Of a stretch of 49,931 nucleotides of DNA, positions 1 to 49,931 are shown piece after piece. Both the position numbers and the translations under genes were made by a program. Position 1 is the first letter of the stretch. Every line of letters begins with the position of its first letter. This DNA comes from Nitrospirota bacterium (lineage in GTDB: Bacteria; Nitrospirota; Nitrospiria; 2-01-FULL-66-17). Where the stretch lies: assembly GCA_049325335.1 (NCBI GenBank), contig JBMOMC010000045.1, forward strand, positions 1-49,931, in the 5' to 3' direction. The notes below the pieces were generated by a model. The model was not told where the DNA came from. It ran no database searches and saw only the letters and a list, made by a program, of their open reading frames with translations.

Positions 1-127
1 CCGCCAGCTTCTTGTCCGCCAGCACTTTGGTGATCGCCGCGGTCAGCGTGGTCTTGCCGTGGTCCACGTGCCCGATCGTCCCAATGTTCAGGTGCGGCTT
101 CGTTCGCTCAAATTTCGCTTTCGCCAT
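1..127 (-). CDS. tuf: Elongation factor Tu, N-terminal part (runs off window start)
   Basis: Manual translation [42 protein letters not shown], containing the EF-Tu G1 motif [16 protein letters not shown] at 135-140; follows the Thr-Tyr-Gly-Thr tRNA cluster. Confidence 0.98.
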
Positions 128-215
128 GGAAATGCCTCCTAAAACCGAACGTCGAAAGATCTCGCTGCTCGGCCCGGGACAATAGGGCCTGCGCGGCGCT
201 TCGCAAGCGAGGGAG

Positions 216-288
216 AGCCCTTGACCGGGATCGAACCGGTGACCTCTTCCTTACCAAGGAAGTGCTCTGCCGACTGAGCTACAAGGGC
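216..288 (-). tRNA. tRNA-Thr (GGT)
   Basis: GCCCTTGTAGCTCAG...CTTCCTTGGTAAGGAAG...GGTTCGATCCCGGTCAAGGGCT cloverleaf; CCA not encoded. Confidence 0.96.
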
Positions 289-350
289 ACCGCCTGTGAA
301 CCGCCCAAACGACTGAACCACCGTGGACGACGTGAACCGCTCGCGCGAGT

Positions 351-426
351 TGGAGCGGGAAACGGGATTTGAACCCGCGACCCCCAGCTTGGAAGGCTGG
401 CGCTCTACCAACTGAGCTATTCCCGC
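351..426 (-). tRNA. tRNA-Gly (TCC)
   Basis: GCGGGAATAGCTCAG...CCAGCCTTCCAAGCTGG...GGTTCAAATCCCGTTTCCCGCTCCA; CCA encoded. Confidence 0.96.
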
Positions 427-461
427 ACGGACCGCGATCATCGCATCATAGATACAAGGTA

Positions 462-544
462 TGGGGAGGGGAGGGTTCGAACCTCCGAAGGCCGGAGCCG
501 ACAGATTTACAGTCTGTTCCCTTTGTCCACTTGGGTACCTCCCC
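462..544 (-). tRNA. tRNA-Tyr (GTA)
   Basis: GGGGAGGTACCCAAGTGG...ACAGACTGTAAATCTGT, long variable arm, GGTTCGAACC T-loop; CCA not encoded. Confidence 0.95.
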
Positions 545-641
545 TCCTCGCTTGCGGAAGGCAACGCAGGCGCTGATCTCCCGCGCCGAGGCTGCCAGAA
601 TATTTTGACCTCTGGTCCTTCGTTTTTCACTCGATCTCGCG

Positions 642-714
642 AGCTGGCGAAGGGAATCGAACCCCCGACCTGCTGATTACAAGTCAGCTGCTCTACCAAC
701 TGAGCTACGCCAGC
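642..714 (-). tRNA. tRNA-Thr (TGT)
   Basis: GCTGGCGTAGCTCAG...CTGACTTGTAATCAG...GGTTCGATTCCCTTCGCCAGCT; CCA not encoded. Confidence 0.96.
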
Positions 715-831
715 GCCGTCTCGACTCGGGAAACACATTTTACAAACACACAGTCCTTTGTTATCAATAGCCCGTTCGGCTGACGACGAGTCCGTAACCG
801 GAAGGTTGATTCCCAGAAGAATAAACACGCC

Positions 832-860
832 ATTATAGGAATCGGGATTTTGCTTGTCAA
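832..860 (-). promoter_or_regulatory. Sigma-70 promoter of the tRNA-tuf operon
   Basis: Minus strand TTGACA-17 nt-TATAAT, perfect consensus, upstream of tRNA-Thr(TGT). Confidence 0.85.
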
Positions 861-926
861 GGGATCGACAACGGGTCTGACGTCCGACGTCGCCGTCGGC
901 AACTCACACAGGGAGGACCACCGACC

Positions 927-1694
927 ATGAAAACCGCCATCGATCACCCGCGCCTGCCACGACTTTTCCCCGCGCTCGCGGCAATGGCGCTCGTCGCGCT
1001 CGCGGCGAGCATCGCGCCGCCGGTTCAGGCCGCAAAGTACGATATCACGATCCCCGGAGGATACGGCCAGCCCCAATTTCATGATTTGAGCGAAGAAATC
1101 GGACTCGCGCTGGCCTATCGGCCGCTGGCGCCGGCTGAGCCGCTCGGACTGCTCGGCTTCGATATCGGCGTCGAAATTACGACCGTCAAGATCGACCATG
1201 ACCAGGCATTCTGGACCGCGGTCAGCCCTGACATCCCGAGCTACCTCGCGTTTCCGAAACTCCACCTCCAGAAGGGGCTCCCGTTCGGGATCGACGTGGG
1301 ATTCGTCTACACCAAACTTCCATCCAGCAACGTGGGTATGTACGGGGGCGAATTGAAGTGGGCGATCCTCAAAGGCACGCTCGCAACACCGGCCCTCGCG
1401 CTGCGCGGAACGTATACGACCTTGACCGGCGTGGACACCCTGGACGTGTCCACCTACGGCGCCGACCTGTCGGTCAGCAAAGGTCTTGGGCCGTTGACTC
1501 CCTATGCCGGAATCGGCGAAGTCTGGATCAAGAGCAAGGAGAACACCGCCGCGGTCGCGCTGAGCGACGAGTCCATCTCGGCCTCACACTTCTTCGTAGG
1601 AACCAAGTTGAGCCTGCTGCTGCTCAGCTTCGCACTGGAAGCCGACTTCGCCAAGGTGCCGTCCTACAGTTTTCGGATGGGACTGAGTTTCTAG
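927..1694 (+). CDS. Putative outer-membrane beta-barrel protein, function unknown
   Basis: GGGAGG SD, Sec signal peptide (VQA cleavage), amphipathic strands, C-terminal Phe (MGLSF). Confidence 0.75.
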   Translation: MKTAIDHPRLPRLFPALAAMALVALAASIAPPVQAAKYDITIPGGYGQPQFHDLSEEIGLALAYRPLAPAEPLGLLGFDIGVEITTVKIDHDQAFWTAVSPDIPSYLAFPKLHLQKGLPFGIDVGFVYTKLPSSNVGMYGGELKWAILKGTLATPALALRGTYTTLTGVDTLDVSTYGADLSVSKGLGPLTPYAGIGEVWIKSKENTAAVALSDESISASHFFVGTKLSLLLLSFALEADFAKVPSYSFRMGLSF

Positions 1695-1720
1695 AACAAC
1701 CGACGATCGTCGGAACGTCT

Positions 1721-1746
1721 GAGGGGCGCTCGATCGAGCGCCCCTC
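1721..1746. terminator. Perfect 26-bp palindrome between convergent genes, probable bidirectional terminator
   Basis: GAGGGGCGCTCGATCGAGCGCCCCTC between stops at 1694 and 1753; no long U-tract. Confidence 0.55.
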
Positions 1747-1752
1747 GTGTGT

Positions 1753-2862
1753 TCAGGACTGGTAGAACTGCGCGATCGAGTCGACCACGAACGCTTGCTG
1801 GGTCTCGGTCAGTTCGGGGAAGATCGGCAGCGCGAGGGTTTCGCGGGCGGCCCGCTCGGATTCCGGGAAATCACCCGGCGCATACCCGAGGTGGCGGTAA
1901 CACGGTTGGAGGTGTAACGGAATGGGGTAGTAGACCTCGGTCCCGATTTCCCGCGACGCGAGAAAGGTCTTCAACTCATCACGGCGCTTTGACCGGATCA
2001 CAAACTGATTAAACACGTGCCCGTCCGTCACCGCGGGCACGGCCAGGAGTTCGGCGAGCCGCGCCTCGGTAAACAGCGCCACGTACCGCTGCGCGTTGCG
2101 GCGGCGCGCCTCGGTCCATTCGTCTAAGTGTCCCAGTTTGACGCGCAACACCGCGGCTTGCAAGGCATCCAAACGGCCGTTCATGCCGATCTCGATGTGC
2201 TCGTAACGCCGCTCGCTGCCGTGAACGCGCAACCGGCGGATGGCGGCGGCACGCTCGGGATCGTTGGTCGTGACCAAACCGCCGTCACCGAACCCTCCGA
2301 GATTTTTTGACGGGAAGAAACTGAATGCGCCGTAGGCGCCGAGGGTTCCCACATACCGGCCGTTGACCGAGGCCCCGATCGCCTGCGCGGCGTCTTCAAT
2401 CACCACGAGGTCTTCGGCGTCGGCCAAATCCAACACCGACCGCAGGTCCATCGGCCGACCATAGAGATGGACCGGGATGACGGCCTTTGCCTTCGGCGTC
2501 AGCGTATCTCCGAGCTTCGCGACATCCAGGCAGTACGTCGCGGGATCGATGTCCACGAAGACCGGCACCGCGCCCAGCCGGGAAATCGACCCCGCCGTGG
2601 CAAAAAACGTGTAGGGCGTGGTAATCACCTCGTCCCCGGGTTTCACACCCGCGCCCATCATGGCCAGCAATAACGCGTCCGTTCCCGACGTGACCCCGAT
2701 GGCGTATTCCGTTCCGAGATACTTGGCGACCGCCTGTTCAAACGCCTCGACATGGGGCCCGAGGATAAACGCTTGCTCCTCGCACACCTGATGAATCACA
2801 TGCAGGACGTCGGGTTTAATCTTCTGATACTGGAGTTTTAAATCCAGGAGGGGAACTCGCAT
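1753..2862 (-). CDS. DegT/DnrJ/EryC1/StrS family PLP-dependent sugar aminotransferase
   Basis: Motifs SGTDAL, VHLYG, EDAAQA, SFFPSKNLGGFGDGG; start moved to MRVPLLDLK at 2862. Confidence 0.93.
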   Translation of the reverse strand: MRVPLLDLKLQYQKIKPDVLHVIHQVCEEQAFILGPHVEAFEQAVAKYLGTEYAIGVTSGTDALLLAMMGAGVKPGDEVITTPYTFFATAGSISRLGAVPVFVDIDPATYCLDVAKLGDTLTPKAKAVIPVHLYGRPMDLRSVLDLADAEDLVVIEDAAQAIGASVNGRYVGTLGAYGAFSFFPSKNLGGFGDGGLVTTNDPERAAAIRRLRVHGSERRYEHIEIGMNGRLDALQAAVLRVKLGHLDEWTEARRRNAQRYVALFTEARLAELLAVPAVTDGHVFNQFVIRSKRRDELKTFLASREIGTEVYYPIPLHLQPCYRHLGYAPGDFPESERAARETLALPIFPELTETQQAFVVDSIAQFYQS

Positions 2863-2870
2863 CGCGGCGG

Positions 2871-2899
2871 ATTGTAACAACGAGGCCAGAGGGTGTCAA
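2871..2899 (-). promoter_or_regulatory. Sigma-70 promoter of the DegT-family gene
   Basis: TTGACA-17 nt-TACAAT on minus strand, ending 8 nt before the ATG. Confidence 0.65.
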
Positions 2900-2929
2900 A
2901 CGGCAACAGGAGTGCCGCCGCAGCAATGC

Positions 2930-3784
2930 CTACTTGTCGGTAACCGGTCGGAGATCGCTCGTCGTCCAGATATTCCCTTCCGGCGTGATGTAATATTCCC
3001 CCCCGTAAGGGTCGACCGGCAGGGCGGACAACACGCCGCGTTCTACGAGCGCACCCAGGTCCGATGGCCCTACTCCGAATGCTTGCCGATAGCGTCTCAT
3101 GGCTTGCTCCAGAATCACGATGCCTTGAAGGGCGTGGGCGCGCCGTTGAATTTTATCGCGGGTCGCACGGTCCGACGTCCGCGCCGCAAATTCGTCAAGG
3201 AAGGCCACCGCGACCTCGGCGCTCCCGCTCTTTGAGGCTACGCGTGTTGCGAGGAGGCCAATGAGCGGCGCACTCCCGGGGCGCCGGGCAGCCTCCATGA
3301 GGTACTTGCTGGCCAGCGCGTTGTCCTGTAGGAAATAAAACGCGTTGAAACCCATGAAGAAAGGCATCACCCAGTCGTCGGGGCGAGAGATCCGGCCGCG
3401 ATCGAGCAGGGCGTTGGCTTCGCGAGGCAAATGCGCCTCCCAAGCCAACACCGCTTCGCCGAAGTAGTAGGGATCGACAAAGTACGGATCGAGGTCGGAG
3501 GCCGCACTCAGACGCTGATAGATCGTACGATACGTGGCTTCGTCGATGGTCTCGCCTCGATGCCGTTTCCCTCCATAAAAGCTTAGGGTCCGCGAAAACA
3601 GCAGATCCGCCACAAGGTTGTGGTACTCCAGCGAAGCCAGTCTGAGAACAGGCGCGGGTAATTGCAGCGGTGGGTCTAGTTGCCGAACGCCCCCACCCCG
3701 AACTACCTCCAACTCCGCCAACACCAACACATGGCTGACTACGAGGAGAGCGAGCACTATGGGGAGAGCTGCCGACCGGGCCAC
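2930..3784 (-). CDS. Pilin-associated membrane-anchored protein (Myxococcus PilG / Geobacter XapA-like)
   Basis: N-terminal TM helix, TPR-like helices (LDPYFVDPYYFG, PDDWVMPFFMGFNAFYFL), GspG-like C-terminus LPVDPYGGEYY; lies downstream of pilins and ABC genes. Confidence 0.7.
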   Translation of the reverse strand: MARSAALPIVLALLVVSHVLVLAELEVVRGGGVRQLDPPLQLPAPVLRLASLEYHNLVADLLFSRTLSFYGGKRHRGETIDEATYRTIYQRLSAASDLDPYFVDPYYFGEAVLAWEAHLPREANALLDRGRISRPDDWVMPFFMGFNAFYFLQDNALASKYLMEAARRPGSAPLIGLLATRVASKSGSAEVAVAFLDEFAARTSDRATRDKIQRRAHALQGIVILEQAMRRYRQAFGVGPSDLGALVERGVLSALPVDPYGGEYYITPEGNIWTTSDLRPVTDK

Positions 3785-3785
3785 G

Positions 3786-4595
3786 TCAGGGAAACTCGCG
3801 CCGACGGAAGATCCACGCGGCGGCAGCGATCAGGGTGGTCGTGTAGACCACTCCATAGAAGATCGTCAAAACCACTGTCGAGACAGCCAGAGGCAGGCCG
3901 TGGGCCGCATGCGTTTTGAAGTCGAACGCGTTCAGGTTGGGAAACACATAATATGCGGCCGTGACGATCGCACGGAACGCCGGACTGATCGCGATTCCAT
4001 CCGCGCCCGCGGCAAGGTAATTTTTGACTTCCTCGACCGATTGTCCGACGAGATAGACAACGAGGGTGAGCCCGAGCGCTACAAAGGTGCTGGACGTAAA
4101 CGAGGAGAAGAACACCACTACCGCAGTGAGCAGAACAAGCATGAGGGTCATGGTACCGAGGCTGACGAAGAATGCCGGCCAGTGCATCACCCCATACTGA
4201 TCGGCCGTGAGCCGATCGACGATCCAGGCCGCCATCCCCGCGAACGTCCCAAGGATCGCCATCGCGCAGACGATGATGAGGCTCAGCCCGGCAAACTTGC
4301 CGACGATGTACTCGGATCGCGATACCGCCTTCGTCAGCACGCAGTGGATCGTCCGTCGCTCCAAATCTTTGGCAAGCAGATGGGTCCCCAAGAATAATGT
4401 GAGCACGAGCCCGATCAGTGACGCGATCCCAAGACCAAGATCAACGGCAACCTTGACCACGTCCCGCGGGAACAGGTAGCTCACGATGTATGTCGCTGAC
4501 AACAGTGCCAGCGCCAGCAGGAACAGCCCAAAAAACACGCGGCTTCGCAACCCTTCGAGAAAGGTGATGGTGGCGATCGCGCCGAGATTCTTCAT
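3786..4595 (-). CDS. ABC-2 type transporter permease (PilI/Xap-like)
   Basis: Multiple TM helices; KDLERRTIHCVLTKAVSRSEYIVGKF motif; overlaps the ATPase stop by 4 nt. Confidence 0.88.
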   Translation of the reverse strand: MKNLGAIATITFLEGLRSRVFFGLFLLALALLSATYIVSYLFPRDVVKVAVDLGLGIASLIGLVLTLFLGTHLLAKDLERRTIHCVLTKAVSRSEYIVGKFAGLSLIIVCAMAILGTFAGMAAWIVDRLTADQYGVMHWPAFFVSLGTMTLMLVLLTAVVVFFSSFTSSTFVALGLTLVVYLVGQSVEEVKNYLAAGADGIAISPAFRAIVTAAYYVFPNLNAFDFKTHAAHGLPLAVSTVVLTIFYGVVYTTTLIAAAAWIFRRREFP

Positions 4596-5527
4596 TGCGC
4601 GTTGCCCCCCGCTTGCTCGACTTCAGCCAACACAATGTCCTCCAGGGTGGGGCGCAGCGGCGAAATCGACACGATCCCGTCTTGAAAGCTACCCAACCGG
4701 TCGAGGAGCTTCCCCACGTCCCGTTCCGACGTCCTAACCTCAATAAGCCCCCCCCGTTCGTCGCTCTCATACGAGAGGCCAGCCAGGCGTGCCCGAATCG
4801 GCTCCGCGGTTCCGCGCAGCACCACACGCCAGCCGCGCGCCTCGATCGACGCCAGGTCGACCAGTCTGGTCACTCTGCGCAGTCGGCCTTGTACGATGAT
4901 GCCAACACAGTCGCACAAATCCTCGACGTCGCGCATGATGTGGGAGCTGAAGAAGACCGTTTTCCCCTCGGCCTTCAGTTGCCGAATGACCGCGGCCATG
5001 AGCCGTCGCCCGAGCGGATCGAGCCCGGACATCGGCTCGTCCAAGATCACGAGATCAGGATTATTGATAAGAGCCAATGCCAGTCCAACTCGCTGAACCA
5101 TACCTTTTGAGAATGATCGAAGGCGTTGACGGCGAACCGAGTCGAGCTCTACGAGACCTAACAGCACGTCCGTACGCCTTGCGATTTGACTGGTTTCCAT
5201 ACACGATGTCTTGCCTCCAAACCAGAGAAGTTCTTCTGGGGACAAGTGGTCGTATACGGTCGGGCTCTCGGGCAGGTACCCGATTCGTGTTCTGATCGCG
5301 GCGTCGCAGGCGGACTGACCGAACAGCAAGACGCGACCCGAGGTAGGAAAAATCAGATTAAGAAGAATCTTAATCGCCGTGCTCTTGCCTGCTCCATTGG
5401 GTCCGAGAAAACCAAACACTTCACCGGGGGGAATGCTTAAACTCAAACTCGCGGCAAGCGCAATCTTCTTTTTTCGGAAACCCGTATGGTACGTCTTGGT
5501 AACATTGTCGAACAGAATTGCGTCCAC
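4592..5527 (-). CDS. ABC transporter ATP-binding protein (PilH/XapD-like)
   Basis: Walker A GPNGAGKST, signature FSKGMVQR, Walker B ILDEP. Confidence 0.93.
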   Translation of the reverse strand: MDAILFDNVTKTYHTGFRKKKIALAASLSLSIPPGEVFGFLGPNGAGKSTAIKILLNLIFPTSGRVLLFGQSACDAAIRTRIGYLPESPTVYDHLSPEELLWFGGKTSCMETSQIARRTDVLLGLVELDSVRRQRLRSFSKGMVQRVGLALALINNPDLVILDEPMSGLDPLGRRLMAAVIRQLKAEGKTVFFSSHIMRDVEDLCDCVGIIVQGRLRRVTRLVDLASIEARGWRVVLRGTAEPIRARLAGLSYESDERGGLIEVRTSERDVGKLLDRLGSFQDGIVSISPLRPTLEDIVLAEVEQAGGNAQ

Positions 5528-5576
5528 CGACTACGCTCCTTTAGGCGTTCATGCTAATAGCCGCTGGGGGGGGAAT

Positions 5577-5617
5577 GCAACGGGCACGGCAGGACTCAAC
5601 CCGGCCGTGCCCGTTGC
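5577..5617 (-). terminator. Hairpin downstream of second pilin gene (terminator or mRNA-stabilising element)
   Basis: 14-bp inverted repeat GCAACGGGCACGGC/GCCGTGCCCGTTGC just after the pilin stop; no U-tract. Confidence 0.5.
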
Positions 5618-5624
5618 CGATAGC

Positions 5625-6278
5625 TTACTGAACACTCCAGTTAGCCGTGGGGGCGCCGCCTCCCGCAGCCGCATTGAAATTGTCCGTATTATTGGTCGCG
5701 CCAGGAATCGTGGCGGAAATGGCATTCAGTGTCCCGGCCCACCCCGCGTTTTTGACAAAGTACACTGCGGTGGAGTCGCTGTCTGCTCCGTACGCGGTGT
5801 CGCCAAGCTCATGCCGACAGACGCCGATATAGCTCCCATTGCCGGCCGTGGTGTTGACTTGTATATTGCTGGCATTCGACGAGGAGAGTCCGATTGCCGA
5901 AACCGCGCCAGTCACCGGATGAGTTCCCGTCAACAACGCACCTGCCGCTGTCGCGGATGCCGGACTTGCCGGGCCCAACACCAACCCGCCAGCCCCTCCA
6001 GCGCTTCCAGCCGCCGCCGCAAGCGTCGTCCCAGGGAGCGCCACGCTGACTCCATAATATTGGTTGTCGGCAAAAACCGACTCCTGAGCCGTTCGCATAT
6101 TGCGGCAGTCCGAAGCGGAGCTTGCGTTAAAACTTCGAATCCGGTACGCCGCAAATTGCGGAATCGCGATCGCCGCTAAAATTCCGATGATCGCCACCAC
6201 AATCAGTAACTCAACGAGCGTAAATCCACCCTCTCCGCTGAGACTCTTGGTTTTTCCTCTCTGCGCCGAGTTATCCAT
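5625..6278 (-). CDS. pilA: Type IVa pilin, downstream copy
   Basis: Class III signal G|FTLVE, hydrophobic helix LLIVVAIIGILAAIAIPQF; 18-aa leader, 199-aa mature protein. Confidence 0.93.
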   Translation of the reverse strand: MDNSAQRGKTKSLSGEGGFTLVELLIVVAIIGILAAIAIPQFAAYRIRSFNASSASDCRNMRTAQESVFADNQYYGVSVALPGTTLAAAAGSAGGAGGLVLGPASPASATAAGALLTGTHPVTGAVSAIGLSSSNASNIQVNTTAGNGSYIGVCRHELGDTAYGADSDSTAVYFVKNAGWAGTLNAISATIPGATNNTDNFNAAAGGGAPTANWSVQ

Positions 6279-6322
6279 GCCGGCCCTCCGCGATCTTGAA
6301 AACCGCCTCTGTTTTATTGCTA

Positions 6323-6338
6323 TTCATAACTCGTACCA
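6323..6338 (-). promoter_or_regulatory. Possible sigma-54 promoter (non-consensus -12) for downstream pilin
   Basis: TGGTACG-AGTT-ATGAA; GG at -24 present, GA instead of GC at -12. Confidence 0.4.
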
Positions 6339-6462
6339 CATTTAATAGTACAAGACTATTGAAAGTTAATCCCTTCTTATTCAAAAGGTCCTGATGACGG
6401 ACAAAACTTGGTTCTGGTTATGACAATCTTTTTTCCTCACGTCCAGTGCTCATTTGAACTTT

Positions 6463-6493
6463 AAAAAAAGAGGGGCCGGTTGCCCGGCCCCTC
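6463..6493 (-). terminator. Rho-independent terminator of upstream pilin gene
   Basis: 10-bp stem GAGGGGCCGG/CCGGCCCCTC followed by T7 on the minus strand. Confidence 0.85.
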
Positions 6494-6512
6494 CAGAGGA
6501 AATCACATATTC

Positions 6513-7166
6513 TTACTGAACAGTCCAGTTCGCCGTAGGAGCACCGCCACCAGCAGCCGCATTGAAATCATCGGTCGCGTTCGTAGCACCCGGAATAGTC
6601 GCGGAAACCAAGTTAAGCGTCCCCGCCCAGGTAGCGTTCTTCACAAAGTAGAAGGCCGTGGAGTCGCTGTCTCCACCATACGCGGTGTCCCCAAGCTCAT
6701 GCCGGCAGACGCCGATATAGCTCGCATTACCCGCCGTGGTGTTGACCTGCATATTGCTTCCGTTGGACGCCGAGACACCAATGGCCCCAATAGCTGCGGT
6801 CACCGGATGAGTCCCCGTCAACAACGAACCTGCCGCCGTCGCAGTCGCCGGGCTTGCCGGCCCCAACACTAACCCGCCGGCTCCACCCGCGTTGCCGGCC
6901 GCCGCTGCCAAGGTCGTTCCCGGAAGCGCCACGCTGACTCCATAGAACTGGTTATCCGCAAACAACGATTCTTCTGCCGTCCGCATGTTGCGGCAGTCCG
7001 AACTCGCACTCGCGTTGTAGCTTCGAATCCGGTACGCCGCGAACTGCGGGATCGCGATCGCCGCCAAGATGCCGATGATCGCGACCACGATGAGCAACTC
7101 GACCAGGGTGAAACCCCGCTCGTTGTTGCTCACCTTTGTTCTGAGCTGGTGCATTGTATTAAACAT
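6513..7166 (-). CDS. pilA: Type IVa pilin, upstream copy (probable major pilin)
   Basis: G|FTLVELLIVVAIIGILAAIAIPQF; strong SD GGGAGGAG; 25 substitutions and no indels versus the other copy over 199 aa. Confidence 0.94.
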   Translation of the reverse strand: MFNTMHQLRTKVSNNERGFTLVELLIVVAIIGILAAIAIPQFAAYRIRSYNASASSDCRNMRTAEESLFADNQFYGVSVALPGTTLAAAAGNAGGAGGLVLGPASPATATAAGSLLTGTHPVTAAIGAIGVSASNGSNMQVNTTAGNASYIGVCRHELGDTAYGGDSDSTAFYFVKNATWAGTLNLVSATIPGATNATDDFNAAAGGGAPTANWTVQ

Positions 7167-7228
7167 GTGTGCTCCTCCCCTGGTTGATCATTGCCGGCGA
7201 CCTACCGTCGGCTTCGCCGAATTGTCTA

Positions 7229-7244
7229 AGCAGGACCCGTGCCA
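7229..7244 (-). promoter_or_regulatory. Sigma-54 (-24/-12) promoter of upstream pilin
   Basis: TGGCACG-GGTC-CTGCT matches TGGCACG-N4-TTGC(A/T) with one mismatch; pilA genes are commonly RpoN/PilR-dependent. Confidence 0.75.
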
Positions 7245-7417
7245 CATGAACCGTGGGTGAGTTTGCCATGAAAACCATATCCGTCAAGCCGCCGGCGGCT
7301 CGTTTGTTCATAAACGCGCGGTCGGACTGTCAACACTTGTTCAGGGAGTGACGATTTTTGACACGCGGCATTCAGTGAGCCCGCCACGCATGAACTTCCC
7401 GTGCGATGGACCTTTAT

Positions 7418-9283
7418 TTAGATACCGGACTGGCTTTGGTCGAGGTTCTGGCGAATCGGTGCGACGGCGGTCGGCTCCTCCGCGTCCTTCTTTGCCTTGG
7501 CTTTCCGGAACCGTTCCTCAGCCTCCGGATCACCGAAGCCCGCGCCTTTGAATCGTTCGATCAGTTTCGTGTTGGCTGGGTCAAGTTCCAGCGACTTCAG
7601 CCACGATTCTCGCGCATCCCGACTTCGGTCCGCTTTCAAGTACGCGTCGCCCAGGTGCTCGTGAATCACGGGATCATCCGGCAAAGCCGCGATGGCCCGC
7701 TCAAGGTCCTTGACCGCGGCATCCCACTGTCCCAGCTTGAAATGCACCCACCCAAGACTGTCGAGATACGCCCCATCCTCCGGCTTAATGGCGAGCGCGC
7801 GCTGGATGAGTTCCTTGGCTTCGCCCAGCTTCATGTCTTTTTCGGCATAGGTGTACCCGAGATAATTTAAGGCTTCCGCGTATTGCGGATCCAAACGGAT
7901 GGCTTCTTCCAACTCGGAAACAAACCGGTCAAACCGTGTGAGTTTGTCGTAGGCCAATCCCAGGTTAAAATGCAGCGTAGCGTTGTCGGGTTGCGCCGCG
8001 ACCCCTGCTTCAAACACCTCGACCGCTCGGTTGTGGTCTTCGCGTTGCGTGTGCAAGTATCCCAGCACCAGAAATACTTCCGGTCGGTTCTCCCCCTTGG
8101 CTCGTATTTTTTCAACAACGGCCTGCGCCTCGTCAAACCGTTTCTCCCGCGCGTAGAGGATTCCCAATTGCAGGTAGGCTTCCGTGACGTCGGCATTCAT
8201 TGCCACCAATCGTTCGAATTGCGCGATGGCTTTGTCGGGTTGCTTCTGCTCATCATAGAGTCGACCCAGAAAATAGATCGCGGCCGTGTCGCTCGGACGC
8301 ATGGCCACCACCTGTTCGAGCTCTCGGATGGCGTCCGCCGGTTTCCCGATCTCCCCGTAAATACGGCCTTTGAGCACCCGCGCCTCGACATTTTTGGGAT
8401 CAGCCGCGAGCAGATCGTCGAGCAAGACCAAGGCTTGATCAAAGGTCCGATCCTGGAGGTACAAATGCACCAGACGACCGACCGCCTCGGCGTCACGCGG
8501 GTCAACCCGATCGAGCAGGCGTTTGTAGACTGTGACCGCACGCGCCCGATCCCCCTGCTGCAGATACAGATCGCCCAGCGCAATATACCCAGCCTCCGCG
8601 AACGGGGCGACCTCGATCGCGCGCTCCAAATGGCGTTCGGCCGCGTGCCAATGTTTCTGCGCCGACGCGATTTTACCCAAATACAGATGCGCGACGGAGG
8701 AGTCGGGAGCGATCTCCAGCACATGCTGGATCGTTCGCTCCGCGTCCGCATACCGATTCAGTCTGGCGTACAACAACCCAAGATTGAGGTACACCTCAGG
8801 CTGACCGGCATCAACCTTGGCCATCCGCTCAAAAAATTCGATGGCGCGCTCCGGCTTCGTGTCGTTTGCCGCGTACCAACGAGCCAGCAAAAAAAGCGTG
8901 GGGAGATGATCGGGATCGTGGCGCAGCACCTCCTCAGCATGCGCCACACCTTCGTCGTAGCGGCCCAGTCGAAACGCCAAGGCCGCCGCGTGATGCCGAA
9001 GCGCAATCGAACCGGGATCGAACTGCAGGGCCCCCTCATAGTCGGCCAACGCCGCGGCGTCTTGGTTCCTCAACTCAAGGAGATACCCACGGATAAAGTG
9101 CGTATAGGCCGCAGCCGGCGCCACGCGGGTCGGGCCGGGAGAAGGCGCGGGCTTGGAGTAGCCCGTAGGCAACTGCGCCGCGGCAGGGACCGATGCAATG
9201 GGGGCTCGCGCGCAGCCGGCCGCCGCGCAACAGCAGACGATCAGTGCGGAGAAACCAATGCGGAGGGCGCGGAGATCACGCAC
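7418..9283 (-). CDS. Tetratricopeptide-repeat lipoprotein
   Basis: Many TPR repeats; C-terminal [11 protein letters not shown]...[11 protein letters not shown]...IHEHLGD; lipobox-like AAGC; start proposed at the GTG overlapping the tatA end, not 9364. Confidence 0.85.
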
Positions 9284-9473
9284 TCGGCTTCCCGGTGTGA
9301 CTGGAGTCGGACTTTGACGATGAGCCGACATCGGGCGGCTCGTGCACGCCTTTTTTAAATCCACGAATCGCCTTCCCTAATCCGGCGCCGATCTCCGGAA
9401 GCCGATTGGCGCCGAAAATCAACAGCACCACCGCCAGAATCACGAGGAGTTCAGGCATACCAAGGCCAAACAT
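9276..9473 (-). CDS. tatA: Twin-arginine translocase subunit TatA/E
   Basis: [45 protein letters not shown]. Confidence 0.95.
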
Positions 9474-9497
9474 CGGTGACCTCCAAAATGCAAGTGG

Positions 9498-9527
9498 ATT
9501 ATAGGGTCCGCCTCAAAAATGTGTCAA
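9498..9527 (-). promoter_or_regulatory. Sigma-70 promoter of tatA-TPR genes
   Basis: TTGACA-18 nt-TATAAT on minus strand. Confidence 0.7.
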
Positions 9528-9545
9528 GAAACCCGCCGCGTCCGG

Positions 9546-10958
9546 TTACGACTCAGTACGCGGCGGCCCTCCAAGCGGTTTCGATACTCGCGGAGCATGG
9601 GGAGCCGTTGTATCGGGTCGGTGAGCGGTTTCGAGGTCTTCGAAGCGGGTATACCGATCGAGGAAGGCCAACTGAACATCGCCGATCGGACCGTTGCGTT
9701 GCTTGCGGACCAGGATCTCGGCGACCCCCCGGTTCTCTTCGGTTTGGCGGTACACTTCTTCGCGAAAGACGAACATCACGACATCGGCATCTTGTTCGAT
9801 GGCACCGGACTCGCGCAGATCCGCCAATTGCGGCTTCTTATCGCCGCCGCGCGTCTCCACCGCGCGTGACAACTGCGAGAGCGCGATCACCGGCACGTTG
9901 AGTTCTTTGGCCAGGGCCTTGAGCGAACGGGAGATATCGGAAATCTCCTGTTCGCGGTTGTTCGCGTCGCCGCGCCCCCGCATCAGTTGCAGGTAGTCGA
10001 CGATCACCAGTCCGAGCTCACGCTCCGCCATCAACCGCCTGGCTTTGGCGCGCATTTCCAGCACCGTCATCGCCGGCGTATCGTCGATGAAAATCTGCGC
10101 TTCGGCCAACCGCCCGGCGGCGGCGGTGAGCAGCGGCCAGTCGGCCCGGCCCAAAAAGCCGGAACGCAGTTTGTGCGAGTCCACGCGAGCCTCCGAACAC
10201 AACATACGCAAGACCAACTGTTCCTTGGACATTTCCAGACTGAACACCGCGACGGTGTGGCGCTTCTGGATTGCCGCGTGTTGGGCCATGGACAATGCCA
10301 GCGCGGTCTTCCCCATCGACGGGCGCCCGGCCAAGATAATGAGATCGGACGGCTGAAGCCCCGCGGTCATTTCGTCCAGATCTTTAAAGCCCGTGGGCAC
10401 GCCGGTCACGCGTTCTTTTTTTTCATAGAGCCGCTCGATCATCTCGAACGCGCCCTTGACGATGTGTTTGACCGGGACGAACGACTGGCGCATCCGGCGC
10501 TCCGCCAACTCGAAAATCTTGCGCTCGGCCTGATCGATCAAGTCATCGACCTTTTCCGTATCCTGGTACCCGGACGCGACGATGTCGGTGGCGACCGCGA
10601 TGAGGTTCCGCAGCAACGCCTTCTCCTGCACGATCTTGGCGTGGTGCCGAACGTTGGCCGCGGTGGGAACCTGCGCCACCAATCGCGAAAGGTACGCCGC
10701 GCCCCCGACCTGGTCCAGCTCATTGCGTCGCCGCAATCGTTCGCAGACCGTGATCTGGTCAATCGCCTCGTTCGTCTCGGACAGGTCGACCATGGCCTGG
10801 AAGATCTTGCGATGCGCCTCGCGATACCACGCCGTAGGCGAAAGAACCTCCAGAACCTTATTCATCGCCTGATTGTCGAGGAGAATGGCGCCGAGGACGA
10901 ACTCCTCGGCTTCAAGATGTTGGGGAGGAACCCGCTCGGCGACGGCGATCTGGTTCAT
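9546..10958 (-). CDS. dnaB: Replicative DNA helicase DnaB
   Basis: PPQHLEAEEFVLGAIL, AGRPSMGKT, VDYLQLM, LSQLSR, DLRESGAIEQDADV, KQRNGP; start MNQIAV; no intein. Confidence 0.97.
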   Translation of the reverse strand: MNQIAVAERVPPQHLEAEEFVLGAILLDNQAMNKVLEVLSPTAWYREAHRKIFQAMVDLSETNEAIDQITVCERLRRRNELDQVGGAAYLSRLVAQVPTAANVRHHAKIVQEKALLRNLIAVATDIVASGYQDTEKVDDLIDQAERKIFELAERRMRQSFVPVKHIVKGAFEMIERLYEKKERVTGVPTGFKDLDEMTAGLQPSDLIILAGRPSMGKTALALSMAQHAAIQKRHTVAVFSLEMSKEQLVLRMLCSEARVDSHKLRSGFLGRADWPLLTAAAGRLAEAQIFIDDTPAMTVLEMRAKARRLMAERELGLVIVDYLQLMRGRGDANNREQEISDISRSLKALAKELNVPVIALSQLSRAVETRGGDKKPQLADLRESGAIEQDADVVMFVFREEVYRQTEENRGVAEILVRKQRNGPIGDVQLAFLDRYTRFEDLETAHRPDTTAPHAPRVSKPLGGPPRTES

Positions 10959-10984
10959 CACGCGCGACTGTCCGCTGTCGGCCG

Positions 10985-12280
10985 TCAACTGCGGCGCCGA
11001 CCGCGCGCTCCGACCAACGCCGCCGCGCACGCATCGAGACCGACGCGTTTGTTCCGCGCGGTGGTCGTGGAGGTCATGGTCACGCGGCCCCGAGACGGCT
11101 CCGGAGCCAGCAGCCAGGGCACTCCGCTGCGTTTGGCGTACGCCAACGGTTCCCCGTCGGCCGCGGTCCACAAGGCAATGCGGAGCCCCATCCGCCGGAG
11201 ACGCCCGGCTAAGCGGAGCGCATCCCGGCCGCCGTTGACCGCCACCACCAACGCATCGAGCGACCCGGCCGCGTGGTGATCCGCGGTGCGTCCTAAACTT
11301 TGTTGGAGCCGCTCCAGGTGAATGGCGAACCCCGTCGACGGCGTCTGAGTCCCGAAGCGGCCGATGAGGTCATCGTACCGTCCGCCGCGCCCGATCTCGT
11401 ATCCCACGCCGTCGGCAAACAGATCAAAGATCAAACCGGAATAATACTCGCGCCCGCGAACCTCCGCCAAATCAAAGACCAAGGCGTCAGCGATGCCGTA
11501 CTCGCGCGCTTGGCGGGCGACGTCCCGCAGCGACGCGACGGCCTCCCGCGCCGGCGGGTTGTCCACCACCGCGGCCGCGCGATCGAAGACGTCCGCGGAC
11601 CCCACCAGATCCAGCAAACCGGCCAAGCGGATCGCAGCCGCCCGGGAACGGCCGCCGGCCGTTAATAACGCGATCACTCCGCTTCGGTCTTTCTTGGCGA
11701 CCGCTTCTTCCAAATCGTGCGCCCGATCGGGCGGGAGATCGGCCTCGGCGAGCCATCCCAGGAAAAATCCCACGTGTCCGACCGCCGCGGTCGCGCCCTT
11801 GACCCCGAACCGGCCCAGCAGATCCACCGCCACCGCAAGCACCTCGGCATCCGCCGACGGATCCGAGGGGCCGATCAATTCCGCGCCGATCTGAAAAATC
11901 TCCCGCTCGTGTCCCGCGTGTTCGTCTTCATAACGAAACACGTTGGCGCCGTAACACAGGCGGAGCGGCTTGGGCGCGTCGCGCAGCACGGTGGCCGCCA
12001 TCCGCGCGATCTGCGGGGTCACGTCCGGACGCAGTACCATCAGGCGACCGGTGCTGCGGTCGGCGACGGTGTACGTTTTCTCGGCAAGGCCGGGACCCAG
12101 TCCGGGCGTGATAACGTCGAGGTATTCAAACAGCGGGGTAATGATCTCCTCGTACCCCCAGCTCCGAAACAGGTCGAACGCGGTGCGTTCCAACCGTCGG
12201 CGCACGGCGGCGTCGGCCGGCAACAACGTGGCCATGCCTTTCGGCAATAACGCGCGGTCCGTGGGTTTCGTGCGTGTCAT
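10985..12280 (-). CDS. hisZ: ATP phosphoribosyltransferase regulatory subunit HisZ
   Basis: HisRS-like: LRPDVTPQIAR, REIFQIGAELIG, YYSGLIF, GGRYDDLIGRFG; follows serA. Confidence 0.88.
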   Translation of the reverse strand: MTRTKPTDRALLPKGMATLLPADAAVRRRLERTAFDLFRSWGYEEIITPLFEYLDVITPGLGPGLAEKTYTVADRSTGRLMVLRPDVTPQIARMAATVLRDAPKPLRLCYGANVFRYEDEHAGHEREIFQIGAELIGPSDPSADAEVLAVAVDLLGRFGVKGATAAVGHVGFFLGWLAEADLPPDRAHDLEEAVAKKDRSGVIALLTAGGRSRAAAIRLAGLLDLVGSADVFDRAAAVVDNPPAREAVASLRDVARQAREYGIADALVFDLAEVRGREYYSGLIFDLFADGVGYEIGRGGRYDDLIGRFGTQTPSTGFAIHLERLQQSLGRTADHHAAGSLDALVVAVNGGRDALRLAGRLRRMGLRIALWTAADGEPLAYAKRSGVPWLLAPEPSRGRVTMTSTTTARNKRVGLDACAAALVGARGRRRS

Positions 12281-12352
12281 AAGGTGGTCATCGGTGGCGA
12301 TCTGGCTGCCAAGAAGGGGCAAATGCACAGCGGAGCAGGAAGCCTCTCCCCT

Positions 12353-12379
12353 GTAGGGGCGTATGCAATACGCCCCTAC
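12353..12379. repeat. GTAG-type REP-like palindrome
   Basis: GTAGGGGCGTATGCAATACGCCCCTAC, 12-bp arms, in the serA-hisZ intergenic region. Confidence 0.6.
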
Positions 12380-12443
12380 GACACCGTGAGAATACGGATT
12401 CGCAGCGACACCGCCGCAGATGGCCCCTTCGCGTCAGATCAGA

Positions 12444-14024
12444 TCACAACCGAATCTGCTTGGCGGACAAAATACCGGGCAGTTCGCGGAGTTCTTGCAA
12501 CGTGGCCGTGGAGACCGGAGAATCGATGCCGATCACGGAAATGGCGCGTCCTCCCGGTCGCTCGCGGGACAATTGCATCCGAGCGATATTGACCTGGTGG
12601 CGTCCGAGAAAGGTCCCGATGGTCCCAATCACACCGGGCTGGTCGCTATTCGACACCGCCAACATCGCCCCTTCCGGCACGACTTCGACGGAAAAGTCGT
12701 CGATGCTCACGATGCGTGGTTCCCGCCGATGGAACAACGTTCCGGCGATGCGAGATGTCCGGTCTCCCACCTGAAGCTCCACGACCACCAGGCTGGAAAA
12801 ATCTCCCGCGTCGCTGCGTTTAATTTCGTTCAACTCGATCCCGCGCTCCTTGGCAACGACCGGGGCGTTCACGTAATTGACGCTCGCTTCAAGAATCGGA
12901 TTGAGCAGCCCCTTGAGAATCGCCACCGCAATCGGAGCGGTGGGCAGGTTGGCGACGTCGCCGTGGTATTCTACGCTCACCCGGCGAATGCCCCCGTCAA
13001 GCCGCTGCGCCTCGAACGCGCCGAGCTTCTCGCCGAGGGCCAAGTACGGTTGAATCTGCGGCAGAAGGTCCGACGGTACCGAGGGGATATTCGCGGCGTT
13101 ACGCACAATGCCTTTGACCAGGAGATCGACAATCTGCTCGGCCACGGCCACCGCCACGTTCTCCTGCGCTTCGGTGGTTGAAGCGCCCAAGTGCGGCGTA
13201 CAAATAAAGTTATCCAGGGTCAGTAACGGATTGGCCGGATCAGCCGGTTCTTTCTCAAAGACATCCAGCGCCGCGCCGCCCACCTTCTTACTCGAGAGCG
13301 CCTGATAGAGATCCGCCTCGTTGACGATTCCACCGCGCGCACAGTTCACGATCCGTACGCCGTCTTTCATCGTCGCGATAGTCTCGGTACGGATCAGATT
13401 CTTCGTCTCCGGCGTCAACGGGGAATGGATCGTAATAAAGTCCGCGCGCCGGAACACCTGATCCAACGTGGCGTGTTCAACGCCCATCTGTCGGGCGCGT
13501 TCTTCTGACAGATACGGGTCGTACGCCAACACCTTCATCATCAGACCTTGGCCGAGTTTGGCCACGTGGCTGCCGATCTGGCCGAGACCGATCACCCCGA
13601 GCGTTTTCTGATACAGCTCGACCCCCATGAACTTGGACTTTTCCCACTTACCGCCCTTGGTGGACGCCGTGGCTTGTGGGATTTGCCGGGCCAACGCGCA
13701 AAGCATGGCGATGGCGTGTTCAGCGGTGGTGACGGTATTCCCGCCCGGCGTGTTCATCACCACCACGCCGCGTTTGGTGGCCGCGTCGAGATCCACGTTG
13801 TCGAGCCCGGATCCCGCGCGCCCCACGACTTTGAGCTTCACGCCCGCGTCGAGGACCTTGGCCGTGACTTTCGTGGCGCTGCGAACCACGAGGCCCTCGT
13901 AGTGCTTGATCTCGTCCAGTAACTGCTCGGGCGTCAACTTGGTTTTGACGTCGACGTCGAGGCCGGCTTGTTTGAGGATCTCCACCCCTTGGGTGGACAG
14001 GCTATCACTGACGAGCACGCGCAT
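12444..14024 (-). CDS. serA: D-3-phosphoglycerate dehydrogenase
   Basis: GRAGSGLDNVD, GLGQIG, NCARGGIV, TPHLGAST; C-terminal ACT domain DQPGVIG. Confidence 0.96.
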   Translation of the reverse strand: MRVLVSDSLSTQGVEILKQAGLDVDVKTKLTPEQLLDEIKHYEGLVVRSATKVTAKVLDAGVKLKVVGRAGSGLDNVDLDAATKRGVVVMNTPGGNTVTTAEHAIAMLCALARQIPQATASTKGGKWEKSKFMGVELYQKTLGVIGLGQIGSHVAKLGQGLMMKVLAYDPYLSEERARQMGVEHATLDQVFRRADFITIHSPLTPETKNLIRTETIATMKDGVRIVNCARGGIVNEADLYQALSSKKVGGAALDVFEKEPADPANPLLTLDNFICTPHLGASTTEAQENVAVAVAEQIVDLLVKGIVRNAANIPSVPSDLLPQIQPYLALGEKLGAFEAQRLDGGIRRVSVEYHGDVANLPTAPIAVAILKGLLNPILEASVNYVNAPVVAKERGIELNEIKRSDAGDFSSLVVVELQVGDRTSRIAGTLFHRREPRIVSIDDFSVEVVPEGAMLAVSNSDQPGVIGTIGTFLGRHQVNIARMQLSRERPGGRAISVIGIDSPVSTATLQELRELPGILSAKQIRL

Positions 14025-14045
14025 AGTGTCTGACTGGGTGAGACC

Positions 14046-15182
14046 TTATTGAACCAAAATCCCTTGGGCAACCCCGACGCCCTTGCCGAGCGTCACCGAG
14101 TGCCCCATCCCCTTCAACACCATCTCCACGGCCGCGACCGCGGTGATCACGTCGAAGGTGTCTGCGTACCCCATGTGGGAAATTCGGAAAATCTTCCCCT
14201 TGAGGTGATCCTGCCCGCCCGCAGTGGTGATTCCGTATTTATCCCGCAACGTCTTGTACACGGCTTCGGCGTCAACGCCTTGGGGCGCGTTCACCGCGGT
14301 GAGCGCATCGCTCGGCGAGCCTTTGGCGAACAGTTCCAGCCCGATCGCCTTCATCGCCTCGCGCGTGGCGCGCGCCAACCGGCCGTGCCGGGAGAAAATG
14401 CCGTCAAGTCCTTCGGGCTTGAGCAGTTCAAACGCCTTCTGCAAGCCGATGATCAACGAAATCGCCGGCGTATAGGCAGTGGTGTTTTTCCGGATGTTGT
14501 CGCGCTCACGCTTCAAATTGAAATAGAACTTCGGCAACGCGGCCTTCTCCGCCGACGCCCACGCCTTCTCGCTCAGCGACACGAACGCCAACCCCGGCGG
14601 CAACATCAGGGCCTTTTGCGACCCGGTCACCACGATGTCCAGGCCCCACTCGTCGGTCTTGAGATCGAACACTCCCATCGCGGACACCGCGTCGACCACG
14701 AGCAGCGTGTTCGGGAAGTTCTTCACGATCGCACCGAGCGCCTTGACGTCGTGGGCCACGCCGGTCGAACTTTCGCTGGCTTGAACGAAGACGGCTTTCG
14801 CGGGATCCTTTTTGAGGCGCTGTTCGATTGCGGCGGGATCGACCGCCGTCCCCCACTCGACCTTCACTTCATCGACCGCCAAACCGTACGCCTGGCACAT
14901 TTTCACCCAGCGCTCGCCGAACTTGCCGCCGTTGATCGCAATGACCTTATCCCCGGGCGACAACACGTTGGCGATGGCGCTCTCCATGCCGCCGGTTCCG
15001 CTCGAGGCCAGGATCATCACATCTTGTCGAGTTTGAAACAACCACTTCAAGTCTTCTTTCACAGACGCGACAATGGGCTCAAAATCTTTTGAGCGGTGAT
15101 GGACCATGGGTTGGGCCATGGCCAAAAGAATTTCTGGGGGAACCGCGGTGGGTCCAGGCGCAAGCAGGTATTTCTTTTTCAT
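14046..15182 (-). CDS. Class V PLP aminotransferase (serine-pyruvate/alanine-glyoxylate family; likely phosphoserine aminotransferase substitute)
   Basis: LLAPGPT, SSGTGGME, VDAVS, TGSQKALMLPPGL, FRISHMG; directly upstream of serA. Confidence 0.9.
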   Translation of the reverse strand: MKKKYLLAPGPTAVPPEILLAMAQPMVHHRSKDFEPIVASVKEDLKWLFQTRQDVMILASSGTGGMESAIANVLSPGDKVIAINGGKFGERWVKMCQAYGLAVDEVKVEWGTAVDPAAIEQRLKKDPAKAVFVQASESSTGVAHDVKALGAIVKNFPNTLLVVDAVSAMGVFDLKTDEWGLDIVVTGSQKALMLPPGLAFVSLSEKAWASAEKAALPKFYFNLKRERDNIRKNTTAYTPAISLIIGLQKAFELLKPEGLDGIFSRHGRLARATREAMKAIGLELFAKGSPSDALTAVNAPQGVDAEAVYKTLRDKYGITTAGGQDHLKGKIFRISHMGYADTFDVITAVAAVEMVLKGMGHSVTLGKGVGVAQGILVQ

Positions 15183-15263
15183 AGTGTTACAACTCCGAAA
15201 TCAGCGAGGGCCACACCCTAGCATTAGCATTCCATACGAGTCAAGAAACCGCGTCACGCCTTG

Positions 15264-16259
15264 TCACGCCTTGCGTTTGGCCGGGGCAGTCTTGGACGAA
15301 GGGGATGGCGTCGTCGCTTCGACCGGCGGGGCAACGGGCTGGCGTCGCGGCGGCAAATAGGCCATGGGAATCTTCTCGACCTTGGGGTCCCGAAGGCTCA
15401 TCACCCAAGCCGTCAACATCCACGTCTGCTCCTCGGTCAGTTTATGAATAGCCACGAAGTTGGGCATGATGGTTCGCCCGACCCACTCTTCCTGCCCGCT
15501 TTCCTTGTTGATCTGCTTCTTGCCCGGCGTAATCTTCTGCGGGTCCAGGAAGTGCTCGAACTCCCATTGCGCCTTGGTATGAGTGGGCGACTGTAAATGT
15601 TGGAAGTCGTGCACAAGATAAAACGACAGTTCGGTCCGGCTCCCGAGCCCTGAAATCTCGGGCGCCGCCGTGGCCGTCCAGCCGTACTGTTTGACCGCAT
15701 GGCACGCGCCGCACTTCATGAACGCGGTCTGGGTCACAAACTGCTTGCCCCACATCACGGCCGGCGCCTCCGGGTAATCCACGCCCGGCTCATGCATATC
15801 GATATGACACCGCGCACACGCCGACTGCACCATCACACCGGTCGCCAACTGACGGTCGAGATGATGGACGATCCCATGCGTGCGCTCCACCACCGTAGCT
15901 TGGCCGTCGCCGTCATGACAGACGGTGCAGCCGAACTTTTCGAACTTGTGGACGTTCATATATGTATCGAGAAACGGGTGTGACTTAAACGGTTGGGGCT
16001 GGTCCGCGAACGCCGGGTTAGCGATCCCCATGTGACAATTCTGGCACCGATCGATCCGGTTTAAGTCCGGTAACCACGTCTGCACCAGTTTGGTCGGCGT
16101 GGCGGCCAACTTGGGATCGCCCATTTTCTGAGACAGGATCTTGTAGTACTCGCGTTGATAGGGCTCCCACTCGGGGTTCTCCTGCTTGTACACGACAAAG
16201 CCGAGCAGCCCGAGCAACGTGAGGCTCAATACACCGAATAAAATGTTTTTTCCCAGCAT
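15264..16259 (-). CDS. Membrane-anchored tetraheme cytochrome c of the Rieske/cytochrome b complex
   Basis: N-terminal TM helix; four CxxCH motifs (CQNCH, CTVCH, CARCH, CGACH); distal MPNF. Confidence 0.9.
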   Translation of the reverse strand: MLGKNILFGVLSLTLLGLLGFVVYKQENPEWEPYQREYYKILSQKMGDPKLAATPTKLVQTWLPDLNRIDRCQNCHMGIANPAFADQPQPFKSHPFLDTYMNVHKFEKFGCTVCHDGDGQATVVERTHGIVHHLDRQLATGVMVQSACARCHIDMHEPGVDYPEAPAVMWGKQFVTQTAFMKCGACHAVKQYGWTATAAPEISGLGSRTELSFYLVHDFQHLQSPTHTKAQWEFEHFLDPQKITPGKKQINKESGQEEWVGRTIMPNFVAIHKLTEEQTWMLTAWVMSLRDPKVEKIPMAYLPPRRQPVAPPVEATTPSPSSKTAPAKRKA

Positions 16260-16297
16260 CGATGCGCGACTCCGGATAAGGGAGAGGAAGCGTGTCG

Positions 16298-16408
16298 TTA
16301 CTTTTTAAACGACCGTTCCAGCCACATGGCAATCCCGACGAACAACAACGTGATGAGCGCCGTACCCACAACGATAAAGGCGCCGATCTCTAAATTTTCC
16401 CTACTCAT
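16298..16408 (-). CDS. 36-aa single-TM microprotein inside the Rieske/cyt b operon (below ORF-track cutoff)
   Basis: Manual translation MSRENLEIGAFIVVGTALITLLFVGIAMWLERSFKK*; AGAGG SD 7 nt upstream; fills the gap between subunit IV and cyt c. Confidence 0.75.
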   Translation of the reverse strand: MSRENLEIGAFIVVGTALITLLFVGIAMWLERSFKK

Positions 16409-16432
16409 CGTGTGGCCTCTTTCTGCCGCGCG

Positions 16433-17263
16433 TCAGATCTTGAACCACGGCGTGATCAACATGTACTTGATGTTGAACACCAAACGGATCATCACCTTGA
16501 ACGGGACCAACATCATGGTCATCATAAACAGCATCATCACGTTGTACCGAACAAAGCCGAGCGAGTCGTAAAATTTCCGATAGAACAGAAACGGGATCGT
16601 AAACCCGACGCCGTAAAAAATCCCGGTGAACACGTAGGTCAGCAGATTGGCGGTGGACTGCGCAATCCCAAATTTTTGCGAAAAGATGATTTCCAGGTCG
16701 ATCAACGCAACCGCCGAGGCTTCCTTATGCAGGCTCCAGTCGTCCCACGGCCAATACCACTGCCAATCCAAACCGCGGGTGTAGACCCCGATCACGATGA
16801 AGATGTACCAGAGCGCGAGACCGAACGAGAACGTCCACACCGCGAATTTACGATCCCGGTAGTTGTACTGCCCGATGCCCTTCGGATTAATATCAATATA
16901 CGGGATCACCATCAGGCCCACGATGATCAGGCCCGGCAACACCACGCCGGCCAGCCAGGGGTCGAAAAAGACCAGCAACTCCTGGAGCCCGAGGAAATAC
17001 CAGGGCGCTTTCATCGGGTTCGGCGTGGTGTCCGCACTCGCCGACTCTTCCAACGGCGCGCCAGAGATCAGCCCCAGCACGATCATTACGATCGTCGCCG
17101 CCAGCATCGCCAAGAACTCGATGTACACGAGGTGGGGCCAGGTGAAGACGACTTCCTCCGGAGGCTTCGTCGCCCCGGGCGCCGTCCCCTTCACGAGTTC
17201 GGACAAACCATAGGGCTTTTTCGGGCCCGCGGTTGAAACCGGCGTTTGTGCCTGATCAGCCAT
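16433..17263 (-). CDS. Cytochrome b6-type complex subunit IV (C-terminal half of cyt b)
   Basis: FTWPHL, APLEESA...TPNPMKAPWYFLGLQELL (PEWY equivalent), LMVIPYID. Confidence 0.9.
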   Translation of the reverse strand: MADQAQTPVSTAGPKKPYGLSELVKGTAPGATKPPEEVVFTWPHLVYIEFLAMLAATIVMIVLGLISGAPLEESASADTTPNPMKAPWYFLGLQELLVFFDPWLAGVVLPGLIIVGLMVIPYIDINPKGIGQYNYRDRKFAVWTFSFGLALWYIFIVIGVYTRGLDWQWYWPWDDWSLHKEASAVALIDLEIIFSQKFGIAQSTANLLTYVFTGIFYGVGFTIPFLFYRKFYDSLGFVRYNVMMLFMMTMMLVPFKVMIRLVFNIKYMLITPWFKI

Positions 17264-17334
17264 AATGACTCCTTACCTCCCGCCCCACATCGGAACCCGA
17301 TTCCGATGAACCAGTGCCACGCGCTCCAGAACGA

Positions 17335-18105
17335 TTACAGCGGACCCGAGAATCCGTCTTTACGGATACGCCAGAAGTGCACGGCCATAAACACCGCCGC
17401 GATCAAGGGCAACCCGACGCAGTGCAACACGTAGAACCGCAACAACGCGCTCTGTCCCACCACGGTGCCGCCGAGCAACATAAACCGAATATCATTGTCC
17501 GGCCGCATCCCCATTGCAAGCCCGAAGGGGCCCGCCACGCCGATCACCGGCGTGGCTTCGGCCATCTTGGCGCCGACCGTGATCGCCCACAGGGCCAACT
17601 GATCCCAGGGCAACAGGTACCCCGTCCATGACAAGATCAACGTCAGGACGAGCAGCAGGACGCCGACCACCCAGTTGAATTCTCGCGGCGGTTTATAGGC
17701 CCCGGTCAAGAACACGCGGGTCATGTGGAGCCAGACCAAAAACACCATGGCATGGGCCGCCCACCGGTGCATATCGCGCATGAGATTACCGAAATACACC
17801 ACGTACTGGAGGTCTTTAATATCGTTGTACGCCCGACGCGTGTCCGGCACATAGTAGAACATCAAAAACACGCCGGTGATAGTCAAAATGATGAACATAA
17901 AAAACGTGAGGCCTCCGAGGCACCACGTGTACCGAATCTTGAGCGCACCGCGTTTCACCTTGATGGGGTGCAGGTGCAAAATCACGTTGGTGAAGACCGC
18001 CAAGGCGCGATTGATGTCCGTGTCCGGATACCCGTGTCGGAACACCGACCGCCAGACCTGTGTATTCACGATTTGTTGCTGCAGCTTATCGAACCAACCC
18101 ATCAT
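17335..18105 (-). CDS. Cytochrome b6-type (N-terminal half of cyt b)
   Basis: [14 protein letters not shown]...[31 protein letters not shown]-x14-H; start 18105 or 18102. Confidence 0.95.
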
Positions 18106-18195
18106 GCATCCCCCCTCACCAAGCGTGCTGAGCGCCCCGCCGTCCCGGCGTGTCCGGGCCGAGTCGCGAGTTGTTTAGGGCTTGACCTCGATTCC

Positions 18196-18765
18196 CTACA
18201 CGGTGACGAAAAACGGTACGACCTCACGGCCTTCCTCCGGAACCGTCAGCCCATCCACCGTGGACTGCGGATCCGGATCCTGACGCTGGATAAAGTTGAC
18301 CACCACCTGACCGTCAACCGGGTCCAGGCTCACGGCCGCGCGCCACAACGTGCGCGGAGCGGGGCCGCCGCGGACATTGCCGTAAATATCATAGATGCTG
18401 CCGTGACACGGACACCGAAAACGCGCCTGATCCTGAAACCAGTTGGGCGTGCACCCCAAGTGTCGGCAAATCGCCACCAGCACGTACAAGCCCTTCTCGT
18501 TGCGCACCACCCAAATCTGTCGTTCCTTCTTGAGCGTATCCGTCACGCCCATCCCAAAATCCATGGGTTTTCCGATCTTGAACACGGTCGGCGGTTCGTA
18601 TAACACCTCGGGGAACATGAACCGGAACGAGCCGAAGGCGGATCCGCCCACCGACGCGAGAAACCCGCCCCATCCCACCAACGCGAAGAAGCGCCGGCGA
18701 GACATGTCCTGTTCCTTCACCTTCTGCTGCGCAACCTGATCGGCGGTCATCGCTGGATTACTCAT
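18196..18765 (-). CDS. Rieske 2Fe-2S subunit
   Basis: Tat motif SRRRFF plus TM helix; CRHLGC and CPCHGSIY boxes. Confidence 0.95.
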   Translation of the reverse strand: MSNPAMTADQVAQQKVKEQDMSRRRFFALVGWGGFLASVGGSAFGSFRFMFPEVLYEPPTVFKIGKPMDFGMGVTDTLKKERQIWVVRNEKGLYVLVAICRHLGCTPNWFQDQARFRCPCHGSIYDIYGNVRGGPAPRTLWRAAVSLDPVDGQVVVNFIQRQDPDPQSTVDGLTVPEEGREVVPFFVTV

Positions 18766-18844
18766 GGGTTCGCCCTCTCGTACTGTGCCTTACCATATTC
18801 GGACCCGTGCTGCACGCACATCGGCAACACTCGCGCCAAGTCGC

Positions 18845-19360
18845 TCACGCCCGTGATTTCGCCTTGCGGCGGCCGCCGCCCCCAGGCGCGCGGGACGGCT
18901 TGCGCGCCCGTCGCCACCAGACGGCAACCACCGCCGCCAGCACGGCCCCGGCGGCGCCATACATCATCCAACCGGATTGCCCCGCGGCGGTTGGCTGGGG
19001 CGTTGCGCCGAAATCCACTTGGGCGCCCCGCGGCGTGTGGTGATCTTTGGGATTGAAGGCCGCTTTGATAGTCTTGGTTTCTTCCCCGACCGTGACCGTC
19101 ACCGGGTCGCCCGCGTCCGGGTCGTGTAAATGCATCAGCACGGAATACCGGCCGTTGCGGTCGGTCAGCGCGGTCTCGCTGAGGTTGTTGCGCGGATGCG
19201 CGACCACGACTTTGACGTCCGCCTTCGGCGTCCCGTCCGTCGCGAGCACCGTCCCGGACACCACGAAACGATGATCGACCTCGTGCGTGGCCCACGCGGG
19301 GAGCGCCGTCACGAGCCATCCACCGAGCCCAATCGCCGTGATGCACGCCCACTTGCTCAC
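18845..19360 (-). CDS. Exported, C-terminally anchored protein with carboxypeptidase-regulatory-like (prealbumin) domain
   Basis: Signal peptide (AWA), VSGTV...DGTPKADVKV...TDRNGRY pattern, C-terminal TM helix plus basic tail. Confidence 0.7.
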   Translation of the reverse strand: MSKWACITAIGLGGWLVTALPAWATHEVDHRFVVSGTVLATDGTPKADVKVVVAHPRNNLSETALTDRNGRYSVLMHLHDPDAGDPVTVTVGEETKTIKAAFNPKDHHTPRGAQVDFGATPQPTAAGQSGWMMYGAAGAVLAAVVAVWWRRARKPSRAPGGGGRRKAKSRA

Positions 19361-19473
19361 CCACGTTCGGAATTACCGCTCCGCGTCCACCCACGTTCGA
19401 TTCGCTTCATCCACCACGCCGACCCGTTCGGCGCTCACAGACGTCCCACCGATCCGCGTTGAGAAGAGGCCGT

Positions 19474-19503
19474 ATGCTACACCAGCGATTTTTCCCTTGT
19501 CAA
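19474..19503 (-). promoter_or_regulatory. Probable sigma-70 promoter of the Rieske/cyt b operon
   Basis: TTGACA-18 nt-TAGCAT on minus strand. Confidence 0.5.
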
Positions 19504-19673
19504 TCACTTTTTCGCATCATGTTTTCGTGGCCCGCGTTGATCGCGCGTCCTCGCTCCTACTCGACGCTCTTGTCGTCCGGGGATTTCTTGAAGTCGCGTT
19601 CTGGAACGTGTCCTAGCGGCGCGAGTTTAGCCGGAGAACGGCCCGGCGCGCAAACGAGAAGACGACCCAAAAC

Positions 19674-19820
19674 AAAAAAAGCTGCCGGCGTCAACGAACC
19701 ATGCGTTCTCGGAGATGGGACCCTCGGGCAAGCGGTCGAACACCGATTAGGGAGGACCGACCGGCGCCTGACTAGTCCCCCCCCCGGCGCCGTGAAGGCT
19801 CCGTCAGCGCCGATCAGACC
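19674..19820 (-). ncRNA. 6S RNA-like structured RNA (candidate)
   Basis: Nested pairings CTGATCGGCG/CGCCGGCAG, GAGCC/GGTTC, GGGAC/GTCCC, CGGTCGG/TCGACCG form one long rod with an internal bubble; ends in T7. Confidence 0.55.
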
Positions 19821-19833
19821 GTCGCATCCACCG

Positions 19834-20859
19834 TCACGCAGCGCAGACGCCGCGACGAACGAGTTCCCGCCTGGCGACCTGACGGATGGAGAGGTACCGG
19901 ACGCTCCATTCCCCGGCGGACGGCCCCTGACCGGACGCCCCGATCGCCACTTTGTCCGCACCCCGCAGCGAGGCGATCGTGCGTAGATCGTCCTCCGCAA
20001 GACTCGCGGCGCACGTCTCGACCAGACTCGCCAGGAGTTCCACCACCTCGCGCAACGCACGACGTTTTTGAAACGCCACGACGAGGGGATGCACCGCGGC
20101 GGGGCCGATCCGTGTCAATGCGGCGGCGGCAGCCTGACGCACGGCGGGCGCGAGGTCCTCAAGCGCCCCGATCAGCGGAGCGACCGCCCACGAATCCGCG
20201 ATGCGCCCCATCGCGTCCGCCGCACTGGCGCGGACCGTCGCATCGCCATCCCGAAGCCGGAGGGCCAACCGCTCCAGCGCGTCAACGCTTCCGAGGCGTC
20301 CCAGCACGAGAGCCGCCTTGGCCCGAACGGCGGCGTCACCGTCTTGAAGGAGCCGCGCCGCTTCGGGCACCGCGGACGCGCCGCACTCGACCGCGTCGTC
20401 CCAGCGCTTCTTCGCAAGGGCAAATCGCGCGCGGGCGGCGGCATCCGGCGCCTGCCATCCCAACCTGTCCAGCGCGGACGCCACGGCGCCGCGAACGCAT
20501 TCCTCCGGGTCCACGAGTGCGCCGACGAGCGGCGGCACCGCGAGCGGATGCCCCGTGCGTCCCAGCGCCTCGGCCGCGCTCCAGCGCACCAGACTTGCCT
20601 CCGCGGCCAGAAGCCGGACCAACGGCGCGAGCGCGTTCTCGTGACGAATGGCGCCCAGCGCCTCGGCGGCCTCGGCCTGCACCGCCTTGTCCGACAGAGC
20701 CGCCATCAGCGCATCAATGGCGGGGGCCCCGAGTTGGACGATCGTATGCCAATCGCGGCGCCGAACAAGTTGTTGGACGGAGACGGGCTGACGATGAGGA
20801 GCGCCGGCCGGGCGATCAGTGCTGGGGTGGTCGGGGGCCGGATCGCTGGACGGCGTCAT
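19834..20859 (-). CDS. HEAT-repeat (PBS lyase-like) protein
   Basis: Repeated VRxxAAxALGxxG...AVxPLxxAL units. Confidence 0.85.
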   Translation of the reverse strand: MTPSSDPAPDHPSTDRPAGAPHRQPVSVQQLVRRRDWHTIVQLGAPAIDALMAALSDKAVQAEAAEALGAIRHENALAPLVRLLAAEASLVRWSAAEALGRTGHPLAVPPLVGALVDPEECVRGAVASALDRLGWQAPDAAARARFALAKKRWDDAVECGASAVPEAARLLQDGDAAVRAKAALVLGRLGSVDALERLALRLRDGDATVRASAADAMGRIADSWAVAPLIGALEDLAPAVRQAAAAALTRIGPAAVHPLVVAFQKRRALREVVELLASLVETCAASLAEDDLRTIASLRGADKVAIGASGQGPSAGEWSVRYLSIRQVARRELVRRGVCAA

Positions 20860-21229
20860 CCCCTCACCGGGCCGTGGAGAACCGTTTGAAAGCCGCCACC
20901 GGAATCATTTGGAGAGAGGATACCACGGCTTTGACGACTGCCAAGACCGTCCACAACTCGGTCCGTAACCTTTCGCCGACGCTATGGTTTTCGCAATCTC
21001 CTGAAGCAACGCTTCTCGTGTCGTCCGGTCGATATCGCGCCAGAATCCTTTTCCAGAACGGATTTGCGACGCATCTAATTCGATGGGCGGAACACCCGGA
21101 AAGCGGACCGATTGAATCGCCCCGGGCGGTAAGGTCACCAGCAGCGCCGACTCCTGCGTACCGCCCCCGCGTTTCTTGAAATCGTGTTCTGGAGCGTGTT
21201 AAGGTGACGACCGTTTCATCAGGGACGTC

Positions 21230-21628
21230 ATGGCGCGCGAACGCGAAGAAGACCCGGGATTTATCGTGTCGGACCGGCGGGGAACGGTTCGCGAACACGC
21301 CCCTTCGAGTGATCCGCCTCGTCCCGCCGTGCCCCCGTCGAACGCGGCATCCGCGCACGCCGCGCACGCCGATGAGCCCGCGCACGCCGGACCGGTCGAC
21401 TTCTCCGGCCTCCTCCTCTCGCTGGCCTCCACGGCCATGGTGTATCTGGGCGCACCCGGCCCCGACGGAGCGGCCGCTCCGGTGAACTTGCCGCGCGCGC
21501 AGGAAATGATCGACCTGCTGGCGGTGCTCGAGCAAAAAACCGCGGGCAATCTCTCCGCCGATGAATCCGCCTTGCTCGGCAATCTGCTGTATACCCTCCG
21601 CATGCGGTATGTGGAAGCCGCTCGTTAG
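21230..21628 (+). CDS. DUF1844 family protein
   Basis: FSGLLLSLASTAMVYLG...NLPRAQEMIDLLAVLEQKTAGNLSADE...LYTLRMRYV. Confidence 0.85.
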   Translation: MAREREEDPGFIVSDRRGTVREHAPSSDPPRPAVPPSNAASAHAAHADEPAHAGPVDFSGLLLSLASTAMVYLGAPGPDGAAAPVNLPRAQEMIDLLAVLEQKTAGNLSADESALLGNLLYTLRMRYVEAAR

Positions 21629-21669
21629 CATCGCGCTCACCCGGTAACGCGGAGGGGTCGCTCCCGTTC

Positions 21670-24600
21670 ATGCGCACAGCCCTCCGCGTCGGCGCGATCA
21701 GCCTTCTGGCGCTCGTCGTCGCGGCCGTTGTGGTGATCGTCAAGCGCGACGCGATCCTCGAGCGCGTGAGCGCATCCGTCACCCACGCGATCCGCGCGCA
21801 GTTCGGCGAGCAGGTGACGCTGACCCGAGTCCATCTCGACCTGATCCCTCTGACCCTGGTGATCGATGGACTGATCGTCCAGTCCGCATCGCCCGACGCC
21901 CCGTCGCCCCCCGTGTCGGCGGATCGGATCGTGCTGCGGCCGAGTCTGATCTCCCTGCTCACGCAGACTCCGGTGATCCGGTGGATGCGCGTGGAGCGTC
22001 TGCGCGTGGACGCGGTGACGGGTCCGGGGGCCGCGTCGAACATGCCTCGCCCCGCGTCCAACGGTTCGGCCCGCGAGGGCGGCCGCCCCCCGGCCATCAT
22101 CAAACGCATCGACATCGTGGACGCGGACCTGTCGTACCGCTCGCCCGCCGGCGCCGCGTCCCTCAGCCACGCGGACGCGGTGTTGTCACCAGACCTGATC
22201 ACCGGACACGTCGACGCCGAGATCACCGCGCCGACCGGGACCGTCGCGGTCGGCGCGCACATGCTGTCGGTCGGAACGACGCGCGCCCGCGTCGCGCTGG
22301 ACCGCGGCCGCCTGACGGTCCACGAGTTCTCCGCGAGCGCCACCGGATTATCGGCCTCCGGACGCGGTGCGGTTGAATGGGCGCCCGCCCCGCAGTTCGA
22401 CCTGTCGGCCGATGCGGCGCTTGAGCTGGCTCCGCTGATCACCGCGTTCCTCCCGTCGCATCGCGTCGCGGGACACGCCCGCGTCAGCACGCGGATCACC
22501 GGCTCATTTCAGGCCCCGGTGATCCAGGGCGACGTCACGGCCCGCGGCCTGACGTATGACGGCGTCGCGATCGGCGACGTCGCCGCGCGCGTCGAGCAGC
22601 GCGGAAAACATCTGGCGTTCACCGACGTCACCGCGACCGTGTTCGGCGGTTCGGCAACCGGACACGGCGCGCTCGACCTCGCGTCGGTCCCGGCCGCGTG
22701 GTCCGCGGACCTAAACGCCACGCGCCTGCGGGTCGGAGACCTGCTCCGGCGCCTGGCCCCGTCCCTCACCGTCCTCCCGGCCTTCGAGATCTCGGGGCCG
22801 ATCAACGCCCACGGTCGCGGATCGGCCGTGAATGCGCTCGACGCCGACGCGCGACTCGCGCTCGCGGCCGTCCCCCACGCGCCCGATGCGCCCGCCGCTG
22901 CTCCGCCGCCGCATCCCCGCATCCGCGCGTTGCTGGAACTCATCGCGTCGGCGGATCTCCCGCTCGCGCTCCGCGCCGGACGGGTGGAACTGGTCAACGC
23001 CTCCCTCGTCGGCGCCGGCGGACGGATCGCTGTGCGCGGCGCGGTCACGCCAGGAGGCGCCGCGGATCTGATCTTGGACGCGTCCGAGCAGGATACGGCC
23101 GCGATCAGCCGCGCGCTGGCGCTGCCGTTTGCCGCGGCCGGGGTCGGCGCGTTCCGCGGGCGGCTCACCGGGCCGCTCGCCTCCCCGAGCGTGGAAGGGC
23201 GCGCGGAAATCCGCGACCTGGTCCTGCGCGGCCACCCCGCCGGTCACCTCGCCGCCACGCTGCGGTACGCGGACCACCGCCTGACGATTCGCGACACGGT
23301 CTGGCGCAAAGGCGACGGCCGGTACGACACCGTCGGCACCCTCGACTGGACCGGCCCGTCGGTTCCGGCGTTCGACCTGACCGCCTCGTTGCGGCGCGCG
23401 CGCGTGGAAGACATCCTGCCCATCGCCTTCCGGGCCTTGCCGATCGTGACCGCGGCGGACGGCACATTCACGTTCAAGGGCGCGCCCGCTGAGTTTCTCC
23501 TGGCCGCGAACCTGACGGTGCGCGACGGATCGATTTGGGGCCAGTCGTTCGATCGCGGCACGGTCCGCATGACGATCGACCGTCACCGCGTCACCTTCCC
23601 CCACGTCACCCTGCATCGAGCGGACAGCGAGGTCAGCGGCCGCGGCGTCATCACCTATCACGACGGCTTCGACGCCGCGTTCGCCGCGCCGAAGCTCCAC
23701 CTCCAAACCCTCGATCTCTTCGGGATGAACCGGCTGCCGATCGCCGGAACCGCGTCCGCGGACCTGACCATGCGCGGCACGTTCGATCGCCCCGAAATGC
23801 ACGGGCGTGCAACCATTTCCTACGTGGAAGCCGCGGGCCAAGCGCTCGGCGGCGGCAGCGCGCGGCTCGACGTCGCGGATCATCAACTGACCCTCGCGGT
23901 CTCGTTGGATGACCAACATGCCGCGCTCGCCGCCACGTTGCGCTGGGAACCCGGGTTCCCGCTCGCCGCCGAGGCGACGGTGGAACGCAGCTCGCTCGTC
24001 CCGCTCCTGCAGCCGTGGTTGCCGCCCGCGCTGGCGGACCTGTCCGCGACCCTGAGCGGACGCGTCGCGATCAACGGCCCCTTGCTCGACCCGCTCCAAT
24101 GGCGCGTGAACGCCCGAATCGGGCAACTCGCCGCCGACGTGGGCGAATACGTGGTGGAAAATCAGGGCGACATCGCGCTCGCCCTGGATCACGGGCGCCT
24201 CACCGTGGAGTCGTGCCGGCTGCGCGGCACGGACACGACCCTCACGCTCTCCGGGGACGTGGACCTGTTCAAGGAATATCGCCTCCTGGTGGTGGGCGAG
24301 GCGGACCTGCGCCTCACCCGCTTGTTCGTCCCCACCATTACCTCGGGGCGGGGGAAAACCTACCTGGTGTTGAAAATCACCGATCGATGGGATCGCCCGA
24401 AAATCCAGGGCGGGATCACGATCCAGGACGCGCGCATCAAAAGCCGGGCGCTTGCGCAATCCGTCACCATCGCCACGGTCGGACTGTTTTTCAACGAACG
24501 GCAAATCGTCTTGGAGTCGCTCGACGGCTCGGTGGGCAACGGCCGCGTGTCCGCGAATGGACGGATCGAATTGTCCGGGTTCCGCCCGAACCGCTTCGGC

Positions 24601-25563
24601 GTGCTCATCGACGTGGCGGGCGTGCAGTTCCCGGTCACGGACGCGCTGACGCCCACCTTCAGCGGGCAACTGGTCCTCGCCGGGACCCCGGAGGCCCCGA
24701 GCCTGCGGGGCGAACTCACGGTGGACCGCGCGCTCTATCGCGACCGGATCGACATGCAGACCTTCCTGCCCGAGTTACGCAAGCGCACCGAAGCGCAGGC
24801 GCCCGTCGAGGCCCCGGCGCTGACGCGCGGGCTCTCGCTCAACATCCATTTTCTCGGGCGCGACAACATCGCCATCAAAAACAACGTCGCGGACGTCGCC
24901 CTGGAGGTGGATGTGTTTCTCAAGGGCACGGTTGATCATCCGTACGTGGTCGGCCGAATCGAGACCCGCAACGGCCGGCTCACCTTCCGCACCAACACGT
25001 TCGAGGTTCAATCCACCACCGTGGACTTCACCAACCCCGCCAGGTTTCTCCCGGTCATCGACCTGCACGCGACCACCAAGGTCCAGGAGTACGACATTAC
25101 CCTCCATCTGGCCGGGACGATCGAACGGTTCGACTTAGACCTGACCTCCGATCCGTCCCTGAGCGAAACCGACATCCTCGCGCTGCTCACGGTCGGCCGC
25201 ACCGCCGAACAGATCGCCAAGTCCCAGACCAGCGTCGGGCGCGACGAGGCCGCTTCCCTCGCGATGCAACAGTTGCTCGAGGAAGGCGTCCAACGCCTCC
25301 CGGGTGTCGACCGATTGGTCGATAGCATTCAACTCGATCCACACTATGACCCGACCCTCAACACCAGCGCCCCGCAAATCTCCGTGGGCAAACAGCTCTT
25401 GGACGATCGGTTGTCGCTTCGCTACAACACCCTGCTGGATCAATCCGGGCGGCAAGGCGTCCGCGTGGAATACGAACTGAGCCGCAACGTGTTTCTCATC
25501 GGCGAGCAGGATTCCACTCGAGGATTCGGCGGAGACATCCGATTCCGGTTCGAATTTCGATAA
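21670..25563 (+). CDS. tamB: Translocation and assembly module TamB/AsmA-like protein
   Basis: 1297 aa, N-terminal anchor, beta-rich repeats, C-terminal LTSDPSLSETDILALLTVG...GGDIRFRFEFR; next to an Omp85 gene. Confidence 0.85.
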   Translation: MRTALRVGAISLLALVVAAVVVIVKRDAILERVSASVTHAIRAQFGEQVTLTRVHLDLIPLTLVIDGLIVQSASPDAPSPPVSADRIVLRPSLISLLTQTPVIRWMRVERLRVDAVTGPGAASNMPRPASNGSAREGGRPPAIIKRIDIVDADLSYRSPAGAASLSHADAVLSPDLITGHVDAEITAPTGTVAVGAHMLSVGTTRARVALDRGRLTVHEFSASATGLSASGRGAVEWAPAPQFDLSADAALELAPLITAFLPSHRVAGHARVSTRITGSFQAPVIQGDVTARGLTYDGVAIGDVAARVEQRGKHLAFTDVTATVFGGSATGHGALDLASVPAAWSADLNATRLRVGDLLRRLAPSLTVLPAFEISGPINAHGRGSAVNALDADARLALAAVPHAPDAPAAAPPPHPRIRALLELIASADLPLALRAGRVELVNASLVGAGGRIAVRGAVTPGGAADLILDASEQDTAAISRALALPFAAAGVGAFRGRLTGPLASPSVEGRAEIRDLVLRGHPAGHLAATLRYADHRLTIRDTVWRKGDGRYDTVGTLDWTGPSVPAFDLTASLRRARVEDILPIAFRALPIVTAADGTFTFKGAPAEFLLAANLTVRDGSIWGQSFDRGTVRMTIDRHRVTFPHVTLHRADSEVSGRGVITYHDGFDAAFAAPKLHLQTLDLFGMNRLPIAGTASADLTMRGTFDRPEMHGRATISYVEAAGQALGGGSARLDVADHQLTLAVSLDDQHAALAATLRWEPGFPLAAEATVERSSLVPLLQPWLPPALADLSATLSGRVAINGPLLDPLQWRVNARIGQLAADVGEYVVENQGDIALALDHGRLTVESCRLRGTDTTLTLSGDVDLFKEYRLLVVGEADLRLTRLFVPTITSGRGKTYLVLKITDRWDRPKIQGGITIQDARIKSRALAQSVTIATVGLFFNERQIVLESLDGSVGNGRVSANGRIELSGFRPNRFGVLIDVAGVQFPVTDALTPTFSGQLVLAGTPEAPSLRGELTVDRALYRDRIDMQTFLPELRKRTEAQAPVEAPALTRGLSLNIHFLGRDNIAIKNNVADVALEVDVFLKGTVDHPYVVGRIETRNGRLTFRTNTFEVQSTTVDFTNPARFLPVIDLHATTKVQEYDITLHLAGTIERFDLDLTSDPSLSETDILALLTVGRTAEQIAKSQTSVGRDEAASLAMQQLLEEGVQRLPGVDRLVDSIQLDPHYDPTLNTSAPQISVGKQLLDDRLSLRYNTLLDQSGRQGVRVEYELSRNVFLIGEQDSTRGFGGDIRFRFEFR

Positions 25564-28316
25564 GTCGCGCGACCTGCGCCGCCGCGCTGGCGTTGTTCGT
25601 CCTCGCGCTCTCCCCGCCGGTCGCCGCGGAACAGCCGACACGCCACGGAACGTTCGAAGGCCGTCCTATCGTGTCGATCCAACTGCGCGGCGCGACCGCG
25701 CCGACTGTCGAGCGTGTCGAGGAAACGAGCCCCCTGAAAATCGGGCGCGCCTACTCCGCGGTGGCCGTCCGCCGGGCGGTGGACACGCTCATCACGCTGG
25801 GCGACTGGACCGACATCCGCGTGGAGGCGGACCCGCGCGACGACGGCGTGGCGCTCACCCTGTCGTTCGTCCCCCGCATTCGGATCAGCGCGGTGGCCTT
25901 TCAGGGCCATCACCAATCCGCCGCCGCGTTGCGAACCGCCGCCGGGCTTCGGCCGGGGGATGAAGCGACCGACGCCGCGATCGCGGCCGCCGCGGCCCGC
26001 TTGCAGGACTGGTACGATCGGTCGGCGTATCTCGTCGACATCGTTCCGCGAATGACCACCCACTCGGATCAGTCCAGAGCAACCGTCACGTTCGACATCC
26101 GGGAACACGATCGCCTCCGGCTGCGCGAGATCACCTTCCCCGGTACTCCGGCGTTTTCAACGTTTCGTCACCTGGTGGCGCTCCGAACCGCGCGAGGCGA
26201 ATACGTCTCGCGCGAGCACGTGGAACGGGGCATGGAACGTCTCCGTCGGTTGTACGAACGTCACGGGTACCTGTCCGCCGCGATCGGCCCCTTGGAGTGG
26301 ACCGTCACGCGGCGCGGGCTGGCGGTGTCCCTGCCGATTGCGCGCGGCACCCGGTACCGGGTGGACGTCGCGGGGTTCGATGAGGACGACATCACCGCCC
26401 GCATGACCTTCTTCGACGACCCGCGCGACGACGAAGACTCCCTCGCCGAAGAAGGCGAACGGCTCACCCGGTGGTTATCCGACCAAGGGTATCGTCGCGC
26501 CGTGGTGCGTCTGGACCGACGCACGGACCCCGACGGGCTCGTGATCATCCGGGTCGCGGTGCAGGCCGGGTCCCGTTACCCGCTCCGGGACGTCGAAATT
26601 ACCGGCAACGTCGCGGCCTCGGACCGCGAACTGCGCGACCTCCTGGCCACGCAACCCGGCGGACGGTGGCGCGCCCGGTATGTCCGGGACGCCGCGCTGG
26701 AGGACGACGGCGATCGTATCCGCGCCTGGTATCGCGCGCACGGTTTTCAGTCCGCCACCGTCACGGCGAGCGCGCGAGACCGCGACAACCCGCCCGGCGC
26801 CACCGCCGTGTTCGTGGTGGATGAAGGGCCGCAAACCCGCATCGGCGGCGTGACGCTCGACGGACCAACCACCGTGCCGTTCGACGACCTACTGGCCGCC
26901 TACGACGTCCTGGAGGGATCGCCCTATGTGGAAGCGCGGGTTCGAGCCGCGCGGGCGGCCATGCTGGAACGGTACAGCGAACACGGATTTTTGCACGCCG
27001 CGATCGACGCGTCCTCGCCCGTTATCAGCGCGGACCGCACGCGCGCCGATCTCCGATTCCGCGTCGTGGAAGGGCCCGCGGTCGTCATCGGCGACATCAC
27101 GCTCTCCGGCAACGAACGAACCGCCGCGCGCGTGATTCTGCGCGAACTCGATGTGCGCTCCGGAGACGTCTACAACCCGCGGCGCATTTTTGAGAACCAA
27201 CGCCGGGTGGCGCAACTGGGGTTTCTGCGGGAGGTCCGCCTGGAACCCGAAAACCCCGAACGCGTGGAAGCCGTGAAACCCTTGCGCCTGTCGGTGAAGG
27301 AACGCAACGCCGGCAGCGTGGACATCGGGGGCGGGTACGCCAATTACGAAGGCGCGCGCGGGTTCGGCGAAATCACGTACCGCAATCTCTGGGGGCTGGG
27401 ACGGCGAGGGGGGCTGCGCGTGGAGGGCAGCCGGCTCGAACGCAAGGCCGTGCTGAGTTATCGGCACCCGTGGCTGTTCGACCGACGGATCGACGGACGC
27501 GCCGCGCTCTATAACGAGATCCGCGAGGAAGAAAACCGCGGGTACGAACGCACCACCTACGGGGCCGGCGTGGGCGTGGAGCGCAAACTCGCGCTCCACC
27601 TGACGGGCGCGGTGACGTACGACTATCAGCTCAATTCCTTCGCGGCGCTGGACCCGGCCAACCCGCCGGCCACGTTTGACAGCAACCGCGCCAATACCGC
27701 CAGCCTGACCCCGTCCCTGGTGTGGGACACGCGCGATGACGTGTTCAATCCGCGCGAAGGCACGCTCGCGTCGGCGGCGTTCGAAAACGCCGCCCTGCTC
27801 CTGGGGTCGCAGGAGCAGTTCTGGAAAACCACGATCGGCGCCAGCACCTTCCTCCCGCTCGCCGCACCGATGACGGCCGCGCTGTCGGTGCGCGGAGGCG
27901 TCTCCAATCGATTCGGGGAGACGCGGACCGATCGGTTCGGCGAAGCCTTGTTGCTCCCGCCCACGGAGCGGTTCTACGTCGGCGGCCGCAGTTCGGTGCG
28001 CGGATACGATGAAGACACGCTGGGGCCGATCGGCGCGGACGGCAAACCCACCGGCGGCAACATTTTCCTGGTCGCCAACGCCGAAGTCCGCGCGGCATTG
28101 CCCGCGCGGTTCGGTCTGGTGGCGTTCTGGGACGGCGGCAACGTGTGGCACAACCAGCGGGACGTCCGCTGGACCGACATCAAGACCACGATCGGCGCCG
28201 GACTGCGCTACCACACCCCGGTGGGCCCGCTCCGCTTGGACTACGGGCATAAGTTGAATTGGCGGGCCGGCGAACGCCACGGGACGTTTCATTTCACGCT
28301 GGGTCACGCGTTTTGA
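25542..28316 (+). CDS. Omp85 family outer-membrane protein (TamA/BamA-like, multiple POTRA domains)
   Basis: POTRA repeats, FYVGGRSSVRGY, GLRYHTPVGPLRLDYG, terminal F; start proposed at ATT 25542 (ORF track uses TTG 25593). Confidence 0.88.
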   Translation: MPVRISISRATCAAALALFVLALSPPVAAEQPTRHGTFEGRPIVSIQLRGATAPTVERVEETSPLKIGRAYSAVAVRRAVDTLITLGDWTDIRVEADPRDDGVALTLSFVPRIRISAVAFQGHHQSAAALRTAAGLRPGDEATDAAIAAAAARLQDWYDRSAYLVDIVPRMTTHSDQSRATVTFDIREHDRLRLREITFPGTPAFSTFRHLVALRTARGEYVSREHVERGMERLRRLYERHGYLSAAIGPLEWTVTRRGLAVSLPIARGTRYRVDVAGFDEDDITARMTFFDDPRDDEDSLAEEGERLTRWLSDQGYRRAVVRLDRRTDPDGLVIIRVAVQAGSRYPLRDVEITGNVAASDRELRDLLATQPGGRWRARYVRDAALEDDGDRIRAWYRAHGFQSATVTASARDRDNPPGATAVFVVDEGPQTRIGGVTLDGPTTVPFDDLLAAYDVLEGSPYVEARVRAARAAMLERYSEHGFLHAAIDASSPVISADRTRADLRFRVVEGPAVVIGDITLSGNERTAARVILRELDVRSGDVYNPRRIFENQRRVAQLGFLREVRLEPENPERVEAVKPLRLSVKERNAGSVDIGGGYANYEGARGFGEITYRNLWGLGRRGGLRVEGSRLERKAVLSYRHPWLFDRRIDGRAALYNEIREEENRGYERTTYGAGVGVERKLALHLTGAVTYDYQLNSFAALDPANPPATFDSNRANTASLTPSLVWDTRDDVFNPREGTLASAAFENAALLLGSQEQFWKTTIGASTFLPLAAPMTAALSVRGGVSNRFGETRTDRFGEALLLPPTERFYVGGRSSVRGYDEDTLGPIGADGKPTGGNIFLVANAEVRAALPARFGLVAFWDGGNVWHNQRDVRWTDIKTTIGAGLRYHTPVGPLRLDYGHKLNWRAGERHGTFHFTLGHAF

Positions 28317-28381
28317 CCGCGGGCCGGCGCCCATCCAGGAATCCGTCCGCCGGCCCGGTTCGTGTTAAGATCCGGCGATCC

Positions 28382-29026
28382 ATGAAACGGACCACGACGC
28401 CGCGGACTGCACCAGTTCGGGACCAGAGGCGGTCCGCCGCGACTGCGGGAGACGCTTGCGCGCTCCTGCTCGCGGCGCTCGCGGCCCTGGCTCTGCTCGC
28501 CGCTCGGCCGTCCGCGGCGGCGGAACGCATCGACCACGTCACGGTCGCCCCGCGGGACGGCTACCTGTACGTGTCCGCCGCGCTCACCCCGGGACTCGCC
28601 TCCAGCACGGACGAGGATCTCCGAAAGGGCTTGCCGAAAGATCTGTATTACTACCTCGTGCTCAAACAACGGCAGCGCAACTGGTTCGACGAAGAACTCG
28701 TCGCGGTCACGGTCAAATACGGCCTCAAATACGACCTGCTCAAGCAGGAATACGTGGTCAGCACGCGCCTGCCCTCCGGCACCACCCACACCGTGGTCCG
28801 GGATTTCGCCGCGGCCCGCGAGCTGGTGTCCCGGGTCGATCACGTCCCGGTCGCCGACGTCCGGCGGCTGTCCCGCCGCAAGACCTACGTGGTGAGCGTG
28901 AAGGCCGAGATGAAGGCGCCGCGGCTCCCCTTGTATTTGGACTATTTCTTCTTTTTTATTCCATTTTTAGATATTACCACCGAGTGGCGCGACTCCGCGC
29001 CGTTTCGAGCGCCCGATGCCCGATAA
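28382..29026 (+). CDS. DUF4390 family periplasmic protein
   Basis: Signal peptide, RNWFDE...LKYDLLKQEY, LPLYLDYFFFFIPF; usual position upstream of ntrY; exact start uncertain. Confidence 0.8.
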   Translation: MKRTTTPRTAPVRDQRRSAATAGDACALLLAALAALALLAARPSAAAERIDHVTVAPRDGYLYVSAALTPGLASSTDEDLRKGLPKDLYYYLVLKQRQRNWFDEELVAVTVKYGLKYDLLKQEYVVSTRLPSGTTHTVVRDFAAARELVSRVDHVPVADVRRLSRRKTYVVSVKAEMKAPRLPLYLDYFFFFIPFLDITTEWRDSAPFRAPDAR

Positions 29027-29080
29027 CGTCACGGCGGCTCCGCGAGTTCGTCTCGCCCCGACTCGCCGGGAGGACGGCTG

Positions 29081-31303
29081 ATGGCCACAAGCGCTCCGGC
29101 TCGCGGGTGGTCGAAGAAGGCGCTGCGCGCCCTGTGGTTGACGCTGATTCTGGCGTTGCTGTCCGTCTCCGCGACCACGCTCTATTACAAGGGGCTGGGC
29201 ACGCCGTCTCCGTTCTCCAACAACATCCTCGTCCTCACCCTGGTGAACGTCAACTTCATTCTGGTCATTCTGCTCACACTCCTGTTGTCCCGCAACCTCA
29301 TCAAGTTGTTTTTCGAGCGTCGGCACCAACGCCTCGGCACCGGGTTCCGGACCAAACTGACGGTCGCCTTCATCGGGCTGTCGCTGATTCCCTCCTTGCT
29401 GCTGTTTGTGGTGGCGAGCGGCCTGCTCACCGCGGCGGTTGAAAATTGGTTCGGCCTGCAGATGGAGCGCTCGCTCACCAGCGCGCTGGGCGTGGCCCAA
29501 ACCGTGTACCGCGAACACGAGGCCGGCATCGTCGCCCATGCGCGGTCGGTGGGGCGAGACGTGGTCCGCCGCGAGTGGTGGCGCCCCGACGCCCGCGGCG
29601 AGTTGCTCGCATATCTGCAAGCCGAAGCCGCGGGCGCGGGACGCCGGACCCTCTGGCTGATCCCGCCTCGGCCCACGTCCGACGCGCCTCCCGCGTGGCA
29701 CGGCCCGCCCGCGCGCGCGGCAGCCCCGGACGCGCGACCGCCGTTCGACGAACCGCCGGAAGACATCCGGAGCGCCGTAAGCAACCGCAGCCTGGTTCGG
29801 TCGACCGAACACGGCGACGTGGTCTGGGGCGCCGCGCCGATCGCGGACCGCGAAGGCCGCCCGCTCGGCGTGGTGGTGATCGAAAGCGTGATCCCGGAGG
29901 AACTCGTCGCCAAACTCGAAGGGATCAGCAAATCCTACGAAGACTACAACCAACTCAAGTCGTTCAAAAACCCGATTAAGGGCGGCTACGTGCTATCGTT
30001 TTTGATCATCACGTTGTTGATCATTTTTTCGGCCACGTGGTTCGGATTCTACGTGGCGCGCGGCGTCACCGTGCCGATCCAAAAATTGGCCGAAGGCACC
30101 CAGGCGGTCGCGCACGGCGACTTGGACTTCACCATCGACGTGGAGGCGAGCGACGAACTGCGGGTCCTGGTGGACTCGTTCAACACCATGACCCGTGATC
30201 TCAAGGCAAGCAAGGAGCAGGTGGAACGCGCGGCCACCTCGTTGACGCAATCCAACGCCGAACTCCAGGCCCGGCGAACGTATATGGAGACGATCTTGGA
30301 AACCATTGCCACCGGGGTGGTGTCGGTAGACGGGCTTGGGCGCGTCACGATCTTGAATCAGGCCGCGGAGCGGATTCTCGGCGTCCCGGCCGCCGAGACC
30401 ATCGGCCGACCCGCCAAAGACGCGTTCAACGCCCAGGGCCTGGACGCGTTATCCGCATTACTCGACCCGGCCGGCGCGTCCGATGATCTGCTCGAACGCG
30501 AGATCCAGGTGGAGACGCGGGAGCGGCCCTTGTCGCTGCGGATCATCGTGTCGCGCCTGCGACGCCCGGATCAGGACCTGGGCCTGGTGATGGTGTTCGA
30601 CGATTTGTCGGACTTGCTGAAAGCGCAAAAAGCCGCGGCCTGGCAGGAAGTGGCGCAGCGCATCGCGCACGAGATCAAGAACCCGTTGACCCCCATTCAA
30701 TTGTCCGCGCAACGGCTTCGGAAAAAAGCGGCCGAACACGCGCCGGACCTCCGCGCGGTGGTGGACGACGCGACGACCGCCATCATCAGCGAGGTCGCCA
30801 GCCTGAAAACCATGGTGGATGAATTTTCCGGCTTTGCCCGGATGCCGGTCCCGCAGCCCGAGACCCTGGATATCCACGACGTGTTGCGGGAAGTCATCCA
30901 CCTCTATCAAAGCGCGTACCGCGACGTGTGCTTTCACGCCCGGTTCGCGGACCGGCTGCCCGCCGCGTTCGCGGACCGCAACCAGATGAAACGCGTGTTC
31001 ACGAACTTGGTCGAAAACGCGGTGGAAGCCGTTCAAAAACGCGGCGAGGTCTGGGTGACGACGTCGTCTTCCTCGCATCCTGCGCGTCTGCGGATCGAGG
31101 TGTCGGACGACGGGCCCGGCATTCAGCCGGAGGATCGGGGCAAACTGTTCCTACCCTATTTCTCCAAGAAAAAAACCGGGACCGGACTCGGACTCGCGAT
31201 CGTGCAGCGGATTATCTCGGACCATAACGGCCATATCCGGGTGGCGGACCGTCGGCCGCGCGGCACCACGTTCGTCGTGGAATTGCCGCCCGCCGCCACC
31301 TAA
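29081..31303 (+). CDS. ntrY: NtrY-like HAMP/PAS sensor histidine kinase
   Basis: AWQEVAQRIAHEIKNPLTPIQLSAQRL, NLVENA, DDGPGI, GTGLGL. Confidence 0.9.
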   Translation: MATSAPARGWSKKALRALWLTLILALLSVSATTLYYKGLGTPSPFSNNILVLTLVNVNFILVILLTLLLSRNLIKLFFERRHQRLGTGFRTKLTVAFIGLSLIPSLLLFVVASGLLTAAVENWFGLQMERSLTSALGVAQTVYREHEAGIVAHARSVGRDVVRREWWRPDARGELLAYLQAEAAGAGRRTLWLIPPRPTSDAPPAWHGPPARAAAPDARPPFDEPPEDIRSAVSNRSLVRSTEHGDVVWGAAPIADREGRPLGVVVIESVIPEELVAKLEGISKSYEDYNQLKSFKNPIKGGYVLSFLIITLLIIFSATWFGFYVARGVTVPIQKLAEGTQAVAHGDLDFTIDVEASDELRVLVDSFNTMTRDLKASKEQVERAATSLTQSNAELQARRTYMETILETIATGVVSVDGLGRVTILNQAAERILGVPAAETIGRPAKDAFNAQGLDALSALLDPAGASDDLLEREIQVETRERPLSLRIIVSRLRRPDQDLGLVMVFDDLSDLLKAQKAAAWQEVAQRIAHEIKNPLTPIQLSAQRLRKKAAEHAPDLRAVVDDATTAIISEVASLKTMVDEFSGFARMPVPQPETLDIHDVLREVIHLYQSAYRDVCFHARFADRLPAAFADRNQMKRVFTNLVENAVEAVQKRGEVWVTTSSSSHPARLRIEVSDDGPGIQPEDRGKLFLPYFSKKKTGTGLGLAIVQRIISDHNGHIRVADRRPRGTTFVVELPPAAT

Positions 31304-31322
31304 CCGACAACGGAGAGTTCCC

Positions 31323-32711
31323 GTGTCCGAAACGATTCTGATCGTCGACGACGAACACGCCATCCTCCAAGCCCTGTCCGCCATCCTGACGGACGAAGGG
31401 TACCGCGTGACGGACGCCCGCGACGGCGCCTCCGCGGTGAAGGCCGTGGCCAAAGAGCCGCCGTCCGCCATGCTGCTCGACATCTGGATGCCGGAGCAGG
31501 ACGGCTTGGAAACCCTCCGCCAGATCCGAGACCTGGCCCCGCAGGTGCCGGTGATCATGATGTCGGGCCACGGCACCATCGAAACCGCGATCAAAGCCAT
31601 CAAACTCGGGGCCTACGATTACATCGAGAAACCCCTATCGCTCGACAAGGTGTTGCTGCTGGTCAAACACGCGATCGACACCGGACGGCTCACCGAAGAA
31701 AATCGCCGCCTGAAAGCCGCCGTCGCCCAACGGCTGGCGCTGATCGGAGACAGCGCGCCGATGGCGCGTCTCAAGGCCGCAATCGCCACCGCCGCCGCCT
31801 CGCACAGCCGGGTCCTGATCTCCGGAGAGAACGGAACCGGCAAGGAAGTCGTGGCGCGTCTTATTCACGCCCAAAGCCCGCGCGCCGCGGGCCCGTTCAT
31901 CGACGTGAACTGCGCCGCGATTCCCGAGACATTGATCGAGAGCGAACTGTTCGGCCACGAACGCGGGGCGTTCACCGGCGCCACCGGGATGAAACGGGGC
32001 CGGTTCGAGGAGGCCGACGGCGGCACGTTGTTTCTCGATGAAATCGCCGACATGAGTCTCGCCACCCAAGCCAAGGTGCTGCGCGTGCTCCAAGAACAAC
32101 GGTTCTCGCGGGTCGGGAGCGGCCGACCCATCGACGTGGACGTGCGGGTCATCAGCGCCTCGAACAAGGACTTACCCGACGCCATCGCCCGCGGGACATT
32201 CCGCGAGGATTTGTTCTACCGACTGAATGTGATCCCGTTGCACGTCCCGCCCTTGCGGGAGCACCGCGATGATATCCCCGCGTTGGTGGAGCATTTCCTC
32301 CGGGACATCGCCGTGGACCAAGGCCTCAAACCCAAAACCATCCATCCCCGGGCGCTCGACGCCCTGACCCGCTACCGGTGGCCGGGCAACGTCCGCGAGT
32401 TGCGCAACACCATCGAACGGCTGCTGATCATGGCGCCCGGCGCCGTCATCGGGCCCGAGGACCTCGCGCCCACGCTGACCGGCGCGGAGCGTACGCCCGC
32501 CGGGCCGTCGGTCGCTGCGCCCGACCACGACGCCACCCTGAAAGACGCGCGCGCAGCCTTCGAGCGGGACTTCATCACCCACGCGCTCCGGGCCCACGAC
32601 TTCAACGTGAGCAAAACCGCGGAGGCCTTGGGCCTCGAACGCAGCCACTTGCACCGCAAGATCAAGCTGCTGGGGATCGAGGTCCGGCCCGATCACGGCG
32701 GAACCGCGTGA
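31323..32711 (+). CDS. ntrX: NtrX-like sigma-54-interacting response regulator
   Basis: Receiver LLDIWMP, GENGTGKE, ESELFGHERGAFTGA, WPGNVREL, Fis-type HTH. Confidence 0.9.
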   Translation: MSETILIVDDEHAILQALSAILTDEGYRVTDARDGASAVKAVAKEPPSAMLLDIWMPEQDGLETLRQIRDLAPQVPVIMMSGHGTIETAIKAIKLGAYDYIEKPLSLDKVLLLVKHAIDTGRLTEENRRLKAAVAQRLALIGDSAPMARLKAAIATAAASHSRVLISGENGTGKEVVARLIHAQSPRAAGPFIDVNCAAIPETLIESELFGHERGAFTGATGMKRGRFEEADGGTLFLDEIADMSLATQAKVLRVLQEQRFSRVGSGRPIDVDVRVISASNKDLPDAIARGTFREDLFYRLNVIPLHVPPLREHRDDIPALVEHFLRDIAVDQGLKPKTIHPRALDALTRYRWPGNVRELRNTIERLLIMAPGAVIGPEDLAPTLTGAERTPAGPSVAAPDHDATLKDARAAFERDFITHALRAHDFNVSKTAEALGLERSHLHRKIKLLGIEVRPDHGGTA

Positions 32712-33994
32712 GCGACCTCCCCGAGCTCGTGCCGCTCACGATCGAGAAGGTCGTACACGGCGGGCGGGGCATGGGGCGATGGGACGGCCTGCCGGTGTTC
32801 GTCGGCGGCGCGCTCCCGGGAGAACGCGTCGACGTCCGCGTGACGGGGCGGCGCAAGGGATACGTCGAGGCCGCGATCACCCGCGTCGTCACGCCGTCGC
32901 CGGACCGATTGACCGCGCCGTGCCCGGCGTATCCCGCGTGCGGCGGCTGCCAGCTCCAACACGCGACCTACTCCGCCCAGTTGGAGCTCAAGCGCGCGAT
33001 CGTGCGGGAAACGCTCCAACGTCTGGGCGGCATGGCGATCGAGGTCCCGCCGGTGGTTCCATCGCCCGAGCCGTTCGGGTATCGCCTGCGCGCGCAACTC
33101 AAACTCGATCGGACCGCGGCGCCTCCCGCATTGGGGTTTTACGAGGCGGGCAGCCATCGCGTGGTCGATGCACCCGCGTGTCTGATCCTGCACCCCCGGC
33201 TCCAAACCCTGTGGACCGCGCTGCGCGGCCTGGCGACCCGTGGCGATCCCCGTCTCGCGACGGCACGGGAGATCGAGCTGCAGACCACGGCGACCGCGGA
33301 CGCGGGGTTGATCGTGTTGCACGTCGACGCCATCCGCCCGAGCGCGTTGCGCACCCTCGCACGCGATCTGCGCAACATAGGATCGCTCCGAGGGCTGATC
33401 GCGTATGCCGGAGCCCGACGCCAGGTGGACGGCGATGATTGGCTCGAGGAGACTATCGACGGCGTGGCGTGTCGGGTCAGCGACCGCACGTTCCTGCAAG
33501 TCAACGCCGGCGTCAACGCCGCGCTGAGCGCGGCCGTCACCGCGTGGGCGGGGCTGACCGGCGGCGAACGCGTCGTGGACCTCTACGCCGGGTTCGGGAA
33601 CTTCAGTCTTGCGCTTGCGCGCCGCGCTCGCGTCACCGCGGTCGAGTCGTCGTCCCATGCCGTGGCGGACGCGAGATGGAACGCGCGCGCGAGCGGCCGC
33701 CCGGTTCAGGTGGTGGACCGACGCGTGGACGATTGGTCGCCCGGCCCGGCGGATCGGCACCCGGATCTCGTGGTCCTGGATCCGCCGCGAACCGGGCTCA
33801 CCCCCGCCGCGTCCGCGCGCGTGATCACCCTCAACGCGCCGCGCCTGCTCTATGTGTCCTGCGAACCCGCGACCTTGGCGCGGGACATGAAGCGCTTCGC
33901 GCAGGCGGGATATGTGTTGCGGCGCGCGGCCGTGTTCGATATGTTTCCCCAAACCGCACACGTTGAAACCCTAATAGAGCTTCGCCGAGCGTGA
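32708..33994 (+). CDS. rlmD: 23S rRNA m5U methyltransferase (RlmD/TrmA family)
   Basis: TRAM domain, CPAYPACGGCQLQH, DLYAGFGNF, LDPPRTG, YVSCEP, DMFPQTAHVE; GTG start overlaps the ntrX stop. Confidence 0.88.
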   Translation: MSDLPELVPLTIEKVVHGGRGMGRWDGLPVFVGGALPGERVDVRVTGRRKGYVEAAITRVVTPSPDRLTAPCPAYPACGGCQLQHATYSAQLELKRAIVRETLQRLGGMAIEVPPVVPSPEPFGYRLRAQLKLDRTAAPPALGFYEAGSHRVVDAPACLILHPRLQTLWTALRGLATRGDPRLATAREIELQTTATADAGLIVLHVDAIRPSALRTLARDLRNIGSLRGLIAYAGARRQVDGDDWLEETIDGVACRVSDRTFLQVNAGVNAALSAAVTAWAGLTGGERVVDLYAGFGNFSLALARRARVTAVESSSHAVADARWNARASGRPVQVVDRRVDDWSPGPADRHPDLVVLDPPRTGLTPAASARVITLNAPRLLYVSCEPATLARDMKRFAQAGYVLRRAAVFDMFPQTAHVETLIELRRA

Positions 33995-34020
33995 CGAATC
34001 ACCTCGGCACGGCATAGAAG

Positions 34021-34048
34021 TTGACAGATTACATCGGCATGGTATAAA
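34021..34048 (+). promoter_or_regulatory. Sigma-70 promoter with extended -10
   Basis: TTGACA-16 nt-TATAAA with TG at the extended -10 position. Confidence 0.65.
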
Positions 34049-34081
34049 AGTGGTCACATACCGGTCCGGAGGGAGCCGACC

Positions 34082-35152
34082 ATGCCATACCAATCACATT
34101 CACATCGCGTCCGTCTGTGTCTCGTGTTTATCGGAGTCCTGGGAGTCCTCGTGCCGCCCGTGAACGCGTTTGAACTCCGCGGATTCGCGGACGTCTCGTA
34201 TCAGCACGACATCCACGACAACAACGTGGAGGAGAACAACGGCGCATTCGCCATCGGCCCCGTGGATTTTTACGTCGCAGAATCCCTCGGACCGCGGATG
34301 GACGTGCTCACGGAAATCGCGTTCGAGTCCGGCATCGTGGATCTGGAGCGGCTGCAAATCAGCTACCTCTTCTCCGACGCGCTCAAGGTCTCCGCCGGAC
34401 GGTTCCACTCCTCGCTAGGTTACTGGAACACGGCCTACCACCACGGCGCGTTTCTACACACGACGATCAAACGCCCCTTCTTCCTGAACTTCGAAGACGA
34501 GGGCGGGGTCCTGCCGGTCCACTCGGTCGGACTGCTCGCCTCCGGCCGTCTGTTTACGGACGCAGGCGAGTTCGCCTATGGGGCATTCGTGGGCAACGGA
34601 TCGTCGATCAGTACCGGCCCACCCCTTGAGCTCGACCCCAATAACGAAAGCGACCCCAACAAGAACAAGGCGGTGGGGCTTCGCGCGATGATTTCGCCGA
34701 CTGGACTCCATGGCTGGACGGTCGGCGCGTCCGGCTACAGCAGCCGCGTGATCGACGACCAAGCGCCGCTCACACTCGACGTGACCCAGACGATCCTCGG
34801 CGCGGACGCCGTGTATCTAAACGGCTCCATTGAACTCATCGCCGAGTACTTTCTCGTACGGGACAAGAATAAGTTGGGAACCGACACGACCAACAACCAT
34901 CTCTATTACGTCCAGCTCGGCCGGGAGTTCGACGGCCGCGTCACGCCGTACGTCCGCCACGAGCAGATGTCCCTCGACGAAAGCGATCCCTATATGGATG
35001 CGCTCTCAGCGATCGACAACCGCACCGAGACCGCGGGCGTGCGGGTTCGAGTGGGCGATCAATCGGTCTTGAAGTTCGAGGGTCGGTTCATCACCGACAA
35101 CGGCAGTGATTCCCATCAAGAATACGGCGCCCAATGGGCGTTCGCGTTCTAG
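34082..35152 (+). CDS. Putative porin / outer-membrane beta-barrel
   Basis: Signal peptide (VNA), DLERLQISY...AGRFHSSLGYWN, C-terminal WAFAF. Confidence 0.8.
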   Translation: MPYQSHSHRVRLCLVFIGVLGVLVPPVNAFELRGFADVSYQHDIHDNNVEENNGAFAIGPVDFYVAESLGPRMDVLTEIAFESGIVDLERLQISYLFSDALKVSAGRFHSSLGYWNTAYHHGAFLHTTIKRPFFLNFEDEGGVLPVHSVGLLASGRLFTDAGEFAYGAFVGNGSSISTGPPLELDPNNESDPNKNKAVGLRAMISPTGLHGWTVGASGYSSRVIDDQAPLTLDVTQTILGADAVYLNGSIELIAEYFLVRDKNKLGTDTTNNHLYYVQLGREFDGRVTPYVRHEQMSLDESDPYMDALSAIDNRTETAGVRVRVGDQSVLKFEGRFITDNGSDSHQEYGAQWAFAF

Positions 35153-35160
35153 GAGCCGCC

Positions 35161-35625
35161 ATGAGACCGATTCCTGCTTCTGTGATGCTCCGCGTCGCCA
35201 CCGTCCTCATGATGGGGTCTCTCCTCACCGCAGGTCGCGTCGCGGCCGATCCGACCGACCTGATCTTCGTGGTCTCATCGGAAACGCCCATTCAGTCACT
35301 CCCGGTGGAAGACGTTCAAAATATTTACCTGGGGAAGAAGCGCGTTGTCGCCGGGTTCCCCGTGTCCGCCATCGATCACAGCGAATCCGAACCCATCAAA
35401 CAGGCCTTCCTCAAACACGTCATGCATCTGACGCATTCCCAATACCGAGAACAGTTGATGCGTCGCCGGTTTCAGGAAGGCGCGGTCACGCCGAAGTTTG
35501 TCGGGAACGCCAGCGAGGCCCTCAACGCGATTCGGGAACCCCCCGGCGCCATCGGTTACGTCTACGAGTCGGACGCCGGGACCTTGCTGGGCCTCAAAGT
35601 GGTCGCGACCCTCCCAACCAAGTAA
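35161..35625 (+). CDS. Small periplasmic-binding-protein-like protein (PstS/PBP2-like fragment)
   Basis: Signal peptide, VQNIYLGKK, PGAIGYV; SD AGGAG; start moved to ATG 35161. Confidence 0.7.
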   Translation: MRPIPASVMLRVATVLMMGSLLTAGRVAADPTDLIFVVSSETPIQSLPVEDVQNIYLGKKRVVAGFPVSAIDHSESEPIKQAFLKHVMHLTHSQYREQLMRRRFQEGAVTPKFVGNASEALNAIREPPGAIGYVYESDAGTLLGLKVVATLPTK

Positions 35626-35632
35626 CGGGCGC

Positions 35633-35971
35633 TCAGCGGTACCCGCTCTGCGGATCCAGCTTGGACAACAGCGCGGCGCAGGTCTCGCGATGCCGAGCGG
35701 CTACGTCAAGGGGAAGGCGCTCAACGCCGAGGCGCGCGTCGAGCGCGGAGAGCACCGCGCGCACGGTGGCGGGTGGCGCGTACTCCTCATCCGCCCCGTA
35801 TCGGCTGAACTCTTCCTGCGCGGCCCGGTCCACGCGCCCCTCCACGTCGCCGGACTCGCCGGTTTCGCGCAGCGTGAGGACCAGACTCGTCAACAAGCCC
35901 TCGCGCACCGCGTTGCTCGATAACCACTTTTTCCGCAATTTTGCGTCGAGATCCTCTCGTGTGCGACTCAC
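35633..35971 (-). CDS. Hypothetical helical protein downstream of tolB
   Basis: 112-aa ORF with SD AAGGAG; fills the gap between tolB and the convergent gene. Confidence 0.65.
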   Translation of the reverse strand: MSRTREDLDAKLRKKWLSSNAVREGLLTSLVLTLRETGESGDVEGRVDRAAQEEFSRYGADEEYAPPATVRAVLSALDARLGVERLPLDVAARHRETCAALLSKLDPQSGYR

Positions 35972-35998
35972 TCGGTCCGCTCCTTGCCGGGATCGGCC

Positions 35999-37297
35999 TT
36001 ACGAAGGCGACCACCCCGGCGACTGATCGTTTCCGTTCCCGGAGGTCAGGGCTTCCTCCCCGCTGCCGTCGAGCCCGATGACGTACAACTTGGCGTCTCC
36101 ACCGCGACTGGACTCGAACACCACGTGTCGACCGCCCGGCGCCCAGGACGGGTTCACATTCGGACCCGGCGAAGTCGTCAACTGTACGCGCCGGCTCCCG
36201 TCTGGACCGATCAGGCAGATTTGTTCTTGACCGTCCACGCGACACGTATACGCAATCCAGTTGCCCTTGGGGGAAAATGCCGGCGCCGTGTTGTAGGTCC
36301 CCTCAAACGTCAAGCGGCGCTGATCGCTCCCCTGCGCGTTCATCAGATAAATCTGCGGCGACCCGCCGCGGTTCGAGTTAAACGCGATTTGTGCGCCGTT
36401 GGGCGACCAGGAGGGCGAGAGGTCGTCGCCCATGCCGAAGGTCAGTCGGCGCGGATGTTTCCCGTCCGCGTCCGACACATAGAGGTCGAAGTCGCCGGCC
36501 TGGCTGGAGGAGAACGCGAGCAGATCTCCGCCCGGAGCCCACGCCGGCGACATGGTCGTGCCGGGCAACTTGATCACGGGCCACCGTCTCCCGCTGGTCG
36601 GCACGTATGAGTGCAGCGACAGGGCGCCGTCCCGGTACGACCCGAACGTGATCAGTGTCCCATCGGGACTCCACCGCGGCGACATCGCGGCGCTGCGGTC
36701 TCGGGTAATCTGAACCACGTTCGCCCCGTCGTAATCCATGACGTACAATTCCTTTTTCCCCGACCGGTCCGACACGAACGCGATCCGCGTCTGCGCGATC
36801 CCCTGCTCCCCGGTAAACCCCGTGACCACCGCGTCGGCAAAACGGTGCGCCATGGAGCGCGCAGACTGCTCGTCGCGCCCGCGGTACGCCTTTTCCACCA
36901 CGGCGGCGCCGCTGCCGCCGTCGTACCCGGTTCCGCTCCACAATAGACTCCCGTCGCGCTCGCGCGACAACCGTCCCCAGATCACCACGTCCGCGCCCGC
37001 GGCGCCCGCTTCTTTGACCCGCGCGGCGTCGGGCGCCTTGGCCGTGTCTTGCACCGGCAACGTCACCACCGTGAACAACAACGACCGGCGCAGATCCGAT
37101 TCAATCACCGCGCGTAATGTCGCGGCCGCGTCGGCCACGTCCGGCGCGGCCTGCACGCCCAGCACCGCAACCGGAATTTTCGCGCCGGCGGATCGGGACA
37201 ACCCCAGGTAGACGTCCGCGCCGTACGCAATCGCGCCCCACGCCGCCAGCGCGGACGCCGACCACCAGATCACCCACCGTGTCGCCCCCGCGGTCAC
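35999..37297 (-). CDS. tolB: Tol-Pal system beta-propeller TolB
   Basis: AHRFADAVV...TRIAFVS, LYVMDYDG, repeated SPxWSPDG PD40 units. Confidence 0.93.
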   Translation of the reverse strand: MTAGATRWVIWWSASALAAWGAIAYGADVYLGLSRSAGAKIPVAVLGVQAAPDVADAAATLRAVIESDLRRSLLFTVVTLPVQDTAKAPDAARVKEAGAAGADVVIWGRLSRERDGSLLWSGTGYDGGSGAAVVEKAYRGRDEQSARSMAHRFADAVVTGFTGEQGIAQTRIAFVSDRSGKKELYVMDYDGANVVQITRDRSAAMSPRWSPDGTLITFGSYRDGALSLHSYVPTSGRRWPVIKLPGTTMSPAWAPGGDLLAFSSSQAGDFDLYVSDADGKHPRRLTFGMGDDLSPSWSPNGAQIAFNSNRGGSPQIYLMNAQGSDQRRLTFEGTYNTAPAFSPKGNWIAYTCRVDGQEQICLIGPDGSRRVQLTTSPGPNVNPSWAPGGRHVVFESSRGGDAKLYVIGLDGSGEEALTSGNGNDQSPGWSPS

Positions 37298-38082
37298 GAG
37301 AGCCGATCCGGGTCGAGCGAAAAACTAAAAAAGATCTTCATGCTCTCCTCGGCATATCCGGGCGGAAGCGGCGGAAACGGGTTCGCCCGCTGCACGGAAC
37401 GAATCGCCGCCTGATCAAAAAACGCGTCCCCCGAACTCTGTTCGATCTCCGCGCCGCGGACGCTGCCGTCGCGCAAGATGGTGAACACCACCAAGGTGGC
37501 GCGGGTTTGGGCGAATCCCGCGCCCGGCGGCGACCAGTTCTCATTGATCTTGCGTTTGAGCGCGTTCGTGTAAAACGGGTACTTCAACGCCACGGCTTCC
37601 ATCAACGGGGTCACGAGCTGAATCCCCGGCTCGGTGGGTTCCGGCACGTTGGCCTCGGGCGCCGGGGGCGGAGGCTCCGGGTGATTCTCCGGCGGAGCCG
37701 GCTCCTTCGCGACCTCCGGGATCGGCGCGGGAGCCGGATGTGTCTTGATGGGCGCGGGCTCCACGGACGCCGGAACCGGTTTCTTCACGGGTTTAGATTT
37801 GGTCGGCGGGGACGGCGGAGGCGGTTTCGGTTCGACCCGCGGCGGAGGAGCCGGCCGACGGACCGGCGGCGCGTCAACCGGCGCGCTGACCAACTGCACC
37901 TCATACGCCGACATCGCGGGCCGACGGGGAATCCATGACGGACCCCACACGAGCGCCGCCGCGAGCGCCGTGTGCAGGATCCCCGACACGATCATCATCG
38001 GGCGCAAGGGGGAGCAGCGGGCCGACGTCGTCATGCGATCGATTCGACGCGGCGCCACGTCGCGGCTAGGAACCGTCCGCAC
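37294..38082 (-). CDS. TolA/TonB family protein
   Basis: TM helix with SxxxH (SGILH), Pro-rich linker, C-terminal SSGDAFFDQAAIRSVQRANPFPPLP; start may be ATG 38034. Confidence 0.85.
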   Translation of the reverse strand: MRTVPSRDVAPRRIDRMTTSARCSPLRPMMIVSGILHTALAAALVWGPSWIPRRPAMSAYEVQLVSAPVDAPPVRRPAPPPRVEPKPPPPSPPTKSKPVKKPVPASVEPAPIKTHPAPAPIPEVAKEPAPPENHPEPPPPAPEANVPEPTEPGIQLVTPLMEAVALKYPFYTNALKRKINENWSPPGAGFAQTRATLVVFTILRDGSVRGAEIEQSSGDAFFDQAAIRSVQRANPFPPLPPGYAEESMKIFFSFSLDPDRLS

Positions 38083-38494
38083 CCTCGCCGGACGGTTGAG
38101 TGACCATCCCCAAGCGGTCGATCCCCGCGCGTTTGACCGCGTCCATCACTTCGACCACCGCGCCGTACGGCACGTCGCGGTCCGCGCGCAAGTACAACGT
38201 CACGTCGGGTTTTTCGCGGGCGATCCGGCGCAACTTCTCGTCCATCATCACCCGCGCCACCCGCTCCTTGTCGAAATACACCGCGCGATCGCGCGACACG
38301 GTGAGCATCATCCGCTCTTCGGGCTTGATCGTGTTCACCGAAGACTTGGGCAGATCGATGTCGATCCCACGCAGCATGAGCGGCGCCGTGATCATAAAAA
38401 TGACCAACAGGACCAACACCACGTCCACGAGCGGCACCACGTTGATTTCGGCGAGCGGCCGTCCGGGATCCGTGCGCCGTCGGTCAGCGAACAT
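38066..38494 (-). CDS. tolR: TolR/ExbD
   Basis: EINVVPLVDVVLVLLVIFMITAP, LRADRDVPYG. Confidence 0.92.
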   Translation of the reverse strand: MFADRRRTDPGRPLAEINVVPLVDVVLVLLVIFMITAPLMLRGIDIDLPKSSVNTIKPEERMMLTVSRDRAVYFDKERVARVMMDEKLRRIAREKPDVTLYLRADRDVPYGAVVEVMDAVKRAGIDRLGMVTQPSGEGADGS

Positions 38495-38497
38495 GGC

Positions 38498-39205
38498 TCA
38501 CAACCGGCGCGAGGGTTCCGGAAGCGCGGCGGACGGCGCGCGCGACTCCACCAGGCCGATCAAGTCCTGCCGAAACACGTCGAGTTCGCTCGCGTGACGC
38601 CGGACTTGGGTCAGAAAATAGTTGTAGGCCACCACCGCCGGGATGGCCGCGAACAAACCCGCCGCGGTCGCCACCAACGCCTCGGCCACGCCGGGCGCCA
38701 CCGCCGCGATGCTCGCGGTGCCCTGCCGACCGATCGACTGGAACGCCTGGATGATGCCGAGCACGGTGCCGAACAGGCCCACGAACGGCGACACGTTCCC
38801 GATGGTGGCGAGCGAGGACAAATATTCCTCTTCCGCCATCAAATGGCGCTCGGAGGCCTGCCGCAACGCGCGTTCCAACCGTCGGCCGCCGAGCCCGGCC
38901 GGGCCGCCGCTTGCGGACTCCCCGCTCTCTTCGCTCAACGCGGTGCGGTACGCAATGGCGAACAGTTCGGCCGACGGACTGCGGGCGATCGTCGCGCTGC
39001 GCCGCCGCACTTCGGTGGGATCATCCACCGCCTCGTACACGGCCAAGAACCGCCGATCCTGGGTTCTCACCACTCGGAACAATCGCCACTTATAAAAAAT
39101 CACGGCCCAGGAAAACATGGAGAGCGCGAGCAGCACCGCCAGGACCGCCTGGCTCAGCGGACTCGCGGACGTGATGAGGTCGGCCAGATCGATGGAAGAG
39201 TTCAT
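38498..39205 (-). CDS. tolQ: TolQ/ExbB proton channel
   Basis: LATIGNVSPFVGLFGTVLGI, APGVAEALVATAAGLFAAIPAV; start MNSSIDL. Confidence 0.92.
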   Translation of the reverse strand: MNSSIDLADLITSASPLSQAVLAVLLALSMFSWAVIFYKWRLFRVVRTQDRRFLAVYEAVDDPTEVRRRSATIARSPSAELFAIAYRTALSEESGESASGGPAGLGGRRLERALRQASERHLMAEEEYLSSLATIGNVSPFVGLFGTVLGIIQAFQSIGRQGTASIAAVAPGVAEALVATAAGLFAAIPAVVAYNYFLTQVRRHASELDVFRQDLIGLVESRAPSAALPEPSRRL

Positions 39206-39337
39206 GCCGGAAGTCAACGACCCCTCGCAGCCTCGGCGCGGGAACCCGCACCACGCCACAGGCGCGGAGTGCGATGAGCCCGTTCCACACGGGTGGCGGA
39301 GCAGACCGCGCCTGCGTTGCGCGTCGGTAGCGAGGAA

Positions 39338-39414
<77 letters not shown>

Positions 39415-39533
39415 GCACATCAATACCGCGCAGTTCACACGCGACCGCTCAGCGGTGTCCCGATACGAAGTCGTCTCGGGACGGGTGCGTGAGCGGTCGC
39501 GTGTACACTGACGGCTCGCCTTTCGCGCAACCA

Positions 39534-39606
39534 TAGGCGGAAGGCGGATCGAACGCCTGACCTCTGCCTTGTAAGGGCAGCGCTCTCCCGATTGAGCTAT
39601 CCGCCC
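39534..39606 (-). tRNA. tRNA-Val (TAC)
   Basis: GGGCGGATAGCTCAATCGGGAGAGCGCTGCCCTTACAAGGCAG...GTTCGATCCGCCTTCCGCCTA; CCA not encoded. Confidence 0.94.
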
Positions 39607-39655
39607 GTGGGATGCGTCCGACGCCCCGCGTTGCGACGCGTCGAAAAAGCGCTAG

Positions 39656-39685
39656 ACTATAGCAACCTGACTCGCGTATTGTCAA
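39656..39685 (-). promoter_or_regulatory. Sigma-70 promoter of tRNA-Val/Asp (possibly also tolQRAB)
   Basis: TTGACA-18 nt-TATAGT with extended TG. Confidence 0.7.
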
Positions 39686-39707
39686 CGCGCAGACCACGCG
39701 AACCCCA

Positions 39708-40901
39708 TTGACGCCGACCACTCGCGCCGTGATACCCCGCCCCGTTCGACACGATGACGTTCGCGCGATCAGCGCGCTGCTGCTCGCCGGAGTGGTCGCC
39801 TGCTCGCCCGCGCCGCGCCACCAGACACAACCGGTGTGGACGAATTTCGAGACCGGCGCCAACGTGAAGTCCATCGCCATCGACGGACGGACCCTGTGGC
39901 TGGGGCTCGCCAACGGCGTGATTCGGTACGACACTGCCACCCACGACTCGCACGAGGTCTACACCGCGGAGCGCACCCACGGCGGATTGCTCAGCAACGG
40001 GGTCTACGCGGTTCACCGCGATCCCCGCGGCCGTATCTGGGTCGGCACCTACGGCGGCGGGCTGTCGCTCTTGGACAACGGGAACTGGACCACGTTTACG
40101 CCGTACGGCGCGGGACGCACCGCCACGTACGGCGCGACCTGGACCCGCTACCCACGCGGCCGCGGGCTCGGCGATTTGTGGGTCTACGACGTGGCGTTCG
40201 ACGGCAGCGGCACGACGTGGGTGGCGACGTGGAAAGGCCTGAGCCGGTTCGACGGGACCGACTGTTTTCCGCTCACCGCGTCATCCGCCGCGCCCGCGCC
40301 GGCCTGCGAGTTCGTCACGTACACGGTTGATGACGGGCTGGTCGACAAGTGGGTCTACGCAATTGAGGTGGACCGAGACGGCGCGCTCTGGTTGGGCACC
40401 GAAGGGGGCGTCAATCGTTTCGACGGCGCGCGCTGGACCGCCTACACCCACCGCGACGGGCTCGGCGCGGACCCCGCGACGCTGCCCTCGCGGCGCGCGG
40501 ATGAAGCGCCCAGCCCCCATCACCAAAACGAAGACAAGTCCATCGGCCAGGCAAACCCCAACTATGTGTTGGCGATCGCCATCGACCGCGCGGGCGCCAA
40601 GTGGTTCGGCACGTGGGGCGCGGGGCTGAGCCGCTTCGACGGCCGCCGCTGGACCACGTTCACCGCACGCGACGGCCTGGGCGGGAATTACATCCATGCG
40701 CTCGGCATGGATCGCGACGGCCTGCTGTGGGCCGGCACCGACGGCGGAGCGAGTTGGTACGACGGCGCCCGCTGGCGCACGTACACCACTCGCGACGGGC
40801 TCCTGGACAACAACGTATTCTCCATGGCCTTCGACGAGCAAGGCGTGCGCTGGTTCGGCACCTGGAAAGGCCTCAGCAAACTGGAACTCGTTCGCAAATG
40901 A
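39708..40901 (+). CDS. Reg_prop-type beta-propeller lipoprotein
   Basis: Lipobox-like VVAC; repeats of DGLxxNxVxAIxxDxxGxxWxGTxGGLSRFDG; start uncertain. Confidence 0.82.
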   Translation: MTPTTRAVIPRPVRHDDVRAISALLLAGVVACSPAPRHQTQPVWTNFETGANVKSIAIDGRTLWLGLANGVIRYDTATHDSHEVYTAERTHGGLLSNGVYAVHRDPRGRIWVGTYGGGLSLLDNGNWTTFTPYGAGRTATYGATWTRYPRGRGLGDLWVYDVAFDGSGTTWVATWKGLSRFDGTDCFPLTASSAAPAPACEFVTYTVDDGLVDKWVYAIEVDRDGALWLGTEGGVNRFDGARWTAYTHRDGLGADPATLPSRRADEAPSPHHQNEDKSIGQANPNYVLAIAIDRAGAKWFGTWGAGLSRFDGRRWTTFTARDGLGGNYIHALGMDRDGLLWAGTDGGASWYDGARWRTYTTRDGLLDNNVFSMAFDEQGVRWFGTWKGLSKLELVRK

Positions 40902-40982
40902 CGACCGCAGGACACGAAGAGTTGACCATGATTTTCTTCGCATGTTAAGGTACTCGACTGGATTGCGGGGCCGACTGGTCTG

Positions 40983-41552
40983 ATGCGCGTGATCGCGGGA
41001 CGTTTCAAGGGACGCCGTTTGCGGGCGCCGCGCGGGTTCGCGGTGCGCCCCACATCGGACAAGGTCAAGGGCGCGTTGTTCAACATCCTGGGATCACGAA
41101 TCGAAGGCGCGAGGGTCATGGACATGTTCGCCGGCACCGGGAGCATCGGCATCGAGGCGTTGAGCCGCGGCGCGGCGCACGTGTTGTTCGTGGAAGACGA
41201 CCCCGCAGCCCGCGACGCGATCGCGGCAAATCTTGAGGACTGCAAGCTTTCCTCGCGGGAAGCCACGCTCTGGAAAGGCCGCGGCGTGGCGGGCCTGATC
41301 CGGCACCTCAAAACGCGCCCCGGGGACGCCGCGGACCTCATTTTCGCGGACCCGCCGTATCGTCAGCCCGAAACGCTCCGATTGCTCCGGCCGTTCGTCG
41401 CAGGGTTGGGGTTGACCGATGACGGCTGGTTGGTGATCGAGCACGCCAAGGACGCGGACATTCCTCTTCCCGAACCGCCGGTCGCGCTGGCCAGAACCTG
41501 CGCCTACGGCGACACCGTGTTATCGATCTTGACCCGGACCGGAGAACGATGA
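40983..41552 (+). CDS. rsmD: 16S rRNA m2G966 methyltransferase
   Basis: MRVIAGRFKGRRL, RPTSDKVK, DMFAGTGSIGIEALSRGA, FADPPY. Confidence 0.95.
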   Translation: MRVIAGRFKGRRLRAPRGFAVRPTSDKVKGALFNILGSRIEGARVMDMFAGTGSIGIEALSRGAAHVLFVEDDPAARDAIAANLEDCKLSSREATLWKGRGVAGLIRHLKTRPGDAADLIFADPPYRQPETLRLLRPFVAGLGLTDDGWLVIEHAKDADIPLPEPPVALARTCAYGDTVLSILTRTGER

Positions 41553-42037
41553 CCCGTATCGGCGTGTGCCCCGGCACATTCGACCCGATCACCAAGGGCC
41601 ATTTGGACATCGTGCGGCGGAGTCTGCATTTCTTCGACGCCGTGATCCTCGCGGTGGCGCTCAACCCGTCGAAAACCCCGCTCTTCGACATCAAAGAACG
41701 CCTGGAGATGGCGGTGGACGCCACGCGCGGGATCGAACGCGTCACGGTCGAGGTTTTTGACGGGCTGTTGGTCGATTACCTGCGACACAAGGGCGCGCAC
41801 GGGATTATCCGCGGCCTGCGCGCCGTATCCGACTTCGAGTACGAGTTGCAGATGGCGATGATGAACCGCAACCTGGACCAAAACGTGGAGACCGTATTTC
41901 TCATGCCCAGCGTGGAATACTCGTTTCTGACCTCGACCATCATCAAAAACGTAGCCAGCTACGGCGGCACCGTGGACGATCTGGTCCCGCCCGTGGTCGC
42001 GCGCCGGTTGCGCGACAAATTCGGGAGCCGCCGATGA
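41549..42037 (+). CDS. coaD: Pantetheine-phosphate adenylyltransferase
   Basis: PGTFDPITKGHLDI, RGLRAVSDFEYE. Confidence 0.97.
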   Translation: MTRIGVCPGTFDPITKGHLDIVRRSLHFFDAVILAVALNPSKTPLFDIKERLEMAVDATRGIERVTVEVFDGLLVDYLRHKGAHGIIRGLRAVSDFEYELQMAMMNRNLDQNVETVFLMPSVEYSFLTSTIIKNVASYGGTVDDLVPPVVARRLRDKFGSRR

Positions 42038-43227
42038 AATTGGCGCGCCGCGTGGGCCGCATCCAGCCGTCCCCGACGCTCGCCATGGCGGCCCGCGCCA
42101 AAGCCCTGGCCGCGCAAGGCATCGACGTCATCGACTTCGGCGTGGGCGAGCCCGACTTCGACACGCCGGACGCGATCAAAGAGGCGGCCATCGCCGCGAT
42201 CCGCGCCGGGTTCACCAAATACACGCCGCCGTCGGGGACCGACGAGCTCAAGCGCGCGATCATCGCGCGCCTGGACACCGACCTCGGATTGCGGTATCAG
42301 CCCAACGAGGTCGTGGTCTCCTGCGGCGCCAAACACACGCTCTATAACTTGGCGCAAGCGCTGTTTGAAGAGGGCGACGAGGTCATCATCCCCGCGCCGT
42401 ACTGGGTCTCGTACCCGGACCAGGTGTTGCTCAACGACGCCACGCCCGTGTTCGTCCCTACCACGGCCGCGGAGGGGTTCATCCTGGACCCGAAACGATT
42501 GGAAGCCGCGATCACCCCGCGGAGCAAGGCGCTGATTCTGAACTCGCCCTCCAATCCCACCGGCGCGGGCTACACCACAGCACAACTGGAGCGGATCGCG
42601 GACGTGGCGCTGCGACACCGCTTGATCGTGATCTCCGACGAAATCTACGGCCAGATTGTGTACGACGGGTACCGGCACGTGAGCATCGCGTCGCTGTCCC
42701 CTGAGATGAAAGCCAACACCGTGGTGGTGGACGGCGTGTCCAAGACGTACGCGATGACCGGCTGGCGGATCGGCTACGCCGCGGGCCCGGCCGCGTTGAT
42801 GACCGCGGTGGGCACCATGCAGAGCCAGAGCACCTCGAACCCCGCGTCGATCTCGCAGAAAGCGGCCGTGGCCGCGCTCACCGGCCCGCGCGCGTCCGTG
42901 GAACGGATGGTGACCGAGTTCGCGGCACGACGTAACGAGATGGTCCGACGATTGTCGGCCATCCCCGGCGTGACCTGTTTTCGTCCCCAGGGCGCGTTCT
43001 ACGCATTCCCCCACGCAGGGTCGTATTACGGCAAACGCGCGGGCACGACCGCGATCAAGGACTCCAACGACCTGGCCACTTACCTGCTCGACGAAGGCCG
43101 CATCGCGGTGGTGGCGGGCGCGGGATTCGGCGCGGACGGCCACGTGCGCCTGTCCTACGCCACGTCGATGGAGAAGATTCAGACCGGTTTGGATCGGATG
43201 ACGGCCGCATTGGCCAAGTTGAAATAG
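42034..43227 (+). CDS. Class I PLP aminotransferase (aspartate aminotransferase-like)
   Basis: GEPDFDTP, NSPSNPTG, SDEIY, SKTYAMTGWRIGY. Confidence 0.92.
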   Translation: MKLARRVGRIQPSPTLAMAARAKALAAQGIDVIDFGVGEPDFDTPDAIKEAAIAAIRAGFTKYTPPSGTDELKRAIIARLDTDLGLRYQPNEVVVSCGAKHTLYNLAQALFEEGDEVIIPAPYWVSYPDQVLLNDATPVFVPTTAAEGFILDPKRLEAAITPRSKALILNSPSNPTGAGYTTAQLERIADVALRHRLIVISDEIYGQIVYDGYRHVSIASLSPEMKANTVVVDGVSKTYAMTGWRIGYAAGPAALMTAVGTMQSQSTSNPASISQKAAVAALTGPRASVERMVTEFAARRNEMVRRLSAIPGVTCFRPQGAFYAFPHAGSYYGKRAGTTAIKDSNDLATYLLDEGRIAVVAGAGFGADGHVRLSYATSMEKIQTGLDRMTAALAKLK

Positions 43228-43238
43228 GGAGGGTTGCA

Positions 43239-43580
43239 GTGCCGATTTACGAATACAAGTGTGAAAAATGCCATCACCGAGAAGAGCTGATCCAAAAACA
43301 CAGCGACGCGCCGTTGACCGAATGCCCCAAGTGCCACGGCCCCATGACCAAGCTCATCGCGGCGCCGGCGCTTCAATTCAAAGGTTCCGGCTTCTACATC
43401 ACGGACTACTCGGACAAGGGCAAAGACACATCCGAGAGCGGAAAAACTGGAAAAAAGGACGGCGCCGCCAAACCAGCGGCCGAATCCGCATCTTCGACCA
43501 GCACGACATCGACCGAGAAGAAGGCCGACTCCGGGGGATCATCCTCTCCCGCCAAGTCATCGGGCGACGGAAAGACCTAA
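43239..43580 (+). CDS. FmdB family zinc-ribbon protein
   Basis: MPIYEYKCEKC...CPKCHG...FKGSGFYITDY, low-complexity tail. Confidence 0.92.
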   Translation: MPIYEYKCEKCHHREELIQKHSDAPLTECPKCHGPMTKLIAAPALQFKGSGFYITDYSDKGKDTSESGKTGKKDGAAKPAAESASSTSTTSTEKKADSGGSSSPAKSSGDGKT

Positions 43581-43622
43581 CCCGCGTCGGATAAACAACC
43601 GCAACATTTCGGAGTCACCGCT

Positions 43623-43961
43623 ATGACCGTTGTCGAATTCATCAGGCGTTTCCGCGAGATTCCGCCGGACCTGCACCACGAATCCGTGCTGGAGGAGTTT
43701 GCGGCCACGTTCGATGAGTGGTTGAAAATCGCGAACAAGCCCAGCAACTGCACCACCAACTATGACGCCGGGCACTACGCGTACATGAAGCTGGTCGCGC
43801 CGATGGGAATCTATGGGTTTCGGTTGTGTTCGCGGGAAGATTGCTTACAGCAACTGCGAACTCTGATCGAGCAACACCGGGCAGACCCCGCGGGGTTTCG
43901 GGCCGGACTCGTCTCGAAGGACACCATGGCAACCGACGATCGGCGGACCGAACGTTGCTGA
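43623..43961 (+). CDS. Hypothetical protein
   Basis: 112-aa ORF with GGAG SD; four Cys; no recognised motif. Confidence 0.7.
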   Translation: MTVVEFIRRFREIPPDLHHESVLEEFAATFDEWLKIANKPSNCTTNYDAGHYAYMKLVAPMGIYGFRLCSREDCLQQLRTLIEQHRADPAGFRAGLVSKDTMATDDRRTERC

Positions 43962-43999
43962 CCGACTCCGACCGGGATGAGACGACGAACGATCCGGAC

Positions 44000-44221
44000 T
44001 TACGACGACGTGGTCAAGTCCGCGGCTTCTTCGGGGACCGGTTGATTCGGGCCTGGCACCAGGCCCGCCAAATCGGGATCTTCGCCCGGCGCTAACCCGG
44101 CCACGCCTTTGGCTTTTTCTTCTTTGCGCGCCAACTGTTTGGCCGCTTTTTCCTGGTGCTTTTTTTGCCGCTTCATTTCTTTCTGACGTTTTTCAAATCT
44201 CGCCTTTGCGTTCCCCGCCAT
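44000..44221 (-). CDS. Small basic hypothetical protein (73 aa)
   Basis: MAGNAKARFEKRQKEMKRQKK...EDPDLAGLVPGPNQP; SD GAGGAG. Confidence 0.75.
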   Translation of the reverse strand: MAGNAKARFEKRQKEMKRQKKHQEKAAKQLARKEEKAKGVAGLAPGEDPDLAGLVPGPNQPVPEEAADLTTSS

Positions 44222-44295
44222 GCATCGTCTCCTCGTTGAAGGTCTCGGCACACGGGACGCCGGTGAGCCGCGTCCCCTCATGCCCCTCTGATTGC

Positions 44296-44889
44296 TTATA
44301 CCATAACATGGCTCTGTTCGTAACGCGTAATCTTGTCCTCCTGCTGCAGCGTGAGGCCGATGTCGTCCAAGCCGTTGAGTAGACAATACCGCCGGAACTC
44401 CTCGACGTCGAACGCGAACGTGATCCCGTCGTTCGATGCGATCGTTTTCCGTTCAAGGTCCACGCGCAGCCGATACGCCGGCGTGGCGCGCACGCGCTGA
44501 ACGATCGTTTCGACCTGCTCCTCGCTGAGACGGACCGGCAGGATGCCGTTCTTAAAACAGTTGTTGTAGAAAATGTCTGCGAACGACGGTGCGATCACGC
44601 AGCGAAACCCGTAGTCGAGCAGGGCCCAGGGCGCGTGTTCGCGCGAGGAACCGCAGCCGAAGTTGGCGCGCGTGACCAGGATGCTCGCGCCCTGGTACCG
44701 GTCCGCGTTCATCTCGAACTCGGGGTTTGGTCGTTTGCCGTCGATAAACCGCCAGTCGTAGAACAGGAATTGCCCGAACCCGGTGCGCTCGATCCGTTTG
44801 AGGAACTGTTTCGGGATGATCTGGTCGGTGTCCACGTTGGGTAGATCCAGCACGGTGACCACGCCATCCAAGGTGCGAAACGGTTCCAC
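44296..44889 (-). CDS. leuD: 3-isopropylmalate dehydratase small subunit
   Basis: [28 protein letters not shown]. Confidence 0.97.
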
Positions 44890-44890
44890 G

Positions 44891-46300
44891 TCAGTGCTCC
44901 TTCAATTCGTAACGGCGAATGTCCACGAACCGGCCCTCCACCGCGGCGGCCGCGGCCATGAGCGGGCTCACCAGGTGGGTGCGGCCGCCTTTACCTTGCC
45001 GGCCTTCGAAATTGCGGTTCGAGGTGGACGCGCAGCGCTCGCCGGGTTTGAGCGTGTCGGGATTCATGCCCAGACACATCGAGCAGCCGGATTCGCGCCA
45101 ATCAAACCCCGCGGCTTTAAAAATGCGATCCAAGCCCTCGGCCTCGGCGCGCTGCTTGATGGCCTGCGAACCCGGGACGACCATGGCGTAGACCGTCGAC
45201 GACACGCGCCGGCCGTCCACGAAGCGCGCCACCCGGCGCAAGTCTTCGATCCGCGAGTTGGTGCACGACCCGATGAACACGCGATCGATCGCCAGGTCCG
45301 CGATCGGCATGCCGCCGCGAAGGCCCATATAGTCCAACGCGCGCTCCGCGGCCTTGCGGGCATTGGGATCGTTCAACTCGCCGGGATTGGGCACGCGGCC
45401 GTCAATGGCCGCCACCTGCCCGGGGTTCGTGCCCCAGGTCACCTGCGGCGCGAGCGACGCGGCGTCCACCGCCAGTGTGCGGTCGAACGTCGCGCCGGGA
45501 TCGGACGGGAGGCGCTTCCATTCCGCCACCGCGGCGGCGAAATCCTTGGGCGCGTATCGGCGACCCTTGAGGTAGGCGAAGGTCTTTTCGTCCGGCGCGA
45601 TCATCCCGGCCCGCGCCCCGCCTTCGATCGACATGTTGCACACGGTCATGCGCTCTTCCATCGACAACGCACGGATGGTATCGCCCGCGTATTCGATCAC
45701 GCTCCCGGCCCCGCCCTCGGTGCCGATCGCGCCGATGATCGAGAGAATGACGTCCTTGGCCTCCACGCCGTAGGGCCGCTTCCCGTTCACGTCGATCAGA
45801 AACGTCTTGGGCTTGTCCTGCAACAAACACTGCGTGGCCATCACGTGTTCGACCTCGCTGGTGCCGATCCCGAACGCGAGCGCGCCGAACGCGCCGTGCG
45901 TGGAGGTATGGCTGTCCCCGCACACGATGGTCAAGCCCGGCAACGTGATCCCCAACTCAGGGCCGATCACGTGCACAATACCCTGGTCCGGGCTCTTCAG
46001 ATCGAACAAGGTGACGCCGAACTCCTTGCAGTTTCGCGCCAGCGTGTCCATCTGCAACGCGGAGATCTGGTCCTCGATGGGTAAGGACCGGTCGCTGGTG
46101 GGCACGTTGTGATCCATGGTGGCGAACGTCAACTCGGGCCGCCGCACGCGCCGCTTGGCCATGCGCAACCCGTCGAACGCCTGCGGCGACGTGACTTCGT
46201 GGATTAAATGGCGGTCGATATAAATGAGGGACGGCTTGCCCGCCTCCGCGTGCACCACGTGGGCGTCCCAGATCTTGTCGAACATGGTCTTGGCGTTCAT
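44891..46300 (-). CDS. leuC: 3-isopropylmalate dehydratase large subunit
   Basis: [49 protein letters not shown]. Confidence 0.98.
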
Positions 46301-46412
46301 GACGCGATTCGCTCCTCAATTCTGTTAGCGCGTGATGCGTATTATCGCACAAGAGCCGGGGCGAAATCAGGGGAAGGACTATGTACTTCGACCCATTCAG
46401 AACAAACAAGTT

Positions 46413-47000
46413 TTAAAAAATGTCCCCACAATAATTGCGGTACTCACACTCCGTGCAGCGGGCCCGATGGGGTGTGGGCGGTGGGAGCACTTCGTCTCGG
46501 ACCATGGTTCGGATCACATCCAAGGCATCGGTCACGGACGCTCGTAACTCCTCCGTGATGAGCACATCTTCGGCGTCTTGACGTGGGATCAGATAGATGA
46601 ACCCCCGTTCGACCCGTCCGCCCATCACATCTTCGATCAAGAGCGCGTATGCTCCAAGCTGAGCGCGGTGATTGGCCCTCACCCCGCCTGAAGTGAATTT
46701 GAAATCCACCGGATAACGTTTAGAGTCGGTTTCAATAAGCAGATCCAGCTTGCCGGACAAACCAAGCCGCTCTGACGAGAGCCACACATGAAAACGGCGA
46801 CGACCGTCGCCCAACCCGTATCGGACCAACTTCCGTCGCTTTTCCAAAACGTCGAGACGGGCTTCTTGAGCCTTCCCAGCCTCCATCTTATAGGTCGAGA
46901 CTTTTTCCACCGGCAAGACGTATTGATAAAAGACGATTCGAGGACAATACTCGTACTGCTTGAGATCCGTCACACGCAACTGCAGGACGTTACTTGCCAT
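46413..47000 (-). CDS. cas4: CRISPR-associated exonuclease Cas4
   Basis: VTDLKQYEYCPR, GKLD...PVDFK, QLGAY, CTECEYRNYC Fe-S cysteines; start MASNVL. Confidence 0.93.
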   Translation of the reverse strand: MASNVLQLRVTDLKQYEYCPRIVFYQYVLPVEKVSTYKMEAGKAQEARLDVLEKRRKLVRYGLGDGRRRFHVWLSSERLGLSGKLDLLIETDSKRYPVDFKFTSGGVRANHRAQLGAYALLIEDVMGGRVERGFIYLIPRQDAEDVLITEELRASVTDALDVIRTMVRDEVLPPPTPHRARCTECEYRNYCGDIF

Positions 47001-47310
47001 CGGTGTGTTCCGGGGTAGAAACATCGTCCCCGTTCTTGTCACGTGTCGCGGTCTCCACGAGAATGGTCCGCCCCTCTCGGGCGTCCTTTTCACAGATAGG
47101 CTGGATCAGAATCCGACCCGGTTCCTCGCCGAGTTCACCCGACAGTCGCAGCCACAGTTCATCCCGTCGGTTTCTGGACAATGCTCCACGAAAGGCGCTG
47201 AATTGGATGCGCGTGAGTCCGTAGTCCTTGCATGTTTCAGACACCCGCAGACGAATGCGGTCGTCTTCGATGTCATAGAGGACCAGTGTCTGTTGCTCGT
47301 CCGCGGGCAT
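46990..47310 (-). CDS. cas2: CRISPR-associated protein Cas2
   Basis: LVLYDIEDDRIRLRVSETCKDYGLTRIQFSAF; start MPADEQQ. Confidence 0.93.
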   Translation of the reverse strand: MPADEQQTLVLYDIEDDRIRLRVSETCKDYGLTRIQFSAFRGALSRNRRDELWLRLSGELGEEPGRILIQPICEKDAREGRTILVETATRDKNGDDVSTPEHTDGK

Positions 47311-47314
47311 CCGA

Positions 47315-48469
47315 TTACCACTTGAAAAGAAACGGCCGATACCGCCCGCCATTTCGCAGAAACGCGGCGAGCTGGCGGGCTTGCCGCTGGATGATGGATC
47401 GGACCTGTAGCCGCTTGCCGGCAACGGGTTCCGACGCCTCCAACCGCTCCATGACGCGACGGGCAAACCGCCTTCTAGTGTCTTCGTCCAGCATGCCGTC
47501 GCGTAGAGTGACCGCCTCTCCCAGGTTCACGTGCGCGATCACCGCGCGATCAACCACCGGCTGCCGGAACTCTTCGACCAAATCGAGGACCAACGACGGT
47601 TTGCCCGGACGATCTACGTGCAGGAATCCTGCAAACGGCTCCAACCCCGCGTTGAGCACCGCACCCCAGACCTGGGCGTACAGAATCCCGTACCCATAGT
47701 TGAGTAGCGAGTTCACCGCATCAGTGGCGCCCCGGTGCTCGCGGCCAAAGAACTCCACGCGCTGCGAAATGACGATGGTGACGGCATTCCAATAGTGCCG
47801 GCCCGCCATTCCCTCGATCGACAGGAGGGATTGCCGCGCTTCATCCACCGACGCGCCGCGCACCGGCGGAACCTTTTTCCGCATCGCCCGGATCGCCCCC
47901 ACGCACTCCTCCACACGAGCAAAGCGCTCCGGATCGGCCTGCTTGAGGTACTTGCCGAAGTACCTCAACAGTCGTTCTTGATTGGCGAGCTTGGCCGTCA
48001 CGACCATCTTCGCAAAGACCACGCTCCGCTCATCCGAATACGCCAGGATCTGCGCGCGACGGGCCGTGACCGTCGCGTGGAGCATGGGTGACGTCAGCAT
48101 GGCATACGGCTGTCCGCCCCCGCGCAGAAAGGCCAGCCGAATTCCGCGCGTACAGAGCTCTTCTACTAGGTCGGATGAAACACTGATGCCTCGCGAGGCC
48201 ACCACAACATCCGAGAGACGGAAAAGCGGCACTTCAAGATGGAGCGTCTTCCCTTGCTTGACGGTGAGTCGCTCGCTCTTCTTGCCGAGAGAAATCCCGA
48301 ACCCCGACACGACGAGTTGCGCTTGATCATCGCTCGTGACGAGGACCACGCCGTCCGCCAGCACGCGTTCTTGCCATGCATCATCCAGCGGTTCAACGAC
48401 GACAGGAACCGTGTCGGGCTCTTCCTTAAACAGGTGATACTGGAGCGGCGTAATGGGCTCGTCCGGCAT
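47315..48469 (-). CDS. cas1: CRISPR integrase Cas1 with N-terminal extension
   Basis: EGMAGRHYW, DAVNSLLNYGYGIL, AGLEPFAGFLH, SLVLDLVEEFR; SD AAGGAGA before ATG 48469. Confidence 0.96.
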   Translation of the reverse strand: MPDEPITPLQYHLFKEEPDTVPVVVEPLDDAWQERVLADGVVLVTSDDQAQLVVSGFGISLGKKSERLTVKQGKTLHLEVPLFRLSDVVVASRGISVSSDLVEELCTRGIRLAFLRGGGQPYAMLTSPMLHATVTARRAQILAYSDERSVVFAKMVVTAKLANQERLLRYFGKYLKQADPERFARVEECVGAIRAMRKKVPPVRGASVDEARQSLLSIEGMAGRHYWNAVTIVISQRVEFFGREHRGATDAVNSLLNYGYGILYAQVWGAVLNAGLEPFAGFLHVDRPGKPSLVLDLVEEFRQPVVDRAVIAHVNLGEAVTLRDGMLDEDTRRRFARRVMERLEASEPVAGKRLQVRSIIQRQARQLAAFLRNGGRYRPFLFKW

Positions 48470-48871
48470 CCCGGTCTCCTTTGGGGATGATGACGGAGGT
48501 CAAGGATAGCTGGAAGGTATAGTGTGGCAAGGAGTCGGCTTGCGACAACGAGTCATACCAGCCAGCGTGGGAAACGACTCCAAGACTTTTGAAACCGCGG
48601 AATGATGAGTAACCTACGCAGGTTAAATCATCACGAGACTTCGCGTGCCTTTACACGTAATTCACTTCACCACACACATTGCGAGAACTGCCCTATGGCT
48701 GGGAAACAAGGCCCCTTTGCGAAAGCCTCGATGTCGATGACTTCACAGCCATTTTTATACAAAATGGCGTCTGCGCACGGAGGCTTTTTCTCCGTGCGCA
48801 GACGCCATAAAAAGGGATTTTCCAAAACCTATCCCTATCTTCGTGAAATACCGAATGTTTGGACACGCGCG
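48470..48871 (+). promoter_or_regulatory. CRISPR leader and divergent cas1 promoter region
   Basis: Non-coding, relatively AT-rich 402 bp between the cas1 start and the first repeat; contains a perfect 19-bp inverted repeat. Confidence 0.75.
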
Positions 48872-49931
48872 GTCACAGAACCTACCGCGGTCTTGGCGTG
48901 ACTGAAACTGCGATTCCCAGCCGGGTGATCTGGCATGAACTCCTCGTCACAGAACCTACCGCGGTCTTGGCGTGACTGAAACTCTTTTCTTCGCGATGCG
49001 TTGGGCCTTCCCCTTCCGTCACAGAACCTACCGCGGTCTTGGCGTGACTGAAACGATACCGATTATCACGCTGTCCGTCGTCCGCGATTCCGTCACAGAA
49101 CCTACCGCGGTCTTGGCGTGACTGAAACTCGTGACGGGACTCTCGACTGCGTGTGCGGCGCTTTGGTCACAGAACCTACCGCGGTCTTGGCGTGACTGAA
49201 ACCTGTGACATGGGTTGACGTGACGTGCCGAAGAAACTCCGTCACAGAACCTACCGCGGTCTTGGCGTGACTGAAACCTTGGGAACGTGGGGCCATCGGA
49301 GTTGCAAGATTCGTCACAGAACCTACCGCGGTCTTGGCGTGACTGAAACAGAACAACGCGCTGCGGGCGGAGAATGAAGAACTCGTCACAGAACCTACCG
49401 CGGTCTTGGCGTGACTGAAACGCGGACTGCACCCGTTCGGCCTGCCGCTCCGTGACCGTCACAGAACCTACCGCGGTCTTGGCGTGACTGAAACGGATGA
49501 AGAAATATAGGATTAAGTCTGAGGGGCCGGTCACAGAACCTACCGCGGTCTTGGCGTGACTGAAACAAAACCACAATCAGCTTTCCTCCGATGGCAGCAG
49601 CGGTCACAGAACCTACCGCGGTCTTGGCGTGACTGAAACTGATAATACTCATCGGCTGCTGAGCCGACAATCGCGTCACAGAACCTACCGCGGTCTTGGC
49701 GTGACTGAAACATCGTCACCGCGATGAGAGGTAGCCATCCCGCGAATGTCACAGAACCTACCGCGGTCTTGGCGTGACTGAAACCTATTCCATATGAAAT
49801 TCAAGGCACTACCGCCGATGCGTCACAGAACCTACCGCGGTCTTGGCGTGACTGAAACACACAACGAGAATATCAGCAGACACCGGGAAATCATGTCACA
49901 GAACCTACCGCGGTCTTGGCGTGACTGAAAC
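48872..49931 (+). CRISPR. CRISPR array: 15 identical 37-bp repeats GTCACAGAACCTACCGCGGTCTTGGCGTGACTGAAAC and 14 spacers of 35-38 bp, truncated at window end
   Basis: Repeat starts 48872, 48946, 49018, 49092, 49166, 49241, 49313, 49385, 49458, 49530, 49603, 49675, 49748, 49822, 49895; 3' GAAAC end and leader position give + orientation. Confidence 0.99.

Follow-up and report, generated by a model that had tools for sequence, protein, structure and literature searches.

The Cas1 of a Nitrospirota bacterium carries the pentapeptide QYHLF in an extension ahead of its core. Judged from the sequence, and with a probability that we place at roughly 0.7, this peptide would bind the pocket of the β-clamp DnaN and tether the CRISPR integrase to clamps on DNA. 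By its sequence, its placement and its evolutionary behaviour the peptide resembles a β-clamp-binding motif (CBM), and we treat it as a putative one. The clamp had been proposed as its target in a first-pass annotation of the window, by which we mean the whole 49,931-nucleotide stretch analyzed, at the start of a contig of 218,897 bases. That proposal is now supported by conservation of the motif, by hexameric motifs at two other sites, by independence of the effector type, by the motifs of host DnaE and MutS, and by a weakly positive co-fold. The observation itself is confirmed, and across the family it lies well beyond what chance would give.

The cas1 gene, its extension and its locus

The cas1 open reading frame (47315..48469, reverse strand, hence read from 48469 to 47315) encodes 384 residues, and its N-terminus reads MPDEPITPLQYHLF. 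The assignment is carried by the PF01867 and TIGR00287 profiles, which score 230 and 245.6 bits, above cut-off; residues E219, H284, D296 and E299, which we take to be the active site with its catalytic E/H/acidic triad, are invariant in an alignment of 54 homologues (alignment A1). The nearest solved chain is the Archaeoglobus fulgidus Cas1 (4N06; 37% identity), and the lineage is related to RT-Cas1 fusions. The ATG at 48469, earlier proposed on the strength of its Shine-Dalgarno sequence, holds up: AAGGAGA (48475..48481, reverse strand) lies 5 nt 5′ of it, and the only other in-frame starts within the first 60 codons, GTG at codons 36, 41 and 54, are not preceded by any Shine-Dalgarno-like run. 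We rejected a downstream start on these grounds, and because the region upstream of these codons is conserved in homologues.

The first Cas1 residue matched is 52 by the Pfam Cas1 profile and 51 by TIGR00287, so that the extension spans 50 residues (48320..48469, reverse strand), as profile starts, AlphaFold2 and homologue comparison delimit it; the long extension already described ahead of the Cas1 core is thus borne out. A variable acidic and proline-rich head is followed by the putative motif, QYHLF, at residues 10–14 (48428..48442, reverse strand; placed by sequence, conservation and co-fold), then by a linker and by strands predicted at residues 35–38 and 41–45. Description of this region as a probably disordered tail stands only in part. 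AlphaFold2 assigns pLDDT values below 50 to residues 1–5 and 22–27, but it predicts the two downstream strands and a modest-confidence hairpin (strands 9–12 and 17–20, block means 48 and 67) that covers QYHLF. The motif is N-terminal and flanked on either side by stretches with pLDDT below 50, yet is itself modelled as a hairpin; these models make a folded role likely for part of the extension and possible for the motif. An Atlas structure search with residues 1–50 returned no usable match, every TM score being below 0.5.

Downstream of cas1, in the order cas1, cas2, cas4, lie cas2 (46990..47310, reverse strand, 106 residues) and cas4 (46413..47000, reverse strand, about 195 residues), both assigned by profile matches. 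On the other side, a non-coding stretch at 48482..48871, a probable leader by its position, separates cas1 from a CRISPR array (48872..49931) with 15 copies of a 37-nt repeat in the window; three further copies lie beyond an assembly gap, outside the window, with a degenerate end repeat at C45:50254. Type II arrays have spacers of about 30 nt as a norm; those of the window array measure 35–38 nt, long for type II, a length that fits borrowing of a Cas4-type adaptation module. A weak repeat-like stretch in the leader (48823–48846; 19 matches over 26 columns) may be due to chance.

Past the array, beyond the window, stands a 1,020-residue Cas9d-like gene (C45:50573-53635, L003:774-3836, reverse strand), with an ORF6N-domain gene directly upstream (L003:3858-4448). 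Between array and cas9-like gene, a gapped partial anti-repeat match (C45:50463-50483, L003:664-684) is a candidate tracrRNA start. The locus is like the Type II-D (Cas9d) loci with cas1-cas2-cas4 in having a compact Cas9-like gene, an array and adaptation genes (PMC9755519, available portion, in which a Cas1 extension is not discussed). Unlike in Type II-D, the effector here has 1,020 residues and its best profile match, NF049971 (Cas9d), reaches 64.5 bits against a cut-off of 375, which leaves it outside the Type II-D effector definition; it may be a divergent compact Cas9.

The assembly, 99% complete, holds one cas1 and one dnaN, and no RAMP match that would indicate class 1 genes was found across it. 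None of 16 spacers matches outside the array, as self-targeting spacers captured from the chromosome would, a set too small to speak to strand or fork bias, and a search of viral contigs with two peptide patterns gave no match. Of two genomes from the same genus, G098 and G149, one has a different Cas1 (28% identity) and the other shows no Cas1 match, so the locus was probably acquired recently.

Conservation and placement of the motif

As set out in the available part of a review of clamp binding (PMC11139829), CBMs take two forms, Q-aliphatic-x-[LM]-[FL] and Q-aliphatic-x-[LM]-x-[FL], with a tolerant position 2; Q1, L4 and F5 matter most, and tryptophan at position 4 lowers clamp binding. 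QYHLF presents Gln at position 1 (Q10), Leu at position 4 (L13) and Phe at position 5 (F14), and departs from the aliphatic position 2 with Y11. Given this non-canonical position 2, and with clamp binding a prediction, we class QYHLF here as a putative CBM.

A lone QxxLF carries little weight. It occurs in 98 of the 1,883 host open reading frames of 200 residues or more, and within the first 50 residues in six of them, this Cas1 included. Other host proteins end in Q-x-x-L-F (G000:C43:300216-302979, C43:324862-325932, C26:77-1246 and C7:131535-132953); by eye they resemble a helicase next to a nuclease-like gene, a radical SAM-like protein, a transposase and PurF. The caution first attached to the motif, that a single 5-mer can arise by chance, thus stands for the isolated peptide, but not for the family: a Q-x-x-L/I-F/L/Y pentamer occupies the extension site in 119 of the 120 nearest homologues (58–94% identity), which removes chance as an explanation. 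This figure joins 118 from a first-match count to P0085, which carries QLNLF. The lone miss, P0055, begins at a downstream Met, and its presumed locus (L005, Gaiellales) encodes QINLY in frame upstream.

Among the first matches, QFNLF (58) and QINLF (31) prevail, followed by QFNLL (8), QYNLF (5), QLNLF (5), QFNIF (3), QINLY (2) and QMNLF (2), with QYHLF, QVNLF, QLDLF and QWNLF once each; L4 accompanies F or L at position 5 in 113 of the 118, the remainder being QFNIF and QINLY. Q10 is invariant in alignment A1. The motif passes the comparison that the first-pass annotation had proposed, with Q1, L4 and F5 kept and position 2 and the upstream flank variable. Between 4 and 52 highly variable residues precede the motif in near homologues. 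After it, the stretch TGE..P shows partial conservation within the nearest clade. Q lies 39–45 residues from the core in most rows, and 88 and 116 in two of 43; the conserved TGE..P and the near-constant spacing hint at a folded element. Flanks and spacing only were taken from the motif-anchored entropy table, which is circular for Q1 and L4.

The same Cas1 lineage carries this type of motif at three positions. At the extension site, as far from the core as in the near homologues, an Elusimicrobiota group has Q[QPK][EDN]LF, though its flanks differ and the TG turn is missing. In all five sequences with tryptophan at position 4 of the first site (Q-x-N-W-I/V), a QLxLxL hexamer follows 14–16 residues downstream (three acidobacterial loci, L061, L067 and L083, and two further proteins, P0125 and P0163). 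In a sister group, the Cas1 proteins of Binatota, Rokubacteria and relatives, the extension is absent and the second or third strand is followed by a long insertion carrying QL[FLVW]LP[LFMI]; more distant ones carry QLRLPF, QLELPF, QLMLPF or QIELNL within unrelated flanks. In P0272, tandem hexamers at residues 40–45 and 48–53 fall inside a segment (residues 37–57) of AlphaFold2 pLDDT below 50. The extension and loop sites are different positions in Cas1, and no representative at the 60% level has both extension and loop insertion. With a pentamer in the extension and a hexamer downstream or in a loop, the family matches both published CBM forms. Unfavourable or missing forms also occur: QFNIF in three of the 120 homologues, QYNLW in P0326, and no full motif in the Elusimicrobiota members P0399 and P0407. 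Three proteins, P0135, P0142 and P0160, have 104–223-residue insertions in the same loop with no Q motif, and P0135 and P0142 share RLLxLW.

Statistics were drawn from 470 database proteins, of which 440 were usable (30 with poor coverage of the core or the anchor were left out), reduced to 200 representatives below 75% core identity and compared with 300 shuffles. A relaxed pattern, chosen after the data had been seen and applied to related sequences that are not independent, occurs in 43/49 extensions (6.1 expected, shuffle maximum 11) and 20/25 loop insertions (1.6 expected, shuffle maximum 6), the extension group including two RT-fusion remnants, P0198 and P0248, that were counted as misses. 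At the same level it occurs in 3/34 RT-Cas1 linkers (2.6 expected), in 0/7 RT remnants and in 0/85 plain Cas1 representatives. By the published definition, the counts are 13/49 extensions (1.7 expected) and 19/25 loops (0.33 expected). Below 60% identity, 9/12 extensions (1.7 expected) and 6/9 loops (0.33 expected) carry the motif; below 50%, the figures are 5/7 (1.1 expected) and 3/6 (0.4 expected), both equalled by the best shuffles. Nitrospirota Cas1 proteins of other lineages have the motif in 0/30 cases, from 70 residues before to 35 residues after the core start.

In a quick tree of 66 hand-picked rows, the pentamer extensions lie on one side of a branch with an SH-aLRT value of 93; the tree of these chosen rows does not fix the number of gains, and one origin per placement is compatible with it. 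As no more than a lead, type I-G Cas4/1 fusions match in 3 of 18 anchored sequences (0.5 expected; reached in 9/1,000 shuffles); two of the three are close kin, and one overlaps with the start of Cas4. Two related type I-G-like Cas4/Cas1 fusions, L143 and L148, have QR[DE]LPL at the N-terminus, which may be a clamp hexamer, here in a distinct lineage of Cas1.

These patterns bear on a structural alternative, in which a β-hairpin packs on the Cas1 N-terminal domain, the pentapeptide supplies its first strand and turn, and the likeness of this peptide to a CBM is coincidental. The predicted strands 9–12 and 17–20 speak for it, as do the spacing of 39–45 residues in most rows and the sequence N-L-F-T-G-E, which is conserved in the nearest clade and resembles a common hairpin turn. 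However, this Cas1 and the Elusimicrobiota group lose the N and the TG while keeping Q, L and F, two of the 43 rows keep the motif far from the core at the two outlying distances, and a hairpin leaves unexplained both the loop hexamers in a disordered segment and the turnover of the motif. We regard a coincidental hairpin as improbable and continue with a CBM as the preferred reading.

Candidate binding partners

Effector context was available for 69 proteins from 36 of 80 loci. Motif-bearing Cas1 proteins occur with I-A-like Cas7 (L011, L023, L031, L046, L059 and L083), with I-B Cst2 (L007, L026, L035 and L036), with I-D genes (L005, L009, L027 and L030), and with Cas9, namely Cas9d in L017, a locus with a 747-residue Cas9d and a Cas1 bearing QFNLF, and a larger Cas9 in L038; a III-B gene also lies near L022. 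Since at least four effector types, including I-A-like, I-B, I-D and II, accompany the motif, an effector subunit is an unlikely partner; one shared by all loci more likely comes from the host or from within the adaptation module.

Cas2 and Cas4 accompany the motif in most loci with downstream sequence, which would suit docking of the motif on a partner within the adaptation complex, be it Cas4, Cas2 or another Cas1 protomer, perhaps in replacement of the Csa1 found in motif-less relatives. Csa1, a Cas4-like protein encoded by an extra gene after cas4, is present in 12 of the 80 loci (L056, L064, L066, L068–L070, L072, L074, L076, L079, L081 and L082), all with motif-less Cas1, and in 0 of the 28 motif-bearing loci with at least 2.2 kb of downstream sequence. 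This pattern follows two lineages, however, and is not independent evidence; moreover, the L070 Csa1 has at its C-terminus QLSLPF, a hexameric clamp-like motif, which fits a motif moving between proteins of the module, and a Cas partner would not account for the match to both CBM forms. Docking within the adaptation complex is accordingly rated unlikely, and the clamp remains our preferred target. Conceivably, the motif can pass between Cas1, Csa1 and Cas4/1 fusions. In L021, the open reading frame after cas2 is a cas4 frame with QLRLPL at position 21 of 271 residues, possibly before the true start.

The host DnaN, encoded at C1:635447-636556, has an apparently intact peptide pocket. Residues R151, L154, T171, G173, H174, R175, P247, V252, N325, Y328, M367 and P368 are invariant in 31 sequences; they were paired with the list of E. 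coli pocket residues by pattern and not by alignment, and the R246 equivalent appears to be Q. Other clients of the host clamp offer a comparison for position 2. The host DnaE carries QETLF, which aligns with QISLF, QLSIF, QISLF and QNGLF in four of five other DnaE loci, the fifth being split at this point; the host MutS carries QPDLF. With Glu and Pro, DnaE and MutS also miss the aliphatic residue, so an off-consensus position 2 is normal in this host. The host DinB has no match to the motif pattern, and the pattern for ligase is unspecific.

The co-folding of the Cas1 N-terminus with the host DnaN that the first-pass annotation had proposed came out as a weak pass: Cas1 residues 1–34 scored 0.57 (runs 0.57, 0.45 and 0.59) against 0.02 for the best control. 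Among reference pairs, 116 of the 157 solved ones and 2 of the 215 mismatched ones attain the mark, but those that do so at 0.60 or under are only 18 solved pairs and both mismatches. The runs share at least 85% of contacts, with a partner pLDDT of at least 53 and no interface given. Clamp-peptide complexes are well represented among solved structures, so the score may reflect memory and is a measure of likeness, not of binding.

A further reading holds that the family motif is a true CBM of which the QYHLF copy has decayed, so that it would bind little or not at all. It could draw on histidine at position 3, seen in only two of 43 aligned representatives, on the off-consensus Y2, and on loss in this Cas1 of the TG that follows the motif in most near homologues. 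Yet Q1, L4 and F5 are intact, P0002, which is 94% identical to this Cas1, retains QYHLF, and it was the QYHLF copy that made up the first row of the co-fold; decay thus strikes us as very improbable, and we proceed with QYHLF as a putative CBM.

Relation to known clamp clients and to spacer acquisition

According to the available part of PMC11139829, the motifs of established β-clamp clients (Pol II, Pol III α, Pol IV, Pol V, Hda and MutL) combine Q1, L or M at position 4 and F or L at position 5 or 6, come as pentamers and hexamers and sit in termini or loops, all as in the Cas1 family; the Pol V motif, QLNLF, recurs letter for letter in 5 of the 120 near Cas1 homologues. The word CRISPR is absent from the main text of that review. 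What sets the Cas1 family apart from the known clients is that a CRISPR integrase carries the motif, that an aromatic (F or Y) or polar residue usually fills position 2, and that clamp binding is a prediction.

Tn7 TnsE and a group II intron protein are reportedly clamp-binding, DNA-inserting proteins. Transposases of the Tn3 family (TnpA; PMC11417375) and of insertion sequences (PMC3971601) likewise insert DNA and have a short clamp motif that is patchy within the family and variable in location; the available portions of both papers mention neither Cas1 nor CRISPR. Transposases rely on the clamp in selecting where to insert. For Cas1, whose insertion site, the array, is fixed, the clamp would more likely govern where spacers come from, or the timing and repair of integration. 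Our search of a mostly open-access literature found no paper on a clamp motif in Cas1, be it for the bacterial clamp or PCNA; supplements of genome-wide CBM scans, such as a 2001 survey, could list Cas1.

Cas1-Cas2 forms a complex of 4:2 stoichiometry, and the integrase should therefore carry up to four motifs. In the mechanism we propose, the motif would dock in the DnaN pocket and tether the Cas1-Cas2(-Cas4) integrase to clamps, whether these sit at a replication fork, behind it or at a gap. Were binding to occur, capture at replicating or gapped DNA seems to us somewhat better than an even bet, a role in the timing or repair of the integration step a good deal less probable, and any other use improbable. 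With less assurance still, we suggest that such a tether might raise spacer capture from actively replicating DNA, for example that of phages or plasmids.

The type I-E system of E. coli provides the closest functional background, here drawn from the available text of two studies. Adaptation needs active replication (PMC13244154, PMC10359635). Foci of Cas1-Cas2 depend on fork progression and collect at gaps behind the forks, where DnaN also works (PMC13244154). These foci track replication yet sit apart from the core replisome (PMC13244154), so a replication bias does not need a CBM. In that available text, DnaN figures only as a marker or an element of a scheme, with no contact or motif claimed (PMC13244154, PMC10359635). 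A clamp tether, by comparison, would make the coupling of Cas1-Cas2 to replication direct.

How Cas1-Cas2 finds DNA, and why replicating DNA is favoured, is called unclear in a 2026 paper (PMC13244154, available portion). A five-residue, mutable clamp motif on Cas1 offers a direct physical hypothesis for this preference, and natural relatives with and without the motif exist for comparison. The Cas1 lineage concerned serves I-A-like, I-B, I-D and II systems in Nitrospirota, Desulfobacterota, Acidobacteriota, Binatota, Elusimicrobiota and others. At somewhat less than even odds, we suggest that this one broad bacterial lineage gained a clamp-docking peptide more than once and loads its integrase on DnaN, the density of clamps on replicating phage or plasmid DNA then serving naive adaptation as a cue of self versus non-self. 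If the clamp tether is true, CRISPR integrases would join the clamp clients beside transposases, and Cas1-Cas2 recorders might be tuned or retargeted through the motif.
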